Shown: positions 1 to 63,809, counted from the first letter of the stretch. The stretch: DNA of 63,809 nucleotides from Granulosicoccaceae bacterium (GCA_033852095.1 JAWSVD010000004.1:1-63809); one strand, 5' to 3'. Translations and numbers: made by a program. The notes: generated by a model not told the origin, from the sequence alone.

Positions 1-2
1 CG

Positions 3-3000
3 ACCCCGGCGGACGACGGTTCTATCGCGCTGGATTTCCATTACGACGCCGATCGTTTTTCGGCGGCGCAAATCGAAACCCTGTCAGCGCAGTTGCTGAA
101 TCTTTTAGAGCGCATGACAGCAACTCAGAGCATGGCGGACTGGCTCACGCTGGACGCCGCGCAAACACAGCTATTGCAGACCTTGGGCGCCGGTGCTGAA
201 CGCGCTGTGGACAGCAAGGCAACGGTCGTCAGTGCATTTGAAGCGCGGGTGGACGCGAATCCGCAGGCACTGGCCCTGCAGCAAGGTGACGCGCAGCTGA
301 GCTTTGCCCAGCTGGACGCCATGGCCAATCACTACGCCCAGGCACTGATCGGCAGCGGTGTTGCCGCGGGTGATGTGGTGGCACTGCAATTTGAACGTGA
401 GCTCGGCTTGGTCGTGGCGCAGTTGGCCGTCAACAAAGCGGGCGCCGCATTTGTCTATCTGGATCCGGCCTTCCCGGAAGAGCGCCGCGCGGTGATAGCC
501 GCGGAGGCGGGCGCCAGATTCGCGCTTGTGGCCAATGACAGCCAAGTTGCGCCCGCGGGATTGCCATCCACCGTGTTGCTGGTGGACACATCGCTCACCG
601 CAGGGCGGCCAGCACTGGCTATAGACAGCTGTGCATTGATGTACATGATTTTCACCTCGGGTTCTACCGGCAAGCCGAAGGGTGTGATGCTGGAGCACTG
701 CTCTGTGCTCAACTACATGGGCTGGTTGCTCGACGAGCTGGAGCTGAGCCGTGACGACAAGGTCTTGCAATTCAGCTCGCTGAATTTCGACACCAGCATA
801 GAAGAGATATACGCGGCGCTGCTCAGTGGGGCGGCGCTTGTCTTGCGCGACGAAGACATGCTCAGCACGCCTGCGCGCTTCTGGCAGAGCATTGCTCAGA
901 TGGGCATCACGCTGCTCGACCTGCCCACGGCTTTTTGGCATGTGCTCACGGCCGACAGCGCTAATTTGGCATTGATTCCCGATAGCCTGCATCACATCAT
1001 TCTCGGAGGCGAGGCGGCCAAGGTCTCCGCCATCCAGACATGGCAATCGCAGGCGCCCTCAAAAATCAAACTGTGGAACACCTACGGCCCCACAGAGACC
1101 ACCATCGTGGTCACGGCACAGCGGCTCGACACGGAGCAAGTGCACGCTGGCCAAGCGGTGCCGATCGGAAGGGCAGTGGCGAATGCACAGTTGTGGGTGC
1201 TCGATGGCCAGCGCCGCTTGTTGCCGCGCGGCGTGCCCGGCACCTTGTACGTGGGCGGCGCGCCGCTGGCGCGTGGCTACGTCGGTCAGCCAGAACTCAC
1301 GGACGAGGTGTTTGTGAACAACCCCTTTGCCGAGGGCAAACTCTACAACACGGGTGACCGTGTGCGCTGGCGTGAGGACGGGGCGCTGGAGTACCTGGGT
1401 CGCAGCGACGCGCAGTTAAAAATTCGCGGTTACCGCATCGAACCAGGTGAAGTCGAGAGCGTACTCAACAGCGATGCAGCGGTAGCGCAGGTGGAAGTGT
1501 TGGCACAGCCGGGGCCGGGCAAAGATTTGGCGCTGGTCGCTTATGTGGTGCCACAGGAAGGCCAGAGTATCGATGCAGAGCAGCTGCGGGCGCAGGCGCG
1601 AGAGGCGCTGCCAGCGTACATGGTGCCGGCGGCCATCGTGGTGCTGGAGCAACTGCCCATCAACCACAACGGCAAGGTAGACAAGCGCGCACTGCCCGCT
1701 GTGGACTGGGCGGCGGCGAGTGCGGGTGCACCGCTTAGCCCCTTGCACACAGAGGCAGAGCGGACCATAGCGCAGCTGTGGTCCAGTGTGTTGGGCCGTG
1801 ATATCGAGAGCATTGGTGGCAACAGCAATTTCTTCGATCTGGGCGGTGATTCCTTGCTGGCGATGCAGCTCTTGGCGCGCATCAATCAGGAGCAGGGCGT
1901 CGAGCTCGGCCTGCGCGATTTGTACCACAGCAGCGAGCTCTCGGAGCTCGCTGAAATACTCAGCCGTGCGCCGCAAGCCGCAGCAGTCGTCAGTGTGCAG
2001 CGCGTGTCGCGCGATGGGGCACTGGTGTTGAGCTCGACGCAGCAACGGCTGTGGTTCTTGCAGCAATTGGACCCCAGCACCGGTATGTACAACCTGCCCA
2101 TGCGCCTGGAGTTCGACGGCGCACTGGACGTGGAGAAGATGCGCTCGGCGTTGAACGCCTTGGCACAGCGCCACGAGAGCCTGCGCACGCGATTCAGTTC
2201 ACAAAATGGCGAGGGCTTCGCGCTGATCGCCGCGACAGGCGAGTTGCCATTGGCGCTGCTTGATCTCAGCGCTGAGCCGGACGCCGCTGCTCTGTTGTCA
2301 AAATACGCCGTGCAAGAAGCGGGCAGACCCTTTGCACTCGACGGTGGCGAGCTGGTGCGCGCCACACTCTACAAGACGGCTGAAGATCGCCATACCTTGC
2401 TGCTGTGCGCGCACCACATCATCACCGACGGCTGGTCCATGAACCTGCTGGCCAGCGATTTCATCGCCGCCTACACCGCAGACGACGCGCAACCCCTGCC
2501 GCCCATCGATTTGCAATACGTCGACTACGCCGCGCACATGGCTCAGTCGACGGCGGCGCAAGACAACGCGCCACTGCTGGACTACTGGCGCGCTCAGCTC
2601 GGTGATTTGCCGGAGCTCTTGGAGCTGCCGACCGACCACCCCAGACCCCAGCAACCCGACGGCAAGGGCCGCGTGCACCGCTTCACCTTGTCCGCGGCAT
2701 TGACCACGCAGTTGCACAAGGCCGCGCGGCAAATGGGCGTGACACCCTACGCCGTGCTGCTCAGCGCCTACGGTGTGCTGTTGGCACGCCTGAGCGGACA
2801 GCCCGCCTTTGCCATTGGCACCGCGACGGCCAACCGTTCGCTGCCGGGCGCTGATGAGGTGGTTGGCTTCTTTGCCAATACGCTTGCGCTGCGCTTCGAC
2901 GCGATCGGCGAGCCACGCTTCAGTGAACTCTGTCAAAAGCAGCAAGAGACCTTGCTCGACGCCATGGAACACGAAGACTTACCCTTCGAGCGCTTGGTAG

Positions 3001-6000
3001 AAGCGCTGGTGCAAGAGCGAAATGAGAGTTACAGCCCGGTCTTCCAGACCATGTTTGTGTGGCAGAACACGCCGCAGCAAAACCAGCAGATCGACGGCCT
3101 GGAGGTGCGCAGTGAGCGCCTGGACAAAGGCGCTATTCAGTTTGATTTGGTGCTCGACATGGGCGAAGAGGACGGCGAGATCATCGCCATGCTGGAATAC
3201 CGCACCCAATTGTTCGAAGAAGCGACCATTGAGCGGCTCTCGCAATGGTTCAGCGAGTTGTTGCAACAGTCTTTAGACAATGTGGACGCGCCTGTGGGGC
3301 AGCTGCAGTTTGTGGCCGACCCCATTGCGGCTGTCAGCAAGCCGCTGGCGCTGCCCGACAAACGGGTGGATGCGATCCTCGACGGCCACGCCGAGGCTAG
3401 CCCCGAAGCAACGGCCATTCTGTTCGAAGCGGCCGACGGACAGCCGGTGCGCCTGAACTGGCGAGAGTACCGCCAGGGCGCGCAAGAGATGGCCCTGTAC
3501 CTGCAGAGCCGCGGCATCGGCCACGGCGACAAGGTGGTGCTCTGCAGTCAGCGCTGCCCCGAATTGATGGTCGCGATCTACGCCATCATGAAGGCGGGCG
3601 CGGTGTATGTGCCGCTCGACCCAGACTCCCCGCCAGAGCGCCAACAGGCGCTGCTGAAAAATTGCGGCGCCAAGATGCTGTTGACCCAGCGCAGCTTGCT
3701 GAGCAGCTTTTGCGCTGACGGCGAAGACGCCGGCGTCCAGAGTTTGTTCATCGATGAGGCCTTGCCGAGCGTTGACGTGGGTGCGGTGTTGCGTCTCAGT
3801 GATGACCCCTCCCTGCCCATTTACATTATTTACACCTCCGGCACCACGGGCACGCCCAAGGGCGTGGTCGTGCCACACCGCGGTGTGGCCAATATGGCGC
3901 TGGGCATGGCCGATGTGCTGGGCGTGGGAAATCAAGACAGCTTGCTGCAATTTGCGCCTTTCAACTTCGACGCATCCGCACTGCAGATATTCGTGCCGCT
4001 GTTGGTGGGTGGCTGCTCTGTGCTGCACCACAACCCGAAGAACTTGGGTGCGGCCGATTTCATGGATCTCTGTGAGAAACATCAGATCACCGTGCTCGAT
4101 CTGCCCGCCGCCCTGTGGCGTCAGTGGGTGGACACCATGGCAGAGCAAAACATGCGCATGGCGAGCAGCGTGCGCGTGTTCCTCACCGGCGGCGAGGCGG
4201 TTCCCTCGCGCTCCATGCGGGTCTGGGCGAATCTCTGTGATCAGGCGGTGGCGTTCCTGTCGTCATATGGTCCCACGGAAGCCTCAATCACTGCACTGGC
4301 TTACGTCAGTGACAGCGATCAAATGCGCCACATCGAAGACGCGGACCTGAACCTCGGTTCAGCGCTGCCCAACGTGGGCATTCATTTGCTGGATCTCTAC
4401 GGCCAGCCAGCAGCGCCGGGTGTTATCGGCGAAATTGCCATCAGTGGCCCCGGCGTGGCGCAGGGCTACCTGGATCTGGACGCGCAGACCGAAGCGGTGT
4501 TTGTCCACAGTGAGGCACTGCAGCAGCGTGTCTACCTGACCGGCGACTACGGCCGCCGCACCGCCAGCGGTGCGCTGGAGTTTCACGGTCGTCGTGACGC
4601 GCAGATCAAAATCCGCGGTTTCCGCATAGAACCCGCCGAGATAGAGGCGGCGCTGTTGGCGCACAATGACATCGCCGAGGCACTGGTGACCACCCAGCGC
4701 AGCGAAGATCAACGGCTGCACCTGATCTCCTACGCGGTGCTCAGCAAAGAGGCACTGGCGACTAGCGGCTCGATAGAGAGCTACGATGTGCACGCACTAA
4801 AACTGCAGCTGCAACAGAATTTGCCCGCGCACATGGTGCCTGCCGCCATACAGCTGTTGCCAGAATTTCCGCTCTTGCCCACGGGCAAGGTCAACCGCAA
4901 AGTGTTGGCTGTTGTGGACCTCGCCAAGTTGCACATGGCGAATTATGTGGCACCTGAGGGTGAGCAAGAGATCCAGTTGGCCGAACTCTGGCAGGCGCTG
5001 TTGAGCGTCGAGCAGGTGGGGCGGGACGACAACTTCTTCGAGCTCGGAGGGGATTCCATCCTCAGCTTGCAGCTGGTGGCACGCGCCAAGCAGCAGGGGC
5101 TGCATTTTGAAGTGCGCGATGTGTTCCAGCACCAGAGTTTGGCAGCCCTTGCCGGGGCCGCGGGCAGCGGCACAGTGGTATTGGCCGAGCAGGGCATGGT
5201 CAGTGGTGAGGCGGCGGTGTTGCCGCAGCAGCGGCTTGTGCTTGACGCCGAGCGCCTGACGCCACGCGTGTTGCGATTGAACTTCAGCGAGCCAGCCGAT
5301 GAGCAGGCCTTGAGTGCTGCACTGCAGGATTTGGTCGCTCAACACGACGCGCTGCGCACGAAGTTTGTGGCGCGTGACGGCGAGCGGCTGCAGATCATTT
5401 CCGCCGAAGCCGATCAGCACTTGATTCAACACGCCACGGCAGAGGATTTCGAACAGTACCTGGTCGAGCAGTCGGCGCAGGTCGCCGAACTGCAGGGGCC
5501 ATTGTTCCGTGCGCTTATCAGCGACACCTGCTGTGCGCTAATCGCACACCCTGCGCTGGTGGACAAAGGCAGCCTGCGTTTGCTGCTGGACGATCTGCAC
5601 ACGCTGTACAGTGCCCACGCAGCTGGCCGCACGCTCGAGCCATCTCAGAAGACGACCTCGGTGTTGCAATACAGCGCATGGTTGGCGGGACAGGGCAGTC
5701 CGTGGATCGGATCGCAGCGCGAATTTTGGCAGGGCACTGCGGCTGCCCACGCGGACACCCAAACTGAAGTCCAGGCCAAGCAGCGCATCGGCCAGCCAGC
5801 ATCACTGCGAGCGGAGCTGACTGACGTCATTGACACGGAAGCGCTGAGCGCCTATTCAAATTCGGCGGAAGAGATTCTGAGTGCCGCTTTTGTCCCAGCG
5901 TTGCAGCAGGCATTCGCTGCCGAGAGCGTTGTGCTGCACTTCTCATCCACCGGGCGCGACAAGCTGCCCGAAGAGATCGATCTGAGCCGCACAGTGGCCG

Positions 6001-9000
6001 CGCTGGAACAGTATTACCCTCAGTGTTTCAGTGCCGTTGCCAGCGCTCCGCGCGCTGCCATCATTGGCGCAAAGGAACAACTCCGTGCCGTGCCTGCAGT
6101 GATCACCCTGCCAGCGCAGGGGATGCAAACGGGCCAGCGCATTCTGCTGCAAGCAGCGGCCGGATCAATTGCGGACAGCGCACACGCGTGGCGTGTGTCC
6201 GGTGAGCTGACTCAGGATCAAGGTCTGCTGGAACGCTTTGATCTGGTGCTGACCTATGAAGCCTCGGACGCCGGTATCGAGCTGGATTTCCAGTACGACA
6301 GCGCGGTCTATGGCGCAGAGCAGATCCAGTCGCTCAGCGATGCCACGTCGATCTCATTGGCGAGTTTGCTGGCGCATTGTAAAAGCGTGCAGACGCGCGT
6401 GTTCACGTCCAGTGATTTTCCGCTGGCCGAGACCACACAGGATGAGCTGGATCAGCTGGTGCACAAATACCCTGGCATGGAGCGCATGTACGAAGCGTCT
6501 TTTGGCCAGGTAGGCATGTTGTTCCACTCCTTGTTAAGCCCAGAGAACGGTGCGTATCTGCTGCAGACCCAAGTGCGTTTGGGCGCGGATCTAAACACGC
6601 AATTGTTGCGCGATGCCTTTGCCGATCTGATACAGCGGCACCCGGTGCTGCGCAGCACTTTCGCCTGGGAGAACAGGGCGAAGCCACTGCAGCTGGTGCA
6701 CAGCTCTGTGCCCACACCCTGGTCTGAAGTGGATCTCAGCGGGGCAGCAGATTTCCCTGCAGCCTATGAAGAATTGTTAGAGCGTGACAGAATCGCGCCG
6801 ATGGATTTCGAGTCTGCGCCGTTGATGCGCTTGACCTTGGTGCAGCGCCCGGACGGCGAATACTCGCTGCTGTGGTTGATGCACCACGCCATCACCGACG
6901 GCTGGAGCACGCCGTTGTTGTACGACGATTTGCTGGCCTTCTACAACGCGCGGGTCGAACAGCGCGAAGCGCAGCTGCCGCCTGTTGTCTCCTATGAGCG
7001 TTATATCGCCTGGTTGCAGGGGCAGAGCGAAGAAGCCTCTAGGCAGCACTGGCTGCAGCAAGTGGGTGACTTCAGCGCCGCCACTGATTTGAACATCGGC
7101 GCCGGGCGCGCCGCTGAAACAGAGCAGATCGCCATCAGCCGCGCCACGCTGTCGGTGGATGAGCTGAACACCGTAGAAGCACTGGCGCGCGCGGAGCGTG
7201 TGACCATGAGTTCCCTGGTGCAGGGTGTCTGGGCCATTTTGCTGTCCAGGTACAGCGGCGGTGAAGATGTGCTGATGGGCGTCACCGTCTCGGGTCGTCC
7301 ACCGCAATTGCAGGGAGCGGAATCTATTGTCGGCATGTTCCTGAACGCGCTGCCGCTGCGCGCGCAGGTCGACGGGTCCGCGGATCTCTGGCAGTGGGTC
7401 AGGGATTTGCAGGCAAGGCACGCAGAGAACGACGCGCACAATACGCTGAATTTCCTCGACGTGCAGAAACTGAGCCGGATAGAGGTGGGGGAGCGACTCA
7501 CCGAGTCCATGCTTATCTTCCAGAACACCCCATTGGGTGAGGCCGTGGCGGCCGCGTCTGAGGGGGGCGGTTTTGCCGCTGGGCAGCACTTGCAACGATT
7601 GGTGCGAGACGTCCAGGGCTTCCAGAAGACCAACTACCCGATCACGGTGTTTGCCGAGATCATCGACGCAGAATTGCACATCAACATCCAGTATGATGCC
7701 GGCCGTTATCAAGCGGCGGAAATGGACGCATTGGCGCTTCGTTTGACGCAGTTGCTGAAGGGCGTGGCGAAGGCACAGTGCTTGGCTGATCTGAGCTTGC
7801 TCGATGACCGCGACACCGCGGCGCTGTTGTCAGACGCAGAGGGTCCGCGGCGGGATCACGGCGATGCACAGTCGGTGGTGGAGCTGTTCGAGCGCCAGTG
7901 CGCGCTGCAGCCCGAGGCCATCGCACTCTACGCGGCTGATCAGTCCTGCAGCTACGCTGAATTGCAGCGCCAGAGCAATCGACTCGCGGCCGAGCTGCTG
8001 CGTCGTGGTGTGGGTGGCGGCGACATCGTCGCGCTCTGCGCTGAGCGCAGCGTGGCGACAACCGCTGCCTTGCTGGCGATCCTCAAAACCGGCGCTGCCT
8101 TCCTGGCGCTGGACCCCAAATACCCTGTGGCGCGCTTGCAGTACATGCTGGAAGATTCATCCGCGGTCGCGCTGATCTACCAGCCCGGCATGACGGCGGA
8201 GCAACTGCTCAGTGTCGACATCGACCAGCTTGATCTGCAGGCCTTCCAAGCGGCTGATGACGGCTCCAGTTGTGCGGTGCCCCAGCCCGACATTGGGCCT
8301 GAGAGCCTGGCGTACCTGATCTACACCTCCGGTTCGACGGGGCAGCCCAAAGGCGTGCGTGCACTGCAGCGCGGCACCTTGAACCGCTTGCAGTGGATGT
8401 GGCGCGAAATGCCCTTTGCCGCCGGCGAAGTCATGGTGCAAAAGACGGCCCTGTCATTTGTAGATTCGGTGTGGGAAGTGTTTGGCCCCTTATTGCAAGG
8501 CGTGCCCTCGCTGGTGCTGGCGGAAGACAAGGTCCGCGACGTGACGGCCTTTGTAGATGCGCTGGCGCAACACCGCATCAGCCGGCTGGTGCTGGTGCCC
8601 ACCCTGCTGCGCGCCATGCTGGACATATGCCCCGACCTGGGCGAGCGATTGCCTGCGCTGAAACAGTGCATTTGCTCCGGCGAAGCCCTGAGCGGTGATC
8701 TGGTCGCAGATCTGCGCCGCGCTGCGCCGCAGCTGCGGTTGATCAACCTCTACGGTTCTTCGGAAGTGGCCGCAGACGTCACGGTTTTTGATACAGAGGA
8801 AATGTCTGAGCATGATCTGCTGCACGCCGCGCCCATCGGGCGTGCCATTGACAACAGCAGTGTCTATATCCTGGATGCACAGCTCAAGCCTGTGCCCGAA
8901 GGCCTGCCGGGTGAGCTCTACATCGGTGGGGCCAATCTGGCGGATGGCTACCACCGTCAGCCCGCGCTCACTGATGAAGCCTTTGTGCCGAACCCCTTTG

Positions 9001-12000
9001 GGGCCGGTAAATTGTTCCGCAGTCAGGATTGGGGCCGTCTAACAGACACGGGGAATATTGAATTTCTGGGGCGTCAAGACAGCCAGATAAAAATACGCGG
9101 CATGCGTGTGGAGCTGGCGGAGATCAGCGCCAAGTTGCGCTCCCTGCACGGTGTGGATGAGGCGGTTGTGATCAACCGCGCGCGCAGTAACGGCGATGCG
9201 CGCATCGTCAGTTACAGCACGGGCTCCACCGAGATGGACACACTGCGCACGCAGTTGGTGGATCTGCTGCCGGCACACATGGTGCCCAGCGCGATGGTGA
9301 GCCTGGATACTTTGCCGCTGCTGCCCAACGGCAAAATCGACAGGCAAGCGCTGCCTGACCCGGCTGATTCGGCTTTTGCCGCACAGACGGTCGACTACAT
9401 TGCGCCGACCAGCCCGAGTGAAAAAGCGCTGGTGGCGATATGGGCCGATGTTCTAGCCTTGGACGTGTCGAAGATCGGCACAGAGCACAATTATTTCCAG
9501 CTGGGCGGTGATTCGATCTCCAGTTTGCAAGTGGTGAGCCGGGCGAAATCCCAGGGTTATCAGCTGGAGGTTCGTGATGTGTTCACCACGGAGAACCTGC
9601 GAGAACTGGCCGCTGTGGCCAAGCTCAGCGATGCACAGCAGGCCGTGACGGGCTCTGTCGATCTGGGGGCATTCTGGCCTGTGCTCAGCCTGCGTGACTA
9701 CCAGCTCGTTGAAATACCTGTGTATAAAGAGTACACAGCAGAGCGCATGCAAGATTTGCTTGCGCGGTTGATGTCGCACCACGACATACTGCGGGGGCGT
9801 TTTATACGCGCCGAGGGTTCAACCCAGTTGCACATAGCCGCTGAACTTCCCGCAGGTGCCATTGTGAGCGCGGCGGCGTCAGAGCTGTCCGACAGCGCGG
9901 CCATGGAAAACGCCTTTTCCGCGCGTCTGTGCGGCGAGGGCCGCGTCAGCGCAATTGAGCTGCGAGCACACCCGCTGCTGCTTGATAACCTAAGCTGGCA
10001 GCTGATTGTTGCCGACTTGCAGCGCTTGATTGCCGCTGAGCCTCTGCCCGCCAAGACTCAGGCGGTCACCGAGCACCCGCTGTCCATTCCGCAGCAGAAA
10101 TTGGCGCTGCAGTCTGCGATAGAGCATCGCATCGAGGCGCCATGGGTTGCTTCACTGACGGGTGAGCAGGCCAAATTACTGCACGCCAGCGCTGAAGAGC
10201 TGGTCGCGGCGGCTCTGCTCAACAGCTACGCGCATTTTGAGTTGCCAGGCGCTGCGGCTGTGCGTGTCAGCGCGAGAGAGACCGGTGCCGAGCGCACTGC
10301 GCTCGCGCACACAGTTTTGCGTGATTTGCCCGCCAGTGGTGGGGGCAGTCTTGGTGATTTGCTTGCGGCTAAGTCAGCCGTGCGCGAAGCGTTTGCCGAG
10401 CAGGACGTACAGATGATCGTGCAGGTGGTGGGCGGGCCCGAGTGGTCAGACACGGCCATCAAGCACTCCGGCACGCCTCTGTGCGAGGGCGATCACGCCT
10501 TGCGTCTGGAAGTCGATCTGTACGCGCAGCAGTTGGTGATGCGCCTCTACGGTGCGGCGCCTGAGCGCGTTGAGTTCTTAGAGCAGGCGCTGCTGAAGTT
10601 TGCACTGGCGCTGCACCAGCTCTCCGATATCAAGTCGGAAGACTACTCCAGTGCCTACCTGCCCAGTGATTTCCCGCTGGCGAGTCTCGAGCCGCAGCAG
10701 TTGTCGGAGCTGCTGGTGCGCCAGCCACAGGCGCAGAACATATACCCCGCGGCACCGGGTCAAACCGGCATGGTGTTTCACGCCATGCTCGAGCCGGGCA
10801 ACGCTGTCTACACCTTGCATTCCACGGTTCGCCTGGCGGCGGGTGTGGACGTACAAGCCCTGCAGGCGGCCTTTGATCAACTGATCGAGCGGCACGCTAT
10901 CTTGCGCACCGCCTTTGATTGGCAGCAGCGCGAGGCAGCGCTGCAGGTGGTGCAGCGCCACGCGGTGATGCCTTTGGAGGTGTTGCAGTGGTCGGATCGC
11001 AGCGGCGATGACTTCGAGCGAGACATCACAGCTCTGAGTGCAGCGGACCAAGAGACACCGCTCGATGTGCGCGTGGCACCGTTGATGCGCGGCACGCTGG
11101 CGTTCAAACACGATGGCAGCGCCGTGTTGTTGTGGCTGGTTCACCACGCCATCACCGACGGTTGGTCACTGCCTATTTTGTACGGTGATCTGATCGCTTG
11201 TTACAACGAACAGATCGATCTGCCCGGCGAAGCGCTGCCGCCCAGCCCGGATTACGCGGATTATATGGCCTGGTTACACGCCCAGGACAGCGTGGCTGCG
11301 GCACAGTACTGGCGTGAGCAGCTGGCCGGCATGAGCAATGGCAGCGATCTGGTCGCAGGCGCTGGCGTGGACGCCGAGACGCACGAGATAGGCTCGTATA
11401 AGATGCAGCTGCCGAGCGCACTGGTGCAGCAGTTGCAGTCACGCGGACGCCGCGAGCAAGTCACCTTGAACACGGTCGTGCAGGGCGCATGGGCAGCGAT
11501 GCTCAGCCGTTACAATCAACAGCAAGAACAGCTGCTCGGTGTCACTGTGTCCGGTCGCCCGGCGGACCTCGCTGGCGTGGAGTCGATGGTGGGGCTCTTT
11601 GTCAACGTATTGCCGCTGCGCATCAATACCCGCGACAGCGATGATGTCTGGCCCTGGATGCGCCAGATTCAACAGACGCACCACAACAACGACCGTTATA
11701 ATTTTCTGCCTTTCGCCGAGATACAGCAGCTCAGTGAGTTTGCGGTGGGTGAGCGCCTCTGCGAGAGCATGATTGTCTTTCAGAACTACCCGGTGGACGA
11801 TCAGCTGATCTCCGCTGTCTCGCAAGAGGGCGGCGAAGAAAACAGGGCGCGTGAGCCGCTGCAGCGTTTGCTGAAAAGCATGGACGGGCATCAGACCACA
11901 AGCTACCCCATCACCTTGTTTGTGATCCCAGGTGAGGCTCAACTGGAGATCGAATTCCAGTACGACGAAGGGCGTTTCAGCCCTGCCATCATTGAAAGCA

Positions 12001-13964
12001 TGGGCCGCCATTTGCTGCAGGTCTTCCACAGCCTCTGTGAAGCACAGACCTTGCAGCAGGTGGACATACTCACGGAGCAGGCCGAGTTTGCCCTATTGCA
12101 GCGTGGGCTCGGAGCGAGCCATCCGGCGAGGGCTGAGCAGTCCTTGATCGAGCTGTTTGAGCGGCGCTGTGATCTGCAGCCCGATGCGATGGCGCTGATC
12201 GACGTCGAGCGCCAATTGAGTTTTGCCGAGCTCGACAGCATGGCGAACACGCTGGCCCAGTGCCTGCGTGAGAACGCTGTCAGCCGCGGTGATATTGTCG
12301 CCGTGCACATGCAGCGCTCGGCAGAGACTGTCGCCGCGCTGCTGGCCGTGATGAAGGCTGGTGCTGCCTGGGTGGCGCTGGACCCCAATTACCCCGCCGA
12401 TCGACTCGCCTATATGTTGAGTGACAGCGGGGCGGGAGTTGTACTGTACGACGGCGCTGAATTTGGTATTGATAGCCAGTGTCTCGCTATCGATGTGCCT
12501 GCCTACCTGGCAGCGGCGCAGGGCAGTGTGACGCGCCAGCCGCTGGTCTTGGGCCCCGATGATCTGGCCTACCTAATCTACACTTCCGGCTCGACTGGCA
12601 AACCCAAGGGTGTCCAGGCGCTGCACCGAGGCGCATTGAATCGACTCGACTGGATGTGGCGAGAAATGCCCTTCGCCGAAGGCGAAGTCATGGTGCAAAA
12701 GACAGCCCTGTCCTTCGTCGATTCGGTGTGGGAGACATTCGGTCCGCTGCTGGCGGGGACGCCATCGGTGGTCTGTTCGGCCGAGCAGTTGCAAAACACG
12801 GTGCTCTTCATCGATCTGTTGGCGGACCATAAGGTGAGCCGTTTGTTACTCGTGCCATCCCTGTTGCGTCTGATGCTGGAGATGCCCGGTGAACTCGCGC
12901 ACAAGCTGCCCGAGCTGAAGCAGTGGGTCGTCAGCGGCGAGGCACTGACGGCCGAGCTGGTGCTGCAGTTCAGGCGGTCCTTGCCGCAGGCAAGCTTGAT
13001 CAACCTGTACGGCAGCTCGGAGGTCGCGGGGGACATCAGCTACTGTGATACCTCGCTGTGTGCCTTAGCGAACGCCAAAGACAGTGTGCCCATTGGCAAG
13101 ATACTCGACAACAACAGCGCCTATGTATTGGACCGTCGATTAAAACCCATGCCGCCCGGCATGCCCGGTGAGCTCTATTTCAGCGGTGCGAACTTGGCGC
13201 GTGGCTATCACGGCAGCCCGGCACTCAGTGAAGAGGCATTCCTGGACAACCCCTTTGCCGATGGCAAGCTGTTCCGCAGCAAGGACTGGGGGCGTTTTGA
13301 TCAAGATTTCAATATTGAATTCTTGGGCAGGCAGGACGGCCAGATAAAAATTCGTGGTATGCGCGTGGAGCTCGGCGAGATCGAGACGGTACTGCGTGCT
13401 CAGCAAGGCGTCAGTGATGCGGTGGTCTTGCCACAGCAGGCACCTGGCGGCAGTGTGGCACTGGTGGCGTACTGGTCTGGCGAGGGCGAGCAAGAAGCGC
13501 TGCGCTCCGCTATTCGAAGCACGCTGGCGATGCACATGGTGCCGACCCAGTGGATGTGGTTGCAGCAGCTCCCGCTGCTGCCCAACGGTAAAATAGACCG
13601 CCGCGCGCTGGCCGCGTTGCAGATATTGCCCGCCGCGGGCGGCGGCGCGTCAGCGGTCGGCTATGTGGAGAATGAACTGCTGCCACTGTGGGCCGCGCTG
13701 TTCGAGCTGGACCCAGACAAGCTCGATGTGGAACAGAGCTTCTTTGCACTCGGCGGTCACTCCCTGTTGGCAGCGCGTGCTATTGCCGAAATCAGCGAGC
13801 GCACGGGTGTCAGCATAGGCTTGAAGCAGTTCTTTGAGAGTTCCAGTGTGCGCGGCATAGCAAAAACAATCGAAACCGAATTACTGTCAAGTGTCGCCCC
13901 GGAGCACTTGCAGCAAATGATCAACCGCAGCAGTGCGCAACTGACCAGGCAGCAAGCTTCATGA
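3..13964 (+). CDS. Multimodular non-ribosomal peptide synthetase, 5'-truncated by the window edge: [C end]-A1-T-C-A2-T-E*-C-A3-T-E*-C-A4-T, no TE domain
   Basis: Frame is open from base 3 (TPADDGSIALDFHYDADRF..., the tail of a C domain), so the TTG at 93 is not the true start. Four A domains with YxIY/FTSGS/TTGxPKG and YGPTE/YGSSE motifs. T-domain serines: GGDS ~1842, ~5046, ~9504; GGHS ~13752. C motifs: HHIITDG ~2412; HHAITDG ~6882 and ~11142. Confidence 0.97.
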   Translation, partial: TPADDGSIALDFHYDADRFSAAQIETLSAQLLNLLERMTATQSMADWLTLDAAQTQLLQTLGAGAERAVDSKATVVSAFEARVDANPQALALQQGDAQLSFAQLDAMANHYAQALIGSGVAAGDVVALQFERELGLVVAQLAVNKAGAAFVYLDPAFPEERRAVIAAEAGARFALVANDSQVAPAGLPSTVLLVDTSLTAGRPALAIDSCALMYMIFTSGSTGKPKGVMLEHCSVLNYMGWLLDELELSRDDKVLQFSSLNFDTSIEEIYAALLSGAALVLRDEDMLSTPARFWQSIAQMGITLLDLPTAFWHVLTADSANLALIPDSLHHIILGGEAAKVSAIQTWQSQAPSKIKLWNTYGPTETTIVVTAQRLDTEQVHAGQAVPIGRAVANAQLWVLDGQRRLLPRGVPGTLYVGGAPLARGYVGQPELTDEVFVNNPFAEGKLYNTGDRVRWREDGALEYLGRSDAQLKIRGYRIEPGEVESVLNSDAAVAQVEVLAQPGPGKDLALVAYVVPQEGQSIDAEQLRAQAREALPAYMVPAAIVVLEQLPINHNGKVDKRALPAVDWAAASAGAPLSPLHTEAERTIAQLWSSVLGRDIESIGGNSNFFDLGGDSLLAMQLLARINQEQGVELGLRDLYHSSELSELAEILSRAPQAAAVVSVQRVSRDGALVLSSTQQRLWFLQQLDPSTGMYNLPMRLEFDGALDVEKMRSALNALAQRHESLRTRFSSQNGEGFALIAATGELPLALLDLSAEPDAAALLSKYAVQEAGRPFALDGGELVRATLYKTAEDRHTLLLCAHHIITDGWSMNLLASDFIAAYTADDAQPLPPIDLQYVDYAAHMAQSTAAQDNAPLLDYWRAQLGDLPELLELPTDHPRPQQPDGKGRVHRFTLSAALTTQLHKAARQMGVTPYAVLLSAYGVLLARLSGQPAFAIGTATANRSLPGADEVVGFFANTLALRFDAIGEPRFSELCQKQQETLLDAMEHEDLPFERLVEALVQERNESYSPVFQTMFVWQNTPQQNQQIDGLEVRSERLDKGAIQFDLVLDMGEEDGEIIAMLEYRTQLFEEATIERLSQWFSELLQQSLDNVDAPVGQLQFVADPIAAVSKPLALPDKRVDAILDGHAEASPEATAILFEAADGQPVRLNWREYRQGAQEMALYLQSRGIGHGDKVVLCSQRCPELMVAIYAIMKAGAVYVPLDPDSPPERQQALLKNCGAKMLLTQRSLLSSFCADGEDAGVQSLFIDEALPSVDVGAVLRLSDDPSLPIYIIYTSGTTGTPKGVVVPHRGVANMALGMADVLGVGNQDSLLQFAPFNFDASALQIFVPLLVGGCSVLHHNPKNLGAADFMDLCEKHQITVLDLPAALWRQWVDTMAEQNMRMASSVRVFLTGGEAVPSRSMRVWANLCDQAVAFLSSYGPTEASITALAYVSDSDQMRHIEDADLNLGSALPNVGIHLLDLYGQPAAPGVIGEIAISGPGVAQGYLDLDAQTEAVFVHSEALQQRVYLTGDYGRRTASGALEFHGRRDAQIKIRGFRIEPAEIEAALLAHNDIAEALVTTQRSEDQRLHLISYAVLSKEALATSGSIESYDVHALKLQLQQNLPAHMVPAAIQLLPEFPLLPTGKVNRKVLAVVDLAKLHMANYVAPEGEQEIQLAELWQALLSVEQVGRDDNFFELGGDSILSLQLVARAKQQGLHFEVRDVFQHQSLAALAGAAGSGTVVLAEQGMVSGEAAVLPQQRLVLDAERLTPRVLRLNFSEPADEQALSAALQDLVAQHDALRTKFVARDGERLQIISAEADQHLIQHATAEDFEQYLVEQSAQVAELQGPLFRALISDTCCALIAHPALVDKGSLRLLLDDLHTLYSAHAAGRTLEPSQKTTSVLQYSAWLAGQGSPWIGSQREFWQGTAAAHADTQTEVQAKQRIGQPASLRAELTDVIDTEALSAYSNSAEEILSAAFVPALQQAFAAESVVLHFSSTGRDKLPEEIDLSRTVAALEQYYPQCFSAVASAPRAAIIGAKEQLRAVPAVITLPAQGMQTGQRILLQAAAGSIADSAHAWRVSGELTQDQGLLERFDLVLTYEASDAGIELDFQYDSAVYGAEQIQSLSDATSISLASLLAHCKSVQTRVFTSSDFPLAETTQDELDQLVHKYPGMERMYEASFGQVGMLFHSLLSPENGAYLLQTQVRLGADLNTQLLRDAFADLIQRHPVLRSTFAWENRAKPLQLVHSSVPTPWSEVDLSGAADFPAAYEELLERDRIAPMDFESAPLMRLTLVQRPDGEYSLLWLMHHAITDGWSTPLLYDDLLAFYNARVEQREAQLPPVVSYERYIAWLQGQSEEASRQHWLQQVGDFSAATDLNIGAGRAAETEQIAISRATLSVDELNTVEALARAERVTMSSLVQGVWAILLSRYSGGEDVLMGVTVSGRPPQLQGAESIVGMFLNALPLRAQVDGSADLWQWVRDLQARHAENDAHNTLNFLDVQKLSRIEVGERLTESMLIFQNTPLGEAVAAASEGGGFAAGQHLQRLVRDVQGFQKTNYPITVFAEIIDAELHINIQYDAGRYQAAEMDALALRLTQLLKGVAKAQCLADLSLLDDRDTAALLSDAEGPRRDHGDAQSVVELFERQCALQPEAIALYAADQSCSYAELQRQSNRLAAELLRRGVGGGDIVALCAERSVATTAALLAILKTGAAFLALDPKYPVARLQYMLEDSSAVALIYQPGMTAEQLLSVDIDQLDLQAFQAADDGSSCAVPQPDIGPESLAYLIYTSGSTGQPKGVRALQRGTLNRLQWMWREMPFAAGEVMVQKTALSFVDSVWEVFGPLLQGVPSLVLAEDKVRDVTAFVDALAQHRISRLVLVPTLLRAMLDICPDLGERLPALKQCICSGEALSGDLVADLRRAAPQLRLINLYGSSEVAADVTVFDTEEMSEHDLLHAAPIGRAIDNSSVYILDAQLKPVPEGLPGELYIGGANLADGYHRQPALTDEAFVPNPFGAGKLFRSQDWGRLTDTGNIEFLGRQDSQIKIRGMRVELAEISAKLRSLHGVDEAVVINRARSNGDARIVSYSTGSTEMDTLRTQLVDLLPAHMVPSAMVSLDTLPLLPNGKIDRQALPDPADSAFAAQTVDYIAPTSPSEKALVAIWADVLALDVSKIGTEHNYFQLGGDSISSLQVVSRAKSQGYQLEVRDVFTTENLRELAAVAKLSDAQQAVTGSVDLGAFWPVLSLRDYQLVEIPVYKEYTAERMQDLLARLMSHHDILRGRFIRAEGSTQLHIAAELPAGAIVSAAASELSDSAAMENAFSARLCGEGRVSAIELRAHPLLLDNLSWQLIVADLQRLIAAEPLPAKTQAVTEHPLSIPQQKLALQSAIEHRIEAPWVASLTGEQAKLLHASAEELVAAALLNSYAHFELPGAAAVRVSARETGAERTALAHTVLRDLPASGGGSLGDLLAAKSAVREAFAEQDVQMIVQVVGGPEWSDTAIKHSGTPLCEGDHALRLEVDLYAQQLVMRLYGAAPERVEFLEQALLKFALALHQLSDIKSEDYSSAYLPSDFPLASLEPQQLSELLVRQPQAQNIYPAAPGQTGMVFHAMLEPGNAVYTLHSTVRLAAGVDVQALQAAFDQLIERHAILRTAFDWQQREAALQVVQRHAVMPLEVLQWSDRSGDDFERDITALSAADQETPLDVRVAPLMRGTLAFKHDGSAVLLWLVHHAITDGWSLPILYGDLIACYNEQIDLPGEALPPSPDYADYMAWLHAQDSVAAAQYWREQLAGMSNGSDLVAGAGVDAETHEIGSYKMQLPSALVQQLQSRGRREQVTLNTVVQGAWAAMLSRYNQQQEQLLGVTVSGRPADLAGVESMVGLFVNVLPLRINTRDSDDVWPWMRQIQQTHHNNDRYNFLPFAEIQQLSEFAVGERLCESMIVFQNYPVDDQLISAVSQEGGEENRAREPLQRLLKSMDGHQTTSYPITLFVIPGEAQLEIEFQYDEGRFSPAIIESMGRHLLQVFHSLCEAQTLQQVDILTEQAEFALLQRGLGASHPARAEQSLIELFERRCDLQPDAMALIDVERQLSFAELDSMANTLAQCLRENAVSRGDIVAVHMQRSAETVAALLAVMKAGAAWVALDPNYPADRLAYMLSDSGAGVVLYDGAEFGIDSQCLAIDVPAYLAAAQGSVTRQPLVLGPDDLAYLIYTSGSTGKPKGVQALHRGALNRLDWMWREMPFAEGEVMVQKTALSFVDSVWETFGPLLAGTPSVVCSAEQLQNTVLFIDLLADHKVSRLLLVPSLLRLMLEMPGELAHKLPELKQWVVSGEALTAELVLQFRRSLPQASLINLYGSSEVAGDISYCDTSLCALANAKDSVPIGKILDNNSAYVLDRRLKPMPPGMPGELYFSGANLARGYHGSPALSEEAFLDNPFADGKLFRSKDWGRFDQDFNIEFLGRQDGQIKIRGMRVELGEIETVLRAQQGVSDAVVLPQQAPGGSVALVAYWSGEGEQEALRSAIRSTLAMHMVPTQWMWLQQLPLLPNGKIDRRALAALQILPAAGGGASAVGYVENELLPLWAALFELDPDKLDVEQSFFALGGHSLLAARAIAEISERTGVSIGLKQFFESSSVRGIAKTIETELLSSVAPEHLQQMINRSSAQLTRQQAS

Positions 13965-15382
13965 GCATGAACCAGAATCAAATTCCCGCTGGATGGGAAT
14001 CCTTGCCCCTGGCGGTACGCGATGCGGTGTTGGCCGAGTTACAAGCCAAGTATCTCGCTGACGGCCCCGTCAGTCGTTTGCCTGAGCTGCTTGTCGCGGA
14101 GCGCAGCGAATACATGCCAGCTTCGCTGGAGCAGCAATACATCTGGCAGCGGCAGCAGGCGAACGCCTACACCCTCGGTTGGGCTACCGCGGTACCGGCG
14201 ATGTTGTTTGAAGCCGTGGACATGGCGGCGCTGGAGTCGGCGCTCTGGTCCCTACAAAGTCAGCATGGGAGTCTGCGCACCCGCCTGGTGGTCAAAGATG
14301 AGGCCTTGTACCAGTGCGTGGATGACAGGCAGCCACTGCCGCTGCGAGAGCAAAAGCTGCCGCGCTGGCGCGGACGTGCTGCCACCATCACTGAGATAGG
14401 CAGGCGCCAGCGCACGCTGGTCGAAGAGCGCTTTGAGCTGGCCAGCGGTCCGCTGTGGCGGGCGCTAGTGCTGCGCAGGGGCAAAGACGCGGTCTTGCTG
14501 ATGAGCTTTTGTAGCGTGATCTTCGACGGCGGCTCGCTGGCGTTGGTGCAGCAGCAGCTGTACGCCCTGTATCAGCACGCCAAGGATGCGACCCCCTTGC
14601 CAGAGGAGCTGCAGAAAGCACCGCTGCAGTACCGTGATTACGCCCAGTGGCAGCAGCAGCTGCGCGGCCATGAGCTGTGGCGCGAGCGCTTGCACTGGTG
14701 GCAGGAAAATCTCAAAGGGGCCGTGCCAGCGGTCGAAGGTGAGGGCTCTGCACCGGCTGAGCTCTCGACCCGCCTCTACGAACAGACCCTGTCCAAGGCC
14801 ACCTGCGCTCAGCTGGACGACTACGCCCAGAGTAATGAGACCACGCCTTTTGTGGTGATGTTGACCGAGTTCATGGCGACTTTGCACGAGCTCGATTCAC
14901 ATGACGACATCTGGGTGGCGGCGCCTTCGGCTAACCGCCCTTTGGCCGGCACGGAGACCATGATCGGGAATTTCATGCGCCAAGTGCTGTTGCGCCAGCA
15001 GTGGCCAGAGCAACAAGACGACCGGCTTGCTGCGGTGCACACAACAGTCAGTGAGGCGCTTGAACACGGGGATCTACCGCACCAGCTGATCGCAGAGATG
15101 CTGCCGCAGGAAGCCGGCGCTGGAAACCCCTACCGCTACTTCTTCAATTACCGACACGCCGAGGCGCAGGGCGAAGAAGCCGATGATATGGATATCGAGT
15201 TTGCGGTTGAGCCGGAGCAAATGCTGGTGAACAGAGAAGAGCAGATTTTGTTGATGGTGCTCGAAAGCGAGAATTCCAGACAGATTCACTGGTATCTGCG
15301 CGAGAGCCGTTTTGACGCTGCCCGAGCGGAGACTCTGCTCAAGCGCTATTTCGCAAGATTGAAGCTCAGAATCGGCGCATGA
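13961..15382 (+). CDS. Stand-alone condensation-domain-like protein with a degenerate active site
   Basis: C-domain motifs ASLEQQYIW, HGSLRT, FELASGPLWRA, LQYRDYAQWQ, ANRP..ETMIGNF. The HHxxxDG motif reads CSVIFDG (14510-14530). ATGA overlap with the NRPS stop. Confidence 0.88.
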   Translation: MSMNQNQIPAGWESLPLAVRDAVLAELQAKYLADGPVSRLPELLVAERSEYMPASLEQQYIWQRQQANAYTLGWATAVPAMLFEAVDMAALESALWSLQSQHGSLRTRLVVKDEALYQCVDDRQPLPLREQKLPRWRGRAATITEIGRRQRTLVEERFELASGPLWRALVLRRGKDAVLLMSFCSVIFDGGSLALVQQQLYALYQHAKDATPLPEELQKAPLQYRDYAQWQQQLRGHELWRERLHWWQENLKGAVPAVEGEGSAPAELSTRLYEQTLSKATCAQLDDYAQSNETTPFVVMLTEFMATLHELDSHDDIWVAAPSANRPLAGTETMIGNFMRQVLLRQQWPEQQDDRLAAVHTTVSEALEHGDLPHQLIAEMLPQEAGAGNPYRYFFNYRHAEAQGEEADDMDIEFAVEPEQMLVNREEQILLMVLESENSRQIHWYLRESRFDAARAETLLKRYFARLKLRIGA

Positions 15383-15453
15383 GGAATGGCTGAGGCACAG
15401 CGATCATCGGCCGCTGTTCTTCCGCCACTTATTCAACAGTGTTCAGAAATTGA

Positions 15454-15481
15454 AACACACCGTCTGGAACACACCGTCTGG
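15454..15481. repeat. 14-bp tandem direct repeat AACACACCGTCTGG x2; the second copy also folds with the following GTGTG
   Basis: Copies at 15454-15467 and 15468-15481, read directly. Confidence 0.8.
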
Positions 15482-16300
15482 GTGTGCCTTTGATTTTGCA
15501 TTGAATGCTGGGGATCCAGAGCAATAGGCGCTAGCGTCGCCGTGATTCTTAGGCCGCTCTGCCATCTTCGAGCAAGAACCTTTCTAGAATAAATGCGCGC
15601 GTTGTTACTCACTGTGCAAGTATGTCCCTGCATGATTTCCTCACATCTTTGAAACAAGGTGTATCAAAGATGACTCACCGTTATGCAATATGCGGCGTGT
15701 GCACATGCCGCCTTAGCGTGGTTAGTTCGCAATGTTGTTACTTCGTCATTTGCGGAAACACATGCTTTGGTAATACAGTGATTCATCAGCGCTGTTGCTG
15801 CAGTGGTAATTGGAATGCCGCCGAAAGCGCATGCTAAAGAATTACCATTACAAGCATTATAATGCACCGATTTGGGCGGGCAATGAGCCTTTGATAATAC
15901 TGCAGATCAGTGGCCATTCGTATTTATTTACTGATAAACTTGTCGGCTTCGCTTCGCCTTGATATTGAATGAATCAGCAGTTATTTGGCCTGCAGTGCAG
16001 TGGGAAGCCATTGTTGGCGAGCAATGAATGCCAGCACAGGTTTTGCGTTGCGTTGACTTTTGCGGCCTCAGGATATCGAGCATGCAATTGGCTGCCGGAT
16101 TTGTGCGCTGTATGCATTGTGGTTCGCATAAAAGCGTACTTTTATCTGTTTGAATTTCTCGGGCGCGTGATTTAGTTCGCATAGTTTCATATTGAACGCG
16201 TTAAAAAAGGATTCTGTGCTGAGCACCCAATAAATCTCAACAGCAAATGTATATATTTCGTTGCCTGTACTGGCTTATTGAAAAATACGGACACACCTAA

Positions 16301-17734
16301 ATGTCTCATCAAAACTTCGAAGATACTGTATTTAGCAACAAAAAAGTTGTTGTCATAGGCGCCGGTCTAGCGGGTACCTTGATGGCTATTTTGTTGGCCA
16401 AACGCGGCGCAGACGTTGAAGTCATTGAGCGCATGGATTACCGAGACGGTGTGCCGTTCAGTAATCGACGCTCCTTCAACATCACCATCAGCAGCCGCGG
16501 CGTTGTCGCCTTAAAGGCCGCGGGCATCTGGGAGCGTGTGCAAGCGCGCACAATCCCGATCACCGGTCGCATGTGCCACATGGGCATGGAACAGACCGAG
16601 TTCCCGTACAGCAGCGACAAGAGTGCGAAGCTTCACGGCGCGCGCCGTGCCGATGTCAACGATGAGCTGTTGAATTGTGCCCGCGAAATACCCAACATCA
16701 AATTTCGTTTCAGCAGCTCCATTGAATCACTGGACAAAAACACCGGTAGCATCACGGTGGCCTCTGTCAGTGGCGACGAGCGAGAGACCATCAGCAATGC
16801 CGATTTTGTGATCGGTGCCGACGGCGTATTCTCTACAGTGCGGCAAATGATCCACAAGGGCGAGCGGGCGGAGTACCATCAGCGCTTCCTTGACTGGGGC
16901 TACCGAGAGGTTTTTATCCCCGCCGATGAGAGCAAGGGCGAGGGCGGCTATCGCATGCCCCCCAACGCGCTGCATGTGTGGCCGCGCGGTGATCTGATGA
17001 TGTTTGCACTGCCGAACCCAGATGGCTCATTCACCGGCAACTTCATCTACCCCATGGACCGCGAGGGAGATTTTGATATCCCCGGTAAAATGGCGTCGGT
17101 GTTCCGCGATGAATTCCCCGATGTAGCTGCAGTGGTCCCTGACATCGAGAGCCATTTCAGCTCTATCCCTGTTTCGTATTTCCCGACTCAGCGAAATTCA
17201 AAGTGGTACCACGGTGACAAGTTTGTGCTGCTCGGTGACGCCGCGCATTCGACTGTTCCATTTTACGGGCAAGGCATGAACTCCTCTTTTGAGAGTGTGC
17301 TCGAGCTGATCAGCTGCTTGGAAGAGAACGGCGATCAAGCTCTGGAGCTCGCCTTCAAAAAGTACCAAGAAACACGCAAGCCGCACACAGACGCCATTGC
17401 GGATTTGTCGATCGAAAATTTCATGGATTTGAGGTCGAATTTTCAATCCCTGATACCGCAGGCGAAACGTCGAGTGGATGTCGCACTGTATAAGATGTTC
17501 CCCAAGCGCTATCAACCGCTGCATATGCTAGTCTCGCATACAGAAACAAAGTATTTGGACGCCATTACGCATTGCCAGCGACGTGACCGCTTGTTGCGAT
17601 ACTGCGGAATTGACGTGGTGGTCTTGGCAGTGGCCGGCATTCAGTGGGTGAAAAACCGTATTTCTACCGAATCAGTCGAGGCAGTCAGCGATGAAACGCT
17701 GATGGAGCAGGATCAGTCGCAACTGACCACCTAG
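16301..17734 (+). CDS. kmo: Kynurenine 3-monooxygenase-like group A flavin monooxygenase
   Basis: IGAGLAG, RSFNITISSRG, GRMCH, IGADG, GYRE, PNALHVWPRG, ALPNPDGSFT and LGDAAH..VPFYGQGMN match KMO family motifs. Confidence 0.8.
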   Translation: MSHQNFEDTVFSNKKVVVIGAGLAGTLMAILLAKRGADVEVIERMDYRDGVPFSNRRSFNITISSRGVVALKAAGIWERVQARTIPITGRMCHMGMEQTEFPYSSDKSAKLHGARRADVNDELLNCAREIPNIKFRFSSSIESLDKNTGSITVASVSGDERETISNADFVIGADGVFSTVRQMIHKGERAEYHQRFLDWGYREVFIPADESKGEGGYRMPPNALHVWPRGDLMMFALPNPDGSFTGNFIYPMDREGDFDIPGKMASVFRDEFPDVAAVVPDIESHFSSIPVSYFPTQRNSKWYHGDKFVLLGDAAHSTVPFYGQGMNSSFESVLELISCLEENGDQALELAFKKYQETRKPHTDAIADLSIENFMDLRSNFQSLIPQAKRRVDVALYKMFPKRYQPLHMLVSHTETKYLDAITHCQRRDRLLRYCGIDVVVLAVAGIQWVKNRISTESVEAVSDETLMEQDQSQLTT

Positions 17735-17946
17735 TGGCTTTCCTCGGACTACAGCGCGGCTGCAACTGCGGTTGAGCTGTTGTTGGGGCGTTGTTCGCAG
17801 TGATAGCTTCTGAGCACCGCGTTGGCAGCTGTCTTCGGGCCCCGCAATACCTGTTCTGTAACAGCCCGTTTGGCCGTCAAACGCCGGCATCCTAAGTAGA
17901 CTTTAATGCGCCAGCGGCTAAACTCCTGCGGCGCGGAGAGATTTGT

Positions 17947-19299
17947 GTGAGTGAGTTAGCCGTCAGCGTTGCAAAAGAGCAAAGCATCAAACCTTTTGTC
18001 ATCCTGATCAGCGGTCAGTTGTTGTCGTTTTTCGGCACGACCTTTGTGGGTTTTGCAGTGGGCGTGTGGGTATTCCAGCAGACCGGGTCGGTGATCGATT
18101 TGGCGGTGCTGTCCATGCTCGCTCTGCTGCCTGCCATCTTGATTTCCCCCATTGCGGGCGTGATCGCCGATCGCTGGCCCAAAAAGCCCGCGATGATAGC
18201 CGTGGATGCTCTGGCGGCTGTTTTCTCTCTGGCTATATTGATCCTGCTGTTGAACGACCAGCTGGAAATATGGCATCTCTACATCACCGCGGTCGTGGAC
18301 GGCATAGCGATCGGCATGCAGCGCCCGCTGTATGAATCCACAACGCCGATGATGGTGCCCAAACACAGACTGGCCAGCGTCAACGGCACCACGCAGGCTA
18401 TCGCCGGGATCAGTCAGCTCGTCGCCCCAGCACTGGCGGGCGCGCTGCTCATCTGGGTGGGCCTGAAGTGGATCATCTTGATTGATCTCGCGACTTTCTT
18501 GATCGCATTGGGGTGTATCTTGTCGGTCAAGGTGCCGCGTCTGCAGCGCGATGACAGTGACGAGACAGCCTCGCATTGGGTGCAGGAGTTCAAAGAAGGC
18601 TGGCAGTTCGTCAGTGAGCGGCTGGGCCTCAAAGCGTTGTTTTGGTTCGTCACGCTGCGAAACTTTCTCTTCGCCAGCTGTGAAATCATTGCGCTGCCGC
18701 TGCTGCTGACACTCACCACCGCCGACAAGGCGGGTCTGGTGCTGTCTTTTGGTGGACTGGGTGTGGCCGTGGGCGGTGGTTTGATCGCGCTGACGGGCAG
18801 CACCAAGAGCAAAATCAACTTTGTCTTTATCGCCCAGGCGATGACGGGCTGCGCCATGATCATGGCCGGCTTGACCACGGATCTTTGGCTGCTGGCCATC
18901 GCGGTGGGTATCGCCTTCATGGCATTGCCCATAGAAGATGCCACCAGCACCACCATCATGCAGAACAAGGTCCCGCTGAAACTGTTGGGCCGTGTTGGCA
19001 GCGTGCGCAATATGCTCACGCTGTCCGCTGTGCCAGTTGCCATGCTGGTCGCTGCTCCACTGGCGGAATACGTTTTTGAACCGATGATGATGGAAGGCGG
19101 TGTGCTGGCGGCCCACCTCGGCGGCGTGATGGGCACAGGTACCGGCCGCGGCATGGCCCTGCTGCTGGTGCTCATGGGCTCTCTCACGCTGGTGTTGACC
19201 GTGCTGGGTTTTTGCTACAAGCCGCTGCGCAACATGGAGCGAGACCTGCCGGATCATCTGCATGAGCAGTTGGACGACAGCGCCACTGTGACACCGTAG
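17947..19299 (+). CDS. MFS transporter (DHA3/macrolide-efflux-like), probable exporter of the NRPS product
   Basis: About 12 hydrophobic segments; motif A GVIADRWPKK; QNKVP..LLGRV; G.GTGRGMA tail typical of BGC-associated MFS proteins. Confidence 0.88.
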   Translation: MSELAVSVAKEQSIKPFVILISGQLLSFFGTTFVGFAVGVWVFQQTGSVIDLAVLSMLALLPAILISPIAGVIADRWPKKPAMIAVDALAAVFSLAILILLLNDQLEIWHLYITAVVDGIAIGMQRPLYESTTPMMVPKHRLASVNGTTQAIAGISQLVAPALAGALLIWVGLKWIILIDLATFLIALGCILSVKVPRLQRDDSDETASHWVQEFKEGWQFVSERLGLKALFWFVTLRNFLFASCEIIALPLLLTLTTADKAGLVLSFGGLGVAVGGGLIALTGSTKSKINFVFIAQAMTGCAMIMAGLTTDLWLLAIAVGIAFMALPIEDATSTTIMQNKVPLKLLGRVGSVRNMLTLSAVPVAMLVAAPLAEYVFEPMMMEGGVLAAHLGGVMGTGTGRGMALLLVLMGSLTLVLTVLGFCYKPLRNMERDLPDHLHEQLDDSATVTP

Positions 19300-20037
19300 A
19301 TGAGCCATCCAGCGCTGTCGCTGCACCGGCCCTCGGCGGGCTGCCAGCGGCGGCTGTTTTGTTTTCCTCACGCCGGCGGTGGCGCCTCTGCTTTTCGTGG
19401 TTTGAAAGCGGCGCTGCAGCCCGAAGGCATCGAGCTGTGCGCCCTGCAGGCACCCGGCAGAGAGAACCGCATCAGCCACCCGCTGATGCACAGCGCGGCT
19501 GAGATGGTGGATCACTTCGAACAGGCCATCGACACCTTAGACCCGATGCCGTTTTCATTCTTGGGTCACAGCATGGGTTCGCTCATCGCGTTCTTATTGT
19601 CGCGGCAATTGCAGCGCAAGGGAAAGGCGCAGCCAACTCGGTTGATCGTCTCGGCCAGTCTCTCGCCCTCTACCCGGCAGGAAACACGCGACACCTACCA
19701 ACTCGCGGACGATGCCTTCAAGAAAAAGGTCTTTGCACACGGTGGTGTGCCCGAGCAGTTTCGACAAATGCCGGAACTCATGGACATATTTTTGCCCGTG
19801 CTGCGGGCCGACTACGAAGTGTTTGACCGCTACCAGCACGAGGACGCCACACGGGTGACGATTCCTCTGTCTGTCTACGCCGGCCTCACCGACGAGGCGG
19901 TGCCACTCGATGAGCTCAATCACTGGCAGGACGTGGCCGAGGCGCCTGTCAGCACACGGTGTTTTTCAGGTGGGCATTTTTATCTCTATCAGCAGTTGGA
20001 CGAAGTGAAAGCTGCACTGATACAGGATCTTTCTTAG
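19300..20037 (+). CDS. Type II thioesterase
   Basis: LFCFPHAGGGAS, PGRENR, GHSMG nucleophile elbow, LRADY, GGHFY. Starts immediately after the MFS stop. Confidence 0.95.
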   Translation: MSHPALSLHRPSAGCQRRLFCFPHAGGGASAFRGLKAALQPEGIELCALQAPGRENRISHPLMHSAAEMVDHFEQAIDTLDPMPFSFLGHSMGSLIAFLLSRQLQRKGKAQPTRLIVSASLSPSTRQETRDTYQLADDAFKKKVFAHGGVPEQFRQMPELMDIFLPVLRADYEVFDRYQHEDATRVTIPLSVYAGLTDEAVPLDELNHWQDVAEAPVSTRCFSGGHFYLYQQLDEVKAALIQDLS

Positions 20038-20246
20038 ACCGTCTGTGCGGCTGAGCGAGGTCCCGCTGAATTGTAGATGGCGCGCAGCTGACGTTTCCTC
20101 ATCGCACAGATTTGCTTGATTAAGCCGCCTTAGCTGTCTCAATCGGGGCAACACCCAGCCTACCAATTGACCGCTGTCATGCCAAAATCATTCTTCGCAG
20201 AATTGCCAGCAGACGGATAAATCGAGCGCGCACTTTGCTCAGTACA

Positions 20247-21152
20247 TCATTGGCTGCTTTGGATTGAGTCCCAAAACTGTTGCAGCTTGGGTTTTTTATT
20301 CTGAGGGTTGCGGTAGACCCGTATCTCTAGTTCGATAGACTCGTCTTCGCTGGCCAGCGCCAGCAGCCCCGCCACGAGTTCGCGCTGCACCAATTGCTCG
20401 GGCAGCCAACCAATGCCATAGCCTTCCATCACCAGCGCCTTGACGCTGACGGACTGCCTGTTGCGGTTCATCGTCAACAAGTGCAGTGGCGGCTGTCTGT
20501 CACTCAGGTGCATTTGCAACACCCCGTGGAAATACGATTTTTCTTGGTAATCGATGTAGGGCAGCGGTTTTTTGGCTCGGCCCGGGAATTGGAATTTTGG
20601 CTTGCCGTCGATCGCGAGGCTCAGGGGCAGCAGTCTATCCCGCGCCAAGGTCCTGTACTCCAGCGCGCTGTCGTACAGTGACTCTGTGTTGTGCATGCTG
20701 GGGTGCCAGTGGCAGAGTGCCAGATCTGTTCGCTGCTCCACCAGTGCCGCAGAGAAATCGCTGCTGCTCCACGAGGCTGAATTGAGATTGAAATTCAGCA
20801 GCGACTCAGCTTCGCAGGCCTCCGCCCACTGCTGAAAAAAGCACAAATAGAGAGTCTGTGTCGCCGCCACCAGCAATTTGTTGTGCTGTTGCTGCGAGAT
20901 TTGAGCGATTTGTTCCTGGGTCTGCTTGAACTGATGGTAGGTTTCTTCGGCGAAAGCCAAGAAGGCTTCGCCCGCGGGCGTCAGTGACAGAGGCAGGGTA
21001 TTGCGGTCCACCAGCACCATGCCCATTTCATCTTCAAGCAGCTTGATGCGCCGACTGAAAGTGGGTTGGGTGACATTTTGTGCTTCGGCCGCCCGCGAGA
21101 AATGCCGGGTTCGCGCCAGTGCGATGTAGTCTTCCAGCCACCTCAGCTCCAT
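20247..21152 (-). CDS. LysR-family transcriptional regulator (HypT/YjiE-like)
   Basis: N-terminal MELRWLEDYIALARTRHFSRAAEAQNVTQPTFSRRIKLLE HTH; C-terminal GIGWLPE. Confidence 0.93.
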   Translation of the reverse strand: MELRWLEDYIALARTRHFSRAAEAQNVTQPTFSRRIKLLEDEMGMVLVDRNTLPLSLTPAGEAFLAFAEETYHQFKQTQEQIAQISQQQHNKLLVAATQTLYLCFFQQWAEACEAESLLNFNLNSASWSSSDFSAALVEQRTDLALCHWHPSMHNTESLYDSALEYRTLARDRLLPLSLAIDGKPKFQFPGRAKKPLPYIDYQEKSYFHGVLQMHLSDRQPPLHLLTMNRNRQSVSVKALVMEGYGIGWLPEQLVQRELVAGLLALASEDESIELEIRVYRNPQNKKPKLQQFWDSIQSSQ

Positions 21153-21271
21153 GATTGAGCCTGTCCTGAAGCACGGGCCGAAGTGTGGCCGCCCTTAGCC
21201 TGTGCCAATCGCAGAATCGCCACTGTAGACAACTGCGGGTACAGCGGCAGCGCTGTCACTGGCGCAATCAC

Positions 21272-22291
21272 CTAGAGCCGCCCCTCTTCGAGCGCATGAC
21301 AGGCGACGCTTGCTCCGTCGCTTTGCTGAATCAGGGCCGGGACCTGCTCGCTGCAGCGCGCGTTTGCATGCGGGCAGCGGCCGTGAAAAACACAGCCAGT
21401 GGGCAGGTTGATCGGCGTGGTGACTTCCCCCTGAAGTTTAATCGGCGGCGGGCGCTCTGAGCGCAGGCTGGGAATAGCACTCAGCAGCGCCCGTGTGTAG
21501 GGGTGACGCGGGCTTGCAAATAGAGTAGCGGTGTCGGCCAACTCACAAATTGTGCCCAAATACATCACTGCCACACGCGTGCCAAAATGCTCCACCACAG
21601 AGAGATCATGGGTGATGAAAAGGTAGGTGAGCCCGCGTTGTTCCTGCGCGTCCATCAGCAGGTTAAGCACCTGCGCCTGGATGGAGACATCGAGCGCGGA
21701 GATCGGTTCATCCGCGACGATGAACTCTGGATCCACCGCCAGTGCACGGGCAATGCTGATGCGTTGACGCTGGCCACCAGAAAATTCATGGGGGTGTCTT
21801 TTGGCCCAGCTCGCATCTATGCCGACCGACTCCATGACATCTTGAACTTTTTCTTTCACCTCCGCACTCGACAGTCCGGGGTTGTGAAAAGCCACGGGCT
21901 CCTCCAGCGTCTGCTGCACCCGCATGCGCGGATTTAACGAGGCGTGCGGATTCTGGAAAATCATCTGCATGCGCTTGCGCCAGGGCAGCAGCTGTTTCGC
22001 GGACAAGTTGTCGATGCGCTGGCCCTGAAAACTGACACTGCCTACAGTGGGCTTGAGCAAGCCCATGATGGTGCGCGCGACGGTGGATTTGCCGCAGCCG
22101 CTCTCACCCACGACACAGAGTGCTTCGCCGCGCTGCACGTCCAAGCTGACGCCGTTGATCGCGTGCACAAATTCCTGCTTGCGCCTGATTCTTCCGCCTT
22201 CGAAGCTCAGCTGCTCGAGGAAATCACCGGATATCGAGAATTTTTTCCGCAGCCCGCGCACTTGCAATAGTGTTTCAGCCGAATCAGTCAT
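21272..22291 (-). CDS. dppF: Peptide/nickel ABC transporter ATP-binding subunit (DppF/OppF-like)
   Basis: GESGCGKS, FSGGQRQR, VADEPISALDVSIQAQ, HPYT, GCVFHGRCP, VACH. Confidence 0.92.
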   Translation of the reverse strand: MTDSAETLLQVRGLRKKFSISGDFLEQLSFEGGRIRRKQEFVHAINGVSLDVQRGEALCVVGESGCGKSTVARTIMGLLKPTVGSVSFQGQRIDNLSAKQLLPWRKRMQMIFQNPHASLNPRMRVQQTLEEPVAFHNPGLSSAEVKEKVQDVMESVGIDASWAKRHPHEFSGGQRQRISIARALAVDPEFIVADEPISALDVSIQAQVLNLLMDAQEQRGLTYLFITHDLSVVEHFGTRVAVMYLGTICELADTATLFASPRHPYTRALLSAIPSLRSERPPPIKLQGEVTTPINLPTGCVFHGRCPHANARCSEQVPALIQQSDGASVACHALEEGRL

Positions 22292-23279
22292 TGGCTTGCT
22301 CCAGCTGTTCTTGCTCCAGCTGCTGTTTCACCATGTGGCAGGCCACCGAGCAGCCACCGGACTGTACAAAGGGCGGCAATTCAAGGGAACAGGGGGCGAG
22401 CGTGTAGTCGCAGCGCGGGTTGAATGCGCAGCCGCTGGGGATGGCGCTCAGTGTGGGCATAGTGCCGCGGATCTGGTTCAAGCGTTGTCCTGGTAGCGTC
22501 TGTTGTGGCAGGGCATTGATCAGCCCCTGGGTGTAGGGGTGCTGGGCATCGTTGATGATTTCGCGGGTCGGTCCCTGCTCGATCACCCGCCCAGCGTACA
22601 TCACCACGGTGCGTTGCGTGACCTGCGACACCACCCCCAGATCGTGGGTGATCAGCAGCAGGCCGACACTGTTGAATTCACACAGGGAGACCAGCAGCGC
22701 CATGATTTCCGCCTGGATCGTCACGTCCAGTGCCGTGGTCGGCTCATCCGCGACAATGATGTCCGGGTCGAGCAGCAGTGCTATGGCGATGATGACGCGC
22801 TGGCGCATGCCGCCCGAGAGCTCGTGCGGGTAGGCGTTCAGCCGTTTTTCCGGCGAAGGAATCTGTACCTGTTGCAGTTTCAGCAGGGCGATTTCGCGTG
22901 CATTGGCGCGGCTGATTTTTCGGTGCGCCCGCAGGCACTCGATCATCTGATTGCCAATGGTCAGCACCGGATTCAATGTCATCATCGGGTCTTGAAAAAT
23001 CATGCTGATCTTATTGCCACGGATCTGGCGCAATTCTTCGGCGCTGATTTTACTGAGGTCTTGGCCGTCGAACAGCACTTCCCCCGCCGTGATGGCGCCT
23101 GGCTGGCTGATCAAATTCAGTATGGCGAAGGCGGCGACAGATTTTCCTGCGCCGCTCTCGCCGACGATGCCGAGGCGTTCGCCCCGGTCCAGCTTGAAGC
23201 TCACGTCGTGCAGGGCGGTCAGCGCACCTTCGCGCAGCGCAAATTGAACTTCTAAGTTGCGTACTTCTAACAAAGCCAT
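22284..23279 (-). CDS. dppD: Peptide/nickel ABC transporter ATP-binding subunit (DppD/OppD-like)
   Basis: GESGAGKS, LSGGMRQR, ADEPTTALDVTIQA, GCAFNPRC. Confidence 0.92.
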   Translation of the reverse strand: MALLEVRNLEVQFALREGALTALHDVSFKLDRGERLGIVGESGAGKSVAAFAILNLISQPGAITAGEVLFDGQDLSKISAEELRQIRGNKISMIFQDPMMTLNPVLTIGNQMIECLRAHRKISRANAREIALLKLQQVQIPSPEKRLNAYPHELSGGMRQRVIIAIALLLDPDIIVADEPTTALDVTIQAEIMALLVSLCEFNSVGLLLITHDLGVVSQVTQRTVVMYAGRVIEQGPTREIINDAQHPYTQGLINALPQQTLPGQRLNQIRGTMPTLSAIPSGCAFNPRCDYTLAPCSLELPPFVQSGGCSVACHMVKQQLEQEQLEQAND

Positions 23280-23282
23280 GGT

Positions 23283-24233
23283 TTAGCCCTTGTACAACTT
23301 GGGGTTGAGTACATCGCGCAGCCAATCGCCGAGCAGGTTCATCACCAGCACCAGGCAGATCAGCACCAGCGCGGGTATGGTGGTGATCCACCAGCTTCCG
23401 CTGAAAATATACTCGAAGCCGCTGGATATCAAGGAGCCCAGCGACGGCCTGGCGACCGGCATGCCCAGGCCCAGGAACGACAGCGAGGCCTCGCTGATAA
23501 TCGCATTGGCTATCTGCACCGTCGAGATCACCAGGATCGGTGAGAGGGAATTGGGCAGTATGTGCCGGATCATGATGCGCAGTGGCCCGAAGCCCATCAC
23601 CCTTGCTGCGTCTACATATTCCTTGTGTTTCTCGGCCAGCACCTTGGCCCGCACCGTGCGGGCGTACTGCGGCCACTCGGCCATGCCAATCACCAAGATC
23701 AGCATGGGCAGCGCAAGCTCGCTGTAGCGCTCGGCGCCGAATGACGCCTGGAACACGGCCAGTACCACGATCGCGACCATCAAAGTCGAGAAGGACAGTT
23801 GAATGTCCGCGATGCGCATCAGCAGACTGTCAACCGCGCCGCCAAAATACCCGGCGGCAAGGCCTATGACTATGCCAAGAAATGCCTGCAAAAGCACGGC
23901 GCAGAGCCCGATCATCAGGGAAATGCGGGTGCCGTAGAGGATAGTACTCCACATGTCGCGGCCCTGGGCATCGGTGCCAAGGCTGAAGCGCGACTCGCCG
24001 CCGTCCTGCCAGGCGGGCGGTATCTCCGAATCCATGATGTCCAAGGTGGCGAGATCATAAGGGTCGTAAGGAGCGATCACCGGCGCCAGCAGCGCCAGAA
24101 CCACGAACAGCGCAAACACAGCAAAGCTGACCATGGCGACTTTGCTGCCGACGAAGCTGTGGTAGATAGGGGAGCGTCTGAATTCCTGCAGCCGACTGGG
24201 CTGGTCCGAGGCAGTGATTGAGATGTCTTCCAT
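23283..24233 (-). CDS. dppC: Peptide ABC transporter permease (DppC-like)
   Basis: LGTDAQGRD, EYVDAARVMG (EAA motif), RHILPN, EASLSFLGLG. Confidence 0.92.
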   Translation of the reverse strand: MEDISITASDQPSRLQEFRRSPIYHSFVGSKVAMVSFAVFALFVVLALLAPVIAPYDPYDLATLDIMDSEIPPAWQDGGESRFSLGTDAQGRDMWSTILYGTRISLMIGLCAVLLQAFLGIVIGLAAGYFGGAVDSLLMRIADIQLSFSTLMVAIVVLAVFQASFGAERYSELALPMLILVIGMAEWPQYARTVRAKVLAEKHKEYVDAARVMGFGPLRIMIRHILPNSLSPILVISTVQIANAIISEASLSFLGLGMPVARPSLGSLISSGFEYIFSGSWWITTIPALVLICLVLVMNLLGDWLRDVLNPKLYKG

Positions 24234-25210
24234 CAGGCTTTCCCCGCCAGTTTCACGGTGGGATTGACCAGCCCGTAGAGCAGGTCAACCAGGGTGTTGG
24301 TGACCACGAAGATAGCCCCCACGACAATTAAAAAGGCAACCAGCAGCGGCGTGTCAACGCGGTTGACTGCCTCTAAGAACATAAAGCCCATGCCCGGCCA
24401 CTGAAACACTGTCTCGGTGAGGATGGTGTAGGCGACCATGGTGCCTATCTGCACACCGCCCACCGTTATCACCGGCAGCATGGTGTTTTTCAGTGCGTGT
24501 AGAAACCAAATCCTGCGGCGCTTCAGGCCCTTGGCCCAGGCGAACTTGATGTATTCGCTCTGCAGTATTTCCATCATCTCTGAACGTATCAAGCGGATGA
24601 AGAGCGGCAACATAATGGACGCGAGAGAAACGCAGGGCAGCACCAAATGACGTAGGCCGTCCGCCGATGCGTAACCTGTGTGCCAAGAGCCGAAGACGTG
24701 TTGTGTCTCGCCGCGGCCAAAGGAGGGCAGCCAGCCGAGTTCGATGGAAAACAGGTAGATCGAAAAAATAGCGGTCAGGAACACAGGAATGGATATGCCC
24801 ACGATGCTCAGGCCCATGATAGCGTTGCTGATCCAGCTGCGAGGGTTGATGGCCGAATAGACCCCCATCGGGATAGAGATGCACATGATGATGATCGTGG
24901 CGCCGAAGACGAGCTCCAGTGTCGCCGGGAGTTTTCTGAGAATAACGTCCAGGGCGGGCTCCTTGAAAAAATACGAGGTGCCCAGATCACCCTGAAGTGC
25001 CTTGCCTGCAAAACGCAGGTATTGCTCTAAAAAGGGATCGTTCAGCCCCAATTCATCCCGCAGCGCTTCGCGCTCAGCCTCAGAGACGGACTGACCCACC
25101 ATTTCCCGCAGTGGATCGCCGAGCTGGTCTTGGATTGAAAAACTCAGGAGGCTGATGAAAAACATCACGATTACCGCTTGAACGGTGCGCTTAATCAGAA
25201 AAGCGATCAT
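24233..25210 (-). CDS. dppB: Peptide ABC transporter permease (DppB-like)
   Basis: GDLGTS, LPATLEL, HLVLP, AKGL, HALKN, ETVFQWPGMG. Confidence 0.92.
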   Translation of the reverse strand: MIAFLIKRTVQAVIVMFFISLLSFSIQDQLGDPLREMVGQSVSEAEREALRDELGLNDPFLEQYLRFAGKALQGDLGTSYFFKEPALDVILRKLPATLELVFGATIIIMCISIPMGVYSAINPRSWISNAIMGLSIVGISIPVFLTAIFSIYLFSIELGWLPSFGRGETQHVFGSWHTGYASADGLRHLVLPCVSLASIMLPLFIRLIRSEMMEILQSEYIKFAWAKGLKRRRIWFLHALKNTMLPVITVGGVQIGTMVAYTILTETVFQWPGMGFMFLEAVNRVDTPLLVAFLIVVGAIFVVTNTLVDLLYGLVNPTVKLAGKA

Positions 25211-25391
25211 GGGCTGCCTATTTGATGAGGTGAAAAAAGGCTGTCCAAATCAGAACAGCAGAAACGCTGAGACACAGGGGCTCAAATAGCCAAACAGCAA
25301 AAGAGGTGTGTTGCGGTGTTTTCAGTGAGCACAGAGTGCAGCAATTTGTGCTCATGCATCACGTTGAGGAAGAGGAATGACCTTGGCGCTG

Positions 25392-25428
25392 AAAAACTGC
25401 GGCTGGATACATCGCTATCCAGCCGCAG
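25392..25428 (-). terminator. Stem-loop plus U-tract after the peptide-binding protein gene
   Basis: CTGCGGCTGGATA (25397-25409) pairs with TATCCAGCCGCAG (25416-25428); A5 at 25392-25396 is a U-tract on the minus strand. Confidence 0.75.
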
Positions 25429-25441
25429 CAACGGTGCTATT

Positions 25442-26992
25442 TTAGTCGACGACCAGATCACCCAGGTAAGGGAAGTTCATGGCATTCAACACAGGAGCGG
25501 CTTTGACATTTTTTGCCGCAGCCCAGGCGAGATTCTGCCAGTGCAGTGGCACAAATGCAGCGTCTTCGTAGAGCATGGTCTCTATTTTCTGCATGGTCTC
25601 AGCGCGTTTTTCGGGGTCCGTCTCGGTGTTCGCCGCGACCATCATCTTGTCGGCTTCTGGGTTGCAGTAGTTACCGCTGTTGTATTGTCCCAGTCCCTTG
25701 TCAGCGTCCACACAGGCGCTGAGGAATTCGAAGAAGTTATTGCTGTCTTCGGTATCAGAGTGCCAGCCGATCATCATCATGTCAGCTTGGCGCTCATCAA
25801 AGGCAGGCCAGTATTGAGCTTTTGGCATGGTTTTCAGATCGACTTTGATGTTGATCTTAGCCAGCATGGAGGCCACAGCTTGCGCTATCTTGGCGTCGTT
25901 CACGTAGCGGTTATTAGGCGCCATCATGGTGATGCTGAATCCGTCCGCGTAACCCGCTTCTGCCATTAGCGCTTTGGCTTTTTCCACATCGTATCGAGGC
26001 GCCAGCGCTTCGCTGTGACCGAGGTATCCAGCCGGGCTGAACTGACCGCCTGCGGTGGCAAAGCCTTTCATTATTTTCTGCACAATGCCTTCGTTGTTGA
26101 TGGCGTGCACAATCGCGTTGCGAACCCGGGCGTCCTTGAATTCTTCGCGGCGATCTTGGTTCATCTGAAAAGTGATGATGCGGGTGCCGGCCATGGTGAT
26201 CAGGTCGGTCTTATCGCTTTTTTCAATGCGGGCGTGGTCCGTGGGTGGCACCGGTGCGATGAAATCCACATCACCTGAGAGCAGTGCGGCTACCCGTGTT
26301 GGGCCTTCTTTGATCGGGGTGAAGGTGATCTTGTCGACATTGCCCGGCGATGCGCTGTCCCAGTAGTCGGCAAAACGTTCGAACTCAAGTTTCACCCCTT
26401 GTTCGCGGCTGGTGACGATGAAGGGACCGGTGCCTGAAAGCTGGCGTGAGGCAAAAGAGTCGCCGTGTTTGACCAGCGCGCCCTTGTCATTGCCGTTGCT
26501 GTCTTCGCCCGTATAGAACTTGCTGTCCATGGGGAAAATGTAGGTGGCGTTGTTCAACACCAGGGGAAAGGGGCCGTTGCTGACCAAATCCACCGTGTAG
26601 TCATCGACTTTGTTCATGCCGCTGAAGGCAGCAAATACGCCCTTAAAATCAGGGGAGTTTTTCAGCCGTTCGAAGGTCCAGACAACGTCGTCAGCGGTCA
26701 AGGTATTGCCGCTGTGAAACTTCACGCCCTGACGCAGGCTAAAGCGCATGGTGTTCTCGTCGATGCGCTCCCACTTTTCTGCCAGTCGCGGCTCAAAGGA
26801 CAGGTCGCTCGCCCATCGGATCAAGGGGTCGAAAGTCATGTGTGAGAGCTGCAGGGTGCCGCCCGAGAGCTGCTCGTGCGGGTCGAGTGAGACGGGGTCA
26901 GCGTCGTACGCGATTTTGATATCGGCCGCTTGTGCGCTGAACGACAGGCACAGGGCGATGGCGCTTGTAATAAGAGATTGCTTCAATTTCAT
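25442..26992 (-). CDS. dppA: Peptide ABC transporter periplasmic substrate-binding protein (SBP family 5)
   Basis: Signal peptide ending AQA-A; SLDPH, LAEKWE, LRQGVKFHSG, GTGPF, D.RVR.AI. Confidence 0.92.
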   Translation of the reverse strand: MKLKQSLITSAIALCLSFSAQAADIKIAYDADPVSLDPHEQLSGGTLQLSHMTFDPLIRWASDLSFEPRLAEKWERIDENTMRFSLRQGVKFHSGNTLTADDVVWTFERLKNSPDFKGVFAAFSGMNKVDDYTVDLVSNGPFPLVLNNATYIFPMDSKFYTGEDSNGNDKGALVKHGDSFASRQLSGTGPFIVTSREQGVKLEFERFADYWDSASPGNVDKITFTPIKEGPTRVAALLSGDVDFIAPVPPTDHARIEKSDKTDLITMAGTRIITFQMNQDRREEFKDARVRNAIVHAINNEGIVQKIMKGFATAGGQFSPAGYLGHSEALAPRYDVEKAKALMAEAGYADGFSITMMAPNNRYVNDAKIAQAVASMLAKINIKVDLKTMPKAQYWPAFDERQADMMMIGWHSDTEDSNNFFEFLSACVDADKGLGQYNSGNYCNPEADKMMVAANTETDPEKRAETMQKIETMLYEDAAFVPLHWQNLAWAAAKNVKAAPVLNAMNFPYLGDLVVD

Positions 26993-27247
26993 ATCGAATG
27001 ATCCACTCAGGTTTTGCGGACGGGCCGCTCTTGGGAATTACCCACGTGCGAAGAAGGCTAAGTCAGGAGGAAAGCGATGGCCAAGTGAAATTGTGCAATG
27101 GCTTATACGGGGATTGCATGGGCGGGTGTGGAAAAGGCATTAAAACGCATGTTTCAGGGCTTAAAGTGAAGGGCAGTACCACCTGAGTATGGAGAGGCTG
27201 CAGCCAAAATACTCGAAATTAGTGGGCTGATGCGTTGCGAGCGCCGC

Positions 27248-27278
27248 AAAAAAATGCGCCTGAAGAGCTCAGGCGCAT
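27248..27278 (-). terminator. Rho-independent terminator of the MFP-RND operon
   Basis: ATGCGCCTGA / TCAGGCGCAT stem with an A7 tract on its left, just past the RND stop. Confidence 0.85.
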
Positions 27279-27291
27279 GATCAGACGTTGC

Positions 27292-30200
27292 TTATTTTGC
27301 GGTCACTGCTGCGGCAGGCACACGTATAGGCGCTTTTGCGGCGAGATTATAGGCCGCTTTTTCTTCTTTGCTGGCTTTGAGCGCCAGCAGGCAGGGTGTC
27401 AGCACCAGCGTCAGAATCGTCGAGAAGGTCAAACCACCTGCGACAGCTGTGGCCAGCTGGCTCCACCACTGCGTCGAGGGCGCGCCAAAGCTGATCTCTT
27501 GGCCGAAGAGATCGATGTTCATCTTCAACACCATAGGCATCAAGCCCAGCACGGTGGTGATGGTGGTCAGTAACACCGGGCGAAGGCGCTGGGCACCCGT
27601 GCGCAAGACGGCCTCGTAGATCGCCATGCCCTCGTTGCGCATCACGTTAAAGGTGTCGATGAGCACGATGTTGTTGTTCACCACAATGCCCGCCAGTGAG
27701 ATGACCCCCACACCGGTCATGATGATGCCGAAGGCCTCGCCAGTGATCAGCAGTCCCATAAAGACACCGCCCAAGGAGAGAATAACCGCGGTGAGTACCA
27801 GCATGGCCTGGTAAAAACTGTTGAATTGCGTGACCAAGATGATCGCCATGATAAACAGCGCCACCAGCATGGCGTTGAGCAGAAATTCCATGGTCTCTTG
27901 CTGCTCTTCGTCTTGGCCTTCAAAAATAATGCTCACGCGCGGATCCAGGCCCATGTCCTCAGCCGCTTCGTGCAACTCTGCCAGACGGGTATTCGCCAAT
28001 TGCCCCAAGTTCACCACGTTTTCACCGTCACGCGCTGCGGGAGCGGCTTTCAGGCGGAACACCAGATTGCCGTCCAGGCGCTTCAGCACAGCCACCTTTT
28101 GACTGGGCTCTACGGTGGCAAAATTGCCGAGCGGCACGTAGCCGTTCTGAGCCGATATGCGCAGGTCTTCCAGTTGTGACAGCTGACGATGCTCGGGCGG
28201 GAATCGAACGCGAATATCGAGTTCCTCGTTGGAGTCGTCCGGTCTGTAAGTGGACAGTTTCACCCCGGCAGTGATCAGCTGAACAAAGGTGCCGATCAGG
28301 TTGATGTCGGCGCCGTATCGGCCGGCCTCTTCGCGGTTCACCTTGACGTTCCAATCCAAGCCGGGCAGTGGCAGGCTGGTCTCAATGTCGGTGTAGCCGC
28401 CGTTTTCAATCATCCACTGCTGCGCGCGCGCCACCATGTCCATGGTGAGTGCGGGGTCGGGTGAACTGAACGCGAGCTGAATCGGTTTTTCGTCACCGCC
28501 AGGCCCTGAGCCCTGTTTTTGCAGCTCAACGTGCAGCCCGGGAATGGTGTCTTGCAAACCGCGCAGCTCTTCTAGGACCTCATCCACGCGTCGCTCGCGC
28601 TTGTCCCAGTCTTCAAATTCGAGGATAGCCTGAGCGATGATGTCATTGTCGTCCAGCAGGGTTCGGGTGTAGGCGGTGCGAATCTCGGGCACAGCCAGTA
28701 GCTGTTGTTCCACCCGGCGCAATATCACGTCTCGCTCACGCACGGCCAAATCGCCACGCGCCTTGATGCTCATCACCGCCTGAGTGGGTTCCACGTCGGG
28801 GAAAAACTCCGTGCCCTTGCCAAACTTGCTGTACCCCACGCCGATGGCGAACAACAGCGCCACGACCAGTAACAACATGGACAGGGGAAAGCGAATAGCC
28901 CAGGCCAAAAAGCTCACGTAGTGGCCGGTGAAGCCCGTAATTTTCTTTAAATTTCCGCGTTCGGCATTGGCCATGTTGGCCAGCGCGTCGGAGTTGATCA
29001 GGCGTGTTTTGCCGATCAAGCCACCGAGCGTGGGCACAAATATCAGCGCCATCAGCAGCGACGCGGAGAGCGTGGCAATCAGCGTGATGGGCAGGAATTT
29101 CATGAACTCGCCCATCACACCGGGCCAGAACAGCAGCGGCATAAAGGCCGCTAAGGTCGTGGCGGTCGAGGCAATGATTGGCCACGCCATGCGCTGCGCT
29201 GCCTGTTTGTAGGCCATGGCGCGCGGCACACGGGCCAGCATGCGCCTGTCGGCAAACTCGGTGACAACAATCGCGCCGTCCACCAACATGCCGACTGCCA
29301 TGATCAGGGAGAAGAGCACCACGATGTTGACCGTCAAACCGAGCATGTCGAGCACCAGCATGCCGATCACAAAGGAGCCGGGGATGGCAACCGCAACCAA
29401 ACCGGCGCTGCGAACACCCAGTGCAGCTATTACCACCACAACCACCAGAAGCACAGCGCTCAAGACGTTGTTTTGCAAATCTTTGAGCATGTTGCGAATG
29501 TCGGTGGACTTGTCACCGAAATACGAGACTTCCAGGGCTTGTGGCCAAGACTTCTGCAGCTCTGCAATGCGTACTTTTATCTCGTCAATGGCAGCAATGA
29601 CATTGGAGCCGCTGCGTTTTGTTATCTCCAGCGTGACCGAGGGTTGGCCGCCCACACGGGCAAAACTCTCAGGGTCTTTGAAGACGCGCCTGACCTCGGC
29701 CACATCCTTCATGCGAACCACGCGGCCACCGACTGATTTCAACGGCAGGTCGAACAACTCTTGGGCGCTTTCAATCACGCCTGGCACCTTAATGGACAGT
29801 CGACCGACACCGGAATCCAGCACGCCGGCTGCCACCAATTCGTTGTTGCGCGCCACGGCGTTCATCAGGTCGAGCTGGGAGATGGCGTAGCTCTCCAGCA
29901 CCAGGGGGTCGACAATGATCTCCACCATCTCTTCCCGCTTGCCGGTGATCTCTGCCTCCAGCACGCCGGGGATAGCCTCCAGCACGTCCTGCAATTGATC
30001 GGCGATGGCGTAGAGCGCGCGCTCTGGCACCGGGCCGCCCAGGCCAATCACCAGCTGGGGAAACTGCGAGGTGTTGATCTCATGCACAGTGGGGTCTTCG
30101 GCCGCGTCGGGCAAGTCGCCCTTGGCCTTATCAACCGCCTCTCGCACATCGTCGAGGGCGCCGTCGGCGTCAAAGCCGGCGTCGAATTCCAGGGTGACGT

Positions 30201-30471
30201 TCGCGCCACCTTCGTAGGCGACCGTGGTGACTTTCTTGACGCCCTCGATCGATTCCAGCTCTTTTTCAAGTGGCCGGACCAACATGCGGTCCGAGTCCTG
30301 GGGTGAGATGCCCTCCAGGTCGACGTTGGTGTAGATAAGCGGAATATCAACGTCCGGGTCAGCTTCTTTGGGGATGTTGATGTAGGTCATGGTCCCGGTG
30401 ATCAACAGCAGCGTCAGCACCATTAACACTGTGCGAGCGTGGTCAACCGCGGAACTGATCAATGCATTCAT
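27292..30471 (-). CDS. RND efflux transporter permease (AcrB/AcrD/AcrF family)
   Basis: 1059 aa; GMLVDGAIVVTE, IIASTATTLAAFMPL, GIVVNNNIVLID, RLRPVLLTT. Confidence 0.95.
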   Translation of the reverse strand: MNALISSAVDHARTVLMVLTLLLITGTMTYINIPKEADPDVDIPLIYTNVDLEGISPQDSDRMLVRPLEKELESIEGVKKVTTVAYEGGANVTLEFDAGFDADGALDDVREAVDKAKGDLPDAAEDPTVHEINTSQFPQLVIGLGGPVPERALYAIADQLQDVLEAIPGVLEAEITGKREEMVEIIVDPLVLESYAISQLDLMNAVARNNELVAAGVLDSGVGRLSIKVPGVIESAQELFDLPLKSVGGRVVRMKDVAEVRRVFKDPESFARVGGQPSVTLEITKRSGSNVIAAIDEIKVRIAELQKSWPQALEVSYFGDKSTDIRNMLKDLQNNVLSAVLLVVVVVIAALGVRSAGLVAVAIPGSFVIGMLVLDMLGLTVNIVVLFSLIMAVGMLVDGAIVVTEFADRRMLARVPRAMAYKQAAQRMAWPIIASTATTLAAFMPLLFWPGVMGEFMKFLPITLIATLSASLLMALIFVPTLGGLIGKTRLINSDALANMANAERGNLKKITGFTGHYVSFLAWAIRFPLSMLLLVVALLFAIGVGYSKFGKGTEFFPDVEPTQAVMSIKARGDLAVRERDVILRRVEQQLLAVPEIRTAYTRTLLDDNDIIAQAILEFEDWDKRERRVDEVLEELRGLQDTIPGLHVELQKQGSGPGGDEKPIQLAFSSPDPALTMDMVARAQQWMIENGGYTDIETSLPLPGLDWNVKVNREEAGRYGADINLIGTFVQLITAGVKLSTYRPDDSNEELDIRVRFPPEHRQLSQLEDLRISAQNGYVPLGNFATVEPSQKVAVLKRLDGNLVFRLKAAPAARDGENVVNLGQLANTRLAELHEAAEDMGLDPRVSIIFEGQDEEQQETMEFLLNAMLVALFIMAIILVTQFNSFYQAMLVLTAVILSLGGVFMGLLITGEAFGIIMTGVGVISLAGIVVNNNIVLIDTFNVMRNEGMAIYEAVLRTGAQRLRPVLLTTITTVLGLMPMVLKMNIDLFGQEISFGAPSTQWWSQLATAVAGGLTFSTILTLVLTPCLLALKASKEEKAAYNLAAKAPIRVPAAAVTAK

Positions 30472-30489
30472 GTGGGGTTCGCTCGATTC

Positions 30490-31578
30490 TTATTCGGAGA
30501 CTGCAGCGGTTTTGCTCTGGCTTTCATCGACGGGATCAACCAGATCACCGTGGTGCACAAAACCTTGTCCCAGCGTGATAATACGGGCGTTGTCAGGTAT
30601 GCCACTGACCCAGATGCCGTCTGTTTCGCTGCGCACCAGATCGACATCAAAGAGCGCGACCTTGTTGTCATCGTCTACGGTGGCGACTTGAATGTCACCT
30701 TCCGCACTCAGGGCCAGCAAGGAGGGCGATATCTTGTAGGCGCTCTCAGTGCGCAGCAGAATTTTCATTTGTGTGGTCATGCCCGCGACGAGATCCCCGG
30801 CGCTGTTGGGCAGGGTGACTTCAACCCTGAAGGTGCGTGTGGTGTCGTCGGCAAAGGGCGAGATATAGGTGATTTCACCCTCAATACGCTCACCGCTTAG
30901 CATCGTGACACTGGCCTTTCCCCCCAGTTTGATCTCGGCCACGTTTCTCTCTGCAACGTCACCCACCGCCCGTATAGGGTCTAGATCGATCAGCGTAGCG
31001 ATGGGTCTACCCACCTGCATGAAATCACCGATTTCGGCGTGGTGGTCAGCCACCATGCCGTCAAAGGGCGCCAGCACGGCGCTTTTGCTCAGTTCTTTCT
31101 CGTATTGCTCAACCTGTGCGGTGGCAGCGAGCAGCGCCGCGTAAGCCATGGCTTTATCGTTTTTGGTGTTCACGCCCTGTTTGAGCAGTTTCGCCTGAGC
31201 TCTGTAGGTCAACTGCGCGCTGTTTTGTTCGGCTTGGGCGCCTTTTAGCGCCGCCTCTACGCTGCCCGCGTCTATCTGGGCAATGGGCTCGCCTTTTTTC
31301 ACGATGGCGCCGCGTTTGGCTGCAAACGACAACAGAATCCCATCCAGTTCGGAGGCGATTTCCCCTTTAAGATTGGGTTCAGTGCGGCCGGTGAACACCA
31401 GCTCTAACTCTGTGGGCTGGGCCGAGAAGTTGCGTACCTGTACTTTCTGCAGCTGCTTTGTCTGTTCGGTACTTGCATCGGTGTTGTCCGCATCGGGCAG
31501 GGGTATCACCATCCATAACGCCACCAAAACAATCAACATCAAAGAGATGAGATAGGGGCGTTCCGAGATAAAACGCAT
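30490..31578 (-). CDS. RND membrane fusion protein (periplasmic adaptor)
   Basis: N-terminal TM helix; G.IVKKGEPIAQID lipoyl half; APFDG, TRTFRVE, LVAGM; upstream of the RND gene. Confidence 0.92.
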   Translation of the reverse strand: MRFISERPYLISLMLIVLVALWMVIPLPDADNTDASTEQTKQLQKVQVRNFSAQPTELELVFTGRTEPNLKGEIASELDGILLSFAAKRGAIVKKGEPIAQIDAGSVEAALKGAQAEQNSAQLTYRAQAKLLKQGVNTKNDKAMAYAALLAATAQVEQYEKELSKSAVLAPFDGMVADHHAEIGDFMQVGRPIATLIDLDPIRAVGDVAERNVAEIKLGGKASVTMLSGERIEGEITYISPFADDTTRTFRVEVTLPNSAGDLVAGMTTQMKILLRTESAYKISPSLLALSAEGDIQVATVDDDNKVALFDVDLVRSETDGIWVSGIPDNARIITLGQGFVHHGDLVDPVDESQSKTAAVSE

Positions 31579-31979
31579 AGGTTTTTCCTTTAAATTGCGT
31601 CAGTGCTGGCAAATGAATCTGGACCGAATTCGGGCCGCGTTGTTCAACGAACAACAGCCTTCCAGTCGGTGAGAACTTCTCTGCCAGTGTTTAAAATTTT
31701 GTGAGCAGCGTCTCTACAGCGGCTCAGTTTACCCGCTCAATAGCGGCTTTAACCGCTGCCACGTCACACTGTGCCGCTGCACAGTGGCCCCAACTGGGGT
31801 TTTCGCATACAAGTGGCGTGCCGCTGCGCGATAAAAGCAGCCTGTGGCGGGCAGTGGTTCACAAGATAGGGTAAACAAAGCGCGTTTAGTAGTCGCATCT
31901 TGTAACGATTTGTAACATATGCTCCGAGCTCAGGGCTGTGCTCGGCGACCTGGGCCAAGCAGTTCAACAAGCCGCTTGA

Positions 31980-34136
31980 TCAGGTGTTTTTAATCAGCAC
32001 ATGGGCCTGTTGTCTCGCCGTGACCCGGCCAATCACCATGTAGTCGTCGAACTGCTCGCACAGGGATTGGGCACGCTCGGCGGGCAGCGCGGCGAGCAAA
32101 CCGCCACTGGTCTGCGGGTCGAGCAGTAAATCCAGCCAGCCGATGGGGCATTGATCGCCGCCCGCGCAAAACGACAGGCGCGAGGCCATGGCAGGGTACA
32201 GGCTGGAGCGCCAACCGGATGCGCTGAGCGCCAAACTGCCCGACAGCAGCGGGACAGCCGGGGCCTGCAATACCGCGGAGTAATCGCCCGCATCGCCTAG
32301 CATTTCGAGCAGGTGGCCGAGCAAACCAAAACCCGACACATCGGTCACCGCGTGCGGCTTGTGTTGCGCCAGTGCGTGGGATGCTGAGCGGTTGGAGCTG
32401 CACATGCTGTGCAGCGCCGCCTGTACTGCCGTTGCGGGCGCTTGCGCCTGCATATCTGCCGCAAAAATAACGCCGGTGCCTATGCCCTTGTTGAGCACCA
32501 AGGCGTCGCCGAGCTGCAGGCCCGTCTTTCCCCATTGGCCTTGGTGGGCGACCGCCCCGGTCACGGCGATGCCGACGCTGCAGTCCATGGACTCGCTGCT
32601 GTGGCCGCCGGCCAGGGTGGCGTGGTTGAGCGCCAGTGATTCGGCGATGCCCTGCATCAGGGCGCGGTGATCACGTGCTTGTAACCGTGGGTGCGCGATG
32701 GTGGTGCTGACCCACACGTGCGCGGCCAGGGGTTCGCCGCCCATGGCGTAGACATCGTTCAACGAGTGTTCGGTGGCGGCGCGGCCCACCAGGTACAGGT
32801 CGTCACAAAAAGCTCTGAAGCCGTCGATGCTCTGCACCAGCGCTTTTCCCGCGGGCGGGATCAAGGTGCTCGCGTCCTCGGCTTTTGACAGCGCAGGTTT
32901 GATTTCATCGCGCCTGTAGATTGGCAAGCCAGCCAGGCCCTCAGTCAACAAATCAGGGCCCAGCTTGCCGCCACAGCCGCCACAGTGGGGCTTGTCCAGC
33001 TCGGGCGGCGGCATGGGCCGCGGCGTACCCAGTTGCTGGAATTTGCGCATAAAAGCGCGGTCGATGTGGTCTTTGACGCGCCACACGGCATGACCTGAGA
33101 AGGCGATGCCGTGGCGACTGCCGGTCGCCTGCTTGCCGCCGAGCGACAAGAGCGAGAGGTACTGAGATTGAAGTTTGATGGGCTTGAGCGCTTGTCCCAA
33201 ACTGAGGCGGCGCAGGTTGGCTTCCAGCAGCGGCGCTTGGCGCACGGCGTAGACGCCGGCCTTGGGCCGGGGATCGTCGCGCAGGTGGGCGATATCACCG
33301 CAGGCGAATACCCCGGGGTGCGACACGCTTTGTAGCTGTGCGTCGACGCTGACAAAGCCGTCGCTGTCGGTGAGCAGGCCCGATTCGCTCAGCCAGGCGG
33401 GCGCGGTGGCACCGGCGCACCACACGCTTTGATCCAGATCGAGGCGTTGCCCTGACACGGCGGCTATGCCCGCGCTGTCTGTGGCTGCAACATCGAAGCC
33501 CGCATGGCATTGCACGCCGTAGGATTTCAACGCCGCCTCTGCTGCGCTCACCGCGCGCGCGGGATAACCTTTGAGAATGCGCTCACCGCGAAAAACCAAG
33601 TGCAAACAAGCTGTGGCTTGGCCCTGCAGCCGATGCGCCATGGCCAGCACGAGCTCGACTCCCGCGGCGCCCGCACCGATCACGCCCCAGTGAGCAGGCC
33701 TCGCGTCTGCGGTTTGAGCGAGCAGTTGCTGCCACTGGCTGTGGAAGCCGGACACGGGTTTCACCCCGATGACATGATCGGGGAGATCACCCTCCGGCAG
33801 TTTGGAGCTGGAGCCTATGTCCAGTGACACCGTATCAAAGTTGACGGGCGGGCGCTGTGCGAACAACAGCTGCTGCTCTTCCAGATCCAGGCCAATGACC
33901 TTGTCTTCTATCCAGCGCACCCCCGCCCAGCGGCACAGCTGGTTGAGGTCTATATGAGCTTGTTCGCGGCTGTAGTGCCCGGCGACCCAGCCGGGCAACA
34001 TGCCGGAGTAGGCTGTTAGCGCCTTCTCCGAGATCAGCGTCAGGCGGGTCTGCGGGATTGGCTTCATCGCCAGGCGCCGGACGATCAGGGCGTGGCTGTG
34101 GCCACCGCCCACCAGCACCAGATCTTGTTCATTCAC
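31980..34136 (-). CDS. selD: Selenide,water dikinase SelD fused to an N-terminal FAD-dependent pyridine-nucleotide oxidoreductase domain
   Basis: N-terminal LVLVGGGHSH, YSGMLPG, GAGAAG, GD, RPKAGVYAVR; then CGGCGGK, EDAS, QSIDGF, NDVYAMGG, GGHS, TDVSGFGLLGHL, DPQTSGGLL. Probable GTG start at 34136 overlapping the selU stop (GTGA). Confidence 0.92.
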   Translation of the reverse strand: MNEQDLVLVGGGHSHALIVRRLAMKPIPQTRLTLISEKALTAYSGMLPGWVAGHYSREQAHIDLNQLCRWAGVRWIEDKVIGLDLEEQQLLFAQRPPVNFDTVSLDIGSSSKLPEGDLPDHVIGVKPVSGFHSQWQQLLAQTADARPAHWGVIGAGAAGVELVLAMAHRLQGQATACLHLVFRGERILKGYPARAVSAAEAALKSYGVQCHAGFDVAATDSAGIAAVSGQRLDLDQSVWCAGATAPAWLSESGLLTDSDGFVSVDAQLQSVSHPGVFACGDIAHLRDDPRPKAGVYAVRQAPLLEANLRRLSLGQALKPIKLQSQYLSLLSLGGKQATGSRHGIAFSGHAVWRVKDHIDRAFMRKFQQLGTPRPMPPPELDKPHCGGCGGKLGPDLLTEGLAGLPIYRRDEIKPALSKAEDASTLIPPAGKALVQSIDGFRAFCDDLYLVGRAATEHSLNDVYAMGGEPLAAHVWVSTTIAHPRLQARDHRALMQGIAESLALNHATLAGGHSSESMDCSVGIAVTGAVAHQGQWGKTGLQLGDALVLNKGIGTGVIFAADMQAQAPATAVQAALHSMCSSNRSASHALAQHKPHAVTDVSGFGLLGHLLEMLGDAGDYSAVLQAPAVPLLSGSLALSASGWRSSLYPAMASRLSFCAGGDQCPIGWLDLLLDPQTSGGLLAALPAERAQSLCEQFDDYMVIGRVTARQQAHVLIKNT

Positions 34137-35239
34137 GACTGGGCGTCCACCGACTGCGTGTCCGCCAGCCACTGCAATATCTCGCTGCGATTGCCGCGAA
34201 ACACGGCCCGCGCTTCGCGATCACTCATTTTGTGGGCGTAGAGCTTGTCGTAATACTCACTTAACAAGGTGCCGATGATCTGATCAAAGCCGCCCCAGTC
34301 ATCATGGTCACGCAGTGCAGCCACGGCCCCGGCAACAGTGGCGCTGAGCTTGTCGCAGCGCTCGCCGCCCAAGCGCTTGCGAATGCGCTGCAAATTGGCG
34401 ACTACGTGCGCGTCCAATGCGGACCAGGGGTCCTCGGGCGCAAGCTGCTGGAAGTGCTTGAGCGCATGGGACACATAGTCCCCACGCAGCAGTTCGACGC
34501 GGTCTCGCAGCGGCATTTCCAAAACCACCACAGGGGCTTGCACCATGGCGTCCTGCAGGTGTTGCGGCAGGTAGATACGACCGATCAAGTGGGATTCCGC
34601 CTCGACCAGTACTGGGGCGTCGCTGATGGCCTGTCGTTTGTGCCAGTCGATGGCCAGGGTGTTCTCCCAGGACACTTGCGCCGGCTGTGGCACGAAGGTG
34701 CCGCCAAAGGCGCTGCCACGGTGCAGAGCTTTGCCCTCCAGGTCCAATGACTGTGGCCACTGCTGGATCAGCAGCGTCTTGCCGACCCCTGTCGCGCCGG
34801 CCAGCAGCAGCATGGGGGCTGTCGCGCTGAGGGATTCGAAGCGCTGAATCAAGAATTGGCGCATGGCCTTGTATCCGCCGCTGACCAGCGGCACTTCGGT
34901 GCCGGCATCCGCCAGCCACTGCTGCGTTGTGCGCGAGCGCAGGCCGCCTCTGAAACAATAGAGGTGGCAGCCGGGATTCGCCGCAATATAGCGCTGCCAT
35001 TCGGCCAGTCGTTGTTCGCGAATAGCAGGCGTGGCGAGTTCGAGCCCCAGCGCAATCGCCGCATCCTGGCCCTTGTCCGCATATCGCGTGCCTATATCGT
35101 GGCGCTGTTCGTCGTCGAGGATGGGGATGTTGGTGGCATGAGGGTAGGCCCCTTTGGCAAACTCTACGGGTGCGCGTACATCCAACAGTGGAGTGTCTTG
35201 CAGGAACAGCTGAGAGTAATCGTCGGTGCTTGCAAGCAC
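34133..35239 (-). CDS. selU: tRNA 2-selenouridine synthase
   Basis: DVRAPVEFAKG, rhodanese loop YCFRGGLRS, GGYKA, P-loop GATGVGKT, DLEG.A.HRGSAFG, EAESHLIG, RKRLGG, YYD.LY; adjacent to selD. Confidence 0.95.
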   Translation of the reverse strand: MLASTDDYSQLFLQDTPLLDVRAPVEFAKGAYPHATNIPILDDEQRHDIGTRYADKGQDAAIALGLELATPAIREQRLAEWQRYIAANPGCHLYCFRGGLRSRTTQQWLADAGTEVPLVSGGYKAMRQFLIQRFESLSATAPMLLLAGATGVGKTLLIQQWPQSLDLEGKALHRGSAFGGTFVPQPAQVSWENTLAIDWHKRQAISDAPVLVEAESHLIGRIYLPQHLQDAMVQAPVVVLEMPLRDRVELLRGDYVSHALKHFQQLAPEDPWSALDAHVVANLQRIRKRLGGERCDKLSATVAGAVAALRDHDDWGGFDQIIGTLLSEYYDKLYAHKMSDREARAVFRGNRSEILQWLADTQSVDAQS

Positions 35240-35447
35240 AATAAGAGGCCCCTATGGAAAACGTCATTATCACTGATGCGGGGCAGGGTTGACACCTTTG
35301 CTCGCGATTCATGTGCAGGGCCTCGCGCGGGCAGCAAGCGGTGTCCAGGCCCCGCGCTGGACGATAAGCGCCTGCGGGCTCGACATTGGCTGTAAATTGA
35401 GTGAATATCTCTCAACTTTAGACCGGCCACCCCGCGGCGCAATTGTC

Positions 35448-36215
35448 ATGACAGCACCTGTACTTTCTCTGCAGAACATCCACAAGCGTTTCGGCGAGCT
35501 CGAGGTGCTGCACGGTATATCGCTGCAGGCGAACAAAGGTGACGTGATTTCCTTGATCGGCTCATCAGGCTCGGGCAAGAGCACTTTGTTGCGCTGTATC
35601 AACTTGCTTGAAATGCCGGATTCGGGCGAGATAGAGATCGGTGGCGAGCGCATAGGCCTGCAGCTCGACCGGCACGGCAACCGGGTGGCGAGTGACGCGA
35701 AGCAGGTGCAGCAATTGCGCACCCGCGTTGGCATGGTGTTTCAGCAGTTCAATCTCTGGTCGCATCTTACTGTGTTGCAGAATGTGGTCGAGGCGCCGCT
35801 GCGGGTGCTCGGCATGGAGCGGCAGGAGGCTGAACAAGCGGGCATGGAATACCTCGATAAGGTGGGCATAGCCGACAAGGCTGGCAGCTACCCCGCGTTC
35901 CTGTCCGGCGGCCAGCAACAGCGTGCGGCCATCGCCCGAGCCCTCGCCATGCGGCCTGATGTTATTCTGTTTGACGAGCCGACTTCGGCACTTGACCCTG
36001 AACTCGTGGGCGAGGTGCTCAGTGTCATGCGCAAATTGGCCGACGAGGGCACCACCATGATCACGGTGACGCACGAGATGAATTTTGCACGCGATGTGTG
36101 CAATCACGTTGTGTATCTGCACCAAGGTTTAATTGAAGAGGCGGGTGATCCACAGCGTGTGTTTGCTCAGCCATCTTCCCCGAGGTTGCAACAGTTTTTA
36201 TCCAACAGTGCGTGA
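35448..36215 (+). CDS. Polar amino acid ABC transporter ATP-binding protein (HisP/AotP-like)
   Basis: GSSGSGKST, LSGGQQQRAAIARALAM, FDEPTSALDPELVGEV, VTHEMNFA. Likely start ATG 35448. Confidence 0.93.
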   Translation: MTAPVLSLQNIHKRFGELEVLHGISLQANKGDVISLIGSSGSGKSTLLRCINLLEMPDSGEIEIGGERIGLQLDRHGNRVASDAKQVQQLRTRVGMVFQQFNLWSHLTVLQNVVEAPLRVLGMERQEAEQAGMEYLDKVGIADKAGSYPAFLSGGQQQRAAIARALAMRPDVILFDEPTSALDPELVGEVLSVMRKLADEGTTMITVTHEMNFARDVCNHVVYLHQGLIEEAGDPQRVFAQPSSPRLQQFLSNSA

Positions 36216-36260
36216 TTCGGATGCGCCTGGCTACATGATTATCCGAACTGGAGACTACTT

Positions 36261-37010
36261 ATGATGAAGAAAACTTTGTTGGCGCTTGGCGCAACTTGTC
36301 TGATGGGCAGCACCGCGATTGCCGATACCGTTCGCATTGGCACCGAGGGCGCTTACGCCCCTTGGAACTACCTCGATGACAGCGGCAAATTGGCCGGCTA
36401 CGAGATTGATCTGGGCATGGCACTCTGTGAGCGCGCAGAGCTCAGCTGCGAAATGGTAGCCAATGAGTGGGACAGCATCATCCCCAATCTGCTGGCGGGC
36501 AACTACGACATGATCATGGCTGGCATGAACATCACGGAAGAGCGCAGTCAAACGATTCTATTCAGTGAGCACTACTACCCACCTGATCCTTCGCGTTTTA
36601 TCGCCGCGGCGGGCAGTGAGTTCGATTTCGACAGCCTCAAAGGGCTGAAGATCGGTGCCCAAGGTGCCACTGTGCAGGCTGACTATGTTGAAAAGACATT
36701 CAGCGCTGACAATTCTATCTTGAGCTACGAGACACCCGATCAATCGGTTGCTGATCTGATGGCGGGCAACATTGATCTGCTGTTGGCCGACAACGCCTTT
36801 TTGGAGCCTATCGTCAGCGGTGCTGCTGGTGCGGTTGAGTTCGTCGGTGAAGGCGTGTCTATTGGTGGTGGTGTGGCGATCGGCATGCGCCAAGAAGACG
36901 GCGAGCTGCAAGAGAAGATTGCCGCTGCTCTCGACGCCTTGAAAGCAGACGGTACGGTCGACAAGCTCATCGCTGAGTATTTTGAGAAAGGCCCTTTCTA
37001 CAAGCAGTGA
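36261..37010 (+). CDS. Polar amino acid ABC transporter substrate-binding protein (SBP family 3)
   Basis: Signal peptide; IGTEGAYAPWN, GYEIDL, WDSIIPNL, MNITEER. Confidence 0.93.
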   Translation: MMKKTLLALGATCLMGSTAIADTVRIGTEGAYAPWNYLDDSGKLAGYEIDLGMALCERAELSCEMVANEWDSIIPNLLAGNYDMIMAGMNITEERSQTILFSEHYYPPDPSRFIAAAGSEFDFDSLKGLKIGAQGATVQADYVEKTFSADNSILSYETPDQSVADLMAGNIDLLLADNAFLEPIVSGAAGAVEFVGEGVSIGGGVAIGMRQEDGELQEKIAAALDALKADGTVDKLIAEYFEKGPFYKQ

Positions 37011-37061
37011 ACACGCTGCTTCTATAAAGACATGGCTTAGCCAGTGCGTCTAGTGTGCTGG

Positions 37062-37092
37062 CCGGTAGCGGGTGTCTCTCACCCGCTACTGG
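37062..37092 (+). terminator. Intercistronic stem-loop after the binding-protein gene
   Basis: CCGGTAGCGGGTG (37062-37074) pairs with CACCCGCTACTGG (37080-37092); no clear U-tract, so probably an mRNA stabiliser. Confidence 0.55.
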
Positions 37093-37218
37093 TGCTCTGA
37101 CAGTGTGGAAATTGAAGGTTGAAATTGTGTTCAACACTAGGATTGTCACCCAATCAAAAAGTATTCGGATAACCACTGCATCCCAATTTGTCATGCTGTC
37201 TGAGTACTAGGACACACT

Positions 37219-38058
37219 ATGTTAGAAACCATCGGCGCCTGGGTTGGCGGTACGTTCGGCTCAGATGCGCAAGCACTGCTGGCGTACATAAGTAACGGCA
37301 AGCACATGGCCTGGTACGCCAGCGTGCGCTACACCTTGATTGCCGCCTGCGGTGGCGCGCTATTGGCCGTGGTCTTCGGGCTCGCCGGTGCCGCCTTGAA
37401 AAACTCGCGTTTCGCGGTGTTTCGCTTGCTCGGCAGCTTTTACATCACCATTGTCCGTGGTGTGCCTGATGTGTTGTTTTTTCTGTTTTTCCCGCTCGCT
37501 TTTGAACAGGCGGTCGAATACATTTTTGCGCAATCAGCTTGTACCGCAGTGGAGCTGGCTGCCGACGGTCGCTGGCCGCCCTGCAGCGCCGCGCAGTGGT
37601 ATCTGGGCACAAACGAATATTTGTTGCTCGCCTGTGTGTCCTTGGGCTTGGTGTACGGGGCCTTTGCGGCAAACGTGATCCATGGCGCGCTGCGTTCGGT
37701 GCCCCGCGGGCAGTTGGAGGCCGCGCAGGCTTACGGCTTCAGCACGTCAGCCGTGTTCTGGCGTTTCCAAGTACGTCAGATGTGGGTCTACGCACTGCCG
37801 GGCTTGTCTAATGTCTGGATGCTGCTGCTGAAAGCCACGTCCTTGTTATCACTGTTGCAAATTGCCGACATTGTGCAATGGGCTGGGCGCCTCGGTGCGG
37901 CAAACTATATGGCGCGGGTGGGGCCGATTCACCCGGATTGGCGCTGGCGTTATTATTTGGCGCTGTTCGTCTTTTATATTGTCATGGCCATCTTATCTGA
38001 GCGTTTTTTCAACCGTTTGCAAGCGCGCGCGAGTCGCGGCATGTTGCGGGGCACTTAG
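37219..38058 (+). CDS. Polar amino acid ABC transporter permease (HisQ-like)
   Basis: YITIVRGVPD, VPRGQLEAAQAYG, ALPGLSNVW..LLKATSL. Confidence 0.9.
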   Translation: MLETIGAWVGGTFGSDAQALLAYISNGKHMAWYASVRYTLIAACGGALLAVVFGLAGAALKNSRFAVFRLLGSFYITIVRGVPDVLFFLFFPLAFEQAVEYIFAQSACTAVELAADGRWPPCSAAQWYLGTNEYLLLACVSLGLVYGAFAANVIHGALRSVPRGQLEAAQAYGFSTSAVFWRFQVRQMWVYALPGLSNVWMLLLKATSLLSLLQIADIVQWAGRLGAANYMARVGPIHPDWRWRYYLALFVFYIVMAILSERFFNRLQARASRGMLRGT

Positions 38059-38060
38059 CT

Positions 38061-38816
38061 GTGGATTCCTTCATGCAATTGCCGCTGATCAATGACTTGA
38101 TTATCTTGGCCAAACCAGCCCTGTATAATCTGTATTTCGCCGTGATCTCAATACCCTTTGGTTTTCCGCTGGCGATTTTGTTGGCGGTGGCCAAAGCGCA
38201 CAGCAGCCGGTGGTTTTCTATGCCGGCGCGGGCTTATATCTATGCTTTCAGAGGCTCACCTCTTTTCATCCAGTTCTTTATGTTTTATTCCTTTGCACTG
38301 GCTTTGAATTTGAGTCACTGGAAGCCCTGGGGCATTGATCACATCGTGCTGCATCCGCTGTTCCTTGGGCCCTTTGTGCTGGTGCTCAATACCAGCGCCT
38401 ACGCGGCTGAGATATTCTTCGGCGCGCTCAACACTGTGCCGCGTGGTGAGATAGAGGCCGCGAGAGCGGTGGGCATGAGCCGCTGGCAGATATTTCGTAC
38501 GGTCAAATGGCCCAATATGATTCGTTTGGCGTGGCCCGCTTACACCAACGAAGTGGTTTTTCTGTTCCATGCCACGGCGATCGTGTATTTCACCTTGCCG
38601 GTGATAGACGATCAAAAAGACCTGATGAACAAGGCGGGGGAACTCTTTGAGCACGACTACAATATATTCCTGCATTTCAGCGCGGCAGCGCTGTATTTCC
38701 TCGTCATATCAGTGTGTATCTTCTTTGTTTTCAATCTGATTCAGCGCAGGCTGAACAAGCACCTTGTGCCTGAAAAGATAAAGAAAATTCGTTTTCGCCC
38801 CCAATATTTGCGTTAA
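38061..38816 (+). CDS. Polar amino acid ABC transporter permease (HisM-like)
   Basis: FRGSPLFIQ, LNTSAYAAEI, GEIEAARAVGMS, PAYTNEV. Confidence 0.9.
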   Translation: MDSFMQLPLINDLIILAKPALYNLYFAVISIPFGFPLAILLAVAKAHSSRWFSMPARAYIYAFRGSPLFIQFFMFYSFALALNLSHWKPWGIDHIVLHPLFLGPFVLVLNTSAYAAEIFFGALNTVPRGEIEAARAVGMSRWQIFRTVKWPNMIRLAWPAYTNEVVFLFHATAIVYFTLPVIDDQKDLMNKAGELFEHDYNIFLHFSAAALYFLVISVCIFFVFNLIQRRLNKHLVPEKIKKIRFRPQYLR

Positions 38817-38912
38817 TCAATTCGAGCAATATCAAATGCATGACGGGGATTTCATGCGCTGGCATGGTGATGACTGCTAGACTTAAATACTCCTGTATCA
38901 CGAGTTTTTGCA

Positions 38913-40541
38913 TTGCACCACAGAAGCTGTTTTATCGGCTGCACGCCGGCCATTACATGGGCCTGTATTGCTCTGCTCTGCTTGTCCGTCAGGCCCGCTC
39001 AGGCGCTCAGTTGCCAAGCCTGGGCAGGAGATCAAGCGCTGCTGCAAGGCAAGCTGATTGGCCCGGTGCTGATACAGGCCAACGACGTGTTCGACAACGC
39101 GTTGCTCAGCGAAAACAAGGCCATACACCGCTTCGCCAATAAGCTGCACTATCAGACTAAAAAGTCGACAATCGCCCGGCAGTTACTGTTCGCTGAGGGG
39201 GATGTGTTCTCTCGGCGCGTACTCGATGAAAGCAAGCGCCTGCTGCGCAGCCGAAGTTACATCGCCGATGCGGAAATTTCTGTTTTGCAGGTGTGCGGCT
39301 CCGAGGTCTGGATCAAGGTAAAGACCGTCGACACCTGGAGCACGATCCCCGAGATATCCCTCAGCCGTGTCGCGGGGGAGAGCCAGCGTACCATCGCTCT
39401 TGAAGAGAACAACCTGATGGGCCGCGGCCAGCAGTTGGCCTTTCGTTACGAGCGTGATCTGGACCGAGTCAGCCGCTCCCTCAGCTACACCGATCGGGAT
39501 TGGCGCGGGCGCCGCCAGGCCTTGCACCTGGAGTTGCAAAACAACCAAGACGGCGAGCGCTACCAGCTGTCGCTGACCCGTCCCTATATCAGTTTCGATG
39601 ACACCTACAGCTGGACAGTGAATGGCCACTTCGATCGCCGCGAAATTGACCTCTATGAACAGGGGGAAGTGGTTGAGACCATGGGGCTTGAACAGCACTA
39701 CCTGGACGCCAATCGAAGCTGGTCACTGGGGATCCAGCAGGGGCGGCTGGAGCGCTGGACCGTGGGTCTGCGCTTAGACGAGCACAGTTTTTATCGCATC
39801 GCCGACACGCGCGCCGATAATCTCTTTGCAAACAAACGCGAATACCTGCCTTATGTTCGCCTTGAAAAAATCGAGGACCACTTCGAAGAGTTTGAACACA
39901 TTCGCAAGCTGGCTGGCCCAGAAGACATTAATTTAGGCGCTCAATACCGCTTTGAGCTCGGATACATGGCGCGTTTGTGGGGCAGTCATGAGGACGCCTT
40001 GTACTTGTCCGCGGTTCATCAGCGCGCGTTTAAACAGGGCGATCGTACTCTGTGGATCAGTGAGTCCAGGGCGCAGAGTTTTGTCTCGAGCCATGCGCTG
40101 CAGCAGTTACAGGGCGGCACATCATTGCAACTGCATCGGCGGTTGACGCGGCGCAATCAGTTGTTCTTAGAGCTGGAACTCGAAGCAGGGCATTTGATGC
40201 CAGAGCAGCAGCAACTGGCCATAGGCGGTGAGAGCGGCCTCAGAGGCTACCCCTTCAAAGCCCAAACAGGCAACCGGCTGGCGCGCTTGAGCGCCGAAGT
40301 ACGACACTACCCGGATTGGCATCCCTGGCATCTGCTGCATTTTGGCGGTGCTATTTTTGCCGACTACGGTGCGGCCTGGCGCGCCGGCGCCGCCTCGCCG
40401 ATCTGGCTGTGGGATCTGGGTCTGGGGCTGCGCTTGGGCTCTTCACGATCCTCGTCGGGACGGGTGTTGCATTTAGATTTCGCCCTGCCCGAAGGGGGCG
40501 GTTCGCCGCAATGGACGGCGACTACCAAAAAACACTTCTAA
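38913..40541 (+). CDS. Omp85/BamA-TamA-family outer membrane protein (single POTRA-like domain plus beta-barrel); start uncertain
   Basis: Signal peptide ending AQA; POTRA-like IARQLLFAEGD..LDESKRLLRS..YI; EENNLMGRG; LRGYP loop-6 motif; GLGLR; C-terminal Phe. Confidence 0.75.
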   Translation: MHHRSCFIGCTPAITWACIALLCLSVRPAQALSCQAWAGDQALLQGKLIGPVLIQANDVFDNALLSENKAIHRFANKLHYQTKKSTIARQLLFAEGDVFSRRVLDESKRLLRSRSYIADAEISVLQVCGSEVWIKVKTVDTWSTIPEISLSRVAGESQRTIALEENNLMGRGQQLAFRYERDLDRVSRSLSYTDRDWRGRRQALHLELQNNQDGERYQLSLTRPYISFDDTYSWTVNGHFDRREIDLYEQGEVVETMGLEQHYLDANRSWSLGIQQGRLERWTVGLRLDEHSFYRIADTRADNLFANKREYLPYVRLEKIEDHFEEFEHIRKLAGPEDINLGAQYRFELGYMARLWGSHEDALYLSAVHQRAFKQGDRTLWISESRAQSFVSSHALQQLQGGTSLQLHRRLTRRNQLFLELELEAGHLMPEQQQLAIGGESGLRGYPFKAQTGNRLARLSAEVRHYPDWHPWHLLHFGGAIFADYGAAWRAGAASPIWLWDLGLGLRLGSSRSSSGRVLHLDFALPEGGGSPQWTATTKKHF

Positions 40542-40550
40542 GGCACCGCT

Positions 40551-42023
40551 CTACTGAAAGGCTGTTTCGGTGAAGCTGCGCAATTTGCGTGAGTGCAGTC
40601 GCTCTGCCGGCATTTGTGCAAGCTTGTCCATCGCCAGCATACCGATGCGCAAGTGCTGCTCCACCTGCTGGCGGTAAAAGGCCGTCGCCATGCCAGGCAA
40701 CTTGAGCTCGCCGTGCAGTGGCTTGTCCGAGACGCAGAGCAGTGTCCCGTAGGGCACCCGAAATCGGAAGCCATTGGCTGCAATGGTCGCGGACTCCATG
40801 TCCAGGGCAATGGCCCTCGATTGCGACAGTCGGCGGACTGGCTCTCGCTGGTCGCGAAGCTCCCAGTTTCGGTCGTCGATGGTGGCCACTGTCCCGGTCC
40901 GCATGATGCGTTTTAATTCCCCGCCCTCCCTGCCGGTGACATCCGCAACCGCGTCCTGCAGGGCGACTTGCACTTCGGCGAGCGCAGGGATCGGGACCCA
41001 CACCGGCAGGTCCGCGTCCAGCACGTGATCTTCGCGCACGTAGGCGTGTGCCAGCACATAGTCGCCCAGCCGCTGGGATTGGCGCAAGCCAGCGCAATGC
41101 CCGAGCATCAGCCAGGCGTGCGGCCGCAACACGGCCACGTGGTCCGTGATCGTCTTGGCATTGCTGGGCCCGACACCGATGTTGATCAGGGTTATGCCGG
41201 TATTGTCCGCACGTTTGAGGTGATAGGCGGGCATTTGCGGTGTGCGCGCACTCTCGCTGCCGCTGACCGATTCATCGTCGGCGCGCACAATGATGTTGCC
41301 CGGCTCAACCAGCTCGGTGTATTCGCCGGTGGCAAGTGCCTCGCGGGCGTACTTGCAAAAGCCGTCCACATAAAACTGGTAATTGGTGAAGATCACGTAG
41401 TTTTGAAAGTGTTCGGGCCGCGTGGCCGTGTAGTGCTCCAGGCGTGCCAATGAGTAGTCAACGCGCTGTGCCGTGAAGATAGAGAGCGGGGCGGGTTCCC
41501 CGGGCTTAACTTCATGTGTGCCGTTGGCGATGTGGTCGTCCGTTGTCGCTAGGTCAGGGGTGTCAAATACATCGCGCAGAGGCCTGTCCAGCGTGTCCAA
41601 GTTCGCCTCCACGTGCAGCGTGTCTTCAAAGGCAAAGTGCAGCGGGATGGGCGTCTCAGATTCGCTGACCACAAGCGGCATGCCGTGGTTCCGCAGCAGC
41701 TGTGACAGCTGCTCTTGCAGGTATTGGCGATAGAGCTTGGGCCGCGTGATGGTGGTGGCGTAGGTGCCTGGGCCGCTGGTGTAGCCGTATGACAAGGGCG
41801 TATCGACCAAGGCGTGGGAGCGAGTAGTGAGCGAAACCTGCGGGTAGAAGGCGCGCACCCGCTTGTCCGGTGTTGCTTCGCCGCGGGCCACCCGGGCAAA
41901 GGCCGCGCAGAGGAATTTCGTGTTTCGTTCATACAGCGCTTGCAGGCAATCTAAGGCGGCCTCCGCATTGTCAAATTCCTGCGGGGCTTGAGGGGGTGGC
42001 GATAGAAACTCTGCATGGCTCAC
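40551..42023 (-). CDS. amn: AMP nucleosidase
   Basis: RVDYSLARLEHYT, HFQNYVIFTNYQFYVD, PQMPAYHL, NIGVGPSNAKTITDH, GHCAGLR, DMESATIAANGFRFRVPYGTLLCVSDKP. Confidence 0.97.
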   Translation of the reverse strand: MSHAEFLSPPPQAPQEFDNAEAALDCLQALYERNTKFLCAAFARVARGEATPDKRVRAFYPQVSLTTRSHALVDTPLSYGYTSGPGTYATTITRPKLYRQYLQEQLSQLLRNHGMPLVVSESETPIPLHFAFEDTLHVEANLDTLDRPLRDVFDTPDLATTDDHIANGTHEVKPGEPAPLSIFTAQRVDYSLARLEHYTATRPEHFQNYVIFTNYQFYVDGFCKYAREALATGEYTELVEPGNIIVRADDESVSGSESARTPQMPAYHLKRADNTGITLINIGVGPSNAKTITDHVAVLRPHAWLMLGHCAGLRQSQRLGDYVLAHAYVREDHVLDADLPVWVPIPALAEVQVALQDAVADVTGREGGELKRIMRTGTVATIDDRNWELRDQREPVRRLSQSRAIALDMESATIAANGFRFRVPYGTLLCVSDKPLHGELKLPGMATAFYRQQVEQHLRIGMLAMDKLAQMPAERLHSRKLRSFTETAFQ

Positions 42024-42711
42024 GATGAGGTGTTACTCCGTGTGATTTTGGGCGGCTGTGTTTGTCGCAGCAAAAGTTGGTCAAACAACATACCACTCTT
42101 GACGGTCCGGCATCTATCTCTGGCTGATGATGGCGCAGAGGGCGGGCTGCAATCGCGTGCCGGTGTCGTGGCCCGAGGCTATCGCTTAAGGGTGATCACA
42201 CAGGGGCAATCACACAGGGGAGCCTCAGTCAAAAGAGGGTGGCCAACTCTGTGCTCGCCCCGCGGTCAAATTCAGGGCATCCACGCTGAGGGGGCGGCGA
42301 GTCGCTTGCGGTCGTCTTGTCATGGTAGGAGTCACGACAGCGATCTCGCTGAGGTAGTCGGCAAATGCCATGCCGTGGAACCGCGCGCGGCTGGAACAAG
42401 GGGTCGTATCAACAGCGCCAAAGCGCTTAAAGTGCCCAATATCAGGTTCTGGGTTGAGCAGCGCGACAGAGAAACGCGTTTCTGAAGCAGTAAATTGTTC
42501 GTGTAGCTTACAGTCAAGTAAGCGTGCGCCGTTAACCCAAACAGCAACCGGATTTTCCAATCTGTGCCCTGAATAAAGAGGGTTATCCATCAGATCAACC
42601 AGCGCCCATGGTGTAAGGAAAGTTGTTTTGTAACGTTTTGATGTGATGAGCTTTTTGGTATTGACAGCGACACAGGCAAAACTTTGTTGTGTTAAAACAG
42701 AGGGTTAGACG

Positions 42712-43131
42712 ATGTCTAAAATCGCTAAGGCGTATTTAGTGGATGACAGCGATATTGACAACATGCTCCACTCAATAATCTGCGAGAAATCTGGCGCAGT
42801 AGAGCAGGTTGTGGCAAACACCGACGCTGAAGATGCGGTGAAAAAATTCATGACGACCACGCCATTGCAGGAGGGTGAGTTCATCTTCTTGGACATAAAC
42901 ATGCCCAAAATGAACGGATATGAGTTCCTCGAGAAGCTCAGCGAGCATGCGCCGGTGCATGAGTTGCCACCGTTTGTGGTGATGGTGTCCACATCGAGCA
43001 ACCCAAAGGACGAAGCGAAATCGCGCGCCTTTCCCATAGTGCTCGACTACATGACGAAGCCGCTGACCGCCGAAGCCCTGCTTAAATTGAGCACAGTTGC
43101 AGCTGAGAGGCTAAAAGCCAAGGCAGCCTGA
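42712..43131 (+). CDS. Single-domain (CheY-like) response regulator
   Basis: LVDD, phospho-acceptor FLDINMPKMNG, STSS, KPL; RBS-like GAGG upstream. Confidence 0.9.
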   Translation: MSKIAKAYLVDDSDIDNMLHSIICEKSGAVEQVVANTDAEDAVKKFMTTTPLQEGEFIFLDINMPKMNGYEFLEKLSEHAPVHELPPFVVMVSTSSNPKDEAKSRAFPIVLDYMTKPLTAEALLKLSTVAAERLKAKAA

Positions 43132-43417
43132 ATCAACGCTGCTTCCGGTGATCGTGGAGTGGTGTGCAAAACGTCCGAAGGCGGCCCTGCTTTCGCTATT
43201 TCCGTACAGCGACATCATATTGTCGCTAATCGTGTTTTTCACCGCCCAAGATCCCCGCGCCCTCACACAAGCGAGCTTCGCTGCCTTCAGGGGAGTGAGG
43301 ATTCTAGCGCATAGGCCTTTCTTTTCCCCCATAGCCAGCTTGTTCTTGGCTCTAGCATCTGCTGCCGCTGATTTGCTCGCTCGGTGGGCAGCAATTCCGT
43401 GCACGAATTCCAGGCAC

Positions 43418-43441
43418 AAAAAAACCGGCGATTAAGCCGGT
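43418..43441 (-). terminator. Rho-independent terminator downstream of ssrA
   Basis: ACCGGC-GATTAA-GCCGGT hairpin (43424-43441) next to A7 (43418-43424), a U-tract on the minus strand. Confidence 0.8.
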
Positions 43442-43509
43442 CTATTTGCCCGTTTTGGTACGACTCTCGTACCCTACGGTGTTGATCTCCAACGAAATCA
43501 ACAAGTTGT

Positions 43510-43887
43510 TGGTGGAGGCGGCGGGAGTCGAACCCGCGTCCGCAAGCACTCCGCCATTGGCACTACATGCTTAGTCGCTTATTTTTTGTTTAATCCAACA
43601 CCTGCCAAAGCGACAGAGCGTGGTGCGGACGATCCTCTTAAGATTTAGCAGCGCCACCCGAGGCGTGTCTTGCTGCGATCCTGTAGCGTGTGCTACCCGT
43701 GGCTACTTACAGGCAAGTATCCAATCGGGTCAGGCGTATAACGAAAAGCGGTTAAGGCTTTAAGTTATGCGGCCATCGCATAGTTGTCATCGTTTGCAAC
43801 TATTAATTTGCAGTGTTTTTACGAGGTCACTACACCTCGGCATGCACCTCCGGTTTCATCACTCCCGTCGAAGCCAGGAACGCCCCC
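43510..43887 (-). ncRNA. ssrA: tmRNA (one-piece); tag peptide (A)ANDDNYAMAA encoded at 43797-43765
   Basis: 5' GGGGGCG pairs with 3' CGCCUCC-ACCA with a G3:U wobble; T-arm GCGGGTTCGACTCCCGC; GCATGCCGAG pk1 region; ATAGTT-GCA resume site; tag ORF ending AA-stop. Confidence 0.98.
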
Positions 43888-43905
43888 GTGTTGGTACAAG
43901 GAGAA

Positions 43906-43936
43906 TAATGGGGTCTAAGCGGCAGAATTTCAAGGG
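43906..43936 (-). promoter_or_regulatory. Putative RpoH (sigma32)-type promoter of ssrA
   Basis: Minus strand reads CCCTTGAAA-N14-CCCCATTA about 18 nt before the mature 5' end; it can also be read as sigma70 TTGAAA-N17-CATTAT. Confidence 0.55.
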
Positions 43937-43984
43937 AAATTCTTCAACGCTGTCCGCGAATGTCGCTGCACCCCTGTCTGTTCG

Positions 43985-44830
43985 TCACTGCGCCTTGCTC
44001 TGCTTGCTTTGGCGACCGCGCTGGCGCGGGTTAGCGAGGCTATCCCGCAAGATACTCTGCCGTTTTTTGCTGGTGCTCAGTCGCTGCTGTTCGTCCTGGG
44101 AGGCCATGAAGGTCTTCTCGACGAAATTCAAATGCGCTTCTGCGGCCTTCGCGGCGCCCGTGCTGTCGCGCGCGATGATCGCGGCGGCAATGGCCTTGTG
44201 CTGGTCCAGCAGTTTCCGCCGCATGCCGTCTTCCTTGTCGTAGAGGAAGTCTCGGTTGTAGAAAACCCCCTGGTTCATCAGCTCGTAGATCGAGCGCATG
44301 ACGTGCAGCAGCAGCGAATTGTGGGAGCACTCGATGATCAGCATGTGAAAGCGCACATCGAGCTCGGACTCCAGCTCGTGCTTGTTGGCGTGATGCGCCG
44401 CGTCCATGGCGTCCACTAGCTCTTTGAAGGACTGCAGGTCGGCCTCGGTGGCGCGTTTGGCGGCCAAAAAGGCGGCAAACGATTCTTGCTCGCGGCGGTA
44501 CTCCAAAAAATCATAGAAGGCGGAGTGGCGGCGCGAATAGAGCGCGATCATCGCCGGGGAAAGGGCGCTGCCGGTGAGCTGGGCGATGAAAGTGCCGTCG
44601 CTTTTGTGCACTTCTAACAGGCCGCGCTCTTCCAGCTGCTGCAATCCCTCCCGCAATTTTGGTCTAGAAACATCCAATTGCTCAGCGAGTTCGCGTTCGG
44701 GCGGCAGTTTCTGTCCGGGCCTCAATACGCCGGAAATCACCAGATCCTCGATCTGCTCGGCCACCATTTCAGAGAGCTTGCGCTGATCCACAGGATCGAA
44801 AAGACCTGTCGGGGAAGGGGGCTGGGTCAT
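43985..44830 (-). CDS. GntR/FadR-family regulator (GlcC/LldR/PdhR-like)
   Basis: GVLRPGQKLPPERELAEQLDVSRPKLRE wHTH; FCD domain with DVRFH..I.ECSHN and AEAHL; divergent from the TRAP-dld operon. Start ATG 44830 is inferred. Confidence 0.9.
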   Translation of the reverse strand: MTQPPSPTGLFDPVDQRKLSEMVAEQIEDLVISGVLRPGQKLPPERELAEQLDVSRPKLREGLQQLEERGLLEVHKSDGTFIAQLTGSALSPAMIALYSRRHSAFYDFLEYRREQESFAAFLAAKRATEADLQSFKELVDAMDAAHHANKHELESELDVRFHMLIIECSHNSLLLHVMRSIYELMNQGVFYNRDFLYDKEDGMRRKLLDQHKAIAAAIIARDSTGAAKAAEAHLNFVEKTFMASQDEQQRLSTSKKRQSILRDSLANPRQRGRQSKQSKAQ

Positions 44831-44956
44831 GCAGTTGGCTCCTGTGCTGGGCGTTTTATGAGGCGTTCCCGATCGGAAATTATTGTGTACCAATAATCAA
44901 CTGCGAACCGGGGCTGTGCAATATTTTACACGAAACTCTTGCGGCATTGCATTTTC

Positions 44957-44979
44957 ATTGGTTAATATAGTTTACCAAT
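44957..44979. promoter_or_regulatory. Probable FadR-family operator palindrome
   Basis: ATTGGT-TAATATAGTTT-ACCAAT inverted repeat between the regulator and dctP; TGGT..ACCA is the FadR-subfamily signature. Confidence 0.7.
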
Positions 44980-45051
44980 TCGGCAGGCGGTTTTTTTCAC
45001 TGCAGCTGAATTTCGCGAGCCAATCCGACTTTTCAACCTGAGTTCTAGAAA

Positions 45052-46116
45052 ATGCGAATAAAAAGCAAAGCTATATTCAGTTCCGTGGCAGTCATTGCCA
45101 GCCTCTGCGCCGCCCCTGCTACCCAGGCGGCGGACAAGCTGCTGCTAAAAACACCGATTGCCTTCAGCACCAATCTGCCAGGACTGGGCTCGCCCATTCC
45201 TCGTGTCGCCGCGCAGTTGAAATTGATGTCTGGCGGCAGCTTGAGAATGAAAGTCTACGAGCCGGGCAAGCTGGTCGCCCCCTTTGAAATCCTCGACGCG
45301 GTTTCGACCGGCAAGATCAACTCGGGCTACGCCACGGCGGGTTACTGGGCGGGTAAGATCCCGGCTTCACCTTTGTTTTCGGCGGTTCCCTTTGGACCGG
45401 AAGCGGGCGAATACATGGCGTGGTTGTACTACGGCAACGGCATGGATCTCTATCAGGAGATGTACGACCAGGCCGGCTACAACGTTAAGGTGCTGCCCTG
45501 CGCCATCATCGCCCCCGAAACCTCAGGCTGGTTCAGCAAAGAAATCAACACACCTGAAGACCTCAAGGGCCTGAAAATGCGCTTCTTTGGCCTCGGCGGC
45601 AAAGTGATGCAGAAGCTGGGCGTGGCCACCTCGCTGCTGCCGGGTGGTGATATTTTCCCAGCACTGGAAAAAGGCGCCATCGACGCCACTGAATTTTCCA
45701 TGCCCGCCATCGATCAGCGCCTGGGTTTTCACAAGCTGGTCAAATACAACTACTTCCCCGGCTGGCACCAGCAAGCCACCGTCTTTGAACTGCTGATCAA
45801 CAAGGATGTCTGGAATAAGGCCTCCGAGCAGCACCAGGCCATCATCTCTAACGCGTGTAAAGCGTCCATGTCTGACAGTTTCGCAGAAGGTGAGGCAATT
45901 CAACACGACGCCATGCTGAAAAACGTCAACGAGTACGGCGTCAAGATCATGCAGTGGAACGATGAAATGTTGTCGCTTTTCCGCACCACCTGGGATGAAA
46001 CCGCGGAAGAAGAAGCGAGCAACGATGCTTTCTTCAAGAAGGTCTATGCCGACATGAATGAGTTTAGAGACGGCTACACCCTGTGGAAGAGCAACGCTTT
46101 CTTGCCGCGCAAGTAG
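45052..46116 (+). CDS. dctP: TRAP transporter substrate-binding protein (DctP/TakP-like; monocarboxylate or 2-oxo/hydroxy acid)
   Basis: Signal peptide; FEILDAVSTG, YWAGK, VPFG, GWF.KEINT.EDLKGLKMR, ALEKGAIDATEF, YFPGWHQ. Confidence 0.92.
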   Translation: MRIKSKAIFSSVAVIASLCAAPATQAADKLLLKTPIAFSTNLPGLGSPIPRVAAQLKLMSGGSLRMKVYEPGKLVAPFEILDAVSTGKINSGYATAGYWAGKIPASPLFSAVPFGPEAGEYMAWLYYGNGMDLYQEMYDQAGYNVKVLPCAIIAPETSGWFSKEINTPEDLKGLKMRFFGLGGKVMQKLGVATSLLPGGDIFPALEKGAIDATEFSMPAIDQRLGFHKLVKYNYFPGWHQQATVFELLINKDVWNKASEQHQAIISNACKASMSDSFAEGEAIQHDAMLKNVNEYGVKIMQWNDEMLSLFRTTWDETAEEEASNDAFFKKVYADMNEFRDGYTLWKSNAFLPRK

Positions 46117-46130
46117 GCGATTGAAGGAAT

Positions 46131-46198
46131 GGCGAGCTCCGGCTACATCGGAGTTCGCCACAGGGCAACGGGCTGCACAGTGAAGTCAGCCCGTTTTT
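46131..46198 (+). terminator. Two intercistronic stem-loops after dctP, the second with a U-tract
   Basis: GGCGAGCTCCG/CGGAGTTCGCC and AACGGGCTG/CAGCCCGTTTTT. Confidence 0.6.
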
Positions 46199-46225
46199 GC
46201 AGGGAAAAAACAATCAGGTAGTATC

Positions 46226-48262
46226 ATGACTCAGGCCCCACTGTCAGACGCACAGAGCGATGCTGTTCAAGAACCGGCGATATCAACCGCGATCAACCGC
46301 GGTGTCAAAAGCGTGGGTCAAATCATCATGTGGTGCAATCTACTGCTGATTGCTGCCATATTCTCGCAGGTGGCACTGCGCTATCTGTTCGATATCAATC
46401 TGCCAAAGCTGGATGAAATCCAGTGGCATTTGTACGGCGTGGTCACCATGATGGGCTTGTCATACGCCTTGGTGAACGACAGCCATGTCCGCGTTGATGT
46501 GCTGCATATGTCACTGTCCAAACGCTCTCAGCGCTTCATCGAGTGCATTGGCATGACGGTGTTGATGCTGCCTTTCGTCTACTTGATGATCGATCAAGGC
46601 TACGACTATTTCTACGAGAGCTGGCGTGTCGATGAGCGCTCCAACAGCCCGACAGGCCTGCCCATGCGCTGGCTGCTCAAAGCCTTTATCCCGATCAGCT
46701 TCGTGCTGCTCGGCCTCGCTGTGCTCGCCCGACTGATTGCCGATCTCTACGCGCTGCTGAAAGCCCCTGCGGCAGAGAGAGAGGGCAAGGGTCTGCTTGC
46801 AGTGCTGCTGGTGCTGGCGGTGTTTGCGCTGCTCGGCTGGCAGCTCTGCGGTTTGGTGGAGAGCACCGAAGACAAGCTGGTCATCGCCATGTTCATGACC
46901 TTTATTGCGTTGCTGTTCAGCGGTTTTCCGGTGGCCTGGGTTCTGGCCGGGGTTGGCATATTGTACTGCCTGCAGGCGTATCTCTTCGACAACGGCCACA
47001 TGGCTTGGACCGGACTTGAAGAGACATTCACCGGGCTCGACTACCTGACTTTGGGCGCCACCGTCAATCGCGTCTACGGCACCATGTCGAACGCAGTGCT
47101 GGTGGCGTTGCCGATGTTTATTTTTATGGGCCTGATGCTCGACGAGAGCGGCGTTGCGCAGCGTTTGATGCACTCCATGCAGAAGCTCTTTGGCCGCACC
47201 CGAGGCGGGCTGGCGATCACGGTTACCTTGATCGGCATTATTCTGGCCGCCTCCACCGGCATCATCGGCGCTTCGGTGGTCTTGCTGGGCGTGATGAGCC
47301 TGCCGGCAATGATGAAGCAGAATTACTCGCCCGTGCTGGCCTCGGGCGTGGTCGCCGCGTCTGGCACCTTGGGCATTCTGATCCCGCCCTCCATCATGCT
47401 GGTCATCATGGCCGATCAAATGGCCCTGTCCGTGGGGGATCTGTTCATGGCGGCAGTTTTCCCCGGGGTGATCATTGGCGGCTTGTATTTGCTGTATATC
47501 TTTGTCATTGCCTACATCAAGTCCGATGTCGCGCCGGCGCCCAAAGACGCCGCTGCACCCGATTGGCCTGTGGTCAAGGAGGCGTTGCTGGCTGTGCTGC
47601 CGACGCTGGCGTTGATTCTCTCTGTGCTGGGGTCTATTTTTGCGGGCATCACCACCCCCACCGAGGCCTCGGGTATCGGTGCGTTGGGGGCGACACTGCT
47701 GGCCCTGGGCTACGGTAAATTGAGCTGGTCGGGGCTTGTCAAAGTGCTGACATCCACCTTCAGCACCACGGCCTATATTTTTGCGATATTCCTCGGCGCG
47801 ACGGTGTTCTCTTTTGTGCTGCGGGAGCTGGGCGGTGATGAGCTGATCGAGCACACGGTACTGTCCACGGGCTTTGGCCCAGAGGGCACGATTCTCTTTA
47901 TTCTTGGCGTGGTGTTTTTACTGGGTTTCGTGCTCGATTGGATTGAAATCACCTTGATCGTACTGCCTCTGATGCGGCCCATCATCAATGCGCTCGGGCT
48001 CGACATAGACGGCCACGGCGTATTGGATGAGCCCGCATTGATCTGGTTTGTCATCATGGTCGCCGTGACCCTGCAGACATCTTTCCTGACGCCGCCGGTG
48101 GGTTTTGCCTTGTTTTACCTTAAGGGGGTTTGTCCGCCTGAGATCAAGCTCAAGCATATCTACGCGGGGGTTATCCCCTTTGTCTTATTGCAATTGACAG
48201 GCTTGGCATTGCTTTATACTTGGCCGTCGCTGGCCACCTGGCTGCCATCCGTCGCCTACTGA
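46226..48262 (+). CDS. dctM: Fused TRAP transporter small and large permease (DctQM)
   Basis: N-terminal DctQ (EIQWHL, HVRVD); C-terminal DctM (ALPMFIFMG, GTLGILIPPSI, TPTEA, QTSFLTPPVG). Confidence 0.92.
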   Translation: MTQAPLSDAQSDAVQEPAISTAINRGVKSVGQIIMWCNLLLIAAIFSQVALRYLFDINLPKLDEIQWHLYGVVTMMGLSYALVNDSHVRVDVLHMSLSKRSQRFIECIGMTVLMLPFVYLMIDQGYDYFYESWRVDERSNSPTGLPMRWLLKAFIPISFVLLGLAVLARLIADLYALLKAPAAEREGKGLLAVLLVLAVFALLGWQLCGLVESTEDKLVIAMFMTFIALLFSGFPVAWVLAGVGILYCLQAYLFDNGHMAWTGLEETFTGLDYLTLGATVNRVYGTMSNAVLVALPMFIFMGLMLDESGVAQRLMHSMQKLFGRTRGGLAITVTLIGIILAASTGIIGASVVLLGVMSLPAMMKQNYSPVLASGVVAASGTLGILIPPSIMLVIMADQMALSVGDLFMAAVFPGVIIGGLYLLYIFVIAYIKSDVAPAPKDAAAPDWPVVKEALLAVLPTLALILSVLGSIFAGITTPTEASGIGALGATLLALGYGKLSWSGLVKVLTSTFSTTAYIFAIFLGATVFSFVLRELGGDELIEHTVLSTGFGPEGTILFILGVVFLLGFVLDWIEITLIVLPLMRPIINALGLDIDGHGVLDEPALIWFVIMVAVTLQTSFLTPPVGFALFYLKGVCPPEIKLKHIYAGVIPFVLLQLTGLALLYTWPSLATWLPSVAY

Positions 48263-48332
48263 GTGGGGTAGAGGCACCTAAACGTGCCCACGCTTGGGCT
48301 AGAATGACCTTACTTAAGAAAGAGGCGGGACG

Positions 48333-50039
48333 ATGAAAGTTGATAGCACGGTGTTTTTAGACGGCTTGCGGGCGATAGTTGGTCAAAAGCACCTCAAAAC
48401 ATCGGACAGCCAGACGGCCCGGTATCGCCAGGGTTTTAGATCGGGAGGCGGCGAAGCGCTGGCGGTCGTCCTGCCGCACACACTGCTGCAGCAGTGGCAG
48501 GTGTTGCAAGCCTGCGTGGACGCAGATGTCATTGTGATCATGCAGGCGGCGAACACCGGTTTGACCGAGGGCTCCACGCCGGTGGCGGAGGGCTACGACA
48601 GGCCCACCGTAATCATCAACACCCTGCGCATGGGCGCTGTTCACGTGATCGGTGCGGGTGAGCAGGTTGTCAGTCTGCCCGGTGCCACCCTCTACACCTT
48701 GGAGAAACTGCTAAAACCCCTGGGCCGGCAACCGCACTCGGTGATTGGTTCGTCTTGCATTGGTGCGTCCGTGGCGGGCGGTGTGTGCAACAACTCCGGC
48801 GGGGCGCTGGTGCAGCGCGGGCCAGCGTACACGGAGCTGGCCTGTTATGCGCAGCTCGATGCGCACGGTAAATTGCAACTGGTGAATGACCTGGGCATCG
48901 AACTGGGTGAGTCGCCAGAGGAAATCCTCACGCGCCTGCAGGCGGGGGATTTCAGCGCGGAAGATGTGACACACGACAACCGGCTCGCCTCTGATCGTGA
49001 ATACAGCGATCGCATCAGGGATGTGAATGCCGCCAGCCCCGCGCGTTACAACGCTGACCCGAGGCGACTGCACGGTGCCAGTGGCTGCGCCGGCAAGCTC
49101 GGCGTGTTCGCGCTGCGCCTCGATACCTACAGCAACAACGAGCGCGAGGCGGTGTTTTACATTGGCAGCAACGACACTCAGGTGTTCAGCAAGCTGCGGC
49201 GTCATATTTTGTCCAGTTTCACCGCGCTGCCCGAAGTCGGCGAGTATATCCACCGCGACTGCTTTGACTTTGCGCACCGCTACGGCAAGGACACCGTGGT
49301 GATGATTGACAAGCTCGGCACAGACAGGTTGCCGTTGTTCTTCTCTCTGAAGGCGCGAGCCGACAGTGTACTGAACAAGATCCCCTTTTTGCCCGCACAG
49401 CTCAGCGACCGAGTGATGCAGTTACTGGCCAGTGCGTGGCCAGAAGCGCTGCCCCAGCGCATGCTCGATTACAGGGCGCAATACGAGCACCACCTGATAT
49501 TGAAAATGTCCAACGAGGGCATTGAAGAGGCCGAAGCCTATTTGCAACAGGAACTGCAGGGTGAGGCGGGGGCGTTTTTTCGCTGCGATGATAATGAAGC
49601 GGCCAAAGCCATGTTGCACCGTTTTGCCGCCGCCGGTGCAGCTGTGCGCTACGAGGCGCTGCACGGAGACAAGGTGCAGGGTGTGCTGCCATTGGATATC
49701 GCCCTGCCACGCAACACGGACGATTGGTTCGAACAGCTGCCTGCAGAATTAGATGATCAGCTAGAGGCGAAGCTCTACTACGGGCATTTTATGTGTCTGG
49801 TTTTTCACCAGGACTATGTGGTGAAGAAGGGCGGCGACATGAGCGATATCAAAGCGCAAATGCTGGCGCTGCTCGACGCCCGTGGTGGGCAGTATCCGGC
49901 AGAGCACAACGTGGGGCATCTGTACAAAGCCAAGCCCGAGCTGGCGGCTTTCTATCAGGAGCTCGACCCCAGCAACAGCTTCAATCCGGGCATTGGGAAA
50001 ATGTCGCGGAAGAAATTTTACGGTGCAGAGCTTGAGTGA
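48333..50039 (+). CDS. dld: Quinone-dependent D-lactate dehydrogenase (FAD)
   Basis: MQAANTGLTEGSTP, PHSVIGSSCIGASV.GG.CNNSGG.LVQRGPAYTE, ASGCAGK, LHRFAAAGAA, YYGHFMC.VFHQDY, YPAEHNVGHLY. Confidence 0.96.
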   Translation: MKVDSTVFLDGLRAIVGQKHLKTSDSQTARYRQGFRSGGGEALAVVLPHTLLQQWQVLQACVDADVIVIMQAANTGLTEGSTPVAEGYDRPTVIINTLRMGAVHVIGAGEQVVSLPGATLYTLEKLLKPLGRQPHSVIGSSCIGASVAGGVCNNSGGALVQRGPAYTELACYAQLDAHGKLQLVNDLGIELGESPEEILTRLQAGDFSAEDVTHDNRLASDREYSDRIRDVNAASPARYNADPRRLHGASGCAGKLGVFALRLDTYSNNEREAVFYIGSNDTQVFSKLRRHILSSFTALPEVGEYIHRDCFDFAHRYGKDTVVMIDKLGTDRLPLFFSLKARADSVLNKIPFLPAQLSDRVMQLLASAWPEALPQRMLDYRAQYEHHLILKMSNEGIEEAEAYLQQELQGEAGAFFRCDDNEAAKAMLHRFAAAGAAVRYEALHGDKVQGVLPLDIALPRNTDDWFEQLPAELDDQLEAKLYYGHFMCLVFHQDYVVKKGGDMSDIKAQMLALLDARGGQYPAEHNVGHLYKAKPELAAFYQELDPSNSFNPGIGKMSRKKFYGAELE

Positions 50040-50066
50040 TGGCTGTATTGGATCGGGGCGGAAACT

Positions 50067-50489
50067 TCAGTCGTCACCCTTAACAGCGCCGCGCTTTGCT
50101 TTTATCGCACCGCGTGCGGTTTTAGCGTCCATGCGGCGGCGCTGACTGCCGCGCGTGGGTTTGGTGGCGATACGGCGTTTAGGACGGTGGCAAGCCTGCT
50201 CTATGAGATCTACCAGTTTTTTCTGTGCCGCTTCGCGGTTGAGCAGCTGACTGCGGTGTGATTCGGCGGTGATGATCAGCGCGCCGTCTTTGCTCCAGCG
50301 GCGTCCCGCCAGCTGCCGAAGGCGAGTTTTTACATCAGGCGGCAGGTTGGGAGATCGGGCCGCCTCAAAGCGCAGCTCCACGGCGCTGGAGGTTTTGTTC
50401 ACGTGTTGACCGCCAGGGCCACTCGAGCGCACAAAGGATTCGCTGAGTTCCCATTCAGCAATGCTGATGCGTTCATTGATTTTAATCAT
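50067..50489 (-). CDS. arfB: Alternative ribosome rescue factor B (peptidyl-tRNA hydrolase)
   Basis: RSSGPGGQHVNK (GGQ), RSQ..NRE.A, basic tail PKRRIATKPTRGSQRRRMDAK. Confidence 0.95.
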   Translation of the reverse strand: MIKINERISIAEWELSESFVRSSGPGGQHVNKTSSAVELRFEAARSPNLPPDVKTRLRQLAGRRWSKDGALIITAESHRSQLLNREAAQKKLVDLIEQACHRPKRRIATKPTRGSQRRRMDAKTARGAIKAKRGAVKGDD

Positions 50490-51504
50490 CGCTGGGTTGG
50501 CTCAGCTCGCCGCGCAAGTCCTGCTGCAGCAGTGCGCGGATGCGCTCGGGCTCTGAGCCCTGGCTCAACAAGACGTGCAGCTTGGCCAGTGCCGCCTCTA
50601 AGGTCATGTCCAGGCCGCTGATCACACCGGCCTCCGCGAGCGCGTTGCCGGTGGCGTAACTGCCCATCGCCACCCGCCCCGAATAACACTGGCTGAGGTT
50701 GACAATCACCACCCCACGAGACTGTGCCTCCCGAAACAGCGCGAGCAGCTCGGGCGAACGCGGGCCGTTGCCCACGCCAAAGCTGCGCAGGATCAAGGCT
50801 TTCACCGGGGCTTGCAACGCATTGGCGATCACCGCTTGACTGATGCCGGGGTAGAGCGTAACCACGGCGACGGGCTGCGGGGTGATCGCGTTGATGGCAA
50901 AGGGCTGCGGTTCGGGGCTGAGCGTGGGCACTGCGCTGCGGCGGATCTCGATGCCGGCGCGTGCCAGCGGCGGCAGGTTGGGGGATTCAAAGGCGTCGAA
51001 GCCATCGGCGCGTGCCTTTGTCGCGCGGTTTCCCCGCAGTAGCTTGTCCTCAAAAAACAGGCAGACTTCGGGCAGCGCATGCTCTGCTGCTATGTACAGC
51101 GCATTCAGCAGATTGGCGCGAGCATCCGTGCGCAAGCTGGCTAAAGGGATCTGCGAGCCTGTGACAATCACCGGCTTGGCCAGGTTCTCAAACATGAATG
51201 ACAGGGCGGACGCGGTGTAGGCCATGGTGTCCGTGCCGTGCAAGATGATGAAGCCGTCGTAGTCCTCATAGTGAGCAGCCACGTCATCGGCTATGCGCTG
51301 CCAATGCATCGGCGTCATCTCGGCCGAGTCTATTAGCGGCGCGTATTCGTGCAGATCGAAGGCCGGCATCTCTGGTCGGTGCAGCTCTGGCAGTTCGGAC
51401 AGCTGCGTGGCCATCATGCCCGGTGCCGGTACAAAACCCTGCGCAGAGGGCTGCATGCCAATGGTGCCACCAGTGTAAGCAATGTAAATGCGTTTTTTAG
51501 CCAT
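50482..51504 (-). CDS. ansA: Type I (cytoplasmic) L-asparaginase
   Basis: IAYTGGTIGM, HGTDTMAYTASALSF, TGSQIP, LRGNRATK, FGVGN. Confidence 0.96.
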   Translation of the reverse strand: MAKKRIYIAYTGGTIGMQPSAQGFVPAPGMMATQLSELPELHRPEMPAFDLHEYAPLIDSAEMTPMHWQRIADDVAAHYEDYDGFIILHGTDTMAYTASALSFMFENLAKPVIVTGSQIPLASLRTDARANLLNALYIAAEHALPEVCLFFEDKLLRGNRATKARADGFDAFESPNLPPLARAGIEIRRSAVPTLSPEPQPFAINAITPQPVAVVTLYPGISQAVIANALQAPVKALILRSFGVGNGPRSPELLALFREAQSRGVVIVNLSQCYSGRVAMGSYATGNALAEAGVISGLDMTLEAALAKLHVLLSQGSEPERIRALLQQDLRGELSQPSDD

Positions 51505-51980
51505 GTTCAATCTGTCTGTGGAATAGGTGCGTCGCGCCGTATTTTACAACAATAACGAGGCCAGTAGCGCAGTCCGCTGCAGTTGCTCAGGCCTGTGCGC
51601 CGCGACGATCTTTGCCCCTAAGCGTTTTTAGCATGACCACTGTTGTCCGGTGTTCAATTCCAGCTTCCTAGGTTTCAGTGGCTAGCAGCATCATGATATT
51701 TATATGAAAATTCAGGCGAAGTGTTTTCTTCGCAGTTTAATCTACGTTGTGTACGTTTCCCTTTTTGCTGGCCAATGCAGTGGGCGGCTGTGTATATCTA
51801 TTGTTACATCCGTTGTTCTGTCTGTTCATAAATCTACTTGGATGCACGGCAAGAAGGTGTCTCGCCGCACAAAAACCTGTATTACTTTGATACAGTTTTG
51901 AAGCACCGGATTATTATATTTGGCGCAAGTGCATTAATATGTTTCGGCAGTGAAAGCCCCGCCCCTCAAAGGATTGAACC

Positions 51981-53108
51981 ATGCAAGATAGCAAGAGCAG
52001 ATACTTCAAGCTGCTGACACTTTTGGCCATTGTCTTCACGTTAAGCGCTTGCGGCGGCTCATCTAATGAGCCGGCGTCGGCAGCAGACGACGACACCACG
52101 GCAGGCGCCGGTGGTGGTAGTGGCGGTGGAAGTGCTGGAAGTGGCACCACGGGCTGCCCCGTGGGCCTCGATGAGCCCGCCGCTGGCATGGGTGTTGTGC
52201 ATGTTCGTGATCTCGCCTCTCCGCTGTCGCCCATCATGCGCAGTGGTTTTGAATCCGGCACGGTGGGTGAGCCCAGCCCGGCGATCACGCATTTTAGTGG
52301 CGTGGACAGCTGCTCTGAGGCGCCCAATGACTGGGCAAATTTGCTTGCTACCAACCCCAACAGGCCCGGCGGTTATTTCCTTATCCAGTATCAGGGCGGC
52401 GACATCAATCAACGCTTCGCGCGCCTGGGCGCGGATTCCAGCGACGCCGACAATCAGGTTTTGGAGTTCTGGCTGAACGACGCCAATGTGGACACAGGTT
52501 ACGAATTCCGCGGTCGCATTCAAGGCAACTTTTACGAGAACTACAATCTAGACAGCTACTATCAGAGTGTCAGGCTGCGTCTGGGCCGTGATTTCTTGAA
52601 TCTGAACGCTCACAACGGCACCTTCAATTGGCTGACGCTGTTTGAGGCGTGGAATGGCGCCAACTGGATCGCCGGTGAAGAGCATGCCTTCCATATAGCT
52701 GTGGATTTGACCAAGCCCGACCCTGTACCTGGCACAGCGCTGCACCTGAAAGCACAGGGCCGCACTTTTACCCAGGGCGTCGGATTCGACACGCTCTGGG
52801 AAGAGACCAACAGCGACATTGTTATCCCGGTAGAGCAGTGGATTACCCTCGAGCTGTACATGTTGCAAGGGGATGAGCAGAGCGGGCGCTTCTACATGAC
52901 GGTGTCTGTGGCCGGCGGGGAAAAGCAGGTGTTGTTTGATATCGGTGGTTTCACTCACCACCCTGAAGATATCGCCCCTGCTGGCTTTGACTACATCAAC
53001 CCCATCAAGCTGTACATGCGCGAGCCCGTGCTGGACATCATGAAAGCCACTGGTGGGTCTTTTCGCCTGCAGTGGGATGATCTCGAGTTTGGCCACACGG
53101 CCAACTAG
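51981..53108 (+). CDS. Lipoprotein with Gly/Ser linker and a probable beta-jelly-roll (polysaccharide-lyase/ConA-like) domain
   Basis: Lipobox LSA-C; GGGSGGGS linker; aromatic-rich beta-strand pattern (W.TLFE.W, QWITLELY, LQWDDLEF). The fold call is inference. Confidence 0.6.
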   Translation: MQDSKSRYFKLLTLLAIVFTLSACGGSSNEPASAADDDTTAGAGGGSGGGSAGSGTTGCPVGLDEPAAGMGVVHVRDLASPLSPIMRSGFESGTVGEPSPAITHFSGVDSCSEAPNDWANLLATNPNRPGGYFLIQYQGGDINQRFARLGADSSDADNQVLEFWLNDANVDTGYEFRGRIQGNFYENYNLDSYYQSVRLRLGRDFLNLNAHNGTFNWLTLFEAWNGANWIAGEEHAFHIAVDLTKPDPVPGTALHLKAQGRTFTQGVGFDTLWEETNSDIVIPVEQWITLELYMLQGDEQSGRFYMTVSVAGGEKQVLFDIGGFTHHPEDIAPAGFDYINPIKLYMREPVLDIMKATGGSFRLQWDDLEFGHTAN

Positions 53109-53195
53109 AGATTCGCTTTCTTTGCGTCTTCGGCTTCTGAGCAGATCAGGGCCGGAGAGATTGTGCAGCCGTTACACAGTGGGATTTAGATCGAT

Positions 53196-55253
53196 ATGGA
53201 TATTCACAAGCGCACCCGTATTAGCGCTGCAACTCTGCGCCTGCGTCTCGGTGTGGCGGTTGTTTGCAGCTGCGTGCTCAGCGCAGCAGCACTTGCCGGT
53301 GACCCCTTATCAGCGCAGCAGGGGGAATGGAGTGCTGTTGAAGATTGGCCCGTGCTCGCCGTGCACGCGGCGCTGCTGGAAAACGGCAAGGTGCTGGCAT
53401 GGGATGCCACCCCCGATGACTTCGATGACAACCCCCACACCACCGAGGTCTACACCACCCGCATCACCCTGTGGGATCCGGTCACCGGCCAGCACAGCTC
53501 GGTCAACAACAACACCAACACGGATTTGTTCTGTGCGGGTGCCGCGCATCTGTGGGATGGGGATCTGTTGTTGGCGGGCGGCGATGGCATCCGCGGGGGC
53601 GCACCGGGCACTGCCGCCGGTGCTGTTGTGAACAGCAATGTGTTTAACCCGCAAAACAACGCTTGGACCGCTCTCGAAGACATGGCGTCGGCGCGCTGGT
53701 ATTCAACCGTCGCGGCGCTGCCTAATGGCGAGATGCTGACCTTTGGCGGCAATTACGGACAGGAGCCCTTCGCCGAGGTGCTGGGCTTGGATAGGCGCTG
53801 GCGCTCATTGCCGATCGATGCGCAAATGCCCTATGCCTACAGTGGCGACTATCAGTGGTTGCAAGTCACACCGAATGGTCTGGTGGCATCCTTTGGCCCG
53901 CACAATACACTTGGTTTGCTCGACACAGGCGGCACTGGCAGGTGGCGCACGTTGAGCAACACACGGGATACAGTACCCTATCGTGGCTACGGCAGTTTTG
54001 CCCCTTACCAGACGGGCAAGATCTTGGTGACTGGGGGTGTGGGTTATTACGGCGAGGGCCCTCGGTCAGAGCGTTCCGCTGTGGTGTTGGATCTCAACAC
54101 CATGCGCGCCACTGCCACCAGCGACATGCTCTACAGCCGCAGCCAACACAACCTCACCGTGCTGCCCGATGGCAAGGTGCTGGCCAGCGGTGGGCACAGC
54201 AGCGCCGAGGCCTTGATTGATTTGACAGCCCCCGTGCTGCCGGGTGAAATGTGGGACCCGGCCACCGGGGAGTGGCGCGAGATGGCGGCACTCGCGCGCA
54301 CGCGGCAGTACCACTCGACCAGCCTGCTGCTGCCCGACGGGCGGGTGCTGGTGGGCGGTGGCGGGTATTGCGGGCCCTGCACAGTGCTCGATTACCACGA
54401 GCAAAACGCCGAGATTTACAGCCCGCCGTATCTCTTTGACCCGCGCGGCGAGCTCGCGGCTCGGCCGCTTGTCTCCGGTGTGCCGCAGCGCCTGAACTAC
54501 GGCGAGGCATTTGCCGTCACTGTGCAGTCAACGAGTGCCATCAGCAAGGCTGTTTTTATCAAGCCCGGCTCTACTACGCATTCGCATAATCAAGATCAGC
54601 GCTTGATCGAGCTCACGCTGGAGCCCACAGCCGAGGGTGTGCGCCTGATCGCGCCGCAGAATCGCAACCTCGCGCCACCAGGGCACTACCTGTTGTTCCT
54701 GTTGGATGAAAACGGCGTGCCCTCTCTCGCCGACACCGTGTTGATCGGCCAGCCCAGCGTCAGGCCCTCGCAGGCCGTGGCGCAGAGCGTGCTCAGCGGT
54801 GACTTGGATATCTACGCTGTGGAGAGCTACGTGGGAGATTCTGTGTTGCGGGTATCTCTGGATGGGATCCACGGCGATGCCGATCTGTACCTGCGGCGCG
54901 ACCTCTACCCCGACGGCTTGGCCACCGGGTCTTTTGAGTGCGGCTCGGCGCATTTTGGCGGAACCGCAGAGAGCTGCACCGTCAATGACCCCGGCCGAGC
55001 CACCTGGTACGTGGCTGTCAGAGCCTGGTCCGGTGGCGCCTACCGTTTGAATGTATCTGCGTACGCCGATGAGAGCCAGACAAACGGTGAGATTGAGCCG
55101 GCCAAACGCGACAGTGTCCAGCCCGTCGATGACGGTTCTGCCTTCAGCGGCGGCGGAGGGGTAGGGATGGGAGTGCCGCTGCTGTTGCTGGCGCTAATAG
55201 CGGGGAGAAGGCGTCGCTTTAGAATTGGCCCCGCGCATAGGCAGCGCAGCTGA
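53196..55253 (+). CDS. Secreted copper-radical oxidase (galactose/glyoxal oxidase, AA5-like) with a PPC domain and GlyGly-CTERM anchor
   Basis: Signal peptide; DLFCAG (cofactor Cys), RWYST (cofactor Tyr), RQYHSTSLLLPDGRV (Tyr/His ligands), TTHS (His), APPGHYLLF; PPC GDADLY..C..ESC..WYV; tail GGGG-hydrophobic-RRRR. Confidence 0.88.
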   Translation: MDIHKRTRISAATLRLRLGVAVVCSCVLSAAALAGDPLSAQQGEWSAVEDWPVLAVHAALLENGKVLAWDATPDDFDDNPHTTEVYTTRITLWDPVTGQHSSVNNNTNTDLFCAGAAHLWDGDLLLAGGDGIRGGAPGTAAGAVVNSNVFNPQNNAWTALEDMASARWYSTVAALPNGEMLTFGGNYGQEPFAEVLGLDRRWRSLPIDAQMPYAYSGDYQWLQVTPNGLVASFGPHNTLGLLDTGGTGRWRTLSNTRDTVPYRGYGSFAPYQTGKILVTGGVGYYGEGPRSERSAVVLDLNTMRATATSDMLYSRSQHNLTVLPDGKVLASGGHSSAEALIDLTAPVLPGEMWDPATGEWREMAALARTRQYHSTSLLLPDGRVLVGGGGYCGPCTVLDYHEQNAEIYSPPYLFDPRGELAARPLVSGVPQRLNYGEAFAVTVQSTSAISKAVFIKPGSTTHSHNQDQRLIELTLEPTAEGVRLIAPQNRNLAPPGHYLLFLLDENGVPSLADTVLIGQPSVRPSQAVAQSVLSGDLDIYAVESYVGDSVLRVSLDGIHGDADLYLRRDLYPDGLATGSFECGSAHFGGTAESCTVNDPGRATWYVAVRAWSGGAYRLNVSAYADESQTNGEIEPAKRDSVQPVDDGSAFSGGGGVGMGVPLLLLALIAGRRRRFRIGPAHRQRS

Positions 55254-55590
55254 GGCGAAACAATCACGCCGCGGGCCACGTTGTTCGCGCCAGGCTTTGC
55301 GCCATTTCCGCGCTACCCCTGCTCTGGCATTGGCGGCTCAGGGGCATCGCCATGGCCTGTCATGAAGCGGGGCGCTAAGCGGCCTGAAGGGCCTCTATTT
55401 CTATCAGTGTGAGTGAAATCAGCGCTCTTTTGCTGGCGCACAGGCCACGTTTGGTGGCCGCTTAGCAGTCCGTCCGAGGCGGGATTGCGGGGCGCCGAAA
55501 GCCGATATGCCCGCAGTGCACAATTTCAGCTGCATAAGAGTGTGTTTAACGGGTAAAATGCTCGTTTTCCACCGGCCAGAACCCCAGACC

Positions 55591-58500
55591 ATGCTGATTC
55601 TCCCCGGCGCGACCGCGCACTCCGCCTTCCGTATCGATGCCCTGCTCAAGCAATGCCACAGCTTGGGCCAGTCGGTCACAGCGATACGCTCGCGCTTTGT
55701 CTACTTTATTCAGCCCGAGGGTGAGCTCAGCAGCGAGCAAAGCAACCGCATCGCCGAGTTACTGGACGCAGAGTCTCAGCCCTACACAGCCAACGAAGGC
55801 GCACTGTGGGTATTGCCACGACTCGGCACCCAGTCGCCCTGGTCGTCAAAAGCGTCTGATATCTTCCGCAATTGCGGCCTGCCCGTGTCGCGGGTCGAGC
55901 GCGGCATCGAATTCGTGCTCGAAGGCGATTGGCAGGCGGCCGATGTAGCGCCCGCGCTGCACGACCGCATGACGGAATCCCTGCTCACCGATCCCGCTCC
56001 TTTTGCCCATCTCTTTGACGAGCACAGCCCCAAGGCGCTCTCTCGCATAGCGCTCTCCACCGGGGGCAGAGCCGCGCTGGAAAGCGCCAATGTGCGACTC
56101 GGCTTGGCATTGTCCGAGGACGAGATCGACTACCTGGTCGAGAGCTACGGTGCGCTGCCGCGCAGCCAAGACCCAAGCGACGCCGAGCTGATGATGTTCG
56201 CCCAGGCCAACTCCGAGCACTGCCGCCACAAGATATTTGGCGCCGATTGGGTGATCGACGGCGAAACGCAAGAGAAGGGCTTGTTTGCGATGATCCGCAA
56301 CACCCACGCGCTCAACCCCGGCGGCGTGCTCAGCGCCTACAGTGACAATGCCGCCGTGATCACGGGACATGACGCCAAGCGCCTGCTCGCTGACCCGGCA
56401 ACGGGCACTTACCAGCGCTTCGAAGAACCCGCGCACATCCAGATCAAAGTCGAGACCCACAACCACCCGACGGCGATTGCACCCTTTGCAGGGGCTGCCA
56501 CCGGCAGTGGCGGCGAGATTCGCGACGAGGGTGCCACGGGCACCGGCTCCAAGCCCAAGGTGGGCCTGTGCGGCTTTACTGTCTCTAACCTGCGCATCGA
56601 CAGCTTGACTCAGCCCTGGGAAGAGCGCGACCACGGCAAGCCCGAGCGCATCGCCTCGGCGCAGCAGATCATGCTCGAAGGCCCCATAGGCGCGGCCGCT
56701 TTCAACAACGAATTTGGCCGTCCCAACTTGGCGGGCTACTTCCGCAGTTTTGAGGACGACGTGCGCTTTAATGATCGCTCCGAGCTGCGCGGCTTCCACA
56801 AACCCATCATGATCGCCGGCGGCATGGGCAATGTACGCCCCATGCAAGTGCTGAAAAACGGCTTTGGCCCAGGCGTCCCCTTGGTAGTGCTCGGCGGCCC
56901 GGCCATGTTGATTGGTCTGGGCGGCGGTGCTGCCTCTAGCGTCGCCAGCGGGCAGGGCGATGCCGAGTTGGATTTCGCCTCCGTGCAGCGCGGCAACCCC
57001 GAGATGGAGCGCCGCTGCCAAGAGGTTATAGACCGCTGCATCGCCTACGGTGAGGCCAATCCCGTGCTGTCCGCGCACGACGTGGGCGCGGGCGGCTTGT
57101 CCAATGCCTTCCCCGAGCTGGTGCACGACGCCGATTTGGGCGCGCGTTTTGAGCTGCGCAATATCCCCAGCGCGGAGGCTGGCATGACGCCGCTGGAGAT
57201 CTGGTCCTGCGAAGCGCAAGAGCGCTACGTGTTCGCCATCGACCCCGCGCGACTGGATGCTTTCATCGCCCTGTGTGAGCGCGAGCGCTGCCCCTACGCC
57301 GTGGTCGGAGAATCCACCGACGACGGCCAGCTGCACGTGGGCGATCAGATCTTGGGCGAGAGCCCTGTCGACATCCCCATGGACCTGCTGCTGGGCAAGG
57401 TGCCCAAGATGACCCGCACAGTAGAGCGCGCCAGCTACGGCGGCGCCGCGCTGGACACCTCATCCATAGCGCTCAACGAAGCCATCGAGCGCGTATTGCA
57501 ACTGCCGTCCGTCGCCAGCAAAAACTTCCTCATCACTATTGGTGATCGCAGCATCACCGGCATGGTCGCGCGTGATCAAATGGTCGGCCCCTGGCAGATC
57601 CCCGTGGCCGATGCCGCGGTGACTTTCAACGACTTTGACTGCAAAGACGGCGAAGCCATGGCCATGGGCGAGCGCAGCCCCATCGCGCTGGTCGATCCCG
57701 CGGCCTCTGCACGCATGGCCATTGGCGAGGCACTCACCAATATCTGTAGCGCACCCGTGGGCGACATCCGCGGCATCAGCCTCAGCGCCAACTGGATGGC
57801 TGCTTGCGGACACCCTGGCGAGGACGCCGCACTGTTCGACGCGGTATACGCCGTGGGCATGGAGCTGTGCCCCGCGCTGGGTGTCAACATCCCCGTGGGC
57901 AAAGATTCCCTGTCGATGAAAACCCACTGGCAGCAAAACGGTGATCAGCGCGTCATGGCTTCACCGATGTCGCTGGTCGCCACTGCTTTCGCCGCCACCC
58001 GTGATTCAGCTCGCACCCTGACACCGCAACTGCAACCGCGCCTCGACGCACCGCTGCTGTTGGTCGACTTGGGTGCCGGTAAAAACCGCACCGGCGGTTC
58101 CGCACTGGCGCAGGTCTACAACCAAATCGGCGACGTGGCACCAGACCTAGACGACGCCGCCGCCTTTGTGGCCTTTTTCACGACAGTGCAAACATTAATA
58201 GACGACGGTGCGCTGCTGGCCTACCACGACCGCAGTGACGGCGGCCTGCTGGCCGCCGCGGCCGAGATGGCATTCGCGGGCAACTGCGGGCTCGACCTAG
58301 ATGTAGAAGCGCTGGGCGATGACGCCATCAACGCGCTCTTCAATGAAGAGCTAGGTGCGCTGATGCAAGTATCAGTCGAACACCTAGAGCAGGTGCAAAC
58401 TGCATTTGAAGAGGCGGGGCTCGGGCATTGCCTGCACACACTGGGCGCTCCCAACCACAGCCGTGAACTGCGCATTAGCAGTGGCGACAAAGCACTCTAC

Positions 58501-59436
58501 AACGCTGGCATCGGCAAATTGCTCGGCCTGTGGTGGTCAACCTCACACGCCATGCAGCGCCTGCGCGACAACCCAGACTGCGCCGACCAAGAGCTGCACA
58601 CGGTTCTCGACTGCGAAAACCCAGGCTTGCAAACACGCCTCAGCTTCGATGCCAATGACGACGTAACTGCACCCTACATCAACAGCGGCGCTCGACCCGC
58701 GGTTGCCATCTTGCGCGAGCAGGGCGTCAACGGCCAGATCGAAATGGCCGCTGCCTTCGACCGTGCCGGTTTCGAAACCCTCGACGTGCACATGTCTGAC
58801 TTGTTCGCCGGGCGTGTCAGCCTTGATCAAGTCAAAGGCCTCGTGGCCTGTGGTGGCTTCAGCTACGGCGACGTGCTCGGAGCCGGTGCTGGCTGGGCGC
58901 GAAGTGCCCTCTACAACGACGCACTGCGGGATCAGTTCCAAACATTCTTTGAGCGCGAAGACAGCTTCGGTCTCGGCGTCTGTAACGGCTGCCAGATGAT
59001 GTCGCACCTCGCGCCACTCATCCCCGGTGCCGATCACTGGCCCACCTTCCACCGCAATGCTTCAGAGCAGTTTGAAGGCCGCGCCAGTCTGGTCGAGATA
59101 CAAGAGAGCAAGTCCATCCTGTTGCAAGGCATGGCGGGCAGCGTCATTCCTGTCGCCGTGGCGCACGGGGAAGGGCGCGTGGTTGGAGCGACAGGCAAGA
59201 GCTGCCTGCGCTACGTGGACAACAGCCTCAATGCCACTGAGACTTATCCGGCTAACCCCAATGGCTCACCTGAAGGGGCTACGGGTTATACCAATGGAGA
59301 TGGGCGGTTTACGATTATGATGCCGCACCCTGAGCGGGTGTTTAGGACTGCGCAGATGAGTTGGGCGCCGGAGGGGTGGGGTGAGGACAGTCCGTGGATG
59401 CGGATGTTTCGCAATGCTCGGGTTTGGGTTGGGTAG
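55591..59436 (+). CDS. purL: Phosphoribosylformylglycinamidine synthase (large, fused type)
   Basis: [67 protein letters not shown]. Start ATG 55591 inferred from a TAAAAT -10 at 55554. Confidence 0.98.
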
Positions 59437-59487
59437 GTTGATTACTCGCCTGTTCTGTGGCGTAGTAGTCTGACTAGCGACAAAGGA

Positions 59488-59763
59488 ATGCTTATGCCTT
59501 CAATATCCATGTTTTATGGGCTGATTGTTTATATGTATTTTATGGACAACCGGCAGCACAAACTCCCGCATATTCACGTCAAGTACCAAGGCGATGAAGT
59601 GGTTGTACAGATTCCCGACGGCACCATTCTGGAAGGCAATATTCCTAACCCCAAAATGAAGCTACTTCAGGCTTGGGTAGAGCTGCATCAAGATGAGCTG
59701 ATGGCCGATTGGGATCTCGCGGTTGCTGGCGAGCAGCCTTACAAAATTGAGCCTTTGAGGTAG
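59488..59763 (+). CDS. DUF4160 (DhiT-like) toxin-antitoxin component
   Basis: MPSISMFYG..VYMY..D...H..PHIHV.Y; AWVELHQDELMADW; IEPLR. Confidence 0.88.
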   Translation: MLMPSISMFYGLIVYMYFMDNRQHKLPHIHVKYQGDEVVVQIPDGTILEGNIPNPKMKLLQAWVELHQDELMADWDLAVAGEQPYKIEPLR

Positions 59764-59767
59764 TGAT

Positions 59768-60028
59768 ATGAATCCGCGTGTGAAGAGTGTTGAGGCTTTG
59801 TCAGATTTTAAGCTACAAGTTCAGTTCAGCAATGATGAGCTGGGTGTTTATGATTGCTCGCATTTACTGGATTTTGGCGTCTTTAAAGAGCTTCAGGAAG
59901 TGAGCTATTTTCAGAGAGTGGCTGCTGTCGACGGTACTGTGTGCTGGCCTAATGAGCAGGATATTTGCCCGGATACTGTTTATTTGGATTCAGTGAAGAT
60001 CGCTCGTGGTTCGCTTAAGGTTGGGTAG
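59768..60028 (+). CDS. DUF2442 (DhiA-like) partner protein
   Basis: VKSVEAL.DFKL.V.FSN, GVF.EL....YF, GTV.WPNEQDICPDTVY; directly after DUF4160. Confidence 0.88.
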   Translation: MNPRVKSVEALSDFKLQVQFSNDELGVYDCSHLLDFGVFKELQEVSYFQRVAAVDGTVCWPNEQDICPDTVYLDSVKIARGSLKVG

Positions 60029-60030
60029 TC

Positions 60031-60265
60031 GTGGCTGCTGTTGAAGTTACCCGGATTTCTGCTGACGGTGTTTAATTGCTAACCGGTGGGCGTGAGCTGT
60101 TTATGGCTTATGATGACTTTCCTTGGTTTAAGAATGCGCCAGTTGGGCAGGTAATGAATGTTGAGGAGCCTTCGGCTGGGTGTTTTTATTGGCCTGAGCT
60201 GGGTGTTGATTTGAGCGTGGAGGTCCATTGAGAGTCCTGAGGATTATCCATTAAGGGCAATGTGA
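60031..60265 (+). pseudogene. Second DUF2442 gene, inactivated
   Basis: Manual translation VAAVEVTRISADGV*LLTGGRELFMAYDDFPWFKNAPVGQVMNVEEPSAGCFYWPELGVDLSVE / SIESPEDYPLRAM*; in-frame TAA at 60073 and a +1 frameshift near 60223. Confidence 0.85.
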
Positions 60266-60385
60266 GGACTGGCTTTGAGTTTGCCCGTTATAGTATTGCA
60301 GGTTTGTCAGAGGAAGTAGCTCGAAGCTAAGTTCGGCAGCGAAGAATTAGGTGTTTGTTGAAAGCCGTGACATTGTTCGTTTGTT

Positions 60386-60397
60386 GGACCTGACCCC
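60386..60397 (+). repeat. GGACCTGACCCC motif resembling ends associated with Y1/RAYT-like transposases
   Basis: Single copy, read directly; the family link rests on my pattern recall, not on a search. Confidence 0.4.
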
Positions 60398-60446
60398 GGG
60401 TTTCCCTTTCTGGCATACTGAACGCAGCAAACAGTAGGTAGGGTAT

Positions 60447-60671
60447 ATGGAACATCAAAGAATCACTTTAGATCCAGATAAGCGTGGCGGAAAGCCCTGC
60501 ATTCGCAACTTGCGCATTACCGTTTACGACGTGCTTGCTCAGTTTGCCGCAGGTGTCAGCCAGTCCGAAATACTCGAAGACTTCCCAGAGCTGGAAGAGC
60601 AAGACATTAGCGCTTGCTTGTCTTTTGCTGCTGACCGCGAGCACCGCGTCACAGGCATTCAGGCCGTATGA
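60447..60671 (+). CDS. DUF433 antitoxin (VapB45-like)
   Basis: RITLDP..RGGKPCIRNLRITVYDVL..G.S..EILEDFPELE.QDI.ACL.FAA. Confidence 0.92.
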   Translation: MEHQRITLDPDKRGGKPCIRNLRITVYDVLAQFAAGVSQSEILEDFPELEEQDISACLSFAADREHRVTGIQAV

Positions 60672-61001
60672 AGCTGTTACTCGACGAGAACTTATCTCGT
60701 CGAGTAGTGCATCTGTTGGTCACCGATTTCCCCGGCACTACTCAAATTGCGCTGCAGGGCATGGAGCAGGCGTCCGACAGCGAAATTTGGCAATTCGCCC
60801 GCGACAACGACTTCGTTATTGTGACAAAAGATGCCGATTTTTATGAATTGAGTGCTTTTGCACGGCGCGCCCCCTAAAGTTATTTGGCTGAAGACAGGCA
60901 ATGTAGCTAAGGCTGAGATCGTCAGTGTTTTGCTGGGGAATCGAGAGGCTATTGAAGAGGCTCTAGCGTCGATCGTGGTGAATTGTGTTGAGCTGTATTG
61001 A
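60668..61001 (+). pseudogene. DUF5615 PIN-like toxin (VapC45-like), frameshifted
   Basis: MKLLLDENLS, DSEIW.FA, IVTKDADF; the family C-terminus LLHGAPPKVIWLKTGN...CVELY* continues in the +1 frame after ~60854. Confidence 0.88.
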
Positions 61002-61245
61002 TGGCATTGACTACCAGTGAGCCATGGCCACTCGCGCAGAACGTCAAATGTGATGATGAGTCGCTGATTGTTGAGGTGCTGGATGGGCGGGTTATTTCTG
61101 TGCCTTTGATTTGGTTTCCATTGTTGGTTGAGGCAATGCTGAGCAGCGCGGGAACTGGGTGCTTCTTGGGGATGGTGAGGGGGTGCATTGGCCGGAGCTG
61201 GATGAGGACTTGAGTGTTGCTGGGTTGTTGGCTGGGGTTCGGTGA
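61001..61245 (+). pseudogene. Third DUF2442 gene, frameshifted
   Basis: L.DGR.ISVPL.WFP.L; after a shift near 61135 it continues EQRGNWVLLGDGEGVHWPELDEDLSVAGLLAG. Confidence 0.88.
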
Positions 61246-61347
61246 AAATAGAGTTTGTTAAAGCTTTACGATTAGTTCTGACCTTGCTACAAGTTTTTAG
61301 TGTGAATTTTATATTTGGCTGGAATAATATTCAGCGAGGATTTTTTA

Positions 61348-63141
61348 GTGGATGAGGTATTGGTTCAAGTAACAGCGAGTGTGATAAATCACCAGATCGA
61401 TGGTGTTACTTCCAGGCTTTCAGGAGAAATCAAGTCTTTTTGGATGCAGCACTTAGCATCTTTTAGAAAATATATTAATAGTGCTAACAAAAGGTACGAA
61501 GTGACGAAAACGCTACTGTATAAAGATCAAGCAGTGCCGCTTCGTGATCTATATGTAGGCACTGGCTTAAGGCGAGGGCGTAAAGAAGTAACAGAGATTG
61601 AGTTTGTTGAACAGCTTTTACAGGGAAACCGGTGTTTGGTAAGTGCAACAGCAGGCGCAGGGAAATCTTTTTTTTCAAAATGGTTGTTTTTAAAAATTCT
61701 TTCAACAAAAAATTCTATTCCGTTAATTATAGAACTTCGAAATTTGAATGGTACTGGCCTCGGTTTTATTGATTATCTTATAAGTGACTTAAAGAGCAAC
61801 TTCGAAATATCGATGACATCAAGTGAACTTATAAAGCTTATCGAGAGCGGAAAATTCACATTAATACTCGATGGATATGATGAATTAACAGCTGAAAGAA
61901 TCAATGCAGTGAACTCTGAGCTGCTTTCACTTGAAGTGCCTTTCGCTGAGTCCTCTATCGTAATAACGACTAGACCTGGTGGTGAAAATATAGAGTATTT
62001 ATCTGGTTTCACTACGTATCAAGTGCTGCCACTTAAGCTTTCTCAAGCAATATCTTTAGTTAAAAAGCTTAAATATGATGAGAAAGTAAAAAAATCGTTT
62101 CTTCTTAACTTAGAAAATGAGCTTTTCAATAAACACAAAGATTTCCTGTCAAATCCACTACTACTTACCATTATGTTAATGACGTATGGTGATTTGGCTG
62201 AAATTCCTTCCAAAATGCACATTTTCTATGAGCAGGCGTTCGATACATTATTTTATCGCCACGATTCGTCGAAAGGTATGTATCGTCGAGAGCTTAAGTG
62301 TCAGCTCGCCATCGATGATTTTAAAGGTATATTGTCTTGTGTTTCAGCATCTAGTTACATCCGAGGGCAAGTTACACTAACAAATACTGACTTGGTTGCG
62401 TTTATAAGAAAAGCGAAACAAACAGCTAATGTTAATAAGCTAAATCCAAGAAAATACATCGATGATTTGGTGCAGTCGGTCTGTTTGTTGTTAGAGGATG
62501 GTACAAAGTACACATATAACCATAGAAGTTTCCAAGAGTATTTCGCTGCACTTTTCTTGATTCAGATTCCAACCGAAAGAAAAACGGAGGTTTATAAGCG
62601 ATTCCTTAGCAAAGAGGGAACAGATAATGCGCTTTCACTTGCTTTTGAAATGAACCAATCAATGGTCGAGAGAGAATTTGTGAAACCAATGCTGGAATCA
62701 CTTTTGGAAGTTTCAACTACACCTGAGGCATTAATCTGCGCTTGTATGTCTGGTATAAATTTAGAACGTCGAGTGAAAAGTCGAATGGTTGATGGCAAGC
62801 GCGTCAAACAACTCGGTATGCCAACATACCGTGTGTTAGATGAAACGGATTATTGGAAGTTTCAAATATATGTAGAACACATGTATCAAAAAGAAGCTAA
62901 GAAGCATATAAAATTCGGGGTGTTAACAAAAAAATCATTTGTTGAAGAGTTTGGCAAACTTGAATATCGCGAAACAATTGACTTCGAAAATGAATTATGT
63001 CCAATATCCAGTTCAAAATTGGAAAGACTCGGTATAACGGAGGTTAGCAAAAATCGTCTCGAGTTTCTTCACTGGTTAATTAAAGACATTAATGTTAGAG
63101 AGCAGCGCACTGGTGACTCAAACCTTGAAACTTGGTTGTAG
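61348..63141 (+). CDS. NACHT-family (STAND) NTPase, probable anti-phage bNACHT-type protein
   Basis: Walker A ATAGAGKS, Walker B LILDGYDE, ITTRP, NPLLLT, HRSFQEYFAA. Markedly AT-rich. GTG 61348 follows GAGGA. Confidence 0.88.
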   Translation: MDEVLVQVTASVINHQIDGVTSRLSGEIKSFWMQHLASFRKYINSANKRYEVTKTLLYKDQAVPLRDLYVGTGLRRGRKEVTEIEFVEQLLQGNRCLVSATAGAGKSFFSKWLFLKILSTKNSIPLIIELRNLNGTGLGFIDYLISDLKSNFEISMTSSELIKLIESGKFTLILDGYDELTAERINAVNSELLSLEVPFAESSIVITTRPGGENIEYLSGFTTYQVLPLKLSQAISLVKKLKYDEKVKKSFLLNLENELFNKHKDFLSNPLLLTIMLMTYGDLAEIPSKMHIFYEQAFDTLFYRHDSSKGMYRRELKCQLAIDDFKGILSCVSASSYIRGQVTLTNTDLVAFIRKAKQTANVNKLNPRKYIDDLVQSVCLLLEDGTKYTYNHRSFQEYFAALFLIQIPTERKTEVYKRFLSKEGTDNALSLAFEMNQSMVEREFVKPMLESLLEVSTTPEALICACMSGINLERRVKSRMVDGKRVKQLGMPTYRVLDETDYWKFQIYVEHMYQKEAKKHIKFGVLTKKSFVEEFGKLEYRETIDFENELCPISSSKLERLGITEVSKNRLEFLHWLIKDINVREQRTGDSNLETWL

Positions 63142-63144
63142 CAT

Positions 63145-63166
63145 AGGAAGTTAAAAGGAAGTTAAA
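63145..63166. repeat. 11-bp tandem duplication AGGAAGTTAAA x2 at the NACHT / element-end junction
   Basis: Copies at 63145-63155 and 63156-63166. Confidence 0.85.
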
Positions 63167-63694
63167 AGAGACAGGCACTGGAAAGAAAGCGTTCTGATGC
63201 GAATGATTGCTTTTTCTCAGTTTGGTTTTGGCTTGTCCGGTGGTTTTTCAACGGATCACGGTGATCTGTATCTGAACTGAAGCGATGGCGTCGGGGTGAG
63301 GGCGTGCGGGGTTGTTGGGTGTTGATGGCGCGGTGTTTTGTTTGTCGCGGGCTTGTTTGCTTTAGCCAGAGCCGGCTTTTAGTCTAGGCCGGCGATGTTG
63401 ATGTTCGCTGCTGGCCCAGAGGCCGAAGGCTGTTTCGAAGTTGAGCGCGATGTCTTCCCATGTGTCGGGATCGATGTTGAGGCGCTTGAGAATCGGTGGC
63501 AGGGTGTCGTCTATCTTGCCGCGTTTGTCTTGGCGGACGATGCGACCAGTGGCTTCGAGGAGTTTAAACAAATTAAAAGAGACAGGCACTGGAAAGAAAA
63601 GCTTTTCACATGTTTGATGGCTTGTTCTTGATTTGGTTTTGGCTTCTTTTGCGGGTTTTCAGAACTATTAAGAGAGACAGGCACTGGAAAGAAA
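63167..63694. repeat. Three direct copies of the 22-bp motif AGAGACAGGCACTGGAAAGAAA (63167-63188, 63578-63599, 63673-63694)
   Basis: Exact copies read directly; copies 1 and 2 share further diverged similarity for about 60 bp (TTTGGTTTTGGCTT). Confidence 0.92.
63362..63570 (-). mobile_element. C-terminal remnant of a Y1/HUH (REP-associated, IS200-superfamily-like) transposase
   Basis: LLEATGRIVRQDKRGKIDDTLPPILKRLNIDPDTW..IALNFE resembles the L.LVDWTGR.IR.DKRG.I....PPIL.RL.I...W tail I recall for the ~320-aa gammaproteobacterial Y1 transposases. The catalytic N-terminus is absent. Confidence 0.7.
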
Positions 63695-63809
63695 GCGGTT
63701 ACGAGCGTTGTCAAGATAGTTGACCGTTTTATCTATGCGACTTCTTTAAGTTTCTCGTCCGGTTTATCCGTTTTAGTCTCAGGGTTCAACCCAGGGCAAC
63801 CGCATCAAA

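Follow-up and report, generated by a model that had tools for sequence, protein, structure and literature searches.

The DNA immediately downstream of purL in the window analysed here, a stretch of 63,809 nucleotides from a Granulosicoccaceae bacterium (genome G000), carries a strain-variable islet that is best read as a mosaic of four layers rather than as one machine. The first layer would be the type II toxin-antitoxin modules beside the purL stop codon (DUF4160/DUF2442, a solo DUF2442, and DUF433/DUF5615/DUF2442), and the second a solo TIRtron end between two of these modules. An intact, low-GC NACHT gene beside the 3' end (RE) of a truncated element of TnpA-Y1 subclass 2.3 (Y1-2.3) would form the third layer, and two further RE fragments with another repeat the fourth. 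We judge it an evenly balanced proposition that the NACHT gene was brought in joined to the RE side of the Y1-2.3 element, next to toxin-antitoxin modules of greater age that recombination has exchanged.

The variability of the site is established by comparison with relatives and with co-occurring strains. The core gene purL is an open reading frame at 55507-59436 (+ strand), and the variable region begins 2-3 nt past its stop codon; GC content drops from about 0.61-0.66 within the gene to 0.35-0.53 downstream. The last 299 amino acids encoded by purL are 90% identical to those of the closest relative, G004, homology to that genome ends within about 10 nt of the stop codon, and the content downstream differs in G004, G001 and G005. 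In Logan contigs of co-occurring strains the segment 59440-60406 is replaced, with a loose end at 59438 and a joint at 59439. The first-pass annotation had proposed a hotspot at the 3' end of purL, and the site is indeed a variable hotspot: relatives and co-occurring strains alike carry other content there. No conserved site past the purL stop codon was found between G000 and G004, and no empty site was found, G004 synteny being broken at both places tried. Like core-gene-flanked defence and accessory hotspots without mobility genes, the locus has variable content between conserved flanks, after purL and after valS and in two species; unlike them, it has a Y1-2.3 end at the distal edge, in all four loci examined (G000 and G004). 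In G004 the purL islet and the valS islet each end, on the distal side, in solo REs of minus-strand orientation, and one of these REs has 19 identical bases in common with a G000 RE.

All islet genes 3' of purL lie on the + strand by Pfam annotation, and open reading frames together with Pfam matches recovered the same gene list as had been given earlier. The first, a DUF4160 gene (59488-59763, +; Pfam E = 9e-26), encodes a DhiT-like toxin that reaches 98.5 bits against NCBIfam toxin_DhiT, slightly below the cut-off of 100. Its DhiA-like partner, a DUF2442 gene (59768-60028, +; Pfam E = 2e-11), matches NCBIfam DhiA weakly (E = 0.0023, 18.4 bits versus a cut-off of 200). Three genes of the islet are broken. 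The second DUF2442 gene (60031-60231, +) has an in-frame TAA at 60073-60075, with the frame traced by eye, and its Pfam match (4.7e-10, on 60076-60231) spans only profile positions 16-64; an intact paralogue with 80% DNA identity is present in the valS locus. After the antitoxin-like DUF433 gene (60447-60671, +; Pfam E = 2.3e-23), which has a counterpart of 75% DNA identity in the paralogous DUF433-DUF5615 pair downstream of valS, the PIN-like DUF5615 gene (60668-61001, +) is frameshifted near 60853, its Pfam pieces falling in two frames (60668-60877, 4.9e-24; 60852-61001, 7.4e-06). X1 Logan contigs match the window sequence at 60853, and an X3 Logan contig has one base fewer there, which restores the frame by hand arithmetic. 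The third DUF2442 gene (61001-61245, +) is frameshifted near 61134, where the X3 contig has an additional T, and Pfam covers its N-terminal half only (1.7e-04, on 60998-61213). It is the homologue of the purL-proximal DUF2442 of G004 (tblastn 81% and 52% in two frames; a 1-nt gap in the DNA alignment, with homology stopping at the stop codon), and its occurrence at the same site in both genomes indicates that part of the islet is old. The toxin-antitoxin genes are separated by gaps of 2-4 nt or overlap, a repeat search of the window found no repeat between them, and no Y1 remnants lie between the toxin-antitoxin modules. Such modules appear to have been swapped among strains by recombination.

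The first-pass annotation had placed two short motifs, facing inward, around the DUF433-to-NACHT block as Y1/HUH transposase end motifs. Both are where it put them (motif 1, GGACCTGACCCC, at 60386-60397, +; motif 2, GTGCCTGTCTCT, at 63178-63167, -) and both do belong to such elements, motif 1 to the terminal inverted repeat (TIR) of a TIRtron and motif 2 to a Y1-2.3 RE. They come from two unrelated element families, however, and so cannot bracket one unit, and the element of which motif 2 forms the outer end runs off in the direction opposite to the NACHT block. It is the family evidence, not chance counts of the motifs, that carries weight: the 6.3-Mb genome contains the two 12-mers 2 and 8 times, and the 17-nt TIR pattern, with one exact match in the window, is found three times at up to three mismatches versus 1.32 expected, which is not significant alone.

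Motif 1 is the solo terminal repeat of a TIRtron. The repeat, GGGGTCAGGTCCAACAA..., spans 60369-60397 (-) and includes the motif (nhmmer E = 3.5e-07, computed in a small set of loci); the genome holds 19 copies at E < 0.1 by nhmmer and 12 at one mismatch or less. Two-gene units containing a Y1_Tnp gene begin with this repeat on C363/C364, where the contigs stop before any right-hand repeat that would complete a unit. A weaker form, the GGGAGTCAG variant, lies directly upstream of a Y1_Tnp gene on C591 that exceeds the Pfam cut-off (E = 1.7e-12). The accessible portion of Di Nocera et al. (2013; PMC3733652) gives GGGGWSAS as the terminal repeat consensus of TIRtrons, or TIRYT genes (Quentin subclass 2.1), and the repeat start, GGGGTCAG..., fits this consensus; as in those elements, the repeat stands at the head of units encoding a Y1_Tnp transposase (HuH NHYH, Y motif YVVLNP) and is found as singles and inverted dimers. 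Unlike them, the window has one solo end and no transposase gene, the outer side of that end being towards the DUF433 gene.

Motif 2 is the 3' end of a multi-copy Y1-2.3 element and lies within a 30-nt repeat that has three copies in the window, at 63162, 63573 and 63668. RE1 (63159-63361, -; repeat families D1 and D2), which comprises the 3' non-coding region and end of the element and includes the motif, is 73% identical to the copy on C506 and aligns with the 3' regions of nine other copies, all of which end in a G.GTGTC-type core about 200 nt past the stop codon. Beyond it lies a C-terminal transposase remnant (63362-63572, -; tblastn to 18 other contigs) whose 5' side is cut by RE2, so that the first codons of the open reading frame (63589-63362, -) fall within the RE2 repeat. 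This reading frame has no match in Pfam; it corresponds to the C-terminal part of Y1 proteins of about 330 aa, with 22 further matches on the 18 contigs. The remnant retains the last ~70 residues, is closest to the C527 copy (84% identity), and contains neither the Y motif nor the HuH motif. RE2 (63570-63661, -; repeat D1) is 76% identical to RE1 over 92 nt and is followed by a third 3'-end fragment, RE3 (63668-63697, -; repeat D2, 97%). Population variants in Logan contigs join at the edges of both, at 63570 for RE2 and at 63667 and 63670 for RE3. Head-to-tail RE fragments of differing length occur on C582, C35, C583 and C549 as well as in the window, and hairpins at the RE were seen in the C35, C299 and C549 subfamilies, by eye rather than by folding.

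Full-length Y1-2.3 paralogues in the genome are 325-328 aa long and contain YVDLNP, and their HuH motif reads NHTH or NHHH, not NHYH. Transposases of this type match Pfam Y1_Tnp at E = 0.027 and reach 41 bits against NCBIfam REP_Tyr_transpos, versus a cut-off of 80. G000 contains 17 N-terminal and 17 C-terminal gene ends of the family, and a sample of 400 genomes of the class had the family in 48. An IS200/IS605 identity was rejected: the TnpA of those elements has about 150 aa, a Y...Q motif and subterminal hairpins at both ends, and the protein here is twice that length with Y...NP instead of Y...Q. In the accessible portion of Quentin, Siguier, Chandler and Fichant (2018; PMC6006769), subclass 2.3 proteins have about 325 aa, core insertions, a long C-terminal tail, YVDLNP and an NHYH HuH motif (Table 1), and number more than five diverged copies in a host genome, the hosts being Chromatiales or Alteromonadales. 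The present family agrees with that description in its length, its YVDLNP motif, an HuH motif of the general form NHxH, and its many diverged copies in a gammaproteobacterial host. Unlike the subclass, for which the same portion reports no REP-like or IS-like ends, it has a conserved 3' region of about 200 nt, the G.GTGTC-type core, head-to-tail arrays and adjoining defence genes.

The intact, stand-alone NACHT NTPase gene (61315-63141, +; Pfam NACHT E = 3.8e-08) has a GC content of about 0.36. Its product has 967 relatives at E ≤ 1e-10, the best at 67%, and has its C-terminus in common with them. No second copy was found in the genome, PADLOC gave no match, and NCBIfam EruA matched at E = 5.8e-05, far below the cut-off; judged from its sequence, the gene is probably anti-phage. 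Neither a Y1 gene nor an RE was found near its relatives in 10 other loci. In the window the NACHT stop codon lies 17 nt from RE1 of the truncated Y1-2.3 element, which points towards the gene, and the junction contains an 11-nt tandem duplication (AGGAAGTTAAA x 2.2, at 63145-63168; Tandem Repeats Finder, 100% matches).

We infer that the Y1-2.3 element carried cargo, and infer likewise the manner of carriage. The element would move via single-strand HUH chemistry, land just downstream of gene ends, and sometimes take along DNA that lies past its RE, in read-through or one-ended events, by analogy with ISCR/IS91 elements and Helitrons, two groups of HUH rolling-circle transposons that capture genes adjoining one of their ends. 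The NACHT gene would have been brought in on the RE side, and later copies landing in or beside the first would have left the RE stumps. The likeness to ISCR/IS91 and Helitrons is one of layout only (a fixed element end by variable passengers, tandem ends, no defined second end), and their transposases, unlike TnpA-Y1, are larger Rep-type HUH proteins.

Across the genome, a scan for the motif-2 end established its strong association with small defence gene blocks. Matches to the RE profile form 27 sites, grouped and counted by hand, and low-GC DNA (GC < 0.45 over the 1.5 kb beyond the RE) is present at 11 of them, versus 1.2% of 11,171 genome windows. The genes beyond the RE in the loci tested encode an OLD/AriA/GajA-like ATPase with a DpnI-like protein, a Lit-like peptidase, ThsB (2e-59) and a TIR-like protein, and in 7 of 8 loci the gene adjoining the RE and the transposase gene are transcribed towards each other. 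The valS locus has the same layout, with toxin-antitoxin genes followed by TIR_2 and VWA genes, an RE array and a transposase gene.

These observations bear on an alternative that we consider possible though doubtful, namely that the defence and toxin-antitoxin genes were there first and that Y1-2.3 elements, which would prefer or only be tolerated in AT-rich DNA or hairpins past gene ends, accumulated and delivered nothing. The excess of low-GC DNA at RE sites speaks against it, as does the position of the RE at the very edge of every block, with the stop codon of the adjoining gene 0-50 nt away. Had the element inserted into an existing islet, low-GC DNA would moreover be expected on both sides of it, and among transposase-linked ends only such DNA was found on 5 of 14 RE sides and 0 of 10 LE sides (Fisher p = 0.053, a borderline value from loci that are not independent). 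The age of part of the islet, marked by the third DUF2442 gene, fits prior presence of the genes, and so do copies without cargo, whose RE adjoins ordinary DNA or another copy (C373, C417, C583) or, in other genomes, a core aminotransferase gene (L084) or rhs toxin/immunity tips (L089, L098); Y1-2.3 copies also insert into one another. Many copies, in G000 and elsewhere, have no low-GC neighbour, and among 17 copies with RE-side DNA in other Gammaproteobacteria only about 4-5 have one, two of these at rhs toxin tips. The far ends of the cargo blocks yielded no second RE or other common motif, which likewise favours prior presence and leaves a complete cargo-bearing unit undefined. A check of the cargo block in the window found no second occurrence in the genome. 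The transposase genes have a GC content of 0.52-0.56 versus 0.36-0.42 for the cargo, and the two need not share a history.

It is improbable that the islet is a stranded classical integron array, with attC sites but lacking an integrase, or that it forms the border of a larger element integrated past the contig end. Integrons have an intI gene and attI beside the array and attC hairpins (R''/L''...L'/R') between cassettes, and DUF4160/DUF2442 pairs are known from such cassettes. The genome does contain two integron integrases above the TIGR02249 cut-off (C362, C394), with attC-bearing cassettes on C394, and the islet resembles integron arrays in its co-oriented small genes, many toxin-antitoxin pairs, repeat after some stop codons and strain-level replacement. 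Unlike them, it has no adjacent IntI and no attC structure, and its repeat is a transposon end in opposite orientation. That neither an integrase nor attC is visible in the islet had already been noted, and this was upheld: IntI matches were confined to C362 and C394, and our own attC scan, which recovered all three attC sites seen by eye on C394, found none between the islet genes, its candidates in the islet lying only inside the NACHT gene or the RE region. Several of the genes leave no room for an attC between them. The contig ends in a repeat, beyond which a larger element may lie; no tRNA or Rfam match was found in 59000-63809.

The co-oriented genes and variable site had suggested an integron-like array at purL into which a RAYT-like HUH nuclease, working in trans, would bring cassettes repeatedly, with the motifs as recombination sites; this is very improbable, and such site-specific delivery is not supported, given two element families with different transposases, motifs at only two of the six internal gene-module junctions, where cassette boundaries had been expected to carry them, modules adjoining with hardly a gap or overlapping, and the lack of a conserved site past the purL stop codon between G000 and G004. 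The segment that other strains replace does end on its right at 60406, 9 nt from the TIR end at 60397, but ordinary homologous recombination also yields replacement between conserved flanks. The order TIR (+), cargo, RE (-) recurs on C591 and, in degenerate form, after valS, and solo RE motifs separate gene blocks on C511 and on C620, where both blocks are defence genes.

The window closes with a terminal repeat at the contig break (63698-63809), 94-99% identical to sequences on C587, C43, C418 and C247. The 112 bases concerned form the end of a different multi-copy repeat, within which Logan contigs show many loose ends, at 63702 and 63791.

The window takes up the whole of its contig (C123) in an assembly of 6.3 Mb, 642 contigs and GC 0.57, and at the end of purL (59436) its GC content falls from 0.61-0.66 to 0.35-0.53. 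Beyond this point lies a variable stretch, here called the islet, whose genes and two junction motifs, motif 1 (60386, + strand) and motif 2 (63178-63167, - strand), are arranged as the first-pass annotation described. Every protein gene assigned by Pfam is carried by the + strand: a DUF4160 gene (59488-59763; 98.5 bits to NCBIfam DhiT, cut-off 100), a first DUF2442 gene (59768-60028), a second with a GTG start at 60031 and an in-frame TAA at 60073-60075 (frame read by eye), a DUF433 gene (60447-60671), a PIN-like DUF5615 gene in two frames (60668-60877 and 60852-61001), a third DUF2442 gene (61001-61245) whose frame breaks near 61134, and a NACHT gene (61315-63141) with a GC content of about 0.36. 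The tail of a transposase-like gene follows on the - strand (63589-63362). No tRNA gene or Rfam match was found in 59000-63809. The NACHT protein is complete, and its last residues recur in its relatives, which number 967 at E ≤ 1e-10 and reach 67% identity in the best case.

Sequencing runs (X1-X4), read as Logan contigs, bear on the state of the broken genes. Contigs from run X1 are identical to the window across both frameshifts (60853 and 61134), so these are real in the population behind the assembly. A contig of a related strain in run X3 has one base fewer at 60853 and an additional T after 61134, and by frame arithmetic each difference restores the frame. Because the frameshifts are present in X1 and absent from X3, those in DUF5615 and the third DUF2442 look like recent mutations of this strain rather than assembly errors, probably a fresh inactivation of two toxin-antitoxin genes.

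Four lines of evidence establish that the purL 3' end is a hotspot, as had been proposed: content after the purL stop codon differs among relatives and among co-occurring strains. In the closest relative (G004, PurL C-terminus 90% identical), homology with the window ends about 10 nt after the stop codon, and purL is followed by a different DUF4160 gene, a DUF2442 gene and then unrelated genes; that DUF2442 gene, over about 220 nt from ~61027 to its stop codon, is all that the two islets have in common. Another relative, G001, carries after purL a 4.5-kb low-GC insert encoding two large proteins without a known family, and a third, G005, is without such an insert. A contig from the co-occurring strains (runs X2 and X3) links the purL end at 59439 to 60407, with some 620 nt of different sequence between them; the replaced segment ends on the right at 60406, 9 nt from the outer end (60397) of the terminal inverted repeat (TIR) that contains motif 1. 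Another co-occurring variant skips 60700-61187, a 486-nt deletion with TTTT at the joint, and run X1 also holds a different sequence after 59438. Parts of the window without cover in runs X2-X4 were not counted as absent. The purL neighbours of G005 and G001, when sought in the genome under study (G000), were not syntenic, and a DUF2478-like flank query matched only one genome (G002).

An integron was considered as the source of the islet. The genome encodes two integron integrases above the TIGR02249 cut-off, on C394 (1-3948) and C362 (4-948). On the strand opposite its integrase gene, C394 also has three or more attC-bearing cassettes, and an IS91-like gene fragment lies where this array ends. 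Our own attC scan, calibrated on C394, where it recovered 3/3 visible sites, returned no candidate between the islet genes, several of which are separated by gaps of 2-4 nt or overlap and so leave no room for an attC site. The islet itself contains no integrase, the IntI matches lying on those two other contigs.

Both motifs proved to be ends of Y1/HUH elements. They belong, however, to two different element families, which excludes that they bound a single cassette from either side; of the interpretation in the first-pass annotation, the hotspot and the Y1/HUH ends survive, and the single motif-bounded cassette does not.

Motif 1, GGACCTGACCCC, reads GGGGTCAGGTCC on the other strand. Its copies were sought with an nhmmer profile, a loose regular expression having given mainly noise; the profile found 19 genome copies at E<0.1, inverted dimers (C43, C587) among them. 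On C363 and C364 the TIR stands at the start of a unit of two genes, the second of them encoding a Y1 transposase, and on C591 a weaker copy, GGGAGTCAG, stands just 5' of a related Y1 gene (Pfam Y1_Tnp, E 1.7e-12; motifs NHYH and YVVLNP). Di Nocera et al. (2013, PMC3733652) give GGGGWSAS as common to the terminal repeats of TIRtrons. By its sequence, the motif-1 repeat fits a TIRtron terminal repeat as described by these authors, and also Quentin subclass 2.1; the window has this end alone (60369-60397). The order on C591 (1-3338) is a TIR end, a low-GC ORF, a minus-strand copy of the motif-2 type of end described below, a TIR, the TIRYT transposase gene and a second low-GC ORF, which looks GNAT-like and is followed by an apparent group II intron start (both names given by eye).

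Motif 2, GTGCCTGTCTCT, lies within a 30-nt repeat with three copies in the window, all in one orientation (63162, 63573 and 63668), the first two of which run on to 92 nt. The tail ORF has 22 further matches on 18 other contigs, with full-length paralogues of 325-328 aa. Downstream of every full-length gene, a non-coding stretch of ~200 nt ends in a related core (such as GGTGGGTGTCAC, GGTGAGTGTCT, GATGCGTGTCTATGAT or CAGTGCCTGTCTCT), which identifies motif 2 as the 3' end (RE) of the element. The element in the window runs rightward, away from the NACHT gene; the 5' side of its gene is truncated by the second RE, the third lies 95 nt further, and from 63698 another multi-copy repeat occupies the contig end. 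Population variants among the Logan contigs have joints at 63570 and 63670. These joints and the head-to-tail stumps show that the RE is a genuine element end in repeated use. An RE-like word in the 3' end of the NACHT gene (63092-63108) was set aside as chance; it encodes the conserved REQRTG motif.

The proteins of the motif-2 element, as far as their sequences allow placement, fit the TnpA-Y1 subclass 2.3 defined by Quentin et al. (2018, PMC6006769), hereafter Y1-2.3, although their HuH motif is NHTH or NHHH in place of the NHYH of that survey. Pfam and NCBIfam detect the family weakly. In its account of subclass 2.3 the survey names no ends, cargo or role; its supplementary figures, which deal with copy numbers and flanks, may be relevant here. 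A search of main articles found no paper tying the subclass to ends or cargo.

A second islet follows valS, on two contigs, C376 (51100-52165) and C582 (reverse), which overlap by 22 nt and were joined. Its layout is the same as that after purL. Starting from valS, the genes are DUF433, DUF5615 and DUF2442, a nucleotidyltransferase-like gene across the contig joint (named by eye), a small ORF, and a DUF2442 gene that is an intact paralogue of the broken second copy in the window; then come a degenerate TIR (E 0.25), a TIR_2 gene and a VWA gene (1165 aa), a head-to-tail row of five RE fragments, two more genes, an RE and a full-length Y1-2.3 transposase gene. Directly after valS, G004 has a HepT-like toxin and a 1083-aa protein. 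Among 16 loci of that genome, about 170 kb, the RE profile matched at exactly two places, both on the minus strand: in the purL islet, 42 nt past the last + strand ORF, with 19 bases identical to the RE on C521, and in the valS islet, across the stop of the gene for the 1083-aa protein. An RE thus marks the distal edge of both islets in each of the two species (4/4 loci).

Across the genome under study, the RE profile gave 38 matches at E<1, of which 34 had a measurable flank and were grouped by us into 27 sites. GC content was below 0.45 in the 1.5 kb beyond the RE at 11/27 sites, compared with 1.2% of 11,171 genome windows of the same size, and any false weak matches among these would only dilute the low-GC signal. 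At transposase-linked ends, GC fell below 0.45 on the RE side in 5/14 cases and on the opposite (LE) side in 0/10 (Fisher p = 0.053); at a threshold of 0.47 the counts were 6/14 and 0/10 (p = 0.024). The low-GC blocks are 1.3-2.5 kb long and change abruptly to core DNA. They encode an AAA_15 ATPase (PADLOC AriA 4.5e-35, Old 2.1e-33) with a DpnI-like protein (C35), a Lit-like peptidase (3e-21; C549), ThsB (2e-59) with a membrane protein and DUF3892, and another AAA_15 gene past two solo REs (C620), a TIR-like protein (C189) and DUF6232 (C257). The RE and the stop codon of the gene next to it are 0-50 nt apart (17 nt for NACHT, 7 nt on C257, overlapping on C35 and C549), and this gene is convergent with the transposase gene in 7/8 loci, C582 being the exception.

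The islet is a mosaic. Its toxin-antitoxin part has no Y1 remnants between modules; it has modules in common with the valS locus, where their order differs, and one gene in common with G004. In other strains whole segments are replaced between conserved flanks, as expected of recombination at a hotspot. The NACHT gene fits into the genome-wide pattern of small defence blocks on the RE side of Y1-2.3 elements, and from this pattern we infer that such an element carried it in, the likely routes being one-ended or read-through events. One-ended and read-through carriage of genes is known for ISCR/IS91 elements and Helitrons, to which we liken Y1-2.3.

A serious rival is that the element merely lands beside islets that already exist. 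No RE, TIR or Y1 gene was found near NACHT relatives in 10 other loci. Searched visually and with the profile, the distal ends of the cargo blocks showed no second RE and no shared motif, and the window block has no duplicate elsewhere in the genome. No empty site was definable against G004 at the C257 and C549 loci because synteny is broken at both, the neighbours (gap, EamA) lying elsewhere in G000. The family was present in 48/400 sampled Gammaproteobacteria genomes, where about 4-5/17 fetched copies with RE-side DNA had a low-GC neighbour and several were plain elements beside core genes; in two of the low-GC cases, L089 (G349:C12) and L098 (G242:C11), the RE adjoins a low-GC rhs-type toxin tip/immunity region and small downstream genes. 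Capture by Y1-2.3 is a tentative reading, and in its full form less likely than not: that the family comprises widespread unrecognised gene-capturing transposons whose RE would act as a fixed joint for defence and toxin modules, setting them down just after the stop codons of conserved genes (purL, valS) and, with TIRtron ends, building and reshuffling immune islets by single-strand DNA chemistry. If defence genes are collected and deposited at the RE, Y1-2.3 would be a new vehicle for immune genes, bearing on how small integrase-less defence islets arise between core genes, and would parallel in bacteria the gene capture of ISCR elements and Helitrons; if the rival is true, what was found amounts to an ordinary hotspot littered with transposon remnants.

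Some RE joints have features of their own. Where the NACHT gene meets the first RE, an exact 11-nt tandem duplication (AGGAAGTTAAA) occupies 63145-63168, and a similar partial duplication occurs at the RE joint on C506. An X3 contig matches the window from 63103 on, that is, over the last 38 nt of the NACHT gene and the first RE, and is unrelated GC-rich sequence before it. The element end on C549 (L106 5990-6150) carries three tandem copies of the RE hairpin (GGACACTCA...TGAGTGTCT) and overlaps the stop codon of the Lit-like gene. On C620 (34262-34330; L107 6261-6330) two solo REs of different subfamilies lie back to back between the ThsB-type block and the AAA_15 ATPase gene, whose start codon is about 20 nt from the RE.
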